NCBI GenBank assembly: GCA_030324005.1
Contig: JARDVH010000193.1
Location: forward strand, 48,629,444 to 48,693,443
Origin: Negaprion brevirostris
Lineage: Eukaryota
Direction of reading: 5' to 3'
DNA length: 64,000 nucleotides
Every line of letters starts with the position of its first letter. The stretch's first letter is position 1. Made by a program: the position numbers and the translations under genes. The notes under the pieces were generated by a model. It did no database searches. It was not told the origin of the DNA and worked only from the letters and a program-made list of their open reading frames with translations. Of the stretch, positions 1 through 64,000 are shown one piece after another.

Positions 1-124
1 CTCTCTTGCTCCCACCCACCCCCTTTCGTGAAAGTATGTTGTTACTTAGTTCAGGAAATAGTGGAAGAAAAAGCTAATGATTTTTTCAAATGCTTTGTCC
101 AAGTGTTTTGTTCTGACTCCACAG

Positions 125-237
125 AGGGGAATACATGGTCATATTATTGAGGCTCTGCAAGCAACAGCTGGGACTGAAAATGTTTCCATGACCACCGCTG
201 TCAGGAAGCAGCATGGAAAAGACGAATCATATCACAG
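125..237 (+). CDS. LDHD: LDHD coding exon 2 (113 nt), RGIHGHIIEALQATAGTENVSMTTAVRKQHGKDESYHR
   Basis: ccacag acceptor and gtaaga donor. Translation matches the LDHD N-terminal 'VREQHGRDES.H' motif. Phase joins exon 3. Confidence 0.93.
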
Positions 238-420
238 GTAAGAACTTTGGTTTCATGTTGGAGAATCCTGCCTCCACCCCACTAAAATCAAGCTCACGTG
301 ATTTGAACTTATAAAGGCTTCAATTGGAATCTTGCGTCATCCTCACTACCCTCTGCGAGGGCACTTTCTAGCACTCCGTGTCCCAGGGTAATTACCCTTT
401 CCCTAACTTAGAGTAAGTAT

Positions 421-731
421 GGGTGGCAGGATGGCACAATGGTTAGAACTGCTGCCTCTCAGAACCAGGGAACCAGGTTCAATTCCTGGTTTGGCCCACT
501 GTCTGTGCGGTGTCTGCCCATGTCTGTGTGTGTTTCCTCCAGGTGCTGCTGTTTCCTGCCACAGTCCAAGAAACATGCTGGTTAGGTGCATTGGCTATGC
601 TAAGTTCTCCCTCAGTGTAACCAAACAGGCACTGGAGTGTGGCGACTAGGGCATTTTCACAGTAACTTCATTCAAGTGTTAATGCAAGCCTACTTGTGAC
701 ACTGATAAATAACTTTAAAGAAATAAACTTA
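421..731 (+). mobile_element. HE1/V-SINE-like tRNA-derived SINE, tail type B (...cttgtgacactaataaataaacttta)
   Basis: A-box/B-box-like head (tggcacaatggttag...ggttcaattcc) and a core shared with about 20 copies in the window. Confidence 0.85.
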
Positions 732-2342
732 TTACCATATTTAACCACAACATATTGTAATAAATTTTAATTTTAAAACATACTCTATTTCTTAATCTGG
801 CCTGCATTAGAGTGTAAGAAAGTTAATTATGCACATTGTTCATGTAGTTTTTATTTTACTAAATTGAGAGGCTGTTTCTCACTTGTGTTCGGGGACTAGA
901 GGCAAGATTAGGAAGTCTGTTTATGCATTGATTTGTTGAGATCACAGTCTGAAATGGTGGTGGAAAATTCAATCATAACTTCCAAAAGGAACTTGGATCA
1001 ATATTAGATAGGCCATGGGGAATGGCAGGGAAATTGGACATTTTAAATATTTGTTCCACAGAACATGGTCATTGCTGGCTAGGGCAGCATTTTTCTTACC
1101 CACCGCTATCTGGATAACACAACTCAAGAGCAGCACCAGCACAATAGGCTGAATGCCCTGCTGCTGTGCTGTAATAATAGATTACCTCTGAAAGGGGCTT
1201 CTGCATTCATTATATCAATTTCATGTCATGTACACAGTAGGATAGGTCCTCTGATAGTCATAGGATTGAGTCATAGACTGAGTCTCTCAACTCTGTCATT
1301 AAAGCATGACATCCGGGGTATGTATGTTTCCATTTATATCTCCCAAAGACATAGCTTCATGGTTTGCATTGGTCAGTAAGTGGCCTTGATGAAGCTAGGC
1401 TTTAAGTGACAATCGTTTAACCCAGATGCTGCGGGTGTGTGATGATCAAGAAGTGTGCACTATGAGGTTGTTTCAGTTCAGGAGATAGATCATCATCTGT
1501 CCAAATGCCAGCTCACGCTGACCAGGTAAAAGAAGCTGCTTTTATCTTACGCCAGACCTGCACAATGGGTACCAGCTTCAAGTAACAATCCAGAAGGCAA
1601 TTCATTCAGGTAGGTGACCAGAGTGGTTTCTTTAGGACATATTTATTCTTCAGATGAACAGCACTAAAGCAGATGATCTGGTTGTTTCTCTGTTTTGTCT
1701 GTGGGTCCCTGCAGTAATACAAATTGGTTTTGGACATTCTAAGGTCATTAAGGGCACCAACTAATTGTAAATCTCCTTCTGCCTGCACGTTTATTTTAAG
1801 AGGCTGTCCTATTATCTGAAAAATGGCCCAAGCTGATTTTGTGGTCAGTATATTCCAGGCATTGCTGAGGTGTTGGGCATTAGTTCCTGAAATTGCATTT
1901 CATTGCCTTTGTTTAACGGCTTCCAAATAGGCAATGAGGGCCAATTGGGCCTTTATCTTCATCTTTTTATGATTTAGTGCTTTTACAGCAACTTCTTGCC
2001 ATTATAAAGTAGCTTTGATGCGAGTAAAACATCTTAAGGACACTGAGCCAAAGGAGATATTGGAATAATCAAAGGATGCATTAAAGTAGAGGAGGAGAAT
2101 GAGGAAAGGATTGTCAGAATGTGAGGCTTAGCCAACTAATTCTGTGTTATCAATACCAGGAATAATCACAGATTAAGGGCATGTTATCTGCTTTGTTTCC
2201 TGAGGCAACATTATTTTAGTTCCTCTTGCAGTGTAATATCTGTCAGTATGATAGGCTAGATAGCTTTGATTATTCTGCTCAGTATTGGGACATTGATCTG
2301 AAGAACCCACACATAATCCACAACGTTCTGTTCTATGTGAAG

Positions 2343-2484
2343 GTGCAAACCTCCTGACGTTGTCGTATGGCCACAGAATGTGGAACAGGTCAGCAGAATG
2401 GCTCGGATCTGTTTTGAGAACAATATTCCCATCATCCCTTTTGGTATGAGCACAGGGCTGGAAGGAGGAGTCCTTGCCGTGAAG
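2343..2484 (+). CDS. LDHD: LDHD exon 3 (142 nt), [47 protein letters not shown]; start of FAD-binding domain
   Basis: gtgaag acceptor and gtaggt donor. [14 protein letters not shown] and PIIPFG..TGLEGG motifs of LDHD. Confidence 0.96.
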
Positions 2485-2539
2485 GTAGGTGCTATTATAT
2501 TGTCCACAAAAATAAAGATCAATTTTCTTTCCTCCCTTT

Positions 2540-2824
2540 TTAGCACTGCTGCCTCATAGCGCCAGGGATCCAGGTTCAATTCCTGGTTTGGTCACTGTCT
2601 ATGCAGAGTCTACATGTTCTGTCCATGTCTGCATGGGTTTCCTCAGGGTGCTCCGCTTTCCCAGCACAGTCCAAAGATGTGCAGGTTAGGTGGATTGACC
2701 ATGCTAAACTCTCCCTCAGTGTACCCGAACAGATGCCAGAGTGTGGCAACTAGGAGGTTTTCACATTAACTTCATTGCAGTGTTAATGTAATCCTGCTTG
2801 TGATAGGAATATATAAACTTTAAA
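2540..2824 (+). mobile_element. HE1-like SINE, tail type B, 5'-truncated
   Basis: Aligns by eye to 421-731. Confidence 0.85.
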
Positions 2825-3550
2825 TGGTAGCCCACATAGCCCTACGTGGCATTATTTGATCGGTGAACATTAAGGCTTTGTTCTTTCCAGAAAGTTCCAG
2901 TGCCAAGAGAGGTCAGGATGGGGTCTAAAGTTGCATTGCTAGCTGGCCCAGGTTTTGTGGTGGATGCCATTTTAGTAAAGGAATTGAAACTAGTGCTGGT
3001 ACTGGCTTCCCTAAGAGTTGTTAATCTGATTGCCACTGAATTGCCAGTTAGCTTTCATTAAAGAACTTGCATTGTATTTTGGTAGCTATTACATGAACTA
3101 CAGCCCTCAATGACCAGCTAAGTGGGAGTTTTGCTGAGGATTCTTACGTAATTTTCAATGTTCACTTGCTGCTGGAGATTTGAAGCGGACTTTTAAAACA
3201 GCTTCAGGGGAGCTTGACGGGCACTTTACCAGGACCTCGCCAGCATTCTATCAATGTGTACCCCAGAATCTCTCTGAAAGTAGAAAGAGCGAGTGCTGTA
3301 CAACTTCATCTTATTGGCCACCTTGTAGGAATCAGTAGGTGAGTGGGAGTGCTTGGGTCATGGCCATCTTGCTGGGATCACCTTAGGTGTGTAGGAGGAA
3401 TGGTAGGAGGCCAGTCAGAACATCAGCGGCTCCTGCAGGACAGGGGAGAGGAGGCAAGATTCTCCTCTAGCCCTCCTCCACCAAGACCTTCAGTACTTCT
3501 GAGAACCTGTGTGTGTGCCTGCTTCCTGAAACATGCTGTTATGCACTCCT

Positions 3551-3692
3551 GATTTGATTTGATATATCATTGTCACATGTATGAGTATACAGTGAAAAGT
3601 ATTGTTTCTTGCGTGCTATACAAACCATACTGTCCATAGAGAAGGAAAGGAGAGAGTGCAGAATGTGGTGTTGCAGTCATAGCTAAGGTGTA
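3551..3692 (-). mobile_element. LINE 3'UTR fragment (Rex1/Babar-like) with (atcaa)n tail
   Basis: Reverse complement of 4030-4165. Also similar to 60080-60240. Confidence 0.55.
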
Positions 3693-4029
3693 AATAGTTA
3701 GGGTGAAAATGGTGTGTGGAATCTGTGTACACTGAAGCATAGAAGTTGCTTCAAATCTGGGCTTAAGTGCTAGCTGTTTGCTTTAGCACCTCCAAGCAAG
3801 TTCAGTCTAAGGTAAAAACAATTAGGCCCAAATTGTGTGTTAATACTTTCAGTCATGTCATATTGAGACAGCCTCTATTTTACCCTTTCAACAAAATAAA
3901 CCCCTAACTAAAAGTATAATTTCATTATAAAATTCCACAGATTCACGCAAACTGAGCCCAGCATTCCTTCTAATTGTATATTTTACTCTCGTTCTATGCT
4001 TCTAATACTTCATTCTAATTCTTTTAAAC

Positions 4030-4165
4030 TCTCTCTACACCCTAGCTATGACTGTAACACTACATTCTGCACTCCTTTCCTTCTCTATGTACGGTATATT
4101 TTGTATAGCACGCAAGAAACAATATTTTCCACTGTATACTAATACAATAATAAATCAAATCAAAA
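4030..4165 (+). mobile_element. LINE 3'UTR fragment (Rex1/Babar-like)
   Basis: ctatgactgtaacactacattctgcac...aataataaatcaaatcaaa; present in several copies in the window. Confidence 0.55.
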
Positions 4166-5062
4166 TTATTAGAATAGAATCGAATCCCCACAGAGCAGAA
4201 AGAGGCCATTCGGCCCACCGAGCCTGCTCGACAACAATCCCACCCAGGCCTTATCTCCATAAACCCATGTCAGGGCCGGCATCTATGTCATGTGGTGTGG
4301 TGTCCAATACTGAAGCCAGGACTGCAGATGAGCTCTGACTAAGGCTCCGTGTAACTATAGGATCACTTTTGTATTCCAACCTCCTTGAAATAAAAGCCAA
4401 TGACATTCCATTGGCCTTTCTGATTACTTTAGGTACGTGTGAATTTGGTTTAGTGATTTGTGTATCAGAAGACCTTTGCTCCGTACAGTCAGATTATCAG
4501 CTTCCTTCCCAACAGTTACTGGGAACTGAAGGAAAAACAGTCAGCCCTCAGCATTGGCCAACACTCTGTAACCATAGCAACACACTCCATCTAGGCTCCC
4601 ACTCTTTGTAAAATTACTGCGTAAACAGATCCCTTTTGTCTTCAGATAAGCTCATTATATTCAATAAATAAGAAAAATCTCTCACTTTCCTTATTGTGCC
4701 TCAATGAATAAAATATATTCTGTCCTTGATGTGGACTTCACTGAATTAAAATGAAATGGATTCCTACAGAAGCTGTTATCATAAAGTAACGGCTTCCAGA
4801 ACTTTCTGGTGACTGATGTATTCTATCCGGACAGCTTCCACCCCAATGAATGAGTGCTTTAGTTGCTGCTGTGGAACCTCAATTTTGTACAAGAACAGTT
4901 TCCCATGACACCAGGACAATAACGCTCCGCTGAATAAATTGCTTATTTCAACTTTTTAAGTAAATGGAATGAATTTACAACATGTAAGTCTGGATGTTGT
5001 AATGGTGGATGGATCGGGTTACATTCATTACTCTCATGAATGACTATTTGCTTTCTCACCAG

Positions 5063-5204
5063 GGAGGTGTGTGCTTTGATCTCACCAAGATGGATAAAGT
5101 TGTGGAGCTGAATACGCTAGACTTTGACGTGACAGTTGAACCAGGTGTCACCAGGAAAGGCCTCAATGAATACCTTCGAGGCAGCGGCCTCTGGTTTCCA
5201 ATTG
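5063..5204 (+). CDS. LDHD: LDHD exon 4 (142 nt), [47 protein letters not shown]
   Basis: caccag acceptor and gtaagg donor. Lies within ORF 5009..5275. [17 protein letters not shown] motif. Confidence 0.97.
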
Positions 5205-5472
5205 GTAAGGTTGGTGGAATTGGGCCCAAGACACTGACCCTTAGGGTCAGCAGCTTGAGACACTTGACCTTGTGAGGTTGTTAGCAATCTGTAGAATGGA
5301 AAAACATTCCAATGAACTCTCCCCCCACCCCCCTTCACCCCCAACCCGTCATAAGATTTATCTTGTGTACCCTAACTCACACCAAGTTCCATTCACCCCT
5401 CACTCCTTCCTCACTGACCTCGATTGGCTCCTGTTCACCAACACCTCAAATTTGAAATTCGCATTCTTGTGT

Positions 5473-5798
5473 TCATAGAATCCCTACAGTGCAGAAGGAG
5501 GCCATTCGACCCATTGAGCCTGCACCTACAACAATCTCACCCAGACCATATCCCTATAACCCCACATATTTATCCCGCTAATACCTCTAACTTATGCATC
5601 CCGGAACACTAAGGGACAATTTAACATGGCCAATCAACCTAACCTGCACATCTTCGGGAGGAAAGCAGAGCACCTGGAGGAAACCCATGCAGACATGGGG
5701 AGAACATGCAGACTCGGCACAGACAGTGACTGGGAATCAAAGCCAGATCCCTGGAGCTGTGAGGCAGCAATGCTAACCACTGTGCCACCGTCTACCAC
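5473..5798 (-). mobile_element. HE1-like SINE, tail type A (CR1-derived ...tgcactgtagggattctatga)
   Basis: Full-length reverse copy of the window's dominant SINE. Confidence 0.88.
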
Positions 5799-6189
5799 CT
5801 TATTCATCTCTGTAATTTCCTCTGCCCCTAACAACGCTCCTAGATAGCTGCATTCTTCCAAGCCTCATATCTTGTGCACTCCCGACTTCCATTGCCCCAC
5901 CATTTGACAGCCCTACCTTCATTAGCTCAGCCTTAAGCACTGGGATTCCTGCCCTGAACCTGTCTCTCTCCCTCTCTCTCTCTCATTCCATAGACACTCA
6001 TTAATACCTATTTCTTTGATAAAGCTACTGGTCAGCTTTCCTACTGTTTCCTTTAGCCTGGTGTCAGTTCTGTTTGGTCCTAGACCAGAATCTCAAGTTA
6101 CATGAGGAGGCCAAACTAGGCAAACAATTTTTCTGTTTTGGCATAAACATGAGGAAAGGATACTTCCTTCCAGGAATGATTCCACTGAC

Positions 6190-6501
6190 AAAGTAAAGTT
6201 CAAAGTATTTTTTTGTTATTTATTATTGTTACAAGTAGGCTTACACTAACACTGCAATGAAGTTACAGTGAAAATCGTCTACTCGCCACACTTCTGCAGC
6301 TGTTCAGGTATGTTGAGGGAGAATTTAGCATGGCCTAAGCACCTAACCAGCACGTCTTTCAGACTGGGGGAGGAAACCGGAGCACCCAGAGAAAATCCAC
6401 CCCCTGTCATAGGGAAAAGATACAGACAGCGACCCAAGCTGGGAATCAAACCCAGGTCCCCAGCACTGTGAGGCAGTAACTACTGTGCCACCATGCCACC
6501 C
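6190..6501 (-). mobile_element. HE1-like SINE, tail type B
   Basis: Reverse complement of the 421-731 family. Confidence 0.85.
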
Positions 6502-8030
6502 AAGTAGGGATCTTTTATAGTAAAACAAACTTTTCTTAATAACACAGTTTAAATATAACTCTAACAAATGACACAGTTCAACTAACATGATGACACTGTG
6601 CTTTGAGGAAATGTATATCATGTTTCTTGTGAGGGGTATGTTTAAAATTCAGCTCTGGTTTACCTGGAGCCGATCTGTCTGGAAACCAGGCAGCTCCATG
6701 CTGAGAACGCAGGGGAATAATCGATCCTATGTAAGAAGTTTTAGCTTTAATCTGAGCTAATGTATTCTTGTTTATTTTTGTTTTTTCCCCCTGGAATTTA
6801 GAGTAGTATTTGATTAGTCTGATTGACAAGAGAGACAGTCTTCTGAATAGGAGGAGCTAAGCTTACAGGAATAGAACAGTTTAGTTTCTGCTTGATCCTG
6901 AAAGAAGCAAGAGGTGTCTCCCTCCCTCTGTCATCTCTCTCTCTATCTCCCTGTCTCTGTCTCAGAGCTTTCAGAGAGATATGGTGAAGAAAGAGAGAGA
7001 GAGTTCTCAGGAACTTCCTGCACATGTCTCTGTCTTCTGCAGAGCTGCACTCCAAAACTAGATGCAAAAACCCCATTCTGTCTGAGTTCTGCTCATTATC
7101 ATATGACCCTGTCAATCAACTACCCAATGGATCTTTTGATATAAGCAAAAATCCATCCACTGTATGAAAGTAACAAATTCCTAGCTGAAATGTGTAATTA
7201 ACTTGCCTTTACAGCCTGGGGCTAAATGTTTTCCAGACACACTGATTGCCTGCAGAAAATAAATCTGAAATTTTAAACATTCCACTTAAACAAGACAATC
7301 AATATATATATAAAAATATATATCAATCACAGTCTAATTGTCTGATTGTGTGAAATGCCTCAAGATGTTTTATTATATTACAGACCCTGCAAACAAGCCA
7401 GTTGCTGTTGCATGCTCATGGAAATGCCAGTTTCTGAGTGATAACTAAGTTGTTGTGTTAGTCATGAGGGAGCGCTGTGCTTCCCAGTTCAGCCAAGTTG
7501 AAAGCTAGAGAAAGAGAGAAACACAAGCTGGAGCAGCATCAGCAGACACCCCTGGGGCATGTGACATGGCCACACTCTCTGAAGAGGTCACGCCTTAGTG
7601 CAATGGGGCAACTGACCACAATGACTGGTGTCATTGATGTAAATAGATGATGTAAATAGAATCGCCTGTGGTTAAGGTGACCTGGAGGTACAGTCAGTGT
7701 CGAGTTATTTGTTGTCTGGCTTTTATGTCCAGTGGGGAATAGAGTAGAGAAAGCCAAAAGTTATTTAAACAATTGTGAGGAAAGGAATATAAATAGATTT
7801 AATCCTAGAAAAGCACATCTTCTAAAAAGCAGGCTGTTATTAGGATCAGACTAAGTGGTGGAAATCTTGACAGAGCAGCACATCTTTCATGTTGATATTT
7901 GCAGAGTCTGATGCCACCTACAGGAAGCTCCACTTTCCTCAAGCTGTTGATGTAAACTCAGTCTGAAAGTCATTGTAAGCAAACAGCCCAGCACCAGCAG
8001 CTGCAGCACCACCTGAATCAATGCTATGTC

Positions 8031-8400
8031 ATGACTGAACTTGTCCTGGTTAACATGACTGAAGTTACCTTGGTTACCATGACTGAAGTTGCCCTGGTTA
8101 CTGTGATTCAACTTGTCCTGTTTACAGTTACTGAAGTTGCCCTGGTTACCGTGACTCAAGTTGCCCTAGTTACTGTCTTGCCCTGGTTACCATGACTGAA
8201 GTTACCCTAGTTACTGTCTTGCCCTGGTTACCGTGACGGAAGTTGCCCTGGTTACCGTGACGGAAGTTACCCTGGTTACCATGACAGAGGTTGCCCTGAT
8301 TACTGTTACTGAAGTTGCCCTGGTTACCGTGACCGAAGTTGCCCTGGTTACTGTCTTGCTCTGGATACCATGATTGATTTTGCTCTGGGTACTGTTACTG
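8031..8400. repeat. 24-bp minisatellite (GACTGAAGTTGCCCTGGTTACCAT) with shorter variant units
   Basis: Directly visible tandem units; they produce the SHGNQGNF repeats in ORF 7887..8159. Confidence 0.9.
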
Positions 8401-8522
8401 CTGTTCTTAGTTTGTAAGTTGGACTTGTATAAGTGAGAAATTGTCTTTATAGCGAGAACTGAGCTACACTCACTGGAGAAGACTTTCTATCCTCCTGTAC
8501 CTCCCGAGTTACTGCAATGTAA

Positions 8523-8828
8523 GAGGCTGGGAGGATTGGATACGGAGGCTGGGAGGATTGGATACGGAGGCAGGGGAGGATTGGATACGGAGGCTGGGAG
8601 GGATTGGACACGGAGTCTGGGAGGGATTGGACACGGAGTCTGGGAGGGATTGGACACNNNNNNNNNNNNNNNNNNNNNNNNNNNNNNNNNNNNNNNNNNN
8701 NNNNNNNNNNNNNNNNNNNNNNNNNNNNNNNNNNNNNNNNNNNNNNNNNNNNNNNNNCGGAGGCTGGGAGGGATTGGACACGGAGGCTGGGAGGGATTGG
8801 ACACGGAGGCTGGGAGGGATTGGATACA
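8523..8828. repeat. 22-23 bp G-rich minisatellite (CGGAGGCTGGGAGGGATTGGACA) spanning an assembly gap
   Basis: Tandem units on both sides of N run 8658-8757. Confidence 0.92.
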
Positions 8829-8994
8829 GAGCTTCTGCTGGTGCTTCTATATAACAGTCCCTGTGGGAGACGTGAGAGATTGTTCATGGAAAGATTTCCT
8901 CCTTGTCCATTGTCAATCCACTTCCCTACCTAGCTTAGACTAAAACTGAGAATTGAGCACACGGAGAACAAAGTGCTTGAATGTTATATATTGT

Positions 8995-9305
8995 GGTTGG
9001 GTGGCACAGAGTTTAGCACTGCTGCCTTACAGCTCCGGGGACCTGGGTTCGAATCCCGGAGTTTGTCACATTCTCCCCTGTCTGTGTGGGTTTCCTCTGG
9101 GTGCTCCGGTTTCCTCCCACAGTCCAAAGATGTGGGGGTTATGTGCACTGGCCATACGAAATTGCCTGTTAGTGTCCCAGGATGCATAGGCTAGAGGGAT
9201 TAGTGGGGTAAATATGTGGGGTTTCAGGGATCGGGCCGAGGTGGGATTGTTGTCGGTGCAGACTCGATGGGCTGAATGGCCTGTTTCTGCATTGCAGAGT
9301 TTCTG
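8995..9305 (+). mobile_element. HE1-like SINE, tail type A
   Basis: B-box ggttcgaatccc plus shared core and tail. Confidence 0.85.
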
Positions 9306-9309
9306 TGGT

Positions 9310-9912
9310 GAGGGATTGAATACAAAAGATGGGAGGTTATGATTCAGTTGTACAGGGACCAGTGAGACCACATCTGGGGGATTGTGTACAGTATTGGTTA
9401 CTGTAAGTAAGGAAGGATGTAAGTGTGTTGGAAGCAATGCAGTGAAGATTTACGAGACTAATACCAGGAATTGGTGGGTTGTTTAATGAGGAAAGGTAGG
9501 ACAGACTAGGCTTGTCTCCACTGGAGGTTAGAAGAATAAGAGGTGTCTTGACTGAAACATATAAGATCCTGAGGGGTATTGACAGGATTGATGTGGAAAG
9601 GATGTTTCCACTTGTGGGAGAATCTCAAATTAGGGGTCACTGTTTAATAATAAGAGGGTCGCCCATATAAAATGGAGATAAGCTGAAATATTTTCACTGA
9701 GGGTTGAGAGTTTCTAGAACTCTCTGTCTGAAAAGGCGGTGGAAGCAGAGACGGATTGGTTCTTGGTAAGCAAGAGGGTGATTCGTTATCAGGTAAAGGC
9801 GGAATCCAGATTTGAGGTTACTATCAAATCAGCCAGGACCTTATTAAATGGTGGAGGAGGCTCAATGGGCCAAATGGCCTACTCCTGCTCCTAGTTTGTA
9901 TGTTTGTATGCA
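9310..9912 (+). mobile_element. CR1 LINE 3' end fragment
   Basis: Decayed ORF2 C-terminus and a typical 3' end 'aatggcctactcctgctcct...gtatg' repeat tail. Confidence 0.8.
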
Positions 9913-10104
9913 TGATCCTGCAGGCTGATGTGGCATTGTAGTGCATTGCAGTGTGACTTCAATCATCTAACACTTATTTGACATTATTCCATTGTTATGA
10001 GTACAAGTACAGAGTGTGTTTGGAACTGTGAATTCCTGTTTATGTAAAGCGAGTATTTTCCTTGGAACTTGATCCTGTGACATCATTTGTGACTGCGCCC
10101 ATGA

Positions 10105-10765
10105 AAGGTGGTCGCTCTTGACCTCTCAGCCATGTTTGGCCATTCTGTCCTCCTCCTTCTCCCTCAGGTCACATCATGTCCCACCTCCACAGTCTTCACT
10201 TGGTTCACTCTGACTCTTCCAAAGTTTCCATCAAACCTTCAGAAAAGGCTTCTTTTCCCACCCCGCAGTTATCTTGGCTGTCCTCCAAGCTCTCACTCTT
10301 GGCCCTATCTATTCCTTGTTGAAATGTTACATTGGTGACATGGTCAATAGGCCTGAGTTTGCTGGTCACACCCAGCTCCCATCCACTGGCCTTCACCATC
10401 AGAGCAGCCACTTCTGCCTGATGTCAGGCTGTGGATGAGTTAACTCTCTGTTGTTTGGTATCAGCAGGAGGAGGATACCCATACACTGACATCCTCACCA
10501 ATGACTCCTGTTCTGCTGGACTCTAATATCTCCATCCTCCCCTGCTCTGTTATACATTGCTCTTACCCTCACCAATCTCTAATAGTTCACTGTTTTAACA
10601 CTTTAAATTCGGACTCCTTTAACAAATCCTACCATGGTCTTTCCCAAGTATCTGCTTTCTTCCCCAGCTTCATATTCCTGCACAAACCTTCTACTCATCT
10701 ACATCTTCCTCATGCTATCGGTTCCACCACTGGTGCCAGAGCCTCCAGCCATCTGGGGCCTATGC
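10105..10765 (+). mobile_element. Highly decayed L2-like LINE reverse transcriptase fragment
   Basis: LDLSAMF resembles the L2 RT motif LDLSAAFD; pyrimidine-rich decayed coding texture. Confidence 0.55.
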
Positions 10766-10825
10766 TATGTGCACCTTCCCATGGGTAGCAATCTTGTCTC
10801 TGAATCAAGAGGTTGTAAGTTTAAG

Positions 10826-11095
10826 CACCGTGGCACAGTGGTTAGCGCTGCTGCCTCACAACGCCAGGGACCTGGGTTCGATTCCTGGCTCAGGTCACTG
10901 TCTGTGCAGAATCTGCACCTACTCCTCATGACTGCGNNNNNNNNNNNNNNNNNNNNNNNNNNNNNNNNNNNNNNNNNNNNNNNNNNNNNNNNNNNNNNNN
11001 NNNNNNNNNNNNNNNNNNNNNNNNNNNNNNNNNNNNNNNNNNNNNNNNNNNNATATTAATATAAGCCTAATTGTGACACTAATAAATAAACTTGA
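10826..11095 (+). mobile_element. HE1-like SINE, tail type B (gapped), nested in an older DeuSINE-like relic (~10780-11530)
   Basis: Head lies before N run 10937-11052 and the type-B tail after it. Confidence 0.75.
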
Positions 11096-11747
11096 AAAAA
11101 GACTAAACACTCACAGCAAGTGCAGGCTTGGCTGACAGTCGTGCATTGCTGATGGAATACCATACTGTTGGTGAGCAGCTACCTTTAGATTAGATGCTAA
11201 ACATAATGTCTTTCCTCTCAAAGGATATCACAGATTCCACAACACTGCTTAAAGAAAACTGGAAGAGCGCTCCCGGTTCTGAGCAATAGTTATCCCACAG
11301 CCAGAAGAGGTTATTGCTATCTCATTTGCAGAGCTATGGGAAAGAAGATGGAAGACTCAGCGTGGGCATAATGGGCTGAATGGCCTCCTTCTGTGCTATA
11401 TGATCTCATTACTGTGTCAACTGCAATATTTTCCTACTTCGTAATGGTGACTGCCGCTCAAAGAGCACTTCACCATCCAGGATTTGGGGCATTATGAGAT
11501 TGTAAAAGGCATGAATACAAGTTCTTCTTTAGAACGGACCATAGTACTATCTTTACACTGTGCAGTGACACAGGAGACTGACCAGGAATTAGACAGACAT
11601 TTCAAAATACACCCGACAGTTTGTACAAAATTACCAACAAATCACAGGTTAACTATTTTAAACCAGGACCCAACAAGCCAGCAATCAGCTTTTCATGGAC
11701 CTCAGGACATACCTGCTGATCTCAGAGGCTTAAAAGAAACAGAAAAT

Positions 11748-12064
11748 GGCATGGTGGCACAACGGTTGGCACTGTTGCCTCACAGCGCCAGGGACCCGGG
11801 TCCAGTTCTAGCCTTGGGTCACTGTCTGTGTGGAATTTGCACGTTCTCCCCATGTCTGCATTGGTTTCCTCTATATGCTCCAGTTTCCTCCCACATTCCA
11901 GTGATCTGCAGGTTAGGTTGATTGGCCATGTTAAATTGCCCCCGAGTGTCGGGGATTAGCAGTGTAAATATGTGGGGATTCAGGGATAGAGTCTGGGTGG
12001 GATTGTTGTTGGCGCAGGCTAAATGGGCTGAATAGCCTCTTTCTGCACCTTAGGGATTCTATGA
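11748..12064 (+). mobile_element. HE1-like SINE, tail type A
   Basis: Full head, core and tail. Confidence 0.88.
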
Positions 12065-12734
12065 GTCTAAGATTTACACAGAGTGTTAGCCAGATAACAG
12101 AATAAGACAGTTGTGGGAATAAGACAAATTTACTGACTTGCAGAGTGGCACTCTCCATTGGCTTTGGGTAGGATGTTACAAGCCTCAGGTGGGTGAGGTG
12201 GTAAAATTCGGGCAGTTGTGTGTGAGAGATGGTATAATAACAAAGAACAAAGAAAAACACAACACAGGAGACAGGCCCTTCGGCCCTACAAGCCCATGCT
12301 GCCCATTTTAACACTCAGTGAGTGCCTCATTCCAATCCTCCTTCTACCTACAACTTTTGTCTATGCCTCTTGGACTCTGCAATACCAATCAGCCTAAAAG
12401 CTGATTGGAGTGTGGGAGGAAACCGGAGTACCAGGAGAAAACCCACGCAAGCACGGGGAGAATGTGCAAACTCCCACAGACACCGACCCAAGTCGGAGAT
12501 CCGACCCAGGTCCNNNNNNNNNNNNNNNNNNNNNNNNNNNNNNNNNNNNNNNNNNNNNNNNNNNNNNNNNNNNNNNNNNNNNNNNNNNNNNNNNNNNNNN
12601 NNNNNNNNNNNNNCGGGTTATCCCTCCTACCCTTTTTAAACAACGGTACCACGTTCACTATCCTCCAGTCCTCTGGGACCTCACCTGTGTTCAGAGAAGA
12701 GACAAATATCCCAGTCCTGTCCCAGTGTCAGCCC

Positions 12735-13085
12735 TGGGTCAGTTAATAGACTCTCATCCTGAATCATAAATAAGTCCCCCTTCAGAAAATAAAATCGAGG
12801 TTGATGTTTCAGGGTAGTTCCAAGAGTGTTGCACTGTTGGAAGTGCTGTTTTTCAGATGAGATGTGAAATGAGGACCCCGCTGCTCTCTCAGGTGGATGT
12901 AAAAAGTCTCATGGCACGAGTTCAGAGAAGGAATTACCCTGCCCATGATCACTGTTCTGCTTGTGGGAGCTTGCTGTGCACAAGTTGGCTGCTTTGTTTC
13001 CAACGTCCCAATAGTCACAAGACTTGGAGAAACATTTAATTGTCAAATCCTGAGGCGCTACATCAATGCAATTCTTTTATTAAAA
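12735..13085 (+). mobile_element. DeuSINE-like (SacSINE1/AmnSINE-related) ancient SINE
   Basis: Deu-domain-like 'ttcagatgagatgtgaaatgaggacccc...ctctcaggtggatgtaaaa' and an L2-like tail. More decayed copies at ~11150-11530 and ~14195-14790. Confidence 0.65.
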
Positions 13086-13711
13086 CAAACAATCATCCCA
13101 CCTACAATGTGTAGAACTACAGGTCTATTAGTACTGTCAGAAAAAGCAAGTCTAATTGAACACAAACCAAAATAGATTGCTTGGCAAATGCAGCTCTCCC
13201 ACAAACACTGGGAAAAACTACTAAAAATTATCCAGTTCGTGAGAGATTTTTTCAAACCCTGATTGGATAGTCTGCAACCGCTGGGTATTTACTTAACCAA
13301 CACCAATGGCAACTAACCTTTAACCACAGAAATCACATCAAACAGACATTGGCACTGGTTCACTTACAGAGATATTAGAACAGGTGATCAAAGCTGGATC
13401 AAAGAAGTAGATTTTAAAGAGCATCTCAAAGCATGATAGTGAGAAGGATGGGTTTAGCCAGGGAACTCTGGAGCACACAGCGTGGACAGCTCAGGACACC
13501 ACCACCAGTGGGGGAGCGCTGGAAATTGGAGATGCACTGAGGCCATATTTGAAGGAACACTGAGATCTCAGAGGATTGTCAGGCTGGAGGAGATAGAGGT
13601 AATGAGGGGCGAGGCAACTGAGACATTTGAAAAATGCCACAAATATTAAAATGAAGCATCACTTAGATGTCAACTTTGGCTCAGCTGCTGAGAATGCAGC
13701 CAGTGTACTGT

Positions 13712-13735
13712 CCCCCCCCCCCCCCCCCCCCCCCC
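13712..13735. repeat. Poly-C homopolymer (24 nt)
   Basis: Directly visible. Confidence 0.95.
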
Positions 13736-13811
13736 GAAAAGAGGAGGGATGAAGTTAAAATGCTGAGATGATGAGAGGTGACTCCAAAGCAGATTGTTGT
13801 TTGTTTTGCAG

Positions 13812-13971
13812 ATCCAGGTGCTGACGCCTCTCTGTGCGGAATGGCTGCCACCAGTGCTTCAGGTACAAATGCAGTGCGATATGGCACCATGAGGGAAAAT
13901 GTCATAAACCTGGAGGTGGTGCTGGCAGACGGCAGGATAATGTACACAGCAGGACAGAAGCGAAGATTTAG
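13812..13971 (+). CDS. LDHD: LDHD exon 5 (160 nt), [54 protein letters not shown]
   Basis: ttgcag acceptor and gtatca donor. Lies within ORF 13778..13999. Highly conserved LDHD segment. Confidence 0.97.
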
Positions 13972-15013
13972 GTATCAAAACAGTACATCCCTCAAATAGT
14001 TCTCGATTTTACATTTTTTTTTAATATTATTAAATGATATTTCTGTGGCTGGTCTCGGAGAACGTTGGAAATTGCCAGTAAGAGAGATATGAGTGGGCTG
14101 TAGCAAAGGTTCATTTTTTTTGCCATTGAATCCCCTTATTCATCTGCTTGTCACCAAAAGTTAGAATATCTTGTTTGTAAGTATCTCTTGGATATCAGCC
14201 TTGGCTAAATTGGTAGTTTAAGCCCCACTTCAGAGACTAGAGCATATAATCTAGGCTGACAGGCCAGTGCAGTATCTTTTGGATGCAGCGCTACACCAAA
14301 ACAACATCTACCGTCTCTGGAAAACATAAAATGATCCCAATTTGATGAACAGCAGGGCAGTTCCTTTCCATAATGTTCTCCCCATGATGCTTATTCCATA
14401 AGCAGCAACTAAAATCAGTTCATCCCAATAGTTCTTTCACTCTATTTAGTCTGTTTTTGTTATTTAACCCTGCCTTTCCCACATTACTCTTATACAATTA
14501 TGTGGTTGTATGATTGCTTTAAGAGCTGACCACAACTTGATGGTGATGTCATTGGGGTGTTTCACAGGCTGCTGTTTAGTTTTAGTTTCTACTCTGCAAA
14601 GGCCACAGCTCCTTCAATAAATCTGTTGTTGTTAGTTGAAATCAATGTGTGCAAATCATATCTTTTCTTTTTGTTTAAAACCCACAACCCCTCTCATAGT
14701 TAGGACATTACAGTTACAACAGTGACTGCATTTTAAAAACTCCTAACTGATTGTGAAATGGTTTAGGATCTGCTGAAAGATGCTATATAAATACAGCTGT
14801 TTCCTCGTTTTAGTTCAGTCAGTGACTGACTTCAGAGTGGAACAATCTCATGTAACTGAAACAAGTGAGTCTTCATGGTGAGTACTCACAGAATTCAAAG
14901 CTGTGACTTTCCCAGTGCAGGAGGGGTGTTCAATCTGTGGACCTGTTTAGCCAGCATGGAGAGACATGACATTGAGTTGATGCATGGATTCAACGTGATA
15001 CTCTCTGCTACAG

Positions 15014-15213
15014 GAAAACGTCTGCAGGTTACAACCTGACCAATCTCTTCATTGGCTCTGAAGGGACTCTAGGAATTATCACCAAGACTACGCTGCGTCT
15101 CTGTGGAATCCCAGAAGCCATGGTGTCTGCAGTCTGCTCCTTCCCAACAGTGCAAGCAGCGGTGGATTGCACTGTGCAGATATTACAGTGTGGCATCCCC
15201 ATAGCAAGGATAG
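15014..15213 (+). CDS. LDHD: LDHD exon 6 (200 nt), [66 protein letters not shown]
   Basis: ctacag acceptor and gtaagc donor. Contains the [10 protein letters not shown] signature of FAD-linked oxidases. Found by manual translation. Confidence 0.97.
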
Positions 15214-15379
15214 GTAAGCTTTACAATTTAAAGTGTAATGTTATATGTAAAGCACCAACGAGAGGGAATGAATGAGATTGCTATCGAATCGACATTGCAA
15301 AAAAGATAGGATGGATAAAGGCACAATGAGTTACCTTGTCTTTGATCCTGGAATGGTTTGACCCATCCATGGTCTGTAT

Positions 15380-15660
15380 GAGATAAGGCATGACCTTTAC
15401 ACAGTGTGCTGTGGTTTATACGTGGGTGCAGTGTCACTTGTACACTGGCGAGGCATGATTTGTGCACAAATGCTGTTTGATTTGTACACAGATAAGGTAT
15501 GACTTGTACATGGGGTAAGGGATGACTGATACATAGATGTGTTGTGATTTGTATGTGGCTGTGGTTTGATTTGTGCATGGGTGAGGCATGACTTGTACAT
15601 GGATGAGGTATGACTTGTACACGGGTGTGCTGTGACCTGTATGTGGGTGCAGGATAAGTG
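15380..15660. repeat. Degenerate ~22-bp tandem repeat (TGAGGCATGACTTGTACATGGA-like)
   Basis: Recurring atgacttgtaca / gatttgta units. Confidence 0.7.
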
Positions 15661-15830
15661 ACGATCTCAGGCGTGTCTACAAAGTGCAATTTGAATGCTC
15701 CACCTGATAAAGAGATTAGATTTTGAGTTGGATGGGGCCAAATGTTTTAGTTTTTGAGCCCAAAATGTTAATTACCAACTTTCCATCCATTCTCCCCTTG
15801 TCGACAGACCACCTTAGTTTCTTTGAATAA

Positions 15831-16139
15831 GAATCATAGAGTCCCTACAGTGCAGAAAGGTCTTTTGGCCCATCAAGCCTGCATTGACAACAATNNNNNN
15901 NNNNNNNNNNNNNNNNNNNNNNNNNNNNNNNNNNNNNNNNNNNNGACACTCAGGGGCAATTTAGTGTGGCCAATCAACCTAACCCACACATCCTTGGAGT
16001 GTGGGAGGAAACCAGAGCACCCTGAGGAAATCCACGCAGACACGAGGAAAATGCAAACCCCAAACTTAAAGTGACCTGAGGCCAGAATTGAACCCGGGTC
16101 CCTGACGCTGTGAAGCAGCAGTGTGACCACTGTGCCACC
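15831..16139 (-). mobile_element. HE1-like SINE, tail type A (gapped)
   Basis: Reverse copy of the family. Confidence 0.85.
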
Positions 16140-16440
16140 TCTTAGACAGCAGGCAATTGAAGCAGCTTCATTCCCAGTAACTAAGCTGCTTCATATTGGG
16201 TCTTCATTAAGCTGAGAAGTCATCCTGAGCTTTGTTTTTTCAAACATGTCCCGGAATCACCTCCAGTGCCAGCTTCTCTCTATCTCCCCATTGACTCCTA
16301 TACCAACTTGGTTTGATACCAATTTACTTTTTAATCAAGGCGTTATTTATAACACAGTCACCAAATCAACATCTTTTATTTTGGTGATAAATTATCTTTA
16401 TAAAGAAAGTAGCAGCATCATTTCACTCTATATAATAGAA

Positions 16441-16742
16441 TGGGTGGCACAGTGGACCAGCGATTAGCACTGCTGCTTTACAGCACCAGGATTTGATTCC
16501 TGGCTTGAATCACTGTCTGTGCGGGTTTCCTCCGGGTGCTGTGGTTTACTCCCACAGTCCAACGATGTAAGGCTTTGATGGGTTGGCCATGTTAAATTGT
16601 CTCTTAGTGTCAGGAGGACTAGCTAGGGTAAATGCATGGGGTTATGGGCATAGGGCCTGAGTGGGATTGTGGTCCATGTAGACATGATGGGCTGAATGGT
16701 CTCCTTCTGCATTGTAGGGATTCACTGATTCTGTAATTCTAT
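16441..16742 (+). mobile_element. HE1-like SINE, tail type A
   Basis: Head, core and tail similarity, with internal deletions. Confidence 0.82.
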
Positions 16743-16910
16743 AAAACTATTCCAGTGAAAAACAAATGAGCGTCGCTGGACAGGATTTTGACTGGAAATG
16801 ACTGCTGCTGTGTTGAACATTGTGGTTAAGTCTGACATACAGAACAGTAACTGTCTTCAAACACTTAGATTATAGCAACTTACTTTAACGTACAAACATC
16901 TGTTCCCCAG

Positions 16911-17039
16911 AGTTCCTGGATGATGTGATGATGGCTGCCTGCATCAAATACAGCAAACTGAGTTATACTGTCACTTCAACATTATTCCTGGAATTTCATG
17001 GTACTGAGAAAGTGGTGGAAGAACAGATTCAGGCCACAG
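16911..17039 (+). CDS. LDHD: LDHD exon 7 (129 nt), EFLDDVMMAACIKYSKLSYTVTSTLFLEFHGTEKVVEEQIQAT
   Basis: ccccag acceptor and gtaagc donor. EFLD..MM and TLFLEFHG motifs. Confidence 0.96.
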
Positions 17040-17352
17040 GTAAGCTCTCAGTCTCTCTCTCTCTCTCAGACTTCCCTCTCTCAATTCCTTACATTTGCAG
17101 AGGTTGGGTTTTGTTTTTGCAGCCCCTGACCCTGACATGGTCACTTTACCTCCAGTTACAAGGTCAGAAAAATCTCAGTGACTTTGAAGGAAGCCATGTT
17201 GTAAAATGAAGGGAAAATTACCATAAATGGCCTTTGTACACAATGCAGAGATGGCATCTGCTGTTTCACTGATAAGAATGGAGAATGGAATTGGAAAAGG
17301 TTCAGAGTTTTACTTTCTACAGCACATCTCTCAGAATCTCCACCCTGTGTAT

Positions 17353-17470
17353 TTCAGTGAAGGAGCAGTGCTCTGAAAGCACATGATTCCACATAAACCC
17401 ATTGGACTTTAACCTGCTGTGAGACTTCTTACTGTGCCCACCCCCGTCCAAGGCTGGCATCTCCACATCA
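17353..17470 (+). mobile_element. Penelope-like short element (family P1) with degenerate hammerhead motif
   Basis: aaggagcagtgctctgaaagc...ataaac...ggactttaacctg...gagacttcttactgtg...ggcatctccacatca, shared with five other loci. Confidence 0.75.
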
Positions 17471-19179
17471 TTTTTACATTGCATACTTTCACACTGATGT
17501 GAAGTGAGTTGCATTTAACAACGGTGCTAAAGTGCAGTGTAAATTCAGAGCCAGAACCCTTTGCAATGAGATTCCTGGAGACGTTAACCTTGTATCATTT
17601 TTTGCTGACACTCTGTGATGTGAAAATTAAGCACAGCATGAAGACTGTTGAGGGTTTTGTGGCCACCTTTTGAAATCTTCTTTATCTTAGATTCAAAGGA
17701 TAGAGAGTAGCAAGCTCTACGGATTTCAACTTCTAACGATTGGTGTGTGTAGTAAGGCAGGGATTTCTCATCAGCAAATACCAAATCTCCAGTAAAGCAA
17801 AGCTATGCGAAGAGAGTACAGTCAAGACGGCAGCTGACTGACTGCACTCAAATTGATAGCTGCAATGGAAACACATTCCCCATTATGGGGAGAGGGCGGG
17901 AGTGTGGAACTGAGCCACGACAGATCAGCCATGATCTTATTGAATGGCGGGGCAGGCNNNNNNNNNNNNNNNNNNNNNNNNNNNNNNNNNNNNNNNNNNN
18001 NNNNNNNNNNNNNNNNNNNNNNNNNNNNNNNNNNNNNNNNNNNNNNNNNNNNNNNNNTGATCTTATTGAATGGCGGGGCAGGCTCGAAGGGCTAGATGGC
18101 CTACTCCTGCTCCTATTTCTTATGTTCTTATCTCCCGATTGAAAGTATAACATGAATCATCCCTAATGTCCAAAAATCAAGCAAGGCTCTGGAATATTTA
18201 TCAACCTCCTCCTGGATCTCATCCAGCGACAATATCCTCCCCCTCCCAACTCTGACCCCAGTGCCCTGCCCCTCAAACTATTTAATCACCTCAGTCGACA
18301 GCTGTGCCCATAATCTCAAATTTGATTTCTAACCAAATATTTATTCAGATTGCTTCCGAAGAAGTTAACAGGCAGGGAATCTGCTCTTGACAAGAGTAAG
18401 CTAGCAAGAGAACGAGAGATGAGATCAGAAGAATGTTCTAAATGCAGGGAGTTTCACAAGGGCAGTAGAACAAGTTCAACAATAATTTCCAAAAGGGAAT
18501 TAAAACTTGAAGGTGAAACTTTGCAGGGCTATTGGGAAAGGGCAAGTGAGTGGCCCTAAATAGATGAATCTTCCCAAGATCCAGGAAGGTGTGATAGGTT
18601 GAATGGCCTGCTTATGCACAACACCATTCTGTCATTCATTGGAACATTAAGAAACTGTTAACTGAACAGTAAATGGAAGTGGAAGCAACCTATTAGTTTG
18701 GATTGAGATACAGACAGGAAGGAGAAAGGGTGTGATCTCAAATTGGCAGGGTGGATCTAGCGGGTTTCTCCGAGGGTCTGTAGTGGGGCTATAACATTTC
18801 ACTGCATAAATGGTACAGGTGAATTTATCAAATGCATTAGCCTCTTTACAGGGTTCAACATTCAGCTTCAGACTGGCAATGGTTGACTGACTAAATCACT
18901 GCTTCACAGCAGAGGATGAGGACACTATATCAAAGGTACAGGGAAACCAGGAGTGAATCAAGGGGCAGAGCTATCTAGATTCAGCCTTTTATTAATGGCA
19001 ATGGAGGAGCTGGTTAAAGGCCCTGAAAGTAGTAAGTCAGGAAATTGTCACTGGGTTAGTCAGCAACTCTCAAAAGGTGCTTCCTCAGATGTCACTCTGT
19101 TGATGAAGAAGGGTAGAGGAGACAAATTAGGAAAACGTATGTGTATTATTCTAACAAAATTAGAATTCATATGAAGAGA

Positions 19180-22100
19180 GGACCAAGAATGGCCCATTCA
19201 GTCCTTCAACTTGTTCTAACATTCAATGAATCATATACCTCAACCTCATCTGTCTGCTTTGGTTCTGTAACCCTTAATACCTTTGCTTAACCCATCTGGC
19301 CCCTCAAGCCAGCTCACCATTCAATANNNNNNNNNNNNNNNNNNNNNNNNNNNNNNNNNNNNNNNNNNNNNNNNNNNNNNNNNNNNNNNNNNNNNNNNNN
19401 NNNNNNNNNNNNNNNNNNNNNNNNNNTGGCCCCTCACGCCAGCTCACCATTCAATAAGACCGTGGCTGATGTTTTCCTGGATTCAGCTCCACTTACCCAC
19501 CTGCTCACCATAACCCTTAATTCCTTTACTGTTCAAAAATGTAATCTTTGTTTTAAAATTTCAATTGTCCCAAATCCAAAAGGGAAAGAGAGAGTTCCAA
19601 ATTTCCATTAGCCTTTGCATGTTCTTCGTCACACTAGCCTTGAGGTCTAGCTCTCACTTTGAGATGATGCCTCCTTGTCTGCATTTTTCCATCTGGAAAT
19701 TGTTTCTATTTATCTGATTAAATCATTTCATTTTCTTAAACACTTCAATTAAATCTTATATATTCAATTTATTTGTATTTGAAACTGTTTTTAGTCCAGT
19801 TTCCGTAAATCTGCATCCCTTTCAAGACCTTCTGGAGGTATGGTGTCAAGGTCTCAATTTAACTCCAACCTGGATCTAACCAGAGAACTACACAGCTCAA
19901 TCAGAATTTCCATCTCTTTATATTCCAGCCAACGTGCCATTCACCTTTTTAATGATTTCTTGTAAATGCCATAGATTTCTTGTAAGTTCAGAAAGAGGCC
20001 ATTGAACCTGCACCGACAATAATCCCAGCCAGGTCCTAACCCCGTAACTGCACATGTTTACCTTGCAAATCCCCCGACACTAAGATGCAAATTAGCATGG
20101 CAAATCCGTGTCCATTAGCTTTTAGTGATTTCTTCAGTTGGATCCCTAAATCACTGTTCATCCACAGGTCTTAGCTTCTCACTAATAAAAACATACTGTG
20201 TCTATCAATCTTAGATGCAAAGTGGGTTCCACCACACTTATCCACATTGAAATCCATCTGTCACAGTTCTGCCTCCTCTTTTGCTTTATCAAAAGCCTTT
20301 TAAGACCCGCTGTTCCCATCTATATATGTACTGCAACTATGTGAAAGCACAATACTGCGGATGCTGGAATAACCAGCAAGTCAGTCAGTGTGTGTGAACA
20401 AAGAACAAAGAAGTGTGGAGAGAGAAACAGAGTTAAGGGTGAGATTTCCCAGCCTCGCTTGCCCCGAAACCAAAAATCCTGCTCAAGGTCGACGGACATT
20501 TTCATGGTCCTCCCCTCACCCGCTCCAATTCCCATGTTGGACAGTAAAATTTGCCCTAACGGTTCAGGTTAATGATCTTTTGTCAGGGTTGGAAGAAATT
20601 AGAGATGTAACAGATTTTAAACAAGTACAGGAGCAGGAAGATCTAAAGGGAAAGTCTCTGATGGGCTGGAAGAGAAGAGAGATTAAGGGCCCCAAAGCCA
20701 GAAGAACCTGCCTGAGGTCAACAGACCTTTTCATGGTCTGCCCCTTGCCCGCTACGATTCCCGTGGCCGGCCGGATAGGAAAATTCCACCGTAAAAGGCA
20801 AAGGGGATGATGGTACAAGGCAAAAGAATTGGACAAGGAAAGAAACAAGTGATGGGCCAAGAGAAAGTGTATGTGGGTAATAGCAGAATCCTCACTAATA
20901 GCTGCTGTCTGAAAAAAGAGGTTATGATCTGAAATTGTTGAACTGAATGTTGAACCCTGTAAAGTAACTAATGTATTTGATATATGGCTCTCTGTTCATT
21001 CATCTATACCATTTATGCAGTGAAATGTTATAGCCCCACTACAGACCCCTGGAGAAACCCACTAGATCCACCCTGCCAATTTGAGGTCACACTCTTTCTT
21101 CTTCCTGTCTATATCCCAATCCAAGCTAACAGGTTGCTGCCACTTCCAAGTACTGTTCAGTTCACAGTTTCTTAATGTGGAGCCTTGTTGAATGTCTTCT
21201 GGAAGTCCATGTAAATAACATCCATTGACATCCTGTTATGTAGTGTGCTAGTTACCTGTTGAAAATATTCAACTCAGTTAATTAGACATGACCCAATGAT
21301 TATAAAATCCATATTAATCAGCTCACAATTGTTCAAGTATTCAGTCACCCTATCCCAAAGAAGATTCTAGTCATTTTGTTAGAATAATACACCTGAAGTT
21401 TCCTGTTTGTCTCTCGTACCCTTCTTAATCAATGGAGTAACATCTGAGGAAGGTGATGACTAACCCAGTGACAATTTCCTGACTTACTTCTTTCAGGGCC
21501 TTTAACCAGCTCCTCCATCGCCATTAATAAAAGACTGAATCAAGATAGCTCTGCCCCTTGATTCACTCCTCATTTTCCTGTACCTTTGATATAGTGTCCT
21601 CATTCTCTGCTGTGAAACAGCGATTCAGTAGTCAACCATTGACACTCTTTTTCTTTATATTCATTTATGGGATGTGAGCATTCCTGGCTGTGCCAGCATT
21701 TATTGCCCATCCCTAATTACCCATTTCTGAGGGCATTTAAGAGACAACCACATTGCTGTGGGATCTGAAGTCATATGAAAGCCAGACGAGGTAAGAACAG
21801 CAGATTTCCTTTCCTAAAGCAAACACACATTAATGAACCAGATGGGTTTTTATGACAATTGGCAATGGTTTCATGGTGATAGTTAGACTTCTTAAATTCC
21901 AAAATTTTACTGAATTCAAATTTCACCATCAGCCTTGTCCACAGCACGTTGCCTTGGGTCTCTGGATTACTGATCTAGTCACAATACCACTGCACTATCG
22001 CCTCCCCAAAGTGACAACCTGGGCTTCTCATTAACCTTAGCTAAACACTTTCACTTAATGCATTTGCAAAAACTTTTACAATTTCCCTTGCCGTCTCTCA

Positions 22101-22550
22101 CAAGCTTTTTCATTGTTGTGGCTCTTACCAATTTCTTTGTAGCTCTTTCCTGTTTTTCTAAATAATTCTCGCGGTCCGTGGGAGTAAGACTTCTGTGTAA
22201 ATTCTTTCCATACCATCCAGTTGTTTAATTATACAAACAGAGTCTTGTCCTCTTGGGTTATGTATAGGTCTTGCATTCTAATCAATACTATTCTGAACAC
22301 AGCCCATTGTTGACCTGTGTTTTTATCTGTTAAAATTTCTGCCCAGTCTATTGCGGTCAATCCCCGCTTCATCCCTCCAAACTAAGCCTTAACTAACTAT
22401 AAAACCTTGGTTCATTATTCACCCTGCTCTAATATCAAAGCTAATATCATTACGTTCAAATAAAGGCTACTTTTAGCTAGATGTTCCCTTAACATCAGAT
22501 TATTGACAAATCCAGGCTCATTATCATTACTATACCTAAATTGGTTCAAG
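19180..22550 (-). mobile_element. Old decayed CR1-like LINE interrupted by SINE, Penelope-like and MITE insertions
   Basis: Scattered reverse-strand CR1-like segments from the 3' end (left) towards RT and endonuclease remnants (right). Confidence 0.55.
20437..20556. mobile_element. 120-bp MITE with GGG(C/T)...GCCC imperfect terminal inverted repeats and TAA target-site duplication (PIF/Harbinger-like)
   Basis: taa at 20434-20436 and 20557-20559. Related copies at ~20690-20790, 28863-28982, 35587-35680, 38952-39078 and 56442-56568. Confidence 0.7.
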
Positions 22551-22558
22551 AACATTTT

Positions 22559-22850
22559 GGCATGGTGGCACTGCTGCTTCACAGTGCCAGGGACCCAGCT
22601 TCAATTCTGATCTCGGGTGACTGTCTGTGTGGAGTTTGCACATTCTCCCTGTGGTTCTCCGGTTTCCTCTCACAGTCCAATGATGTGTAGGTTGGGTGGA
22701 TTCGCCATGCTAAGTTTCCCCTTACTGTCCCATTATGTGTGGGGAAAATATGTGGGGTTACAAGCAGAGGGTCTTGGTAGGATGCTCTGTCAGAGAGTTG
22801 GTATAGACCCAGTGGGCCAAATGGCCTTCTGCACTGTAGGGATTGTATGA
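22559..22850 (+). mobile_element. HE1-like SINE, tail type A
   Basis: Family similarity. Confidence 0.8.
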
Positions 22851-23012
22851 TATTGGCTGGAATTATACAGAATGGAATGGCAGGTGTTAGGGAATGGAAA
22901 TAGCACCATGCCAACCCACCCCCATTCCGATTTTCCCAACACTGAGGGAGATGCCAGGCAGCCTGCTCATCCATGGGACACATGAGGCTCCTATGCGACC
23001 AATCCTTCTGTT

Positions 23013-23157
23013 TAAAGTTTAGTTATTAGTGTCATAAGTAGGCTTATATTACACTGCAATGAAGTCACTGTGAAAATGCCCTAGTCTCCGTACTCCGGCG
23101 CCTGTTTGATACACTGAGGGAGAATTTAGCATGGCCAACACACATAACCAATCTTTC
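23013..23157 (-). mobile_element. HE1-like SINE type B tail fragment
   Basis: Reverse complement of the type-B tail. Confidence 0.8.
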
Positions 23158-24339
23158 AAATTTCTTTTTGAGTTGTTCACCCAAAGGTCCACAGTGCCAC
23201 ATCTTCCACCATTGGTAGGGCAAGGAGGCAGGTACTGGATCCACCCCAGCAGAAACAGCCACTTACCCCCATGTTGTTGGCACCAATGTGATCCACATTG
23301 GCTGTCCCGCCAATTGAGCTAACCGCCTCACCCTCAGAAGTCCTGAGCTGCTGTGTGCTTTTACATACATGTCCTGGCCTGGAGCTACAGATAGCAGTGG
23401 TAGAGGCTCCAATTTCTTTCCAAGTATCTCTCCCAATCTTCTCACCTGCCGTTGGCATGTTGCTATTCAATCCATTCAGCTGTATATAAACACATCTTCC
23501 TTGGCCATCAAGTCCTGGAACGGGATTTGAGCCCAGAACTTCTGGTTCCGAGACAGGAATGCTACCCAGCATGCATCAAGATCTCTCACTTAAGGGCTTC
23601 CTTCCACTGCCACTAGGTGAAACCTGGCAGACTGGTAGCCGGGTGGGGGGAGGGGGATTGACTCCTTTTCTGGCACCTTGTGCCCATCAGAGATTCCAAG
23701 ATCATTCTTCCTCCTGAGTTTCCCCTATTTCTCCCTCTGCTTTCGCCTGGACAATCATACTCCCTCATCCCTGCCACCCTTGCCAGTGCCTGCCAGCCTT
23801 CCTTTTAAGTCTTGCTCCATTGGTATCTTCTCTTTGGGAATGCATATAGTTCCACCAGTGGCCTCTGCTCCTAATGGCACTGTGGATCAACTGATCTGCT
23901 GGCCCTCTGGCCATCAGTTCTTGAAGGTGACACTTCCTCTCCTACAATGATGTGTACCTTTAAAGGAGGGAATCTTAAATTACTGTCAGTCATTACACAT
24001 TGAATTGCCCCTTTACGATCAATGCATTACCGTCACTGAATGCCCCACTATCAACGTCCTGGAGGTTACCATTGACCAGAAATTGAACTGGACTAGCCAT
24101 ATAAATGCTGTGGCTACCAGCGCAAGTCAGAGGCTAGAAATCCTGCACATTCCCAAAAGCCTGCCCACCATCTACAAGGCACAAGNNNNNNNNNNNNNNN
24201 NNNNNNNNNNNNNNNNNNNNNNNNNNNNNNNNNNNNNNNNNNNNNNNNNNNNNNNNNNNNNNNNNNNNNNNNNNNNNNNNNNNNNAATGCTGCTAGAGCC
24301 ATGCAGAGTTTATATATAAGTAGGTATGACTACAGACAG

Positions 24340-25165
24340 TACATAACTCTCACCACACCTCTTGTTAACTTTACATTTGGTAAAGTTTCTTAATGCCACA
24401 CTCAGTCAAAATGCTGTCTTGATGTCAGAGGCAGTCACTCTCATCTTACCCCTTGATTTCCAATGAGAATATTGCCAGCATTGAGAACCCTTTCCATTAT
24501 TTTGCTGATGGCTGAGAGTGGGCTGATGGACAGCAATTTGTTAGATTAGATGTGTTCTGCTGTTTGAGGACAGGACAGACCTGGGCATTTTGAACATTGC
24601 CACGTAGATGCTGTATCTGACTAGCTTGGCGAGGGATGTAACTCACTTTGGAGCATACGTTTTTAGCAATACTGCTAGGAATATTATCAGGGTCACATCA
24701 ACTTTCCAATATCCAGTACCTTCAACCATTTCTTGATATCATGTGGAGTGACTCAATTTGTTGAACAACTGTCCCCTGCCCTTATGTTCCCTCCATTCTT
24801 CATTCAAGTGGTGTTCAACATAGAAGATTATTAATTCATCAGTTCATAGAGGACGATGGATGATAATAAGCAGGAGGTTTCCTTGTACATGTTTGACTTG
24901 ATGCAATGAGATTTCAAGGGGTTCAGAATCAATATTGAGGATTCCCAGGACTGTTTCCTCCTGACTGTTTACCACAATGCCACCACCTCTGGTGAGTCTG
25001 GCCTGCTGGTAGGACAGGACATACCCAGGAATGATGAAGGACCAGTCTGAGACATTAGCTGTAAAGAATGATTTAGTGTGTGTGACTATATCAGACTGTT
25101 GTTTGATTAGTCTGTGAAACTGTTCTACCAACTGAGGCACAAATCCCCACATGCTAATGAGGAGG
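24340..25165 (-). mobile_element. Decayed LINE ORF2 fragment (APE endonuclease region)
   Basis: ORF 24844..25221 reads QQSDIV..T.SF...IPGYV...R.TRGGG.VV...LLLII.HRP, typical of CR1/L2-group endonucleases. Confidence 0.7.
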
Positions 25166-25690
25166 ACATACGAATTACGAATAGGAGTAGGCCACTTGAC
25201 CCCTCCAGCCTGTTCTGCCATTCAATAAGATTATGGCTGATTTGATTGTACCTTCAACTCCACATTCCCATCTACCCCCAATAACCTTTCATCCTGTTGA
25301 ATATTAAGAACCTATCAACTTCTGCTTTAAGAATACTCAAAAACTCTGTTTCTATTGTCTTTTGGGGAAGAGAATTCCAAAGACTCATGACCATCTGAGA
25401 AAAAAAAATCACTTCTCTTTATCTTTGCCTTAAATTGGAGAGTCCTTATTTTTAAACAGTGACATTTAGTTCTAGATTCTTCCATGAGGGAAATCATCCT
25501 TGAAAAACCCTGTCAAGACACCTCAAGATTTTATATGTTTCAATCAAATCACCATTTACTCTTCTAAGCTCCAGCGGATACAAGCCTAGCCTGTCCAACA
25601 TTAAACAACTCATCCACTCCATTAAATCTTCCCTGAATCAAATATGGTTACATCCTTCATGAAGTAAGGAGAGCAATACTGGGCACAATA
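25166..25690 (-). mobile_element. CR1 LINE 3' end fragment
   Basis: Reverse complement similar to 9310-9912. Confidence 0.78.
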
Positions 25691-26196
25691 GCACTTGGGA
25701 GAGTTGACTGGACTGGATATTTGTTTGTTGTTTCCAATGTAAGTCAATGCTGTGTGGTCCATTCAGCCTTATTTTTATTTAATCTTTCTGCAGCAGTTTG
25801 ATACAACTGTGTGGTTTGCTAGGCCATTTCAAAGGGCAGTTTGGAAATCAACAATATTGCCAATGGTGTGGAGTCACAAGAAGGCCAAACTGGGTGAGGA
25901 CAGAAGATTTTTCTCCCCTAAGAGCATTAGTGATCGAGATGATAGAAGTAGTTCTTACCAATGTTACAAGAAAATTGTTAAATGAAGACACCAGAAAATA
26001 AGTAGAATGAAAACTCTGCTCTTTCTTATGATTTGCTTGCTCAGGATCTCCGGTAAATAGTTACACAAATCTGGTTGTTTCCAAGTCAACATTATGGAAA
26101 TTAACTTTTTATTCCAGATTTATTCATTTATTGATTCTCATTAGATCAAGCACTAGAGGTTCAGTTACACCCTGAGCTCTTTTTATTGTTTTAGTT

Positions 26197-26513
26197 GGGT
26201 GGCATGGTGACATACTAGTTAGCATTGTTGCCTCATAGCGCCAGGGACCGGGGTTCGATTTCAGCCCTGGATGACTGTCCGTGTGGAGTTTGCTTGTTCT
26301 CCAGTGTTTGCATGGGTTTCCTCTGGGTACTCCAGTTTCCTCCCACAGTCCAAAGATGTACAGGTTAGATGGATTGGTCATGCTAAATTACCCCTTAGTG
26401 TCAGGGGGATTAGCAGCGTAGATGGTGAGTTTACAGAAATAGGGCCTGGGTGAGATTATTGTTGGTGCAAACTCAGGCCAAGTGGTCTCCTCCTGCACTG
26501 TCAGGATTCTATG
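26197..26513 (+). mobile_element. HE1-like SINE, tail type A
   Basis: Full head, core and tail. Confidence 0.87.
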
Positions 26514-26619
26514 AATAAAGAAAAATTACAGACTTTGATAAAATGTGATGTATTAGTTCATGACTTCTAGTCAATCTGCAAGCAGCAGTGTTGGAAACCA
26601 AATGTACAATGCCTGGTCA

Positions 26620-27235
26620 AACAAAGGACAAAGAAAATTACAGCACAGGAACAGGTCCTTTGCTCCTCCTAGCCTGCACTGACCAAGCTGCCTGACTGAA
26701 CTAAAACCCCTTCCTTTCTGGGGTCTATATCCCTCTATTCTCATCCTATTCATGTATTTATCCAGATGTCCCTTAAAACTCACTATGTTTCCACTAACTC
26801 CCAGCAGCGAGTTCTAGGCACCCACCACACTCTGTGTAAAAATAATTTGCCTCGTACATCTCTTTTAAAGCTTGCCCCTCGCAGCTTAAACTTATGGCCC
26901 CTAGTAATTGACTCTTCCACTCTGGGAAAAAGCTTCTGACTATCCATTCTGTCCATGCACCTCATAATCTTATAGACTTCTATCAGGTCGCTCCCTCAAC
27001 CACCATCGTTCCAGTGAGAACAAACCAAGTTTCTCCAACCTCTCCTCATAGCTAATGCCTTCCACGCCAAGCAACATCCTGGTAAATCTTTTCTGTACCC
27101 TCTGCAAAGCCTCCACATCCTTCTAGTAGTGTGGCGACCAGAATTGAACACTATATTCCAAGTGCGGCCTAACTAAGGTTCCATAAGACTACAACATGAC
27201 TTGTCAATTTTTAAACATATTGCCCCAGCTGATGA
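26620..27235 (-). mobile_element. Younger CR1 LINE 3' end with (ctttgttc)n-type tail
   Basis: ORFs 26571..26783 and 26783..26965 encode CR1 ORF2 C-terminal peptides (TRGHKFKLRG..FKRDVRG). Same family as 57040-58000. Confidence 0.88.
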
Positions 27236-28244
27236 ACAGTGAACACTATCTATTTATGAAGAACCCATGTTATTGTTTCACTAAGCCTTTTGTATGATTG
27301 TTATGTTCACATTGAAGATAAGAAGAATGTAACAAGATAGTGTGAGGAAGGCCCCACCTCCACCCTGTTAGTGTCCTGACAGCTGCCACAGATGAGGTGA
27401 CCAGTCAGAGGTGGGCTCACCACTTGCCTCCCAGTGTAAAATTCAGCCTATTCCAAAGAACTGACCTGAATTCTCTCCATTCTGTGCCTTTGTGACTTGA
27501 GCTGTTTTGCTTCTCCTGGCCTGTGTGAAAATGAAAGTCTCCCATTCTAACAACTCTGTTTTTCTGGAACAAGCTTCTCAGAATTCTGTGTTTATTTATC
27601 TCACTTTTTGATCCCAGATCTCTATAAACAGCTCCAATCAAAATCCCGTTCTACTCATGGGGCCTCTGGGTTCCGTATTTATTAGCCTGTAAGAAAAAGT
27701 AATTCTGATGATCTTTAGTCTGGCTTGGGGCTTCTTGGCGTAAACATACTTTTTGTCTGTAAACTTGTACTGTCTTATGGGAGAACAATCAAAGGACTTA
27801 GAGGCTGATTCAGAGTTTTGACAAATATTGACATGAATTCTGCTTCCATGGTCTTAACCGTCTTCATGTCAGTCGATGGGCTTGTTAATCCTACTTAGCA
27901 GCAGGGGTTTATAAACTCCTACAATCTGTATGATGAAGAGGTGCCATATCCACCCTCCAGATGCTGTTATCCCACGGGATGTCAATCGAATTCAGTGCCT
28001 TGAATTCTAGGTTGACCTTCCAGACATAACGTCAAAGAACAAAACAGCATGGGAAACAGGCCCTTCGGCCCAACGAGCCCATGCCTCCATTTAAACATTG
28101 TGAGTGCCCTCTTCCACCCACTTGAAGGTTTCTTTATGTGCATATTTTCGGAGTGATCTGGGTTTCTTGAGATTTCATTAATGTCCACGCTCGATGGAAA
28201 GCCATTCACTTGCAGAGGAGCACAGAACCAGAACATGAAGGGTG

Positions 28245-28522
28245 GAGTTGAGAGTTGTATGGAGGATGGAAAGAGGCTTCAAGGTGATTTAGACAAGTTG
28301 AGTTGAGTGGCAAACACATGGCAGATGCAATACAACGTGGCTAAATGTGAAGTTATACATTTTGGTGCGAAGAGATAATTGTTTAGGTTTTAATGGTGTA
28401 AAGGTGTATGGGAAGAAGGTGGGAATATAGCATTGAGATCGAGGACCTGCCATGATCACATTGAATGGCAGAGCAGGCTCAAAGGGTTGAGTGGCCTACT
28501 TCTGCTCCTAGTTTCTACATTT
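28245..28522 (+). mobile_element. Internally deleted CR1 fragment
   Basis: W.NTWQMQYNV.KCEVIHFG-type peptide plus a CR1 3' end. Confidence 0.75.
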
Positions 28523-29308
28523 CATGACAATGGAATGCTACAAACTCTAAATAGGCCCACTCAACTTTCTGATATAAATCTTGTAAGATAATTTTTGTCA
28601 GCCATTATAAGCATGGACAATCCTTTTATTGAAGATGCTATGGAGGAAACCCGGAATGTTTTGTTCTGACTTCCTCTATTTTTCATTAGAAAAGCTACAG
28701 CTTTGTCCAAAGCTATAAGTCTGTTACATTTGTTTGTCTTCATTGTCAGAGATGCGTCACTGGCCGTTCAAATGAGGTCATGATTTTTAAGCATGCGCCA
28801 TCACCCATTCCTACCAAATAACTGGAGAATGAATCACTGAAAATAATCACTAGGTTAATGCTAGTATTCCTGTCCCACCTTCCATGGGAATTGTAGCAGA
28901 TGGGAGCTGGACCAAGCAGATGTTTATTGACCTCAGGCAGGACTTTCCATTTTGGAGCAAGCGCAGCTGGCAAATCCCGCCCACCGAGTCTAGTCTCTCC
29001 ACAGATGCTGTCAGACCTGCTGAGATTTTCCAGCGTTTTCAATTTTTGAGCAAAATGAAATGTTGCTTTGGCATTAATCCTGTGTCCACATCCATTGTGC
29101 CAGTGGCTTTATTGTACAATACAACCACCCCCTCCAGGCTGATAAAACAGACTGTTCAAACTGTCTGAGGCAGATTTATCCTGGAAACCACTGACAACAA
29201 TGTGCTTTCAGACCCATTAATGTGATTTTTACAGGTGTTTTTCCATTTATTTCAAGCAGGGGTCTGGATGTATTTAATATTTTTGCTTTTTCTTCTGCTT
29301 CTATAAAG

Positions 29309-29540
29309 CTATGATGTAGAGATGCCAGCGTTGAACTGGGGTAAACACAGTAAGTAGTCTCACAATACCAGATTAAAGTCCAACAGGTTTATTTGGTAGC
29401 ACAAGATTTCAGAGTGTCACTCCTTCTTCAGGTGAAGGCTCCTTCGTCAAACTCACCTGAAGAAGGAGCGACACTCCAAAAGTTTGTGCTACCAAATAAA
29501 CCTGTTGGACTTTAATCTGGTGTTGTGAGACTTCTTACTG
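29309..29540. mobile_element. Penelope-like P1 element arranged as an inverted dimer (89-bp arms) with TCTATAAAG target-site duplication
   Basis: Arms at 29347-29435 and 29453-29541. Direct repeats at 29300-29308 and 29541-29549. Confidence 0.85.
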
Positions 29541-29637
29541 TCTATAAAGTTAACCAGGGCTGACAAACTAGTCTTCACGCAGTCTGTTATTTCTGTTGGA
29601 TTGCCACCCTATCACTCTTGTCTTTGGTTCCCCACAG

Positions 29638-29765
29638 AGCAGATAGTGAAGGCAAACAGTGGTTCCGAATTTGCTTGGGCAAAAGATCAAGAAACCCGGA
29701 ACAAGCTGTGGCAAGCACGGTACAATGCATGGTACGCTGCTTTGGCCCTGCGCCCAGACTGTGAG
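29638..29765 (+). CDS. LDHD: LDHD exon 8 (128 nt), [43 protein letters not shown]
   Basis: ccacag acceptor and gtaagg donor. [14 protein letters not shown] motif. Confidence 0.96.
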
Positions 29766-29854
29766 GTAAGGTGGCTCTGGCCTTCATTTCACCAACTTCA
29801 AGCCGCCTTTTCAAACTAGCTAAACTAAGAGACAAAATCTCCCTCATTCCAAAG

Positions 29855-29945
29855 GGTTATTCCACAGATGTGTGCGTCCCAATCTCTAAGCTACCTGAAA
29901 TCATCGTGGCTACAAAAGAAGACTTGATGAGGTCAAACCTTACAG
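29855..29945 (+). CDS. LDHD: LDHD exon 9 (91 nt), [30 protein letters not shown]
   Basis: ccaaag acceptor and gttagc donor. [10 protein letters not shown] motif. Follows an 89-nt intron. Confidence 0.95.
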
Positions 29946-30540
29946 GTTAGCTGTAACTAATGCTAGGATTTACCTGTACCAAACCATTGTGATTGCAGCA
30001 TCTGCTGCCACACTTTTTTTTCCTGAGCTGAGAACAGTGAGCCACCGCTGGTGCTCAGTGTCACACTGGGTGCCATATGTTTTATTTCCTGGGTCGGCCT
30101 GCGACTATTCCAGGAGATAATCTGTTAAATAGACTGATTAAGCACTGCGGGTGATCCCTGTCAACAGTGCAGAGTAAGGGAATACCCTGCTGTTTCTCAG
30201 CTTGTTGCTCAGTTCTAACAGACGTTAGCATGCATCATGTTAGATATTCACAGAATGGCAATGGAACGTGCGGTGCAGACCATGTTACTATCTCGGGTCT
30301 GGTTTGCAGCATAGCAGAAACATTACAATGAGAAATGATTGTTCAGGCACAATTACCCATTACAATATGTGAAACCGTATTATCTGATCTATTTTTAACA
30401 AGTTTACATTGACCAACACTAATAAAAACAGGAGATAAAAAACGTAGACACTTAGCAACTTTGATCATTTTAAAGATAAAAGATTGAAAGCTGATCAAAT
30501 TGAGATCTTTAAAATGAGAAAGTGACATAGTGGTTAGGAA

Positions 30541-30822
30541 GGGCGGCACGGTGGCACAGTAGTTAGCACTACTGCCTCACAGCACCAGGGACTTGGGTTC
30601 GATTCCCGATTTGGCTCACTGTGTGGAGTTTGCACGTTCTCCCTGTGTCTGCGTGGGTTTCCTCCTGGTGCTCCAGTTTCCTCCAGAAACCAAAGATGGG
30701 TGAGTTAGGTGGATTGGCCATGCTAAATTATCAAGGCATCTAGCTAAGGTAAACGCCTGGGATTGTGGTTGGTGCAGACTCGATGGGCCTAATGGTCACC
30801 TTCTGCACTGTAGGTTTCTATG
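30541..30822 (+). mobile_element. HE1-like SINE, tail type A, with well-preserved Pol III A/B boxes
   Basis: gggcggcacggtggcacagtagttagc...ggttcgattccc. Confidence 0.87.
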
Positions 30823-31257
30823 AAGGGATTTGCTGGAGTGGGTCCAGAGAAAGTTTAGGAATCCAGAGCAGGACGGCTTCATTCTAAAATTATGGCTGGC
30901 CTCTTTGGGAGGAGAATCAGGAACAGGTTTTCCACAAATAGAGCACGAGGAACCTGGAATTTTCTCTTTGAAAAGGGATGATTGAAATTTCCAAGGTACA
31001 GATGAGTAGATTTTTGTTAGTTGAGAATATTAATAGATTTGGAGCAAAAAAAGGGTAATTTTGATCTTCTAATAGAATGCTGGAGTGAACTTGTGGCTGA
31101 ATTGATTAAATGTTCCTGTGTTTTAGAAGGAATATCGAAAGGAAGCAATGTGCTTAGCCATCTAACAAACATGGTTTAAACTGTGGCTGCTTTCAGGAAC
31201 TTTTATCCTAAACTTATTGGATATGATTGAACATAGTTAGATGTCCAAATGTTTTAA

Positions 31258-31462
31258 AATGCAGGAAAAATGCAGCAGGTCTGGCAGCATCTGTGGAGAG
31301 GGAAACAAAGTTAACGTTTTGAGTCTAGATGACTCTCCTTCAGAATTAGAGTCAGTCTAAGTCAAAATGTTAATTCTGTTTCTCTCTCCGTAGACGCTGC
31401 TGAGTTTTTCTGGCATTTTCTGTTTTTATTTCAGATTTTCAGCACCTGCAGTATTTTGCTGT
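31258..31462. mobile_element. Second Penelope-like short family (P2) in inverted arrangement
   Basis: cagcatctgtggagagggaaacaaagttaacgttttgag is mirrored by caaaatgttaattctgtttctctctccgtagacgctgctg. Related copies at ~20344, 28990, 39585, 41070 and 58615. Confidence 0.7.
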
Positions 31463-31544
31463 TTGTATCTAGATGCAATTCTTGTTTTCTAGAATCTTTT
31501 GATTCCATATGAAAGAGCTCACCATTTGTTTTGTTCAATTCAAG

Positions 31545-31656
31545 GACCTATTGTTGGCCACGTAGGAGATGGCAACTTCCACTGCTTGTTGTTTATGAAC
31601 ACGGAGGATGAGGATGAAACCAGGAGAACGAGAGAGTTCTCGGATAGATTGGCCAG
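31545..31656 (+). CDS. LDHD: LDHD exon 10 (112 nt), GPIVGHVGDGNFHCLLFMNTEDEDETRRTREFSDRLAR
   Basis: ttcaag acceptor and gtatag donor. GHVGDGNFH metal-binding motif. Confidence 0.97.
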
Positions 31657-31744
31657 GTATAGTGACATTGTCTTGCCATTGTACAGGCAAGGTCACAGCT
31701 AAATTCAGGCAATTGATGTCATTAGCCTACTTTAACTCAATCAT

Positions 31745-31882
31745 CGTAAGTAGTTTCACAACCCCAGGTTAAAGTCCAACAGGTTTATTTGGTAGCACGA
31801 GCTTTTGGAGCACCGCTCCTTCATCAGGTGAGTGCACCAGTTACTGTGCCTACCCCAGTCTAACACCGGCATCTCCACATCA
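31745..31882 (-). mobile_element. Penelope-like P1 element with 12-bp TSD TAACTCAATCAT and an inverted terminal piece
   Basis: Direct repeats at 31733-31744 and 31883-31894. Confidence 0.85.
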
Positions 31883-32518
31883 TAACTCAATCATTTTTAG
31901 CAATAATAAAAAACTTGCAATTCCATCAGGTTATCCAGCCGGCCCTTAAATTAATCAAAGCCTTTTGCCTCCTTCCCCTATTGTGAGCCCGTTTTAAAAA
32001 TATTTTTGTGTAAGAAGCCATTTCTAAATGAGTCTTTCACATTCTTTGAGCTATCCATCCTGTCCAACTATCATAACTAATTCTCCGGTACTAAAGATTG
32101 ATCTTTATCTGTACCATTTAGACATTTCCTTACAATAACAGCTTGCATTTACATAACATCTTAAGAGGTAGTAAAATAACTCGAGGCAACTCACAAAAAG
32201 GTTGCCAAAGAGCCTAAAGCGATCTGAGGATCGGTGACCTAAAGCTTGATCAAAGATGTGTGTTAAAGGAGCTAAGGCAGATTTAGAGAGGGAATTCCAC
32301 AGCTTAGGGCTGAGATAAGAGGAGGCACAGCAAGGTACAGATGGGGGCAATAAAAATCAGAATGAGTTAGAGGTCAGAGCTGGAAGAGTGTCGAGTTTTC
32401 CGAGTATTGTGACACTCAGCGTCAGCATCCTGGTTCTCTATACTGTCCAAAACAGGGCACAGCAATGAAGGTGATTAGAGCATTGTTTGTCACTCGATTC
32501 AATTAACAATATAAGTCA

Positions 32519-32666
32519 CAGTAAGAAGCCACACAACACTAGAATCACCTGATGAAGAAGCAGTGCTCCAAAAGTTCGTGATTCCAAATAAACCTGTTGT
32601 ACTTTAACCTGGTGTTGTGAGACTACTTGCTGTGCCCGCCCAAGTCCAATGTCAGCATCTCCACGT
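32519..32666 (+). mobile_element. Penelope-like P1 element with 12-bp TSD CAATATAAGTCA and a short inverted 5' piece
   Basis: Direct repeats at 32507-32518 and 32667-32678. Confidence 0.85.
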
Positions 32667-34104
32667 CAATATAAGTCAACACTCTATTCACTTTGTTTAT
32701 TGATAATGTGAGTGAGTGAGTTCACAATTAGCACTGATTCAATCGACACTGCAGATCTAATAATTAGAGTATATAGAACACCCATTGGCCTTTCTTATTT
32801 TGCAACACCATTAGTTTACTGATTAAATTTTATTTGCTACTGTTGGACCCATTTATGGATTGTATTCAACTTTTCACACTCAAGGTGCCCTCCCTCAGGC
32901 TGTCAGGCACTTTGCTGACCTCATGCTTAATTGTAATGCCCGATACTGTACATTCCCAGAGAATTTGTGTTCATCACTTCAAGCCTTCTTAGAAATCTCT
33001 GTTTCACTGATGTCAAAATTAGCACGTCTGCTCAGATTAACTCTGTTCATGTAGAGACGTAACATGCCCCTCCATCAAAGGAGAAGATCCAGTCAGACTC
33101 TCTGAATGCTGAAAGAAGGTTGAGTGGGTACACAACGAGACACCCCTCCTTTGATGCTGCAATACCTGATTTCCCAGAAGAGAAGAAAGTTGCATTTTTC
33201 ACAGTGTTTTCGGATGGGTTGAGCCATGATCTTGTTGTTGAGGTGGATTACTCCAGTTCAGCAATGGATACAATGTGGAAAATTACAGTATGTAAAAAGC
33301 AATCCCAAATGATCAAAGGTTGAACTTCACAGGATGATCTGTGCTTCAGTTGCCTAGAGCTGGGATTAAAATATTCACATGTTGCCAGTGATGCAAATTG
33401 TTGGGCTCTGCTACACGTATTTTCAGTGTAGATTTCCCCCAGAATGCCTACTGTATGAAATGTGCATTGTTGGCTGCAGTGTGCCCAAGTTTACTTGTTC
33501 CCTAAAGCTGACAGTGTGTCACAGGGATGTGTCCACATGTTGACGTGTGAAAGGAGATTGTGGCCTAGTGATTAGCAGATGCTATTAGCCTGCAGCAGCC
33601 TCAGTATTGTCCATTCTGATACTTGCTCAGAGTAGCTGTTTGATGTCCCCACAATATGAGCTGCAAATGTTCAGAGGAGCAGATCTTTCTGTCCTCTCTC
33701 CCACTCCCAGCAATAAGGGAAGTGAGTGCAACCTCTGTATACATAGATAGGAACTTCAGTTCTTGAAAAAGTTCCCCTCCACAGAATGTAAACCTTCCAA
33801 TCCCTATGAGTGGCATTGGGAGAATACAGCCACAATTCTGAGTCATTGGATGTGGGAGGAAATGCCGTTACAGCACTGTCCTGGCTTTAGTCCACAAACA
33901 CAGACACACTGACCAAGCCCCTAAAGCCACTACCAGTTGGCAAGGATGCAAATCCAAGGACACATTGGAAGGAAGGAAGAGGGGTGTTGAATATATTGAA
34001 CCAACTTAGTGGGCAGAAACCAAAGGAAATCTGGGAATGATGATAATGAACATGTCCTGTCATTGCAGGATATTGCAGAATAACAATGCTGAACTAGATC
34101 GCCA

Positions 34105-34306
34105 AATCCCTCATGGTAGGCTGGTAGAAAAGGTTAAGGCGCATGGGATACGAGGTCAGGTAGCTAGGAGGCAGAGGGTAGTTGTGGAGGGGACCTTTTC
34201 AGGCTGGAGGCCAGTGACCAGTGGTGTGTCGCAGGGTTCGGTACTAGGACCTCTTCTATTTGTAGTATATATTAATGACTTGGAAGAGGGGGTAGGTGGT
34301 GTGATC
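34105..34306 (+). mobile_element. CR1 LINE reverse transcriptase fragment running into an assembly gap
   Basis: [16 protein letters not shown]...RRQRVVVEG...[23 protein letters not shown] are CR1 RT motifs. Confidence 0.92.
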
Positions 34307-35315
34307 NNNNNNNNNNNNNNNNNNNNNNNNNNNNNNNNNNNNNNNNNNNNNNNNNNNNNNNNNNNNNNNNNNNNNNNNNNNNNNNNNNNNNNNNNNNNNN
34401 NNNNNNNNNNNNNNNNNNNNNNNNNNNNNNNNNNNNNNNNNNNNNNNNNNNNNNNNNNNNNNNNNNNNNNNNNNNNNNNNNNNNNNNNNNNNNNNNNNNN
34501 NNNNNNNNNNNNNNNNNNNNNNNNNNNNNNNNNNNNNNNNNNNNNNNNNNNNNNNNNNNNNNNNNNNNNNNNNNNNNNNNNNNNNNNNNNNNNNNNNNNN
34601 NNNNNNNNNNNNNNNNNNNNNNNNNNNNNNNNNNNNNNNNNNNNNNNNNNNNNNNNNNNNNNNNNNNNNNNNNNNNNNNNNNNNNNNNNNNNNNNNNNNN
34701 NNNNNNNNNNNNNNNNNNNNNNNNNNNNNNNNNNNNNNNNNNNNNNNNNNNNNNNNNNNNNNNNNNNNNNNNNNNNNNNNNNNNNNNNNNNNNNNNNNNN
34801 NNNNNNNNNNNNNNNNNNNNNNNNNNNNNNNNNNNNNNNNNNNNNNNNNNNNNNNNNNNNNNNNNNNNNNNNNNNNNNNNNNNNNNNNNNNNNNNNNNNN
34901 NNNNNNNNNNNNNNNNNNNNNNNNNNNNNNNNNNNNNNNNNNNNNNNNNNNNNNNNNNNNNNNNNNNNNNNNNNNNNNNNNNNNNNNNNNNNNNNNNNNN
35001 NNNNNNNNNNNNNNNNNNNNNNNNNNNNNNNNNNNNNNNNNNNNNNNNNNNNNNNNNNNNNNNNNNNNNNNNNNNNNNNNNNNNNNNNNNNNNNNNNNNN
35101 NNNNNNNNNNNNNNNNNNNNNNNNNNNNNNNNNNNNNNNNNNNNNNNNNNNNNNNNNNNNNNNNNNNNCGTTCTCCCCTAGCAGATACGAGAAGAGCTGC
35201 ATTGTCGAGAACTGCGACTGCTTTTCCATTCACTGAACCAGTTATAGGTGAGTGTGGATGGAAGTTACAGAAGGTATTTGGGGAAAAACAGAATAAGTTT
35301 TGAATCGGTGTCTAC

Positions 35316-35487
35316 CCTTTGAAGACTGGAGTGGTACTTACATAAAAACTGAGATTGGCCGGAACTCTCCGGCTGGTCACGCCCTGCTGCCAGTGACAAC
35401 AGAGAATTTGCCACTTAGCCAAATGTCTGTTCACTGCAACAGGGCTGGAGAATCACAGTTGCTGGCAAGGTTGGAGAATCAGGCCCA
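35316..35487. mobile_element. MITE-like element with GGCC.GAA...GGCCC ends (second copy ~47583-47698)
   Basis: Imperfect terminal inverted repeats and internal sequence shared between the two loci. Confidence 0.55.
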
Positions 35488-36173
35488 TTATTTTTAGGTC
35501 ATTTAAAAAAACTAAAATTGTCAATGTGTCCCTCCCCTAACCAGAGAGGCAGACAACAGCTCCAATATCAGATTTAAAGCTAGAGTGGCCAGAATTTTAC
35601 CAGCCCAGAATCGGAGCAGGCGAGGGACAGAGCATGGATAGGTCCATTGACCTCGAGCGGGTTTCGGTACGAGCGAGGCTGTAGCAGTCCTTTGAAAAAG
35701 GACTGAACAAGTTCCTAAGGGATGATGTTTGCAGGAAGGTCTCTGGGTCACTTAACCTCATTCAAAGCTGTTTAAATTGCTTTCTTGGAAACAGTTTTGC
35801 CTGAAATTAATTGTTTCAACATGGTGTTAACATTATCAGATGTTAGTGAAGGAAGCACAAGAGGCTGCAATATCTACAGAGGAGCAGCATTGGGGAACAG
35901 AACCATCTTTCTCCATCCTGGTATTTCACACATCCACATTTACAAGTGTAACATGGAGAGATTTACAGCCTTGGGAACATGCTTAACATCTGCGTGTACA
36001 TTAGTCACACTGACGCTGTGTCAACCAAGTGGAAGTCCATGGAGTAGCCCTGGGGTTTTGTTGAAGTTATCATTTATTGTGAGAATGCAGTGAGGTAATG
36101 TTTTATAAAGATTGCTGTTCTAAATGGAGATAGAGAATGAGGTTGCCTGTTGAAAAAAGGTTGTGTATTTTGA

Positions 36174-36295
36174 TGTTGAGATGCCAGCGTTGGGCTGGGG
36201 TCGACACAGTAAGAAGTCTCACAATACCAGGGTTAAAGTCCAACAGGTTTATTTGGAATGACGAGCTTTCAGAGCACTGTTCCTTCATCAGGTGA
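36174..36295 (-). mobile_element. Penelope-like P1 element with 11-bp TSD GTGTATTTTGA; best-preserved hammerhead core
   Basis: Direct repeats at 36163-36173 and 36296-36306. Minus strand reads tcac-CTGATGA-a-ggaac-agt-gctct-GAAA-GCTC-gtca. Confidence 0.85.
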
Positions 36296-36556
36296 GTGTA
36301 TTTTGAAGGTGAGGACTTGCTCATTGCTGGGCATGCAAAATATTTTTAATAGCTTCATTGCAACTTGTTGTCAAGGCTTACCTGGTCCAGCTGTGGAAGA
36401 AAGACTGCATTGGAACAAAAATGGTAGGAAATATTTTTCACAATAAAACAACTAAACTAAAAGAAGAGGTTCTGAGGTATTTTCAAAGATTTTGAAACAA
36501 AATGCTCGAGGGTTTCACCCACTGTCCCTATCCTTGCAACTGGCAAAGCAGTGTGT

Positions 36557-36861
36557 AGAATCTGTACTGTGCAGAACAAGGTCATTTGGCCCATCATATC
36601 TGCGCTGACTTGCTGAAAGAGCGTTTTACCCCCTGCCCTGCGCTATCCCCATGCATTTACCGTGACTAATTCCCCTAACCTGCACATCTTTGGACTCTAA
36701 GGGGCAATTTAGCATGGCCAATCTGCACATCTCTGGACCCTGGGAGGAAACCAGAGCACCCGGAGAAAACCGACACAGACACCGGGAGAACATGCACACT
36801 CCATGTGAACTGTGGATTTAAACCTGGGTCCCGGAGGCAGCTGTACTAACCACTGTGCCAC
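36557..36861 (-). mobile_element. HE1-like SINE type A, adjacent to an oppositely oriented 5'-truncated copy (36889-37062, +)
   Basis: Family similarity on both strands. Confidence 0.83.
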
Positions 36862-37279
36862 TTGTGTATCCAGAGCATAGTTTGGTACGGTTAGGTAGAT
36901 TGGCTAAGCTAAATTGTCCCTTAGTGTCCCAGAGTGTGTAGGCCACAGGGATTAGTGGAGCAAATGCCAAGGGATGGTGGGGGGCTAGGAAGGATGCTTT
37001 TTTGGAGAATCGATGCAAACTCAATGGACTGAATGGCCTCCTGCACTGTAGGGATTCTCTGATTGTATGGAATGATGATTCAATATTGATTTGTCCCATT
37101 CCTCAGTTCATGGGTCAGCTGGGAACTGACAAAAGTTGTCTGAGTAAAGGTTCAAACAGACCTGTGAGCAAGTTAGTGCTTTGTCCAGTTAAGCTGCAGC
37201 ATTTTACAGAATGGGGAAAATACTGTATTGTAACAGAGTAGCTTACCAATTGGGATTTTCCCCTTTCTTTCTCCCACAG

Positions 37280-37445
37280 GAGAGCTCTGGCCATGGGTGG
37301 GACCTGTACTGGGGAGCACGGCATAGGCCTGGGTAAGCGACATCTCCTGACTGAAGAAATTGGCGCTGTTGGTATGCAAGTGATGAGAGAAATTAAGGCA
37401 ACGTTGGATCCAAAATCCATCATGAATCCTGGCAAAGTGGTGTAG
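37280..37445 (+). CDS. LDHD: LDHD exon 11, last coding exon (166 nt incl. TAG), [54 protein letters not shown]
   Basis: ccacag acceptor. GEHGIG catalytic motif and LDP...MNPGK C-terminal motif. Stop codon at 37443-37445. Confidence 0.97.
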
Positions 37446-37608
37446 AGCACTGCAGAGAGGGGACGCTGCCTTTTCCTGTCCAAAGGTCTTATGAGGGTCA
37501 TTGGAGAAGATGAACAGAAATTTAAAATCTCCTTGGAAAGAAAATACATGGGAAAGTTTTACAGGATAGCATTTCACATCAGGACCGAGTATCTGACATT
37601 AACTGTGA

Positions 37609-37614
37609 AATAAA
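37609..37614 (+). promoter_or_regulatory. Candidate LDHD polyadenylation signal AATAAA (alternative ATTAAA at 37800-37805)
   Basis: First AATAAA about 160 nt after the stop codon. Not validated by transcript data. Confidence 0.5.
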
Positions 37615-37995
37615 ATATTTGTGGACAGGTAAACGTTACTCCAGTTTTAATGAGTAATTTCTCAGGTGATTTGTTGAAGATGATCTGATTCCTTATAAAT
37701 AGCAGACTTGTTGGATATAAAATTATTAATTGCACTTGAATCACAAAGTAGCGAGGAACACAGATAAATACAGAATCCGTTGAACATTTTACAAAAAAGA
37801 TTAAATGAATCAAAAGTACAATTTTATCTTCAAGATGTGCCTATTTAATTTTTTTAATTCAAAAACTCCTTCAAGAAGGAAGATACATTATATGCATTAT
37901 GTTATGATTATATTGCTATAAAAATGTTATCTCCAATGCAGTGTTGTCTTTAATTCTTTGCTGAAAATCCAGCATCCAAATGCAAATAGGCTCCA

Positions 37996-38292
37996 TCATC
38001 GAATCGCCACAATGCAGAAGGAGGTCATTCGGCCCATCTAGACCACATCCCTGCAACCTGACGTATTTACCCTACTCACCCCCCTGACACCAAGGAATAA
38101 TTTAGCATAGCCAATCAACCTAACCTGCATATCTTTGGCATGAGAAAGGAAACCGGAGCACGTGGAGGAAACCCATACAAACACTGGGAGAACATGCAGA
38201 GTCCACACAGACAGTGACTCAAGGCTGGAATTGAACTGGTGCCTTGGCACTGTGAGGCAGCAGTGCTAAGCACTGTACCACCTATGTCCTGC
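37996..38292 (-). mobile_element. HE1-like SINE, tail type A
   Basis: Family similarity. Confidence 0.85.
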
Positions 38293-39154
38293 CATGGGGA
38301 GAAACATGAGTCAGGAAACAGTGTCCCTTTAGAGAATATCTTAGCCAAGTAGAACTACATCCTTCTCCACTCCCAAAAAACATTTTATTCTGAATTGCAA
38401 TGATGAATTCTGAAGAAGTAAAACACGGACAAACACAACACTGACAACAGCAGGTTCACATTCAAGCACTAGCATGTCAGTTAGGCTTTGTAACTGGAGT
38501 TTGAACTACAATCAGTAATCAGTCCAACATCCTTCCTCATTTGCTGAACATTCACTTGCAATTGGAAATGTATAAAAGTGCAGCAAATAATGGGGATGGT
38601 AATTCTAAGGAGCAACAGCTTCAGGCTGCTTTGGAGCCTAACTGGTGCAATCTTCCAACTGTACATTTCGAGAAACCCAATATCCCTACTTTCAATGTTA
38701 AAAATGGCAAACTATTATCTTCAGTGCTATTGTTTACAAAGAAGAGTGTAGCTTAAGTTGCAAAAACACATCCCGGAATGTCTCTCCACCACGAGAAGCC
38801 AAGCTGGGGCATTTCTGTCTTTTGAGATTTTCTTACTACAAAAAAGGAATTAATTTATTTGGCAGCCAGCACCTTATCGGCAATTGGAATAGCAATAAGT
38901 GACTTTGGTCCAGTTGAGAAACATCTTAAAAGCCATACAGGGATACACAATGGGTGGGATTCTCCGGCTGCACTTGCTCCAAAACCGGAGCATCCAGTCC
39001 AAGATCAATGGGCTTTTGTATGTTCTGCCCTCCCGCCAGCTACAATTCCTGAGGCAGGCAGGACAGTATAATTCCCTCCAACATTTTGTTTAACATAAGA
39101 TGTTGACCAGTAGGAGCTGCAGTGATGAAGGATCTGTTTTTAAAAGGCTATGAT

Positions 39155-39455
39155 AAATAGGAATAGAAGTAGGCCATCCAGGCCCTTGGGCTGCTCCGCC
39201 ATTCAATAGGATTGTGGCTGTTCTGATATTCTTCACGCGCACTTTCCTGCCCTTTCCCGTAACCATCAATTTCCTTATTGGTCAAAAATTTATCTACTTC
39301 AGCTTTAAATATATCCTGCCCCATAGCTCTCTGTGGTAAAGAGTTCCAAAGACTTGCAACCCTTAGAAGCATTCCCTCCTTTTCAGTTTTAAATTGGTGC
39401 CTCTTTATGCTGAGACTATGCCCTAGACTCTCCCTTGAGAGGAAGCATCCCCTCA
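39155..39455 (-). mobile_element. CR1 LINE 3' end fragment
   Basis: ORF 39148..39462 has GHSLSIK...RVASLWNSLPQRA...IFKAEVDKFL. Confidence 0.82.
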
Positions 39456-39584
39456 GAACCACTTGCTGTTGAAGCTGTCATTTAATTAATTTAGCTCCCA
39501 TTGTGGTAGCTCCATTTTATTTTTCCTTAACAGCTTTTACTGGTTGTCTGCCAGACTGCTAAATCAAGGAAAACTACCCCAATA

Positions 39585-40060
39585 AAGGCAAAATACTGCA
39601 GATGCTGGAATCTGAAACAGAAATGTTGGAAAATCTCAACAGGTCTGACAGCACCTGTGGAGAGAGACTAGAGCCTATGTGACGCTTCATTAAAGCTGAA
39701 GCTAAGGAAAATAGGAAGAGATTTATACTGCGAGGGTGGCAGTTGTAATTGATTGGGATGACATAGACAAAAAGACAAGGGGAATGTAAATGGTGATGAC
39801 AAAGGCTAGGAATGGTGCTAATATTGTCCATTATTAGATCGGAACACGTTAATGGCAGAACACGGGTGCAGAGTGTAGGAATGTGGCAGGTGGCCTGAGT
39901 GGGGTGGAGTGGTGGTGGCGGTTGGGGGAGGGTGGTGGTGAGGAGGGAAACATGATGGAAAGTGAGATTTTAGAGGTGGGCAAACAAAAATAAGGATATA
40001 AAGTAAATCAATTGATTAATAAGATGAAAAGAAATTTTTAAAAAATGGAAACAGAAAACA
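39585..40060. mobile_element. Penelope-like P2 element end plus adjoining internal sequence
   Basis: aaaatactgcagatgctggaatctgaaacagaaatgttggaaaatctcaacaggtctgacagc shared with other P2 copies. Confidence 0.6.
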
Positions 40061-43000
40061 GCCCAGACACAGGGCTGCTTTGTTAACATGGCAATTCCTT
40101 TGGGTCTATTCCAGAACACAACTGACTGGCTGGTGAGAAAGTGATTGCCTAAACCATGCCCTTGTGTGTAAACTGACTGTTCTTATCCCACATAAAGGCA
40201 GTGAGCATATATTTCAAGAAATTGATAGGATGTAATATGCTTTTGGGACGCTGTAAGGATTTAAAAACTTAGTAAATGCATGTTATTTTTCATTTGGGTT
40301 GTGTACCTGTGATCACAGCACCTTTAATACCTCAAGGAGAAATTAGACACAGCTGTTGGGGCAAAAAGGATGAAGGGATATGGGGGAAGGAAGGATCAAG
40401 ATATTGATTTTCATGATCAAAATGAATGGTGGAGCAGACTCGAAGGGCTGAGTGGCCTACTCCTGCTTCTGGTTTCTATATTTCTATGTACCTCAATCTG
40501 ATTGGTCAAAAATGCACAATTACAGAGAGATAACAGAATGTTCATCGTCAAATCCCAGGCTTTTCAACAGCTTTCCCTCAGCAGCTACTAAGCTGTAACA
40601 CTGCAAACTCACTCTAAATGCCACGGATATAGTTCTCCACTCAGGCTGCTCTGGAAGAGACATTAATTCATCAGAATTAAATTTATTAATGTCAGAAGCA
40701 GGCTTACATTAACACTGCATTAAAGTTACTGTGAAAAATCACTGTTTGTTTTGGAATTTATCCCGCGTCTCAGTGACTGCAAAATATGCCCACTGCTGCA
40801 AAATCATGAAATGTTCAATGGAGATTTACCCAGGGCGCATCTGAACTGGATGCTTAACAAACTGGTTGGTCTAATTATGCTTGTGCTGAATTCTACTACC
40901 TCAGTTTCCCACTTCAGCCACAGCTCAGCTAAGACCTTTTAACTTAAATTGAATCCGCTACACAAGAACACAAGATCTGGGATCCTGACACAATGTTCTC
41001 TTGGCTCTGTAGCTCACAGCAGAAATACAGCAACAAAATTAATACCCTTCCACATATTTCATGGATTGAAAAATAAAAACAATATTGGAAATGCTCTGCA
41101 GGTTAGGCGGCAACTGTAGAGAGAGTGAGAGTTCACATTTGGAGAGAGCAGCTCCCCCCTCCACCTAGACTTTTGTGACACTTCAAATTTTGGAAGGAAA
41201 ATTCCACAATGTACAAGTCTACACAGTTCATGGGAGATCTGTCAATACCACCACCCCACCATGGACATCAACCCCCACAGACTCCCCTCTGCATGGACCA
41301 CCCCCCTCCCCCAGGNNNNNNNNNNNNNNNNNNNNNNNNNNNNNNNNNNNNNNNNNNNNNNNNNNNNNNNNNNNNNNNNNNNNNNNNNNNNNNNNNNNNN
41401 NNNNNNNNNNNNNNNCACCCCCAGAAAGTGATTGCCTAACCCATGCCCTTGTGTGTAGACTGACTGTTCTTATCCCACATAAATACAGTGACCATATATA
41501 TAAAGAAATGGTAGGATGTAATATGCTTTTGGGGCACTGTAAGGATTTAAAAAATTAGTAAATGCATGTTCTTTCTCATTTGGGTTGCATACCTGTGACC
41601 ACAGCACCTAGCAGGTTGGTAACTGTACAGCGCGGGATATGCTGGGCCATGAGGTTACAGATTGTAGTTGGCTACAGTTCTGCTGCTGCTGAGAGCCCAC
41701 AGTGCCCCATCGATGTTCAGAATCTGTCCCATTTAGCACAGTGCTGCACAGCACAACGAAGGACATCTCCATGTACAAGTCTCCACAAGGGCTGTGTAGT
41801 GGTTACTCCTAATAACACTGTGATGGACTGCTGTTCACCCCCATGTGCCCCACTAAAACTGGAAGCATTCAAGATGGATTAGGTTGAATGTTTGGAATTA
41901 TAGCACTTTTACTTCATTTTTTGGCATTTAAAATTCCCCTCAATGAATTTTTCCACTGCGTCAAGCAGAATTATTTCAGTTAAAAAACTGACCATCTGAA
42001 GTGCAAAACTTTATTCAAGGGCCTTGCATGAGTGCAGTAAGGGAGGGAACGTAGTGCATTATCGCTAATCCACATACATTGCTAGCAAAGGCTAGGGATA
42101 AAAATCATCTTGTATAACAATTAACAAAACTAAAGGAGCTATAATATTTCTTGTTTTTCCTTGTTTTGGTTTTACAGTCAAATTAGGTACCATTCCAAAC
42201 CATAATATATTCTCAGAAAATTAAACAAAGTAGACCTGTTATTTTCTATCAGTTTTCATATGACTATGTTAACCTTGTGCTGATCTGCTTTTTCTATATC
42301 TGTGTAATATCTTTGACTTGTTTGACAGTTACAAGCGTCTACACAGTTTCTTATTAAAATGCTGCACCATCATGGCTACCCTTGAGAATTAGATCAAACT
42401 AGAAATAATTAAAATGCATATACAAATTGTGACCTTTTCAGTTAGAAATCAACCCTCAGCTACTTGCAGTGCTTCCATAACCTAAAAGGCCCCCCTCCAC
42501 CTCATTCATAGGATGTGGGCACCACTGGCAAAGTCAGAATTAATATTTAATTATCTTTGAACATTGCATTTTTATATAGTTTCTTCCCATTTAGACACCA
42601 GGAAGGTCAACCCTGATGCTGCCATTGCCCGCTTTTAGCGTGAGCATGCACGGCCCACAGAACTGCAGTGAAAACAACCTGGCAATGGGTTTTCTATATC
42701 CTCCAATTTTGTACTCATCCGGAAATGGTTTGGGGGAAAATAAAAGGCAGATTTTTTTTTTAAACGTCATAGTCCTGGGGACTCACAACTTATTCATGCA
42801 AATGGAGTATCAGTGCTCAAATTTTGAACATAGTTTTTGCACATATTAGCTAGTAATTTGATTGTAAAGCTGGCCAACTCAAATATCTAAACCGCATACA
42901 TGCAGGTACTACACCAATTATTAGGGATGTTCTGTTCTGTTGACCAGGCCATTCTTTGGGCAACCATACTTTTAGAGCCAAATTCCAAGGCTGATTCATC

Positions 43001-44309
43001 AATCTTCCATCTCTAGTGTTTTGAACTCTGGCAAGGAATGAAATAACAATGTTTAACTCTGTGTCAATATTTTAAGCCTTTACTGTGTCAGGTTCAGGTA
43101 TTCAAACCTCCAGACACTCCAGGACAAACCAGGGGAACAGCGTAAAGAACCATAAAGTGTTAGAGTCCGTAACAGAGACACCGCCCCCAGTTAGCGACTG
43201 TGGTCTTCATACACATCCATCCACTTTCAAGGGTGAAAATAAAACCTCAAAATAAAACTGGAGATAGAATTGTGGGAATGTTGTGTAGATTTTATTTTCC
43301 ATAATTTTGAAATACATACTATACATCAACATACAGGATAGTCTGTTTAAAATGAGCTTTTTTTTTGGTGTTAATCTCAGATCAACTTCTACTCAATAAA
43401 TTTAATATAAAAAGCATAATGTGCCTGTAATCATTTAACATTTTTCAAGAAACTGCATTACAAACAAATTCCATCTGTTCTCATTGGAACCTGGTGAAAG
43501 CCTGCTTACAGTAGTGTAAAATACACTAGGACAGTTGAAAGATTACCCCCTTTAATTCAAGTCTTTAAAAAATTGACTTGTAAATTAATGACTCATCAAC
43601 AATACAGTATTTCTTTCATCTTTGAAAAGTCTGTTTAGCTGTGCTGTTTTTCTTTTCAAATACTGCTTTGAAGTCCAAGGGTCCACGCCATAGTTTATTT
43701 ATGCACTAGACTGAAAAAAAGCTAGGATTTACATTATAATCAGATGCAGACAATCACATCGGGTCATTCCCTCCAACCACCTATAGGAGTCCAAACCTTT
43801 TATGGCAATGTCAAGACAACTCATTTACATAAGNNNNNNNNNNNNNNNNNNNNNNNNNNNNNNNNNNNNNNNNNNNNNNNNNNNNNNNNNNNNNNNNNNN
43901 NNNNNNNNNNNNNNNNNNNNNNNNNNNNNNNNNNNNNNNNNNNNNNNNNNNNNNNNNNNNNNNNNNNNNNNNNNNNNNNNNNNNNNNNNNNNNNNNNNNN
44001 NNNNNNNNNNNNNNNNNNNNNTACAAACTTGCATATGTACTTCCTGTAGCCATCAAGACAAGCTTTCTGGATGTACACAATGCCTATAAAAAGTTGATTA
44101 GATAATAGGCTTTCATTTTTTTAAAATTGTGCACAGTAACTGAAAATATTTTCCGTTTGGGGGGTGGGATGGAAGAAAAGAGAGACAGAGGCTGAAGCTG
44201 TTCACAGCTGCATAATTCCACTGTTATATTTATGAAAGGAATTATTTATTACAGTATCAAAGCAACAGGATGAAGAAATTACAAGCTGCAAAAAAACAAA
44301 AATAAAACC

Positions 44310-45910
44310 TGCAACTAATATCAAAACTAATTTTAAAAGCTTTATTATTAATATTGAGAGCAAGAATGTCTAAGGGAAATAGAGGCCCATTAAAGACAAA
44401 AACAGTTGGCACTGTAATAGGCGCTAAAGGGCAGATTTATTAAATGAGTACTTTGTATAGATTTTCACAATAGAGGAACAGGATACCAATGATAGAAATG
44501 AAACAATAAATCAGAAGAATCTTATTGGATTTGTATGCTTAAAAAACAAAAATAAATGGCAATGAAGAAAATAATGGGACTTAGGATAGATAAATGTTCA
44601 AATGTTTTCACTCCAGAGTGTTAAAAGAATTTTTAAGAGAATTGCGTAATATTATCTTTAAAAACTCAATTTGGTAATTGTGCAGTCATATTGGAAATTT
44701 GCCAAATTCAGTCCATTATCTAAGCGGGAAACAGAAACCAGGTAAACACATGCCTGTCATTTTAATGTTAGTTGGAAATAAGTTACTGGGATCTGTCTTT
44801 AGGGATACGACGACAATGCAATTGAATACATATGAGCTACCAGAAAGCTAAAATTGCTCTCTTAAGGACAAGTTATTTCTGACTAAGCTATCTAATGTTT
44901 ATGAGAATGTCACGAATAAGGTAGATCTATGGAGGTTATCCATGGATTTCCAGCAGGCATTTTGAGAAGATTCCACAAAAAAGATAGTAAAACTAGAGTA
45001 CACAGAATTGGAACGAGTCTTTTAACTAGTGTTGGAAATTGGTAGGGAAATAGTAAACAGAGAGTGGAATAAAAGATAGGTACTGAGAGGATGTGACAAG
45101 TGATAACTCTCAGACTACTCAATCCATCCCGAATGACAGATTCAGCATCTGGGTTTAGTTCTGCAGGTCCATATTTTCATCATACCTGTTCATGACATGA
45201 AAGAAAGGATGGAGTTGTGTCTCAAGTTGAAAGATAATATTAAGTTAGGAGGGTCAGCAACACATGCAAATAGGAAGTTAAAAAGGGATATAGCATGATT
45301 GAGTAGTCAAAACAATTTTGAATGGCGTTTGATATGGAAAAGTGCAAAATAATTCATTTTGGGCCCAAGAACCATAAATTGTGATATTTCAAATTCAAGG
45401 AAGGTCAAGAACACAAATCATTAAAAGTCAGTAGGTGAATACATCAGGCAGTCAAAAGATCTAATGAAATGTTTTCCTTTATCACAAGGAGTTGGAGTTT
45501 AAGTAGAAGAGTTGTATACAGCCTTGATCAGACCTCATTGGAGTACTCCATTCATTTCTGAGTACTCCATTTCAGCAAGGTTAGAATGACTTTAGAGAGT
45601 TGCAATAAAAATTCCCAGAGTGATAGCAGGGGTTAAGAATGTCAAATTGTCTAAACTTGGTTTATATATCCTTGAGTATAAAAAATAAGTGCCGATCCAA
45701 TTGAGATGCTTCAAAAATTAAAAAGATTTGACAGTTTCTCTACATCTACTGTTTCCTCCAGTGGATGTTATCAAAAGCAATCTTAAAATTAGAGCAAGGT
45801 CATTATGCAAGGATATGGAGCCAAGGCAAATACTTGGCACTGAAGCATTGATCAGCCAAGCTCTTAATTGAATGGAGGAGAAGGCTTGAGGATCTGAATC
45901 ATTTACTTTC
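44310..45910 (+). mobile_element. Old, heavily decayed CR1 LINE (RT to 3' end)
   Basis: Remnants of LNEYF..IFT, MDFQ.AF.K.PH and EKCKIIHFG motifs and a CR1-like 3' end. Confidence 0.7.
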
Positions 45911-46025
45911 TATTTTCCAATGGAATGAATATTCAACAAAGTAACTACAACAATCAGAAATGGAAAGTTGACAGTACTTGTACTTTTAACAAAAAATGCT
46001 TTGAATAACATATTATTCTCCTGAG

Positions 46026-46335
46026 GGAAGGTCGTATGGTGCAGTGGGTGGCACTCTACCTCTGAAGCAGAAGCTCTGGGTTCATAATTCCACTCCAGGA
46101 CTTGATGGCTACAGAAGGTGCATTCATAACATGGCCAAACAGGTTGAATATCAACCTGCAATTCCTTCCAATATGTCAGAAAGAGGGAGAAGATCTCCTG
46201 GTCAGTGAAAACAATGTTGTAGCTGTGGCGCAACAGCCTCCCCATGTTAAAAACCTCCATGCAGGTTCTCGCCAAGGCTGTAGTCCTAGGCAAGCATCCT
46301 CCTCACTGTGAGTGACTACCAGAGAGGGAGAGCTC
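46026..46335 (+). mobile_element. Third tRNA-like SINE family (copies at ~50790-50990 + and ~23370-23590 -)
   Basis: Shared 'gtgcagtgggtggcactctacctctgaagcagaagctctgggttca...cttgatggc...aacatggccaaacaggttga'. Confidence 0.6.
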
Positions 46336-47752
46336 CTTGAGTGCAATGCACACAAGTAGCCTGGGCCATGGCTGTGATGTCAACTGTTGAAATAGAAAAG
46401 TGTTTAAGAGACACAGTTCCTTTAAATCACTGCCCTTGTACTCCCTGTGGAAAAGTGGTCTCTAAGTAGATACATGGCAAAATCAATTGGAGGATATGGC
46501 ATTTTAAGACATACATGTCAACAAATGTGTATAAATTACATTGATAGGATATTGGCATAGGCAACTAATAATCGGGATCTTGCCCGACAGATCGACAATT
46601 AGAACATCTCCACTTTTAAACTAACATGAGGCATTGTAGAATTATTCNNNNNNACCTCCATAAGCAAAGAAATTATGGGGAAGAGAGTATTGCAAATTAT
46701 TTTTTGAGTAAATGTTGGAGCAACAAAACATTTTAATTATTTAGGTAGAGATTTGCCTTTCCCAATTTAGCTGTTCTTTCCTCTCCAGAGGCGACGTACC
46801 ATTCATCACTCCAGGCTGACAAGGAAAGCAGTTGCTCCACTGAAGCAGCTGTCTAACTGAGCAAGTCTCTGTGGCCTGCAATGGCTCACCTGCTGAGCTA
46901 TGCTTCCTGTCTGAGGGGAAACAACCAATTCCTGCCCCAGTGAAAACAACCACAGTCAACTGCATGAGAAGTAACAGATGCTAATGCAAATCCTGCAGGA
47001 CAACATTTGGTGACTACCCTGTCTGATAATAATTTTAGTCCAAACAATGAAAAAAGATAGGCACAACTGTGGAATCATGCAGCTTTAGGATAACTTCCTT
47101 TTTTATTATTTGCACAGGATCAACAATTGCACTAATACCCTGAAATTCTTTATACTCTTGATAAGAATTTGAGTAGGTTTTTCATACCAAAATATTATGG
47201 TTAAAATGTTTTCAGATGTGGATGAAACAACTGAGTATTTTCAACATTTTGATGTCCATTTTTTAAAAAATGCAGTAAGTTTTATGCAAGAATGTTGATT
47301 CTAGTTTCAATTTTGCTTTCAATAATATCTGTTGAATTAGGCCGCTTAATACTGAACCACTAGGTGGCATCCATGCGTGACACAAGCAGTTAAATACTGC
47401 ACACAGCTGCAACTGGACTAGGTACAAACTGGCCAGTGCCATAAACCACAGTTGTACTGCTTAGAGGGGACAGCAGTCAAAACATTACTCTCAGCTCAGG
47501 TGCTCAGCTACTGAGCGGAAACGGGACAGAATTGTATGAGAATGGTGAACACGGAGTTCATATAGTTCTAATTTAGATACTTGGGCCAGAATTTTCTGGT
47601 CATTGTGGCCAGCGAGAACGGAGAAGTTGGCTAAATCTCCATTTGCTGCAGTGGAACTGGAGAATCCTAGCTGCAGGTGAGGTTGGAGAATGCGGCCCTT
47701 GGCTCCATTTTCCCTTCACACACATTTGAAGGAAAAAGTCTCTTTTGCAATA

Positions 47753-50303
47753 TTTATTTGACATGGGATTTGTGAAGAAAGAAGAAGATATAGTTGCACT
47801 GTTAATTCCCTCAGATTCATCAAAACTGCCAAAAAGAAAACCAGGCTAGAAACTATGCAGCTCAATGAAAGCACCAAAAATGGTTTAAACTCAAGGCACT
47901 ATGACAAGTTAACTCAAGAGTAAGTAAAAATTACACAAGAGGCATTCAAAATTAAGTAAATAAGCTTAGACTTTGATATATTTTTACAACATTCACCTTG
48001 AAAATAGGACCGACCACCCAGGTGAGAATCTGTATCAGATTAAAGCAGTGCAAAAGCATTCAATAAACTAAAAAAAAAATACATACATACACAGAAAACA
48101 AAAAGTGCATTACTTTAAGTCATTATGAATGTGCTGTGTATCGTGCAATATCTTTAAACCAAAAGTTTCTTTAAAAAAAAGAGCAAATTCTTATTTCGCT
48201 GGCTCTCTGTACTCAAAGTGTGAACATCTTTAAATTCTTAACAAATTACTTAATGAGGACCTTATCATTGACCTTTGGCCAAGTCATTTAAAGAATCAGA
48301 GCGCACAGTGAAACCATTACAAAAGTAGAAGGAAAATGTAAAGCTGAGACTAGAACCAAATGCACAGTAAAAACAGCAGCAACACAATCCTGCTATGTAA
48401 GTCAATCGCTGTACACATGGGAAAGCCCGTAACCCACTACATCAAGACATTAATTTCACAATGACTGTACACAGTTCCAGGAAGTGCCAGGTCTACTCAC
48501 ATTTCTGGGAAAAGCACAATTTTCTCGCAGCAATATATCTTGCGCTCAAACTCAATACCCGTCATGCAGTAACTTGAAGTACCCAAAACTGCTAGCAGCA
48601 TGGTTTAAAATGTTTTTTTTGACTACTAGTGCAATGTCTCGATTCCGAAATCTGCTAGCAAACACCACTGTTAATGTAAATGGTGTGCATGATCCTCCTT
48701 TACCTCCTGAACACACTGTTTCCAGATGTAACATTTATTTCCTTGTAAAACATCATCTCTGGTCTCTTTCTTACTTTTCTGACTGTCAACAGTAAAACAC
48801 TAGATTTTGTTTGGAAAAAAATGACCATTTAATTTACTAATAAATGCTGCAGCAGGGAATTAACTCCCTGATACCCAGACTGCCTCTGCCTAGCAAGTTC
48901 AGGTTGCTCCCAGTATTTGCGGAGATCAGCATATTGGCTCTATTTGGGAGTTCTGGGTGACCAGACAGCACACGGCTACGGATCCTAGTTAAAGTTACCC
49001 CTGTCAACTTGCAGTTGCTGTAAACACATCACTGAATAGTAGCAACAGTCCATAGCTCTGGGCAAACATTGCAAAGCCCTTGCTGCTATAAACTGGCCTT
49101 CCAAAATAATTGCAGTCCCTAAAGAAAGTGGAAAACTACCCACATCTGGGTCACGTGCAGGTCCATTGCATTTCCTGAGACTTACTAGAAGCCTACTTCA
49201 ACCAAAGTAGTAAAAAAATCTTTACACCATGCTGTAATTTTTTTGTGTGTGAAGATGTTTGTCAAAATAAAATTAGAAAACAGAAATCTTAACTCTTTCG
49301 GTTTGTCTAGCACAAATTAATGTAAATGCTCATTCAATAGTTTATTGAACATCGTGATGGTACACCATATCAAAACACCTTGACAAACAAAAGGGAGCAT
49401 CTTTCTCCAGCTGTTATAAATACAACAGCCTGAACATTCAGGCTACAGAACAAGCTGAAGTAAAATTGATACCTTTAACAGCAGGACAGATTCACTAGTC
49501 TCTAGAGGAAATTGCAGCCATAAAAATCCCAGAAGGGCCTTGGGTGGAGGGCAAAGAGAGATTTTTAACTGTCTCTTTAGACTGCTTGTATCATTTTGTA
49601 GCACTGAGCCTGAGACTCAAGAAGACAGAATTCCAGGTTTAAACGTTAGTGCAGAGAGAGCGCTTCTGGCAGAAAATTGTCGACAAGGAACAGATCCTTT
49701 CGATACAAGAGGGAGGTCTGTTTCTGTTAAATTTTTGGCAACATCTGTCACAAAGTGGGATGGAAAAAACCAGGAGTGTGCTCGTGTCTGTACACACATC
49801 AGCAAGAACACGCTGGCTACACTGAACACTGTGTAAACACATCATGGACACAACTACAAGCCCACGGACACTCAACGCTTTACATTCTGGCATTTTCAGA
49901 ACTTGGTCAACATATGTGAAATTCCACTCTCCTTTGCTTTTATAACCTGTTGTGGTTGCCACCTTGAAATCACATCCCAGAGACGAGACTTTGCACAGCA
50001 CTCTCAAACCCAAAAAGCAATCATGCTCTATTTGGCTAGTCCTTTTTTCCCCTTTTTTCTGTACAGTCTTTTCAAATAGAATCAGTCGTTTCATTATTCT
50101 GGGGCTGATCTGATCGATCTACCAGCTGGTGATCTTCCCATACTTCCTTCTTTATCCAAGTTTGGGATGCAGAAATATCATTTGGTGCTTTTTGTTTCTC
50201 TTGTTCCAAAACTGGTTGCTGGAATTCAGTCTAAAGGTAAACTTCCAAGAGTATCAGATTCTTAACCTCCACGTAAGGGTTTAGCCAAAGTGAGCAAAGT
50301 GCC
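47753..50303 (-). other. ZNRF1: Putative ZNRF1 non-coding terminal exon (3'UTR); 3' end uncertain
   Basis: Strong minus-strand acceptor (tttgactttgtttttttttctcctatag) ending at 50304. About 2.5 kb is AT-rich with no repeats I recognise. Minus-strand AATAAA at 47753-47758, with further candidates downstream. Confidence 0.65.
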
Positions 50304-53300
50304 CTATAGGAGAAAAAAAACAAAGTCAAAGCTTGCTACATACTACTCAGAAACTGTGACCTACATTAAACTAACAAACAGATTTCCTCTCTGACACATT
50401 TTGCAGCTAGCTTTGTTTAAAATGGCTACAAAAATACAATTTAAAAAGCATCATATATTTTAAGAAATTACAGTTTCTACCTGTTGCTTGATTCAAAAAA
50501 ATAGTTTGAGGATATTAGAACAGACTTTAAAGGCACAGTAACATAGGAGATTGTTGTACCTTTGATCTAGATTCTCCTGCAACTACAAGATCGATGATGT
50601 AGACGGCAAACTTGACCATTTAGCCGGCCAATCTCATTATAGATNNNNNNNNNNNNNNNNNNNNNNNNNNNNNNNNNNNNNNNNNNNNNNNNNNNNNNNN
50701 NNNNNNNNNNNNNNNNNNNNNNNNNNNNNNNNNNNNNNNNNNNNATTATAGATAGTGTATTCTTTGTGTTGATGCTTCAACTGGATAACATGAGCTCTTG
50801 TGATGCAATGGGTAGCATCCCTACCTCTGGGCCAGTGGACTTGGGTTCAAGTCCCACTTCAGGATTTGATGGTCATGAAAAAAGCATGTGTAGCATGGCC
50901 AAACAGGGCAATCATCAGCCTGTAAGTTCTTCCATGTTGCTCGATGATAGGCACTCTTTGCTGTCACTAAGTGTTCACATGAAACAAACAGCCAGTTGAT
51001 GCATCAATGTAAAGAATACACTATCTACAATGAGACTGGCTGGCTAATTGGTCAAGTTCGCCGTCTACATCACTGATTCATGTGAATGCACTAAAATATA
51101 AATTCAGTTATCTCCAACACAGAGAATAAGTAAAACAACCTAGATTTATACCCATCTTGAAAAAAAAAATCATTGTTTATTGTCACTTGTAAGTGGTACA
51201 AGCATCACCTTAAACACCACTGCAGTCTAGGCAGAACGTTCCAACACAAAATGTAATTACAAAACATTATAGCTAAAATAACAAAGTTAGGAATTTGAAG
51301 TATCAATTTAACATTTCTTTTATCCAGATTCTGAATTTATTCTACTAGAGATTAGACTGTTCATCAGCTTTTGCTGCAACCTCCTCACTGTTCCCTCAAT
51401 AATGGAAAAAAATCCCATTGTTAAAAAAGCTTCTTATTTGACCCTCATCAAACACTGAATGTGCCTTTGAAAGTCAAATCCTAGGATCATAGCATGGTTA
51501 TGCACAGCAGGAGGCCATTCAGCTACTGTGCTCATGCTGGCTCTCTCCAAGAGTAATTCAGCCCATCTCTCAATCCTACCCTTTTCCTGTAGCCCTGCAA
51601 ACCTCCTCGCTTCAGGAGTTTATCAAAATTCCTTTGGAAATCTGCCTTCACCACACACTCATGCAGTGTATTCCACAAGTCACTTCTTTTCACTCAGTTA
51701 CCAGTAACAGGTCAGTGTACCTTTAGATTTTATGTGGAGATTTTGGCAAATATTTTTATTAGTTCCACCAAGCTAAGACAATGGAAAGCAAAGTAATAGA
51801 TCACACCACATCCAGGCACTGGCCAGGCTGGGCCGGTTTTATGGTGAGCAACGGAGGAAGACTACCATTGCGTTTACTATGGATTTTCTATGGGGTTTTC
51901 TCGAGCATGTTTTTTTTCAAACAACGAAGTTAGAGACATTAACTTGTCTTTCTCCTTCACATGCTGTCTGACATTCTCTGCATTCTATTTTTTACAAATT
52001 TGGAAAAAAATTGCCTTTTGTGCATGAATAACTGCAAATGTGATGTTTTAAAATGTAAATTAAGTATGGATAATTAATAACTACTTACCAACCACTTGAC
52101 AGACAGGATTTATTTAGGAAAAAAAAATCACTGCAATGTTTCTCATTTTTCAACAATTTCATTTTGAGTGCACAGGAAACATATGTTCAGGGTCTTACAT
52201 TTATACATCACTCCTCTTAGCAAAATGTGTCTTTATATAGAGGCAGACACTGAACAGAAAACGACTGAACATAATGGAGTAATATTTGAAGAGAAAGCAC
52301 ATTAGAAAAAATATCAAGCAGCTGAGAATCGCAATGGGCAGAGATACGGTGACTGAAAGATAGGACTTGACAGAGGAACAGAAATAATTGGGAAGCACCC
52401 ACTAATTCAGGCCCCAAGAAATGGAGAGTATGGGTCAGCATGAGATTTGCCAGATAAATTGAACCATTGAAAGGATTTGAAAATGAGAGTCTAGATTTAC
52501 TGGAGCCCAAAGTGCTTGAGGAGGAGTGAATAATGGGAGTGTAGGAGAATAGAGCAGTAGAGGATCGGAAAAATATTTTATTCAAAGATTCAAATCACAG
52601 TCTAGGGAAGTACAGAATTAGGCTCATTAATTGCCTTTAGTCAACTTATCCAAAGTAAACTGCATTGGAAAACAGCACGCATTTGAATGATGAGGTTTCT
52701 TTGAAAAATGAGATTTCTTCTAATTAAACCTTGTTTTCTCACCCTTTTCTCCACAAAGTTGACATAATAGGCTGCTGATTCACAGATCTTAAATGAAGTA
52801 TGTGTGAGGACAAGAGTCACTATTCCAATGTTCATCTACCACCCATTCTCAAACTAGCTGCTCAGTGCCACCTCAAGGTGGCGGCATTTAAATTCAGATC
52901 TCGGTATGAGGATGGCAGTACATTCAAACCTGCAAGTGAATCTCTGCCTTCACATTCAGTACATTCAATCAGCACTGCTAGCTTAACATTCACTTTGATT
53001 TGATTTGGAAGAACAGTGGTGAAGGACTCTTTTAAAATCACCAGCAAGAAATAAATGGGGGTACAAAGACAATAGTGTAGAGGACATAACTCAAGATTTA
53101 TAGATGTGTTAAATACTGCAGTTCTGTAATCATCCATGTGTTCTTAATCAATCAATACTGGTTTCCTATTAGCAATTCACAAAGCGATCCATCCAGATAC
53201 AATGTCGACAGCACTTAGACCAAGTAGATCATCTGCTTCTGCAGAATTCTAGCCAGACAGAAATACACTGGCAAATATATTCTTCAATGCATAAATTGTA

Positions 53301-54516
53301 GCTAATTCACATTAATCTTAATTAACAAAATAGATAACGTTATTTCATACGACATGGACCATTGTTCCCTCACAAAGGTTCCCAAACTGGTTGCACACAA
53401 GTTTGCCTTTTAAAGTTAACTGTGCTCATCTAAACAAGTTAGCCACGCACTACAAAAAAAATTAGAGGGTGCGTTACTGTGTGCATCTCTCTTGTGCCCT
53501 CATTGTATCATTTGGTGCAAAGTGACAGTGAGAGCTGTGCACGGAATTAATAGTGCCAAGCAATCAATAGAGCAAGCCATTAACTGACTGACCCAACTGA
53601 ATGCAGCACATAGCCTATTAAGTTTCAAATGCTGCAGCAAACATTTTAGGGGTTTGATGATTCATTGCAATTTTCATCAAGTGTTACACTGATTTACAAA
53701 ACTAATTTCTGCACTGATAAAAATGGTGAGAATTGATACTTAAGGCATTATGAATCACCAGAAAAGCCCAAAGCCAAGAGCCATTGCAAAAAAATTAATT
53801 TACAATCTGTTTAGATATACTTAAAAATCAGATATCCCCCCATAGGTCCCCTCCAACCTGCTCCATCCCCAGATTTTGATCATTTTAATTTAGTTTGACA
53901 AGATACAAATCTTGTTTCGTTTTGAAGTCATACTAAAGTTATTGGGCTATTTCTAACATATTGGCAGTAATTTTAACCACAGAATTGGGTGGGTTTGAGC
54001 TGGATGGGATGTTCAAAATCTGAAACATAACCCAGCCTGTCTACCTTTGTTTTAATAGGGGTGGAACAGCAGCAGGAAGTGGGTTAGTTATTTAGATAAA
54101 TAATGAGGATGCATGTCTCATATTAAACTTCCAAGTTTAATCTTGGCCATTTGTAGTTCTCTGGCTACAAGAAAACCCAGCAGTTGTAAGGAGGCGAGGA
54201 CAGCCTTGTGGAAAAGAACATTTTTGGCCCTTTCATGCTAGAAGGTGGTATCTCACAGTAAAATTCAATAACATTAAACCAATTTGAGTGACAAACACAT
54301 CATAAACGAATAAAACAAATTGCATTTAAATTGATGCTTCGAGTTACTCGAATTGTGTCAGTCTACAGCCAAACTACAGCATACCACAAGTACCTTGCCT
54401 TCTCACTGACACATTATATCAGCTGCTATGCATATTAATACCTTCAGGTATTTGCATTGGTGCAAAACTGGAAGTACCAAGAGCTAACTACAGGCCAAAC
54501 ATGAAAGAGTAGAAAT

Positions 54517-54568
54517 GTGCAAAAGGAGTAGGGTGCAAAGTAGGAGTAGGGTGCAAAGTAAGAGTAGG
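54517..54568. repeat. 18-bp tandem repeat, about 3 copies (GTGCAAAGTAGGAGTAGG)
   Basis: Directly visible. Confidence 0.85.
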
Positions 54569-54577
54569 TACCATACC

Positions 54578-54920
54578 GGACGGCACAGTAGCAGAGTGGT
54601 TAGTGCTGCTGCTTCACAGCTCCAGGGAATTGAGTTTGATTCCCGGCTCGCCGTCTGTGTGGAGTTTGCACGTTCTCCTCATGTCTGCATGGGTTTCCTC
54701 TGGTACTCTGGTTTTCTCCCACAGTCCAAAGATGTGGGGGTTAGGTTGATCGGCCCTGCTAAAAAATTGCCCCTTAGTGTCCTGAAGTGCTTAGGTTAGA
54801 GGGATTACTGGGTAAAATATGTAGGGATATAGGGGTAGGGCCTGGGTGGGATTGTGTTCGGTGCAGACTCAATGGGCCAAAGGCCTCTTCCTGCATTGTA
54901 GGGTTCTGTGATTCTATGAT
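54578..54920 (+). mobile_element. HE1-like SINE, tail type A
   Basis: Full head, core and tail. Confidence 0.87.
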
Positions 54921-54924
54921 TCAA

Positions 54925-55406
54925 GAAGTATTTACATGGATGTTACCAGGACTGGAAGTTTTGAATTATAAGGAGAAGCTGGATAGGCTGGGCCTTTTTT
55001 GTTTAACCTGAAGCATAGGAGGATGAGGAGTGATCTTATAGAGGATTATAAAATCATGGGGGGCATAAATAAGGTGAATAGTCATGGTCTTTCCCCCAGG
55101 ATAAGGGAATTCAAACCTAGAGGGTACAGGTTAAAGATGAGAGGAGAAAGATTTAAAAGGGATTGAAGAGGCAACTTTTTCACACAGAGGGTGGTGTGTA
55201 TATGGAATGAGCTGTGAAAGGAGGTGGTAGACATGGATGCAATAACAACATTCAAAAGACATTTGGATAGGTACATGGATAGGAAGAGTTTAGAGGAATA
55301 TGGGCCAAACACAGGTAAATGGGCCTAGTTCAGTTCAGGAAACCTGATTGGCATGGATGAGTTGGGCCGAAAGGCCTGTTTTTGTGCTGTTTATTTCTAG
55401 ACTCTA
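54925..55406 (+). mobile_element. CR1 LINE 3' end fragment
   Basis: FT.MLPGLE.LNYKEKLDRLGLF peptide and CR1 3'UTR. Confidence 0.85.
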
Positions 55407-55919
55407 AACCCCTGTGCCAATACTGGCTATGGGGGAAAATCTATTTTTGACAAATTATCCTAGCAGCCCAGGCATTTTTATATTTTTCTTAAAGCCTTTA
55501 CAAGCCCTGTGGTAACACTAATTCAGTATTAAAGAACCTTCTAGGTATTGACATGGTCATTTCCAAGTTGGGAGTCAAAAGCAGTGCTTACCCACAAGAC
55601 ATTGTTTGAGGATTATTTGAGTAAAGCAAGTAAATGTTCAGTTGTTGATATATTATACTGCTGGCAAGCATAAACTTTTTTTCTTCATGTTTTGTCAATC
55701 GTAACTAATCTCATGTCAGTCATAATCCAAACCAGCACTTCCCAAGCTTGCTCAAATGTCACCTTCAGGAAAGCATCCTTTCATTTTCACTGGGTTGTTT
55801 GGAAAATATTGGTAAACTGAACAGTTTTTTTGTCATGTCATGACAGTGCAAAGTTTAATTTACAAATCTGTCGTCATACCTTTAACAGAAGGCTATAAGC
55901 AGCTGCAGGCCAGGAGAGG

Positions 55920-55977
55920 TCAGTCTGAAGGGTGTTCTGGACATGATCTGTTCACTTCAAACCATGAATCTATACAG
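55920..55977 (-). CDS. ZNRF1: ZNRF1 last coding exon, coding part (58 nt): (S)CIDSWFEVNRSCPEHPSD*, end of the RING-H2 domain; the exon continues as UTR to 55880
   Basis: On the minus strand: ttcttcccgtcag acceptor, TGA at 55922-55920, aaag|gtatga donor after 55880. Sequence matches the ZNRF1/2 C-terminus. 'DSW' and tail-to-tail synteny with LDHD favour ZNRF1. Confidence 0.92.
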
Positions 55978-56713
55978 CTGACGGGAAGAAAGAAAACTTG
56001 AATAATTTAAAATGTACAGATCTAACAAATAAATCATAGTCATAAATTTCTTCAGTAATGGACAGTGCGCAATATGCTGCAATAAATACTGGAACTGGCA
56101 TTTAACACAAATCCAGATACAAACCAAACTGCAAATAGCATGAAAAAAATCTGATTTGGTGCCACAAAGTATATTTAGCCACCACTATCTGATTATTTAA
56201 AATAAATTTCCATCATCCTTCAGCACGACTGAATGGACAACATGTTGGAAGTTGTCACATAGCAGTTTTATGCATGTACACGTGTTGTGATTAAAAATAT
56301 TCCTTGGGGATATATATATATAAAAATCACAAAAACAGCTACTCTAAGGTGGAGGATGTCAGATGCTTGGTGGGAGTTGGTTGGTCAATGGGGGAGTGCT
56401 GGAAGGATGGTCAGTACTATAATTACGCAGAAGTTAAATATGGGCTGGAATGCTACTGCTCCACCCGCGGGAGAATCAGAGTGCATGAAGGACAGAGCAT
56501 GGGAAGGTCCGTTGACCTCAGGCAGGATTTTATAGCTTTGGAACAAGTGAGGCTGTAAAATCCCGCCCATGATTGTAATTCTTCTCTAACTTTTCTTTGG
56601 TCACAATCAAAGTNNNNNNNNNNNNNNNNNNNNNNNNNNNNNNNNNNNNNNNNNNNNNNNNNNNNNNNNNNNNNNNNNNNNNNNNNNNNNNNNNNNNNNN
56701 NNNNNNNNNNNNN

Positions 56714-56948
56714 GTGTGGGTTTCCTCCGGGGGCTCCAGCTTTTCCCCATGTCCCAAAGATGTGCATGTTAGTGGATTGACCATGGTAAATTGCCCATTG
56801 GTGTTCATGGAGGTGTAGATTAGGCGGATTTCCATGATAAATGTGTGGGATAAGGCAGGGCTGGGCCTTGGTAAAATGCTCTTTTAGAGAGTGAGTACAG
56901 ACTGGATGGACCAAATAACCTCCTTCTGCAACGCAGAAGATTCTATGA
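56714..56948 (+). mobile_element. HE1-like SINE, 3' part following a gap
   Basis: Family core and tail. Confidence 0.78.
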
Positions 56949-57039
56949 TACCAATGCAGAATTAACCTTGCACAAGTGGAAGTCACATTGAAATATAAAA
57001 AAAGCATCAGTTTCTCACGTTTAATTTTCCCCGCTCTCA

Positions 57040-58000
57040 CAAAGAACAAAGAAAATTACAGCACAGGAACAGGCTCTTCAGCCCTCTAAGGCTGCACTGA
57101 CCATGCTGCCCGACTGAACTAAAACCCCCTACCCTTCCGGGGTCCATATCCCTCTATTCCCATCCTAGTCATGTATTTGTCAAGGTGCCCCTTAAAAAAA
57201 TCACTTCCGTATCTGCTTCCACTACCTTCCCCAGCAACAAGTTCCAGACACCCACTACTCTGTAAAAAACATCTGCCTCATACATGTCCTTTAAGTCTTG
57301 TTAGCACCTTAAACCTATGCCCCCTAGTAATTGACTCTTACACCCTGGGAAAAAACTTCTGACTATTCACTCCGTCCATGCCTCTCAATCTTGTAGGCTT
57401 TCATCAGGTCTCCCCTCAACCTCCATCGCTCAACTGAGAGCAAACCAAGTTTCTCCAACCTCTCCTCATAGTTAATACCCTCCATACCATGCAACATCCT
57501 GGTAAATCTTTTCTGTACCCTCTCCTTCTGGTAGTGCGATGACCAGAATTAAACATTATATTCCAAATGCGGCCTAAGGTTCTATAAAGCTGCAACATGA
57601 CATGCCAATGCCCCGACCAATGGAGGCAAGCATGCCGTATGCCTTCTTGACTATCTTCTCCACCTGCAATGCCACTTTCAATGACCTGCGTACCTGTACA
57701 CCCCAGATCCCTTTGCCTATCAATACTCTTAAGGGTTCTGCCATTTACTGTATATTTACTACCTCTATTAGACCTTCCAAAATGCATTATCTCACATTTA
57801 TCCGGATTAAACTCCATCCGCAATCTCTCCGCAAAATCTCCAACTGGTCTATATCCTGCTGTATCCTCTGATGGTCCTTATCGCTATCCGCAAATCCACT
57901 CATCTTGGTGTCGTCCGCAAACTTACCAATCAATCCAGTTACATTTTCCTCCAAATCATTTATATATATATATTACAAACAGCAAAGGTCCCAGCACTGA
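57040..58000 (-). mobile_element. CR1 LINE 3' ~1 kb (RT C-terminal half to tail)
   Basis: MEFNPDKCEIMHFGRSN peptide and reverse-strand KFADDTK motif; nearly colinear with 26620-27235. Confidence 0.9.
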
Positions 58001-59927
58001 TTACCTGGAGATGGGGCCCAGAAGGTATGGGTCGCAATTCCAATATGCATCACTTATCTTTCTAGACAGGACAGTCAACTTTTGCAAGATATGGAAACCA
58101 GGTAAGGGTGTGACGGAATTGGAAACATGGCTTTAGGGCTGAGATTTATTGTGCTGCCAATGAAAAGCTTAATAAGTTGTCATCACACCATGCAAGATAA
58201 CAACTCATCTGATTTTGAAAGCTTCTGTGTGTGTGGCTGAAATAACTAAACACTACAACTTGAATTATCTTTATATTTCTCATAAGGATTCAACAGCTAT
58301 AAGAAAACATGAAATGAAGAAAGGCCATTTGGTTCATTCAGACCAGTTTTTTCACAATCACGTACAATATGTAATCATGGATTTCACTTAATTTAATCTC
58401 AAAAATGTCTATACAAATATCATTGATGGTTGTCAAGTGGCACTTCAGAATATTTGTTCATACCCAATGCTTCTAACATAGGGAAAATGTTTGTTCATGA
58501 TGGCAGTTCTCTTTTAATGACTAAAAGCTGCAGCAATGCATTCCACATATTACAACTCAAACTTCATCTTGAAAACAGGAAACCAGGTGACAATGCTTAA
58601 TTTTAAACTTTATTTTAGAAAGTGCTGGAAAAACTCAGCAGTTCCCACAGCATCTGTGGAAAGAAACAGAGTTAACATTTTGAGTCTAATACGGTTCTTC
58701 TTTGGAACAATGCAAATTTTCTGATTTTAAATCAAAAGATGCTTGGCGAGAAATATTCCTCTATTTTATGGACTGGACATCTGCAGTGCAGTATTACCTA
58801 TATATATATTGCATCAGTGTAGGTTTACAGATTTAGCACACTATTACGCAGGAGAGTTGTACCAACAGAGTGGTGTATTATGTAATCAGCATATGGGCAA
58901 AACCACTGATCACAGCTACTTATTGACCTATATACGCAATCCTTCAAGATTAAACCTACAAAGTAGGCTAAAAGGCAGCAAACCACAATATCATATGGCA
59001 TTTAGGTAGAACATTCACATACACGCATTTCATTGAAACCTTATTCTAACAAAGGTTTAGAAAAAAGATTTTTGATGCTACCCTGTAACATATTAAACAA
59101 TTTACCATGTATGGTTTCCACAAATCCCAAAATAACTAGCCAATTCGAGAGCCGGACATGGCAGGCATTTCATCCCCATGCCCCCTTTCCCATTAGTCAC
59201 TGCATTTTATGGCAGGGTCATGGCCCATGCAAATATGGAAGGCTGAATCCCTGATCTGTGCTGGATTGGCTCTTTTCAGACATATGATGCATGTTTATAA
59301 TAGACAACTACGTGCTATTTTTTAGAAAATGTTTTCCTACATATTAATGCTAACAAATCTTTGAAGATATCTGCAATAACAGATTGTTGTGGTCTATATA
59401 AACAATGTTCTTAGTGCACAGAAATACCAGGTCAGTACAGTCAGTGCTAATCATTGGGTCCTTGCTCAAGTGATGACATATTTAATTGTGAGTTTGCAAT
59501 TTTATCTGCAGTGACAATGCTGGTTGTGTCTCTGAAGTCAAACTCGAGAGAAAACACATGACACAAAAAGGCATACTCCTCAAAAACTCGTACTCCGNNN
59601 NNNNNNNNNNNNNNNNNNNNNNNNNNNNNNNNNNNNNNNNNNNNNNNNNNNNNNNNNNNNNNNNNNNNNNNNNNNNNNNNNNNNNNNNNNNNNNNNNNNN
59701 NNNNNNNNNNNNNNNNNNNNNNNNNNNNNNNNNNNNNNNNNNNNNNNNNNNNNNNNNNNNNNNNNNNNNNNNNNNNNNNNNNNNNNNNNNNNNNNNNNNN
59801 NNNNNNNNNNNNNNNNNNNNNNNNNNNNNNNNNNNNNNNNNNNNNNNNNNNNNNNNNNNNNNNNNNNNNNNNNNNNNNNNNNNNNNNNNNNNNNNNNNNN
59901 NNNNNNNNNNNNNNNNNNNNNNNNNNN

Positions 59928-60240
59928 TAAGGACCCCACGCACCTCAGACATACTCTCTTCCACCTTCTTCCATCAGGAAAAAGATACAAAAATCTGAGA
60001 TCACTTATCAACCAACTCAAGAACAGCTTCTTTCCTGCTGCCATCAGGCTTTTGAATGGATCTATCTTATATTAAGTTGATCTTTCTCTACAACCTAGCT
60101 ACAACTGTAACACTATATTATGCATCCTCTCCTTTCCTTCTCCCCTATGTACTCTATGAATAGTATGCTTTGTCTGTACAGCACAAGAAATAACATTTTT
60201 CACTGTATCCCAATATATGTGGCAATAATAAACCAAATGA
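59928..60240 (+). mobile_element. Rex1/Babar-like LINE 3' end following a gap
   Basis: DPTH..H.LFHLLPSGKRY..L...TN.LKNSFFPAAIRLLN-type C-terminus and the same 3'UTR as 4030-4165. Confidence 0.72.
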
Positions 60241-60972
60241 ATTCCCTCCTCCGCAGAAGTTTTACCTAATGCACAATGAAAGCATGGCACTTTAGGACAC
60301 TCTACACAGGGCTTGCTTTAAACTAACATAGTATCAAGTGAATCTAAGCTTTCAGACTTTTGGTCTGAGTCTTTAGCTATTTTACTGTCCTATATACAAC
60401 TGAAATCACAGCATCTTTCTGCAACCTTACACAGGATTCAAGCAATCTGACCAAATCTTGCTTTGTTTTTGGCTTAAAAGTAAAATGCATCTGATATGGG
60501 AACTATTGTTCAAGGGACACTTCATTACCTTACAAAACTTTCTCTACCTGAGGCTAAATGAATCCAAAAATTCATTCTCCCACAGGCTCTGCCTTGCACG
60601 GAGCACCCTCCACCCATCACACCAGCTGAGGTATCAGTCATTAAACACGATTGCAATCAGCGAACACCCACAGGACATATTTAAATATACTCAAATTGGT
60701 CATATACAAAATTATCGCTGGGAATTCGGAAGATTATCATATTTGTTCTAGTTATTATTGTAACTGGGAAACAAAATCTGTCACAAATCTGTGAAGTGTT
60801 ATGATCCCAGCTGCTGTTGATACTGGGAAAGACAGATCTCAGAGTGAAACCTGGTTTGATAGATCCTAACTTTTTGTTTAGATAGAAATGCAGAGTTACT
60901 GAACAAATTCAGAGGAGTATGCTGATGAACTTTTAATACAAAGAATAAAACATAGAATCTATGCCATCTTTT

Positions 60973-61281
60973 CATGGAATCCTACAGCATGGGAGGCCAT
61001 TCCACCCATCAAGTCTGCACCAACCACAATACCACTCAGGCCCTATTCCCATAACCCCATGCATTTACCCTAGCTGGTCCTTCTGACACTAAGGGGCAAC
61101 TTAGCATGGCCAGTCCATCTAACCTGCACAGCTTTGGACTGTGGGAGGAAACCGGAGCATCCAGGGAAAATCCATGCAGACACAGGGAGAATGTGCAAAC
61201 TCCACACAGACAATGACCCAAGGTGGAAATCGAATCCAGGTCCCCTTGTGCAGTGAGGCAGCAGTGCTAACCACTGTGCCA
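60973..61281 (-). mobile_element. HE1-like SINE, tail type A
   Basis: Family similarity. Confidence 0.87.
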
Positions 61282-62137
61282 TTAAAATAAAATTTATTGA
61301 AACCAGAAAAATGAGCTATATTATAGCAAGTAAACAATTCCCACTATTTCTTTAACCCGGCAATATATTTACAGAAACATAAACCAGTGAAGAGTTACTA
61401 TTAGCTCAATACAAACGTTTCTTGTTGGGGAGTGGCACAGTTGCAAATGGTTTTCTTCCAGTGAATTGCTAAGCATTCACTTGACGCTTATTACCAAGCT
61501 TTTGTTGGTCCCTGAGAATAGCACTATAAACTCAAATTCTTCAATTGCAGAATAAACAAACTCAGTCTTCCAGTAGCACTTCTACTAAACTGATCACCTT
61601 TACGAGTCCTCTAATTGATAATTCAGTTAAACGTTGTTCCAATGGTTTTTCTATTCAGAGGCCTTAAAAATCCCTGCCCAGCCTCTGTTCAGTCCCCATC
61701 CAGACTCTCAGGCACCAAGATTCACAAACAAAACATTAATGAAACAGTAACCATATTTTGCTTTTTTTAAAAATACAAATTCAACTTAAATTTACATATT
61801 CTTTAGATCAAAAGTGAAACATCAGCTAAACAATCTTTTATTTCTGTGGGTTTTATTTAGTAAGAGCATTACCAGCTGTTAGTTAAGCTAACAGATGATG
61901 CAGTTTTGAGAACCTTGTTATGGGACAGATATAAACGCAACAGAAAAGCAGCAGTGTAGGTTCACCACGATCTTCTCAGGGTCAAAGAATTTATAATTCG
62001 AAAGAAAACCTAAAAAGGTAGTACTGACTTAGCAGAGTGAGATATTTAAAGAATGATCTGATAATGGTTTAAGATTGTGAAGAGTTAAGAAAGGGTACAG
62101 AGTGAAAAATCATTTCCACTCATTTCTTCCTCAAGTG

Positions 62138-62227
62138 GCGAAGGGGCAGCCAGCACTCTGAAAGCTAGTGGCTTTTGCTACCAAATAAACCTGTTGGACT
62201 TTAACCTGGTGTTGTGAGACTTCTTAC
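62138..62227 (+). mobile_element. Penelope-like P1 element running into a gap
   Basis: ctctgaaagctagtggcttttgctaccaaataaacctgttggactttaacctggtgttgtgagacttcttac. Confidence 0.78.
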
Positions 62228-64000
62228 NNNNNNNNNNNNNNNNNNNNNNNNNNNNNNNNNNNNNNNNNNNNNNNNNNNNNNNNNNNNNNNNNNNNNNNNN
62301 NNNNNNNNNNNNNNNNNNNNNNNNNNNNNNNNNNNNNNNNNNNNNNNNNNNNNNNNNNNNNNNNNNNNNNNNNNNNNNNNNNNNNNNNNNNNNNNNNNNN
62401 NNNNNNNNNNNNNNNNNNNNNNNNNNNNNNNNNNNNNNNNNNNNNNNNNNNNNNNNNNNNNNNNNNNNNNNNNNNNNNNNNNNNNNNNNNNNNNNNNNNN
62501 NNNNNNNNNNNNNNNNNNNNNNNNNNNNNNNNNNNNNNNNNNNNNNNNNNNNNNNNNNNNNNNNNNNNNNNNNNNNNNNNNNNNNNNNNNNNNNNNNNNN
62601 NNNNNNNNNNNNNNNNNNNNNNNNNNNNNNNNNNNNNNNNNNNNNNNNNNNNNNNNNNNNNNNNNNNNNNNNNNNNNNNNNNNNNNNNNNNNNNNNNNNN
62701 NNNNNNNNNNNNNNNNNNNNNNNNNNNNNNNNNNNNNNNNNNNNNNNNNNNNNNNNNNNNNNNNNNNNNNNNNNNNNNNNNNNNNNNNNNNNNNNNNNTC
62801 TTCGATTTCCTCATTCTATGCAGGTATACCTGTCTTGCTTGGATAATCCCAGGCCTGATATTGTGAAAATAGAGATATAATCCACAAGCCTGGATCCTGC
62901 ACATCTCTACATAGTGAAGTAACAGTGATTTCTTCCCACCAATCAGCAACCAACCAACTCCCATTCCCCATCCCTACCTCCCAACACACAAAAAGAGAAT
63001 GTTTTGCCGAAAAATAATGAGAATGATAAATATACACATTGTCTGATGTTAGTAATCACATTTACATATCCTTGTTATATAGTGCAATCTTTCTCCAGTG
63101 GCACTGTCAAAAGGTCAAGTTACAGAATTACCTACAGAACTTCTCTCTGTATCTGATTCACCTGAATAGGGCACCGGGAAAATTCATGCAATTCATGCAT
63201 TTAAATACAAGGAAGTGTTAAAATGCTAGAACTGTGAAGCTCTTTTATATGTGCAACATAGCACGCAACTCTATGCCAAATCAACATTCAGAGCCCTTAA
63301 GTATCTACTCATTTTAAATATTTCATTCAGTTCAATCCTCTGAGGGGCACACAGAATTTCATATGGCAATGGAAACATACAAGGTCAAAATGACATTTTT
63401 ATCTATTCCCATCTGCCACATTTTTGGATTGATATAATCAGTGACACATGTCTACATACTCAATTCTCTAGCACACTGTGCTTTAAAAAAAACACTATCC
63501 TGAAATTCCAGAGGGATTTTCTTGAATAATGCAGTTACTTTGGCACCGGACTGGCAGAACTCCCACGGAACAAGCCATTTTAAAATGAACATAAGTTCAT
63601 CATTTTATTCATTATACATTTAACCTCTCCAGTCAGAAATCCATAAACACCAGTAATTTAACATTTTTTCAGCTGAGGAGTTGCAGTAATAGCTTTTGGT
63701 GTTGCGAGTTCTCCCTCCCCCTTACAGCAACACAACTGCAGAGAGGTCACTACCCAGTCCAGAGGCTCTTGTCACACAGCGTTGAACCCACTGGATCAAT
63801 TACGCTGACAAACAGCAATGGGTGATGGATGAAAACAAACTGATCTAACTTCACAAACTACTACTTTGAGTAGGGGCCAAGCAAACGAGCCTGAGATGTT
63901 CGTGCACTAACTTGGTGCAGATAGAAGAGGTAACTCAGTGGTTGGCTGGCGTGTTTGGAGTGCAGGAAAAACTGGAGGTCATGACGCTGAGCTAGAAGCT

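Follow-up and report, generated by a model that had tools for sequence, protein, structure and literature searches.

The locus lies in a 64,000-nucleotide stretch of the Negaprion brevirostris genome, called the window in the following. Positions 32507..32678 hold a short two-armed insertion derived from the pseudo-LTR (pLTR) of a Penelope-like element (PLE) and enclosed by a target-site duplication (TSD). Coordinates within the element are counted from C3 of the hammerhead core, which is position 0 and corresponds to window position 32549 in this copy. Ribozyme residues are numbered by the established hammerhead convention. The insertion is composed of the following features:

32507..32518 and 32667..32678: left and right TSD of locus 32519, 12 bp, identical
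32519..32542, minus strand: short inverted arm, 24 bp, element about +60 to +83, stopping at the "short" 3' site
32545..32668, plus strand: sense arm, distal pLTR from -4 to +119, 124 bp, stopping at the "long" 3' site
32545..32581, plus strand: decayed minimal hammerhead with stem I (32545-48/32578-81), CUGAUGA (32549-55), extra A (32556), stem II (32557-69), GAAA box (32570-73, G12>A) and predicted cut after 32577
32587..32592, plus strand: AATAAA, putative poly(A) signal of the pLTR, conserved across copies
32633..32668, plus strand: PLE "tail", about 36 nt, between both 3' end sites

The 3' end of the sense arm consists of the bases that precede the ATG of the ORF in full copies. The hammerhead has lost the catalytic G12 and in addition carries C16.2>U and one stem II mismatch; given established hammerhead chemistry, these three lesions lead us to predict that this copy is inactive.

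The original prediction listed six loci sharing this unit, four of them with TSDs of 9–12 bp. All six are present, a blastn search detected no further copies of the unit in the window, and direct repeats border four of the loci. Locus 29309 had been described as two-armed, which is correct, but it is not the only one: 32519 and 31745 are two-armed as well, making three of six. Apart from the copy described above, the loci are:

17358..17471, plus strand: solo arm of locus 17353, +4 to +120, core start absent, no clear TSD
29309..29541, both strands: head-to-head insertion with minus arm 29309-29435 (-4 to about +122) and plus arm 29451-29541 (-6 to +84); 9-bp TSD at 29300-29308/29541-29549
31746..31883, both strands: two-armed insertion of locus 31745 with minus arm 31746-31834 (-7 to +81) and plus-strand tail piece 31841-31883 (+78 to +120); 12-bp TSD at 31733-31744/31883-31894, partly microhomology with the element end
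36174..36298, minus strand: solo arm, -7 to +119; 11-bp TSD at 36163-36173/36296-36306, with 3 bp in common with the element
62138..62227, plus strand: arm of another subfamily, 7 nt longer past the cut site, core start absent, abutting an N gap

The 15-bp spacer of the head-to-head insertion is an inverted scrap of the hammerhead core. Only the arm at 36174..36298 keeps all core bases, with mismatches in stems I and II. Loci 17353 and 62138 are without the CUGA of the core and have no TSD of at least 9 bp.

Other repeats were noticed in the window. Another dispersed repeat, about 300 bp long and present in more than 15 pieces that are 70-80% alike, looks SINE-like (420-725, 2540-2824, 5473-5791, 9001-9307, 11747-12064, 26200-26514, 38033-38282, 54585-54911, 60971-61281). 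Two longer repeats (26621-27208 and 57039-57877) are related to each other with 80% identity over 600 bp; the reading frame remnant at 57419-57877 we take to be LINE-like. A degenerate tandem repeat is located at 8040-8398.

As predicted, the consensus of the unit is a minimal type I hammerhead with CUGANGA, an extra base, the G10.1-C11.1 pair, GAAA, a palindromic AGCU, H17 and a short helix I. The proposed decay of a CpG in the box is borne out as well: the seven arms in the window comprise 4 CTGAAA, 3 CCAAAA and no CCGAAA. Across the genome, 161 of the 302 arms found could be parsed, a set that includes similarity-selected loci, and their boxes read CGAAA (63), TGAAA (54), CAAAA (42) or GGAAA (2); judged by these sequences, the variants are products of CpG decay from CCGAAA. 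For loop II we revise the proposed AGT, since AGC is more likely ancestral (C 70, T 57, at a CpG). All core bases are intact in 69 of the 161 arms, and both stems are intact too in 26. Subfamilies differ mostly at sites that the motif tolerates, namely N7, H17 (C, A, U), loop II and the sequence past stem I. Helix II pair 4 changes from G-C to A-U, with A opposite 13 of 15 U (p = 1e-7) and no association in four control columns, and pair 3 shows a swap from A-U to G-C (p = 0.002). This compensation is seen at the subfamily level and reflects few independent events, and at pair 4 A-C mismatches and A-U pairs are equally frequent (21 each). We propose that the hammerhead was under selection in master elements and that inserted stumps decay neutrally.

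An Rfam search, intended as a check of the motif, returned no hammerhead family at E≤10, and single arms folded no better than their shuffles (z from -1.8 to +1.4). Both results are what one expects of a motif that lacks helix III. Rfam miRNA models match window positions 29365-29522 with E 5e-9, far under the gathering score and on account of the fold-back only; the head-to-head insertion there forms a long hairpin which could give rise to small RNAs or be miscalled as a miRNA. Cleavage by a hammerhead of this design would need a dimer or the protein of the element.

We assessed how frequent the unit is in the genome. There are 6,918 occurrences of an exact 38-mer of it and 1,069 of a 35-nt pattern for an intact hammerhead; the controls (the reversed sequence in the case of the 38-mer) gave 0, and the unit is therefore not a product of chance. 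A sample of 85 stretches of 10 kb at even spacing, 686 kb once N is discounted, gave 47 insertions, 39 of which contain the unit. Extrapolated from this sample, the genome holds about 1.2-1.5e5 copies. Their median identity to the majority sequence is 87%. In public runs coded as at least 6 organisms, 31-52% of the element's words are present, and in three of these runs 46,000-89,000 contigs match the pLTR. The unit is also found in contigs of two public runs guessed to be RNA, a presence that cannot show transcription.

Extension of the copies beyond the unit confirmed that it originates from a Penelope pLTR, more precisely from the distal pLTR of an element encoding reverse transcriptase (RT) and a GIY-YIG endonuclease (EN). 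Long copies of this kind had been proposed as a check; they exist, and the unit is colinear with them. Upstream lie about 210 bp of UTR, preceded by an ORF end that encodes a GIY-YIG-type motif, and downstream the ATG of the next ORF follows directly, at +119. On one contig (L111) ORF end, UTR, unit, ATG and RT occur in one piece, a partial tandem of the pLTR: residues 810-880 of an 881-aa homologue (P0002) align before the unit and residues 1-543 after it. The order RT, EN, UTR, unit was found in 10 of 30 RT-selected loci. In Pfam searches RVT_1 scored over the cut-off and GIY-YIG under it (E 0.003); the GIY-YIG region also aligned to the domain of a homologue. In short broken pieces Pfam missed GIY-YIG, and a PDB sequence search with the RT piece gave no match. 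Nearly all of the 111 homologues (best 58%) are annotated with RVT_1 and many with GIY-YIG. The genome contains 5,317 RT candidates, and all 150 that were scored match. Every copy seen is broken: the longest stop-free stretch among 30 loci of this gappy assembly is 435 aa and no ORF was intact. A CX4CXXC linker between RT and EN is present in 7 of 11 loci scanned. Such a linker (CX2-5CxxC) is described for Neptune and Nematis and as absent in Penelope/Poseidon (PMC8557442). The host element is thus likely of the Neptune type, an assignment that rests on motifs and with a linker that Nematis also fits.

Insertion anatomy was analysed on one contig (C1), where the first 100 occurrences of the 38-mer were taken, unselected for either end. 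The 3' ends are bimodal: among 94 scorable ends 57 lie at +81..90, 35 at +111..128, none between and 2 further out. The two sites are 36 nt apart and delimit the tail, within the published 30-40 bp. An inverted arm accompanies 53 of the 100 copies, and the two arms of a pair differ in class, one short and one long, in 36 of the 40 pairs that could be classified; this strict pairing supports priming on two strands at two RNA sites. Exact TSDs of 9-14 bp flank 21 of 74 gap-free loci in comparison to 0 of 70 controls, in agreement with the earlier view that the copies were inserted independently of each other. By analogy, the 3' sites and the paired arms fit the two-strand cutting and extension from two internal RNA starts described in vitro for an Anolis element (PMC11167929). 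Transferred from that description, the RT-EN protein would bind the RNA near the start of the ORF and cut AT-rich DNA on both strands, with 9-14 bp between the cuts; each cut strand would prime at its own internal site of the RNA (+84 or +120), yielding head-to-head arms and a tail.

In a separate set of 30 copies containing the ORF start (L031-L060), 13 leave the ORF at nt 66-80 and several of them rejoin the unit at -4..-7. This cluster is possibly a third RT start site; it may also be a selection artefact, because the query ended near nt 68.

Taken with the parent element, the six loci are very probably 5'-truncated, often two-armed pLTR insertions of a protein-coding Penelope-like retrotransposon (likely Neptune type), each likely made afresh from RNA of the full element and not from another short copy. 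Short copies exceed those reaching the ORF by 36 to 11 among the 47 unselected insertions. For the 5' ends, 13 of the 100 arms on C1 were left out because of an N gap at the end point. For the remaining 87, 32 ends lie at -8..0, 30 downstream and 25 upstream, 11 of the latter beyond -60. The ends spread continuously from +44 to beyond -60 and into the ORF. Per nucleotide, the rate is 0.062 at -8..0, 0.027 at -17..-9 and 0.006-0.014 in six other bins; at least one of the 32 hot-spot ends (L233) is a mis-call. The predicted cut site shows no excess: 8 of 87 ends are located at +24..+30 (0.014 per nt), two of which are internal deletions. Among joints listed from other public runs, 7 of 15 are at -8..-6. 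A small second cluster was noticed at -17..-15 (L266, L298, L305, L307, L311). An intron whose 3' boundary is helix I, the arrangement in D. virilis, was considered and rejected, as there is no AG at the hot spot. Our literature search returned no report of a 5' hot spot at the start of a PLE hammerhead.

Of 81 long copies, 51 have a TATA-like motif at -39..-32, about 30 nt upstream of the hot spot. This box of the full pLTRs lies upstream of the short unit and is hence absent from it. An extra G stands before A(-6) at 11 of the 19 junctions when all loci are considered (p = 0.005) and at 5 of 9 unselected ones (p = 0.08); its cap-like appearance is suggestive only. Internal promoters have been demonstrated for D. 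virilis Penelope (PMC2377424), and a TATA box with an Inr-like TCACT has been noted in an Adineta pLTR (PMC3846280). From the arrangement of these elements we lean slightly towards a model in which transcription would start at -8 to -2, about 30 nt below the TATA-like box, and priming on the 5' pLTR would run off the RNA end after 90-127 nt. We propose that short units dominate and start at the ribozyme because the RT runs off the 5' end of the RNA.

A further step, which we put forward tentatively and with somewhat more doubt than assent, is that the stumps are run-off ("strong-stop-like") cDNAs. PLE RNA would then start at the first bases of the hammerhead and the RT would leave from a capped end, so that about 1e5 stumps would map the start site and show an uncleaved template; the ribozyme, which would occupy the first 35 nt of the mRNA, would serve as a decapping switch and not in the production of the insertion template. 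That the 5' ends cluster at the hot spot, and not at the cut site, bears on what the PLE hammerhead does.

The hot spot might instead mark a place where the RT stops or switches template at the base of a folded or protein-bound hammerhead, without any relation to a transcription start. It does coincide with the 5' strand of stem I, and many hot-spot junctions are template switches to inverted scraps. However, the RT would reach the 3' side of the structure (+32, +21) first, where no excess is seen, and the TATA-like box at the canonical distance and the excess of G before A(-6) also speak against it. We regard such a stop as less likely than run-off.

The original prediction of a separate non-autonomous, retrozyme-like family was not upheld: the unit is colinear with RT-EN copies, its 5' ends form a continuum into the ORF, it has no TATA-like box and tandem arrays were not found. 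In a SINE-like version of this idea, read-through transcription of short pLTR units would supply RNA that the PLE protein mobilises again in trans. A fixed 5' end would likewise be expected from a short non-autonomous master, the hot spot together with the two fixed 3' ends does define a recurring unit of 90-127 bp, short copies prevail in number as given above, and cis-acting pLTRs are reported to suffice for trans mobilisation in Adineta (PMC3846280). Yet the 5' ends are scattered over -8..0 and continue beyond -60, junctions vary between loci, and the hot spot recurs in several subfamilies that also have long copies. Furthermore, the stumps contain neither the TATA-like box nor the ORF-start RNA that the Anolis protein is described to require (first 172 nt of the ORF, PMC11167929). 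We consider this scenario improbable as a general source of the copies; a minor non-autonomous source may exist alongside truncation.

Spread as a non-LTR retrozyme, with tandem hammerhead units that self-cleave, circularise and move via circular RNA, is very improbable: in its favour there are a rare direct dimer in L021 with two cores 197 bp apart, connected via about 74 nt of ORF start, a similar joint in two other public runs and the report of retrozymes in one chondrichthyan genome (bioRxiv 2026.07.22.740005), against it that 0 of 183 unselected arms belong to a same-strand two-core pair within 1 kb (a gappy short-read assembly may collapse arrays), that the hammerhead is minimal instead of canonical, with no helix III and no Rfam match, and that copies begin ahead of the core and not at the cut site, with no excess of 5' ends at +29. 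Same-strand two-core pairs occurred only in similarity-selected loci (L021, L030). Direct dimers with two cores 185-197 bp apart were observed at L021:1501-1816 and as joints 2263/2264>2079 in runs X6 and X4; a retrozyme could develop from structures like these. The present copies resemble non-LTR retrozymes in being short, non-coding, pLTR-related and dispersed as monomers with a type I hammerhead (Cervera and de la Pena 2020, PMC7229834; Li et al., bioRxiv 10.64898/2026.07.22.740005). Because retrozymes are defined there by tandem hammerhead units, and in the 2020 paper also by canonical motifs and circular RNA, these copies fall outside the definition.

Truncated PLE insertions of this kind are ordinary: minimal hammerheads (min-HHRs) in PLE pLTRs, their genome-wide solo copies (2014) and the layout of PLE insertions are all known already. 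Thousands of solo copies in vertebrates have been ascribed to truncated PLEs, and min-HHRs are reported for fish Xena/Poseidon/Neptune, coelacanth and Xenopus (PMC4209133). The shark unit shares with the motif as described there the 4-bp helix I, the extra base between 9 and 10.1, G10.1-C11.1, the palindromic 15.2/16.2, the pLTR location and opposite-strand pairs 100-700 bp apart. Helix II comprises 5 bp here in contrast to 7-8 bp in Schistosoma, and the passages of that paper considered here do not name the present family and give no 5' end statistics. Like EN+ PLEs of the Neptune clade (Craig et al. 2021, PMC8557442; Arkhipova et al. 2013, PMC3846280), the parent element has the RT followed by a C-terminal GIY-YIG and the CX2-5CxxC linker, and its copies form partial tandems with an inverted 5'-truncated arm, a tail of 30-40 bp at one end and TSDs that in the published accounts measure 8-10 bp. 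Stumps of about 100 bp make up a very high proportion of its copies, which sets it apart from the elements described there, and its placement with Neptune is by motif, not by phylogeny. Poseidon of Anolis carolinensis (PAc; Frangieh et al. 2024, PMC11167929) likewise has two internal RT start sites bounding the tail, with both strands of AT-rich targets cut and extended. Its hammerhead is described as dispensable for insertion and uncleaved RNA as the main template. In PAc the ORF starts within the hammerhead and RT starts are located 111-118 nt into the ORF, whereas here the ATG is 119 nt past C3 and copies end at the ATG and 36 nt before it. Our search found no literature on this Penelope-like hammerhead family in sharks; the family may be catalogued in Repbase/Dfam or in the tables of bioRxiv 2026.07.22.740005.

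Stumps as abundant as these constitute a fossil record of PLE transposition in vivo, and repeat annotation may mistake them for SINEs, MITEs or miRNA hairpins. Finally, we noticed that the antisense of stem I and core (-6..+3; e.g. window 36289-36297 and 31825-31833 on the plus strand) reads CAG/GTGAGT, the consensus of a 5' splice donor. Present in about 1e5 copies, this sequence could seed cryptic exons in host introns.
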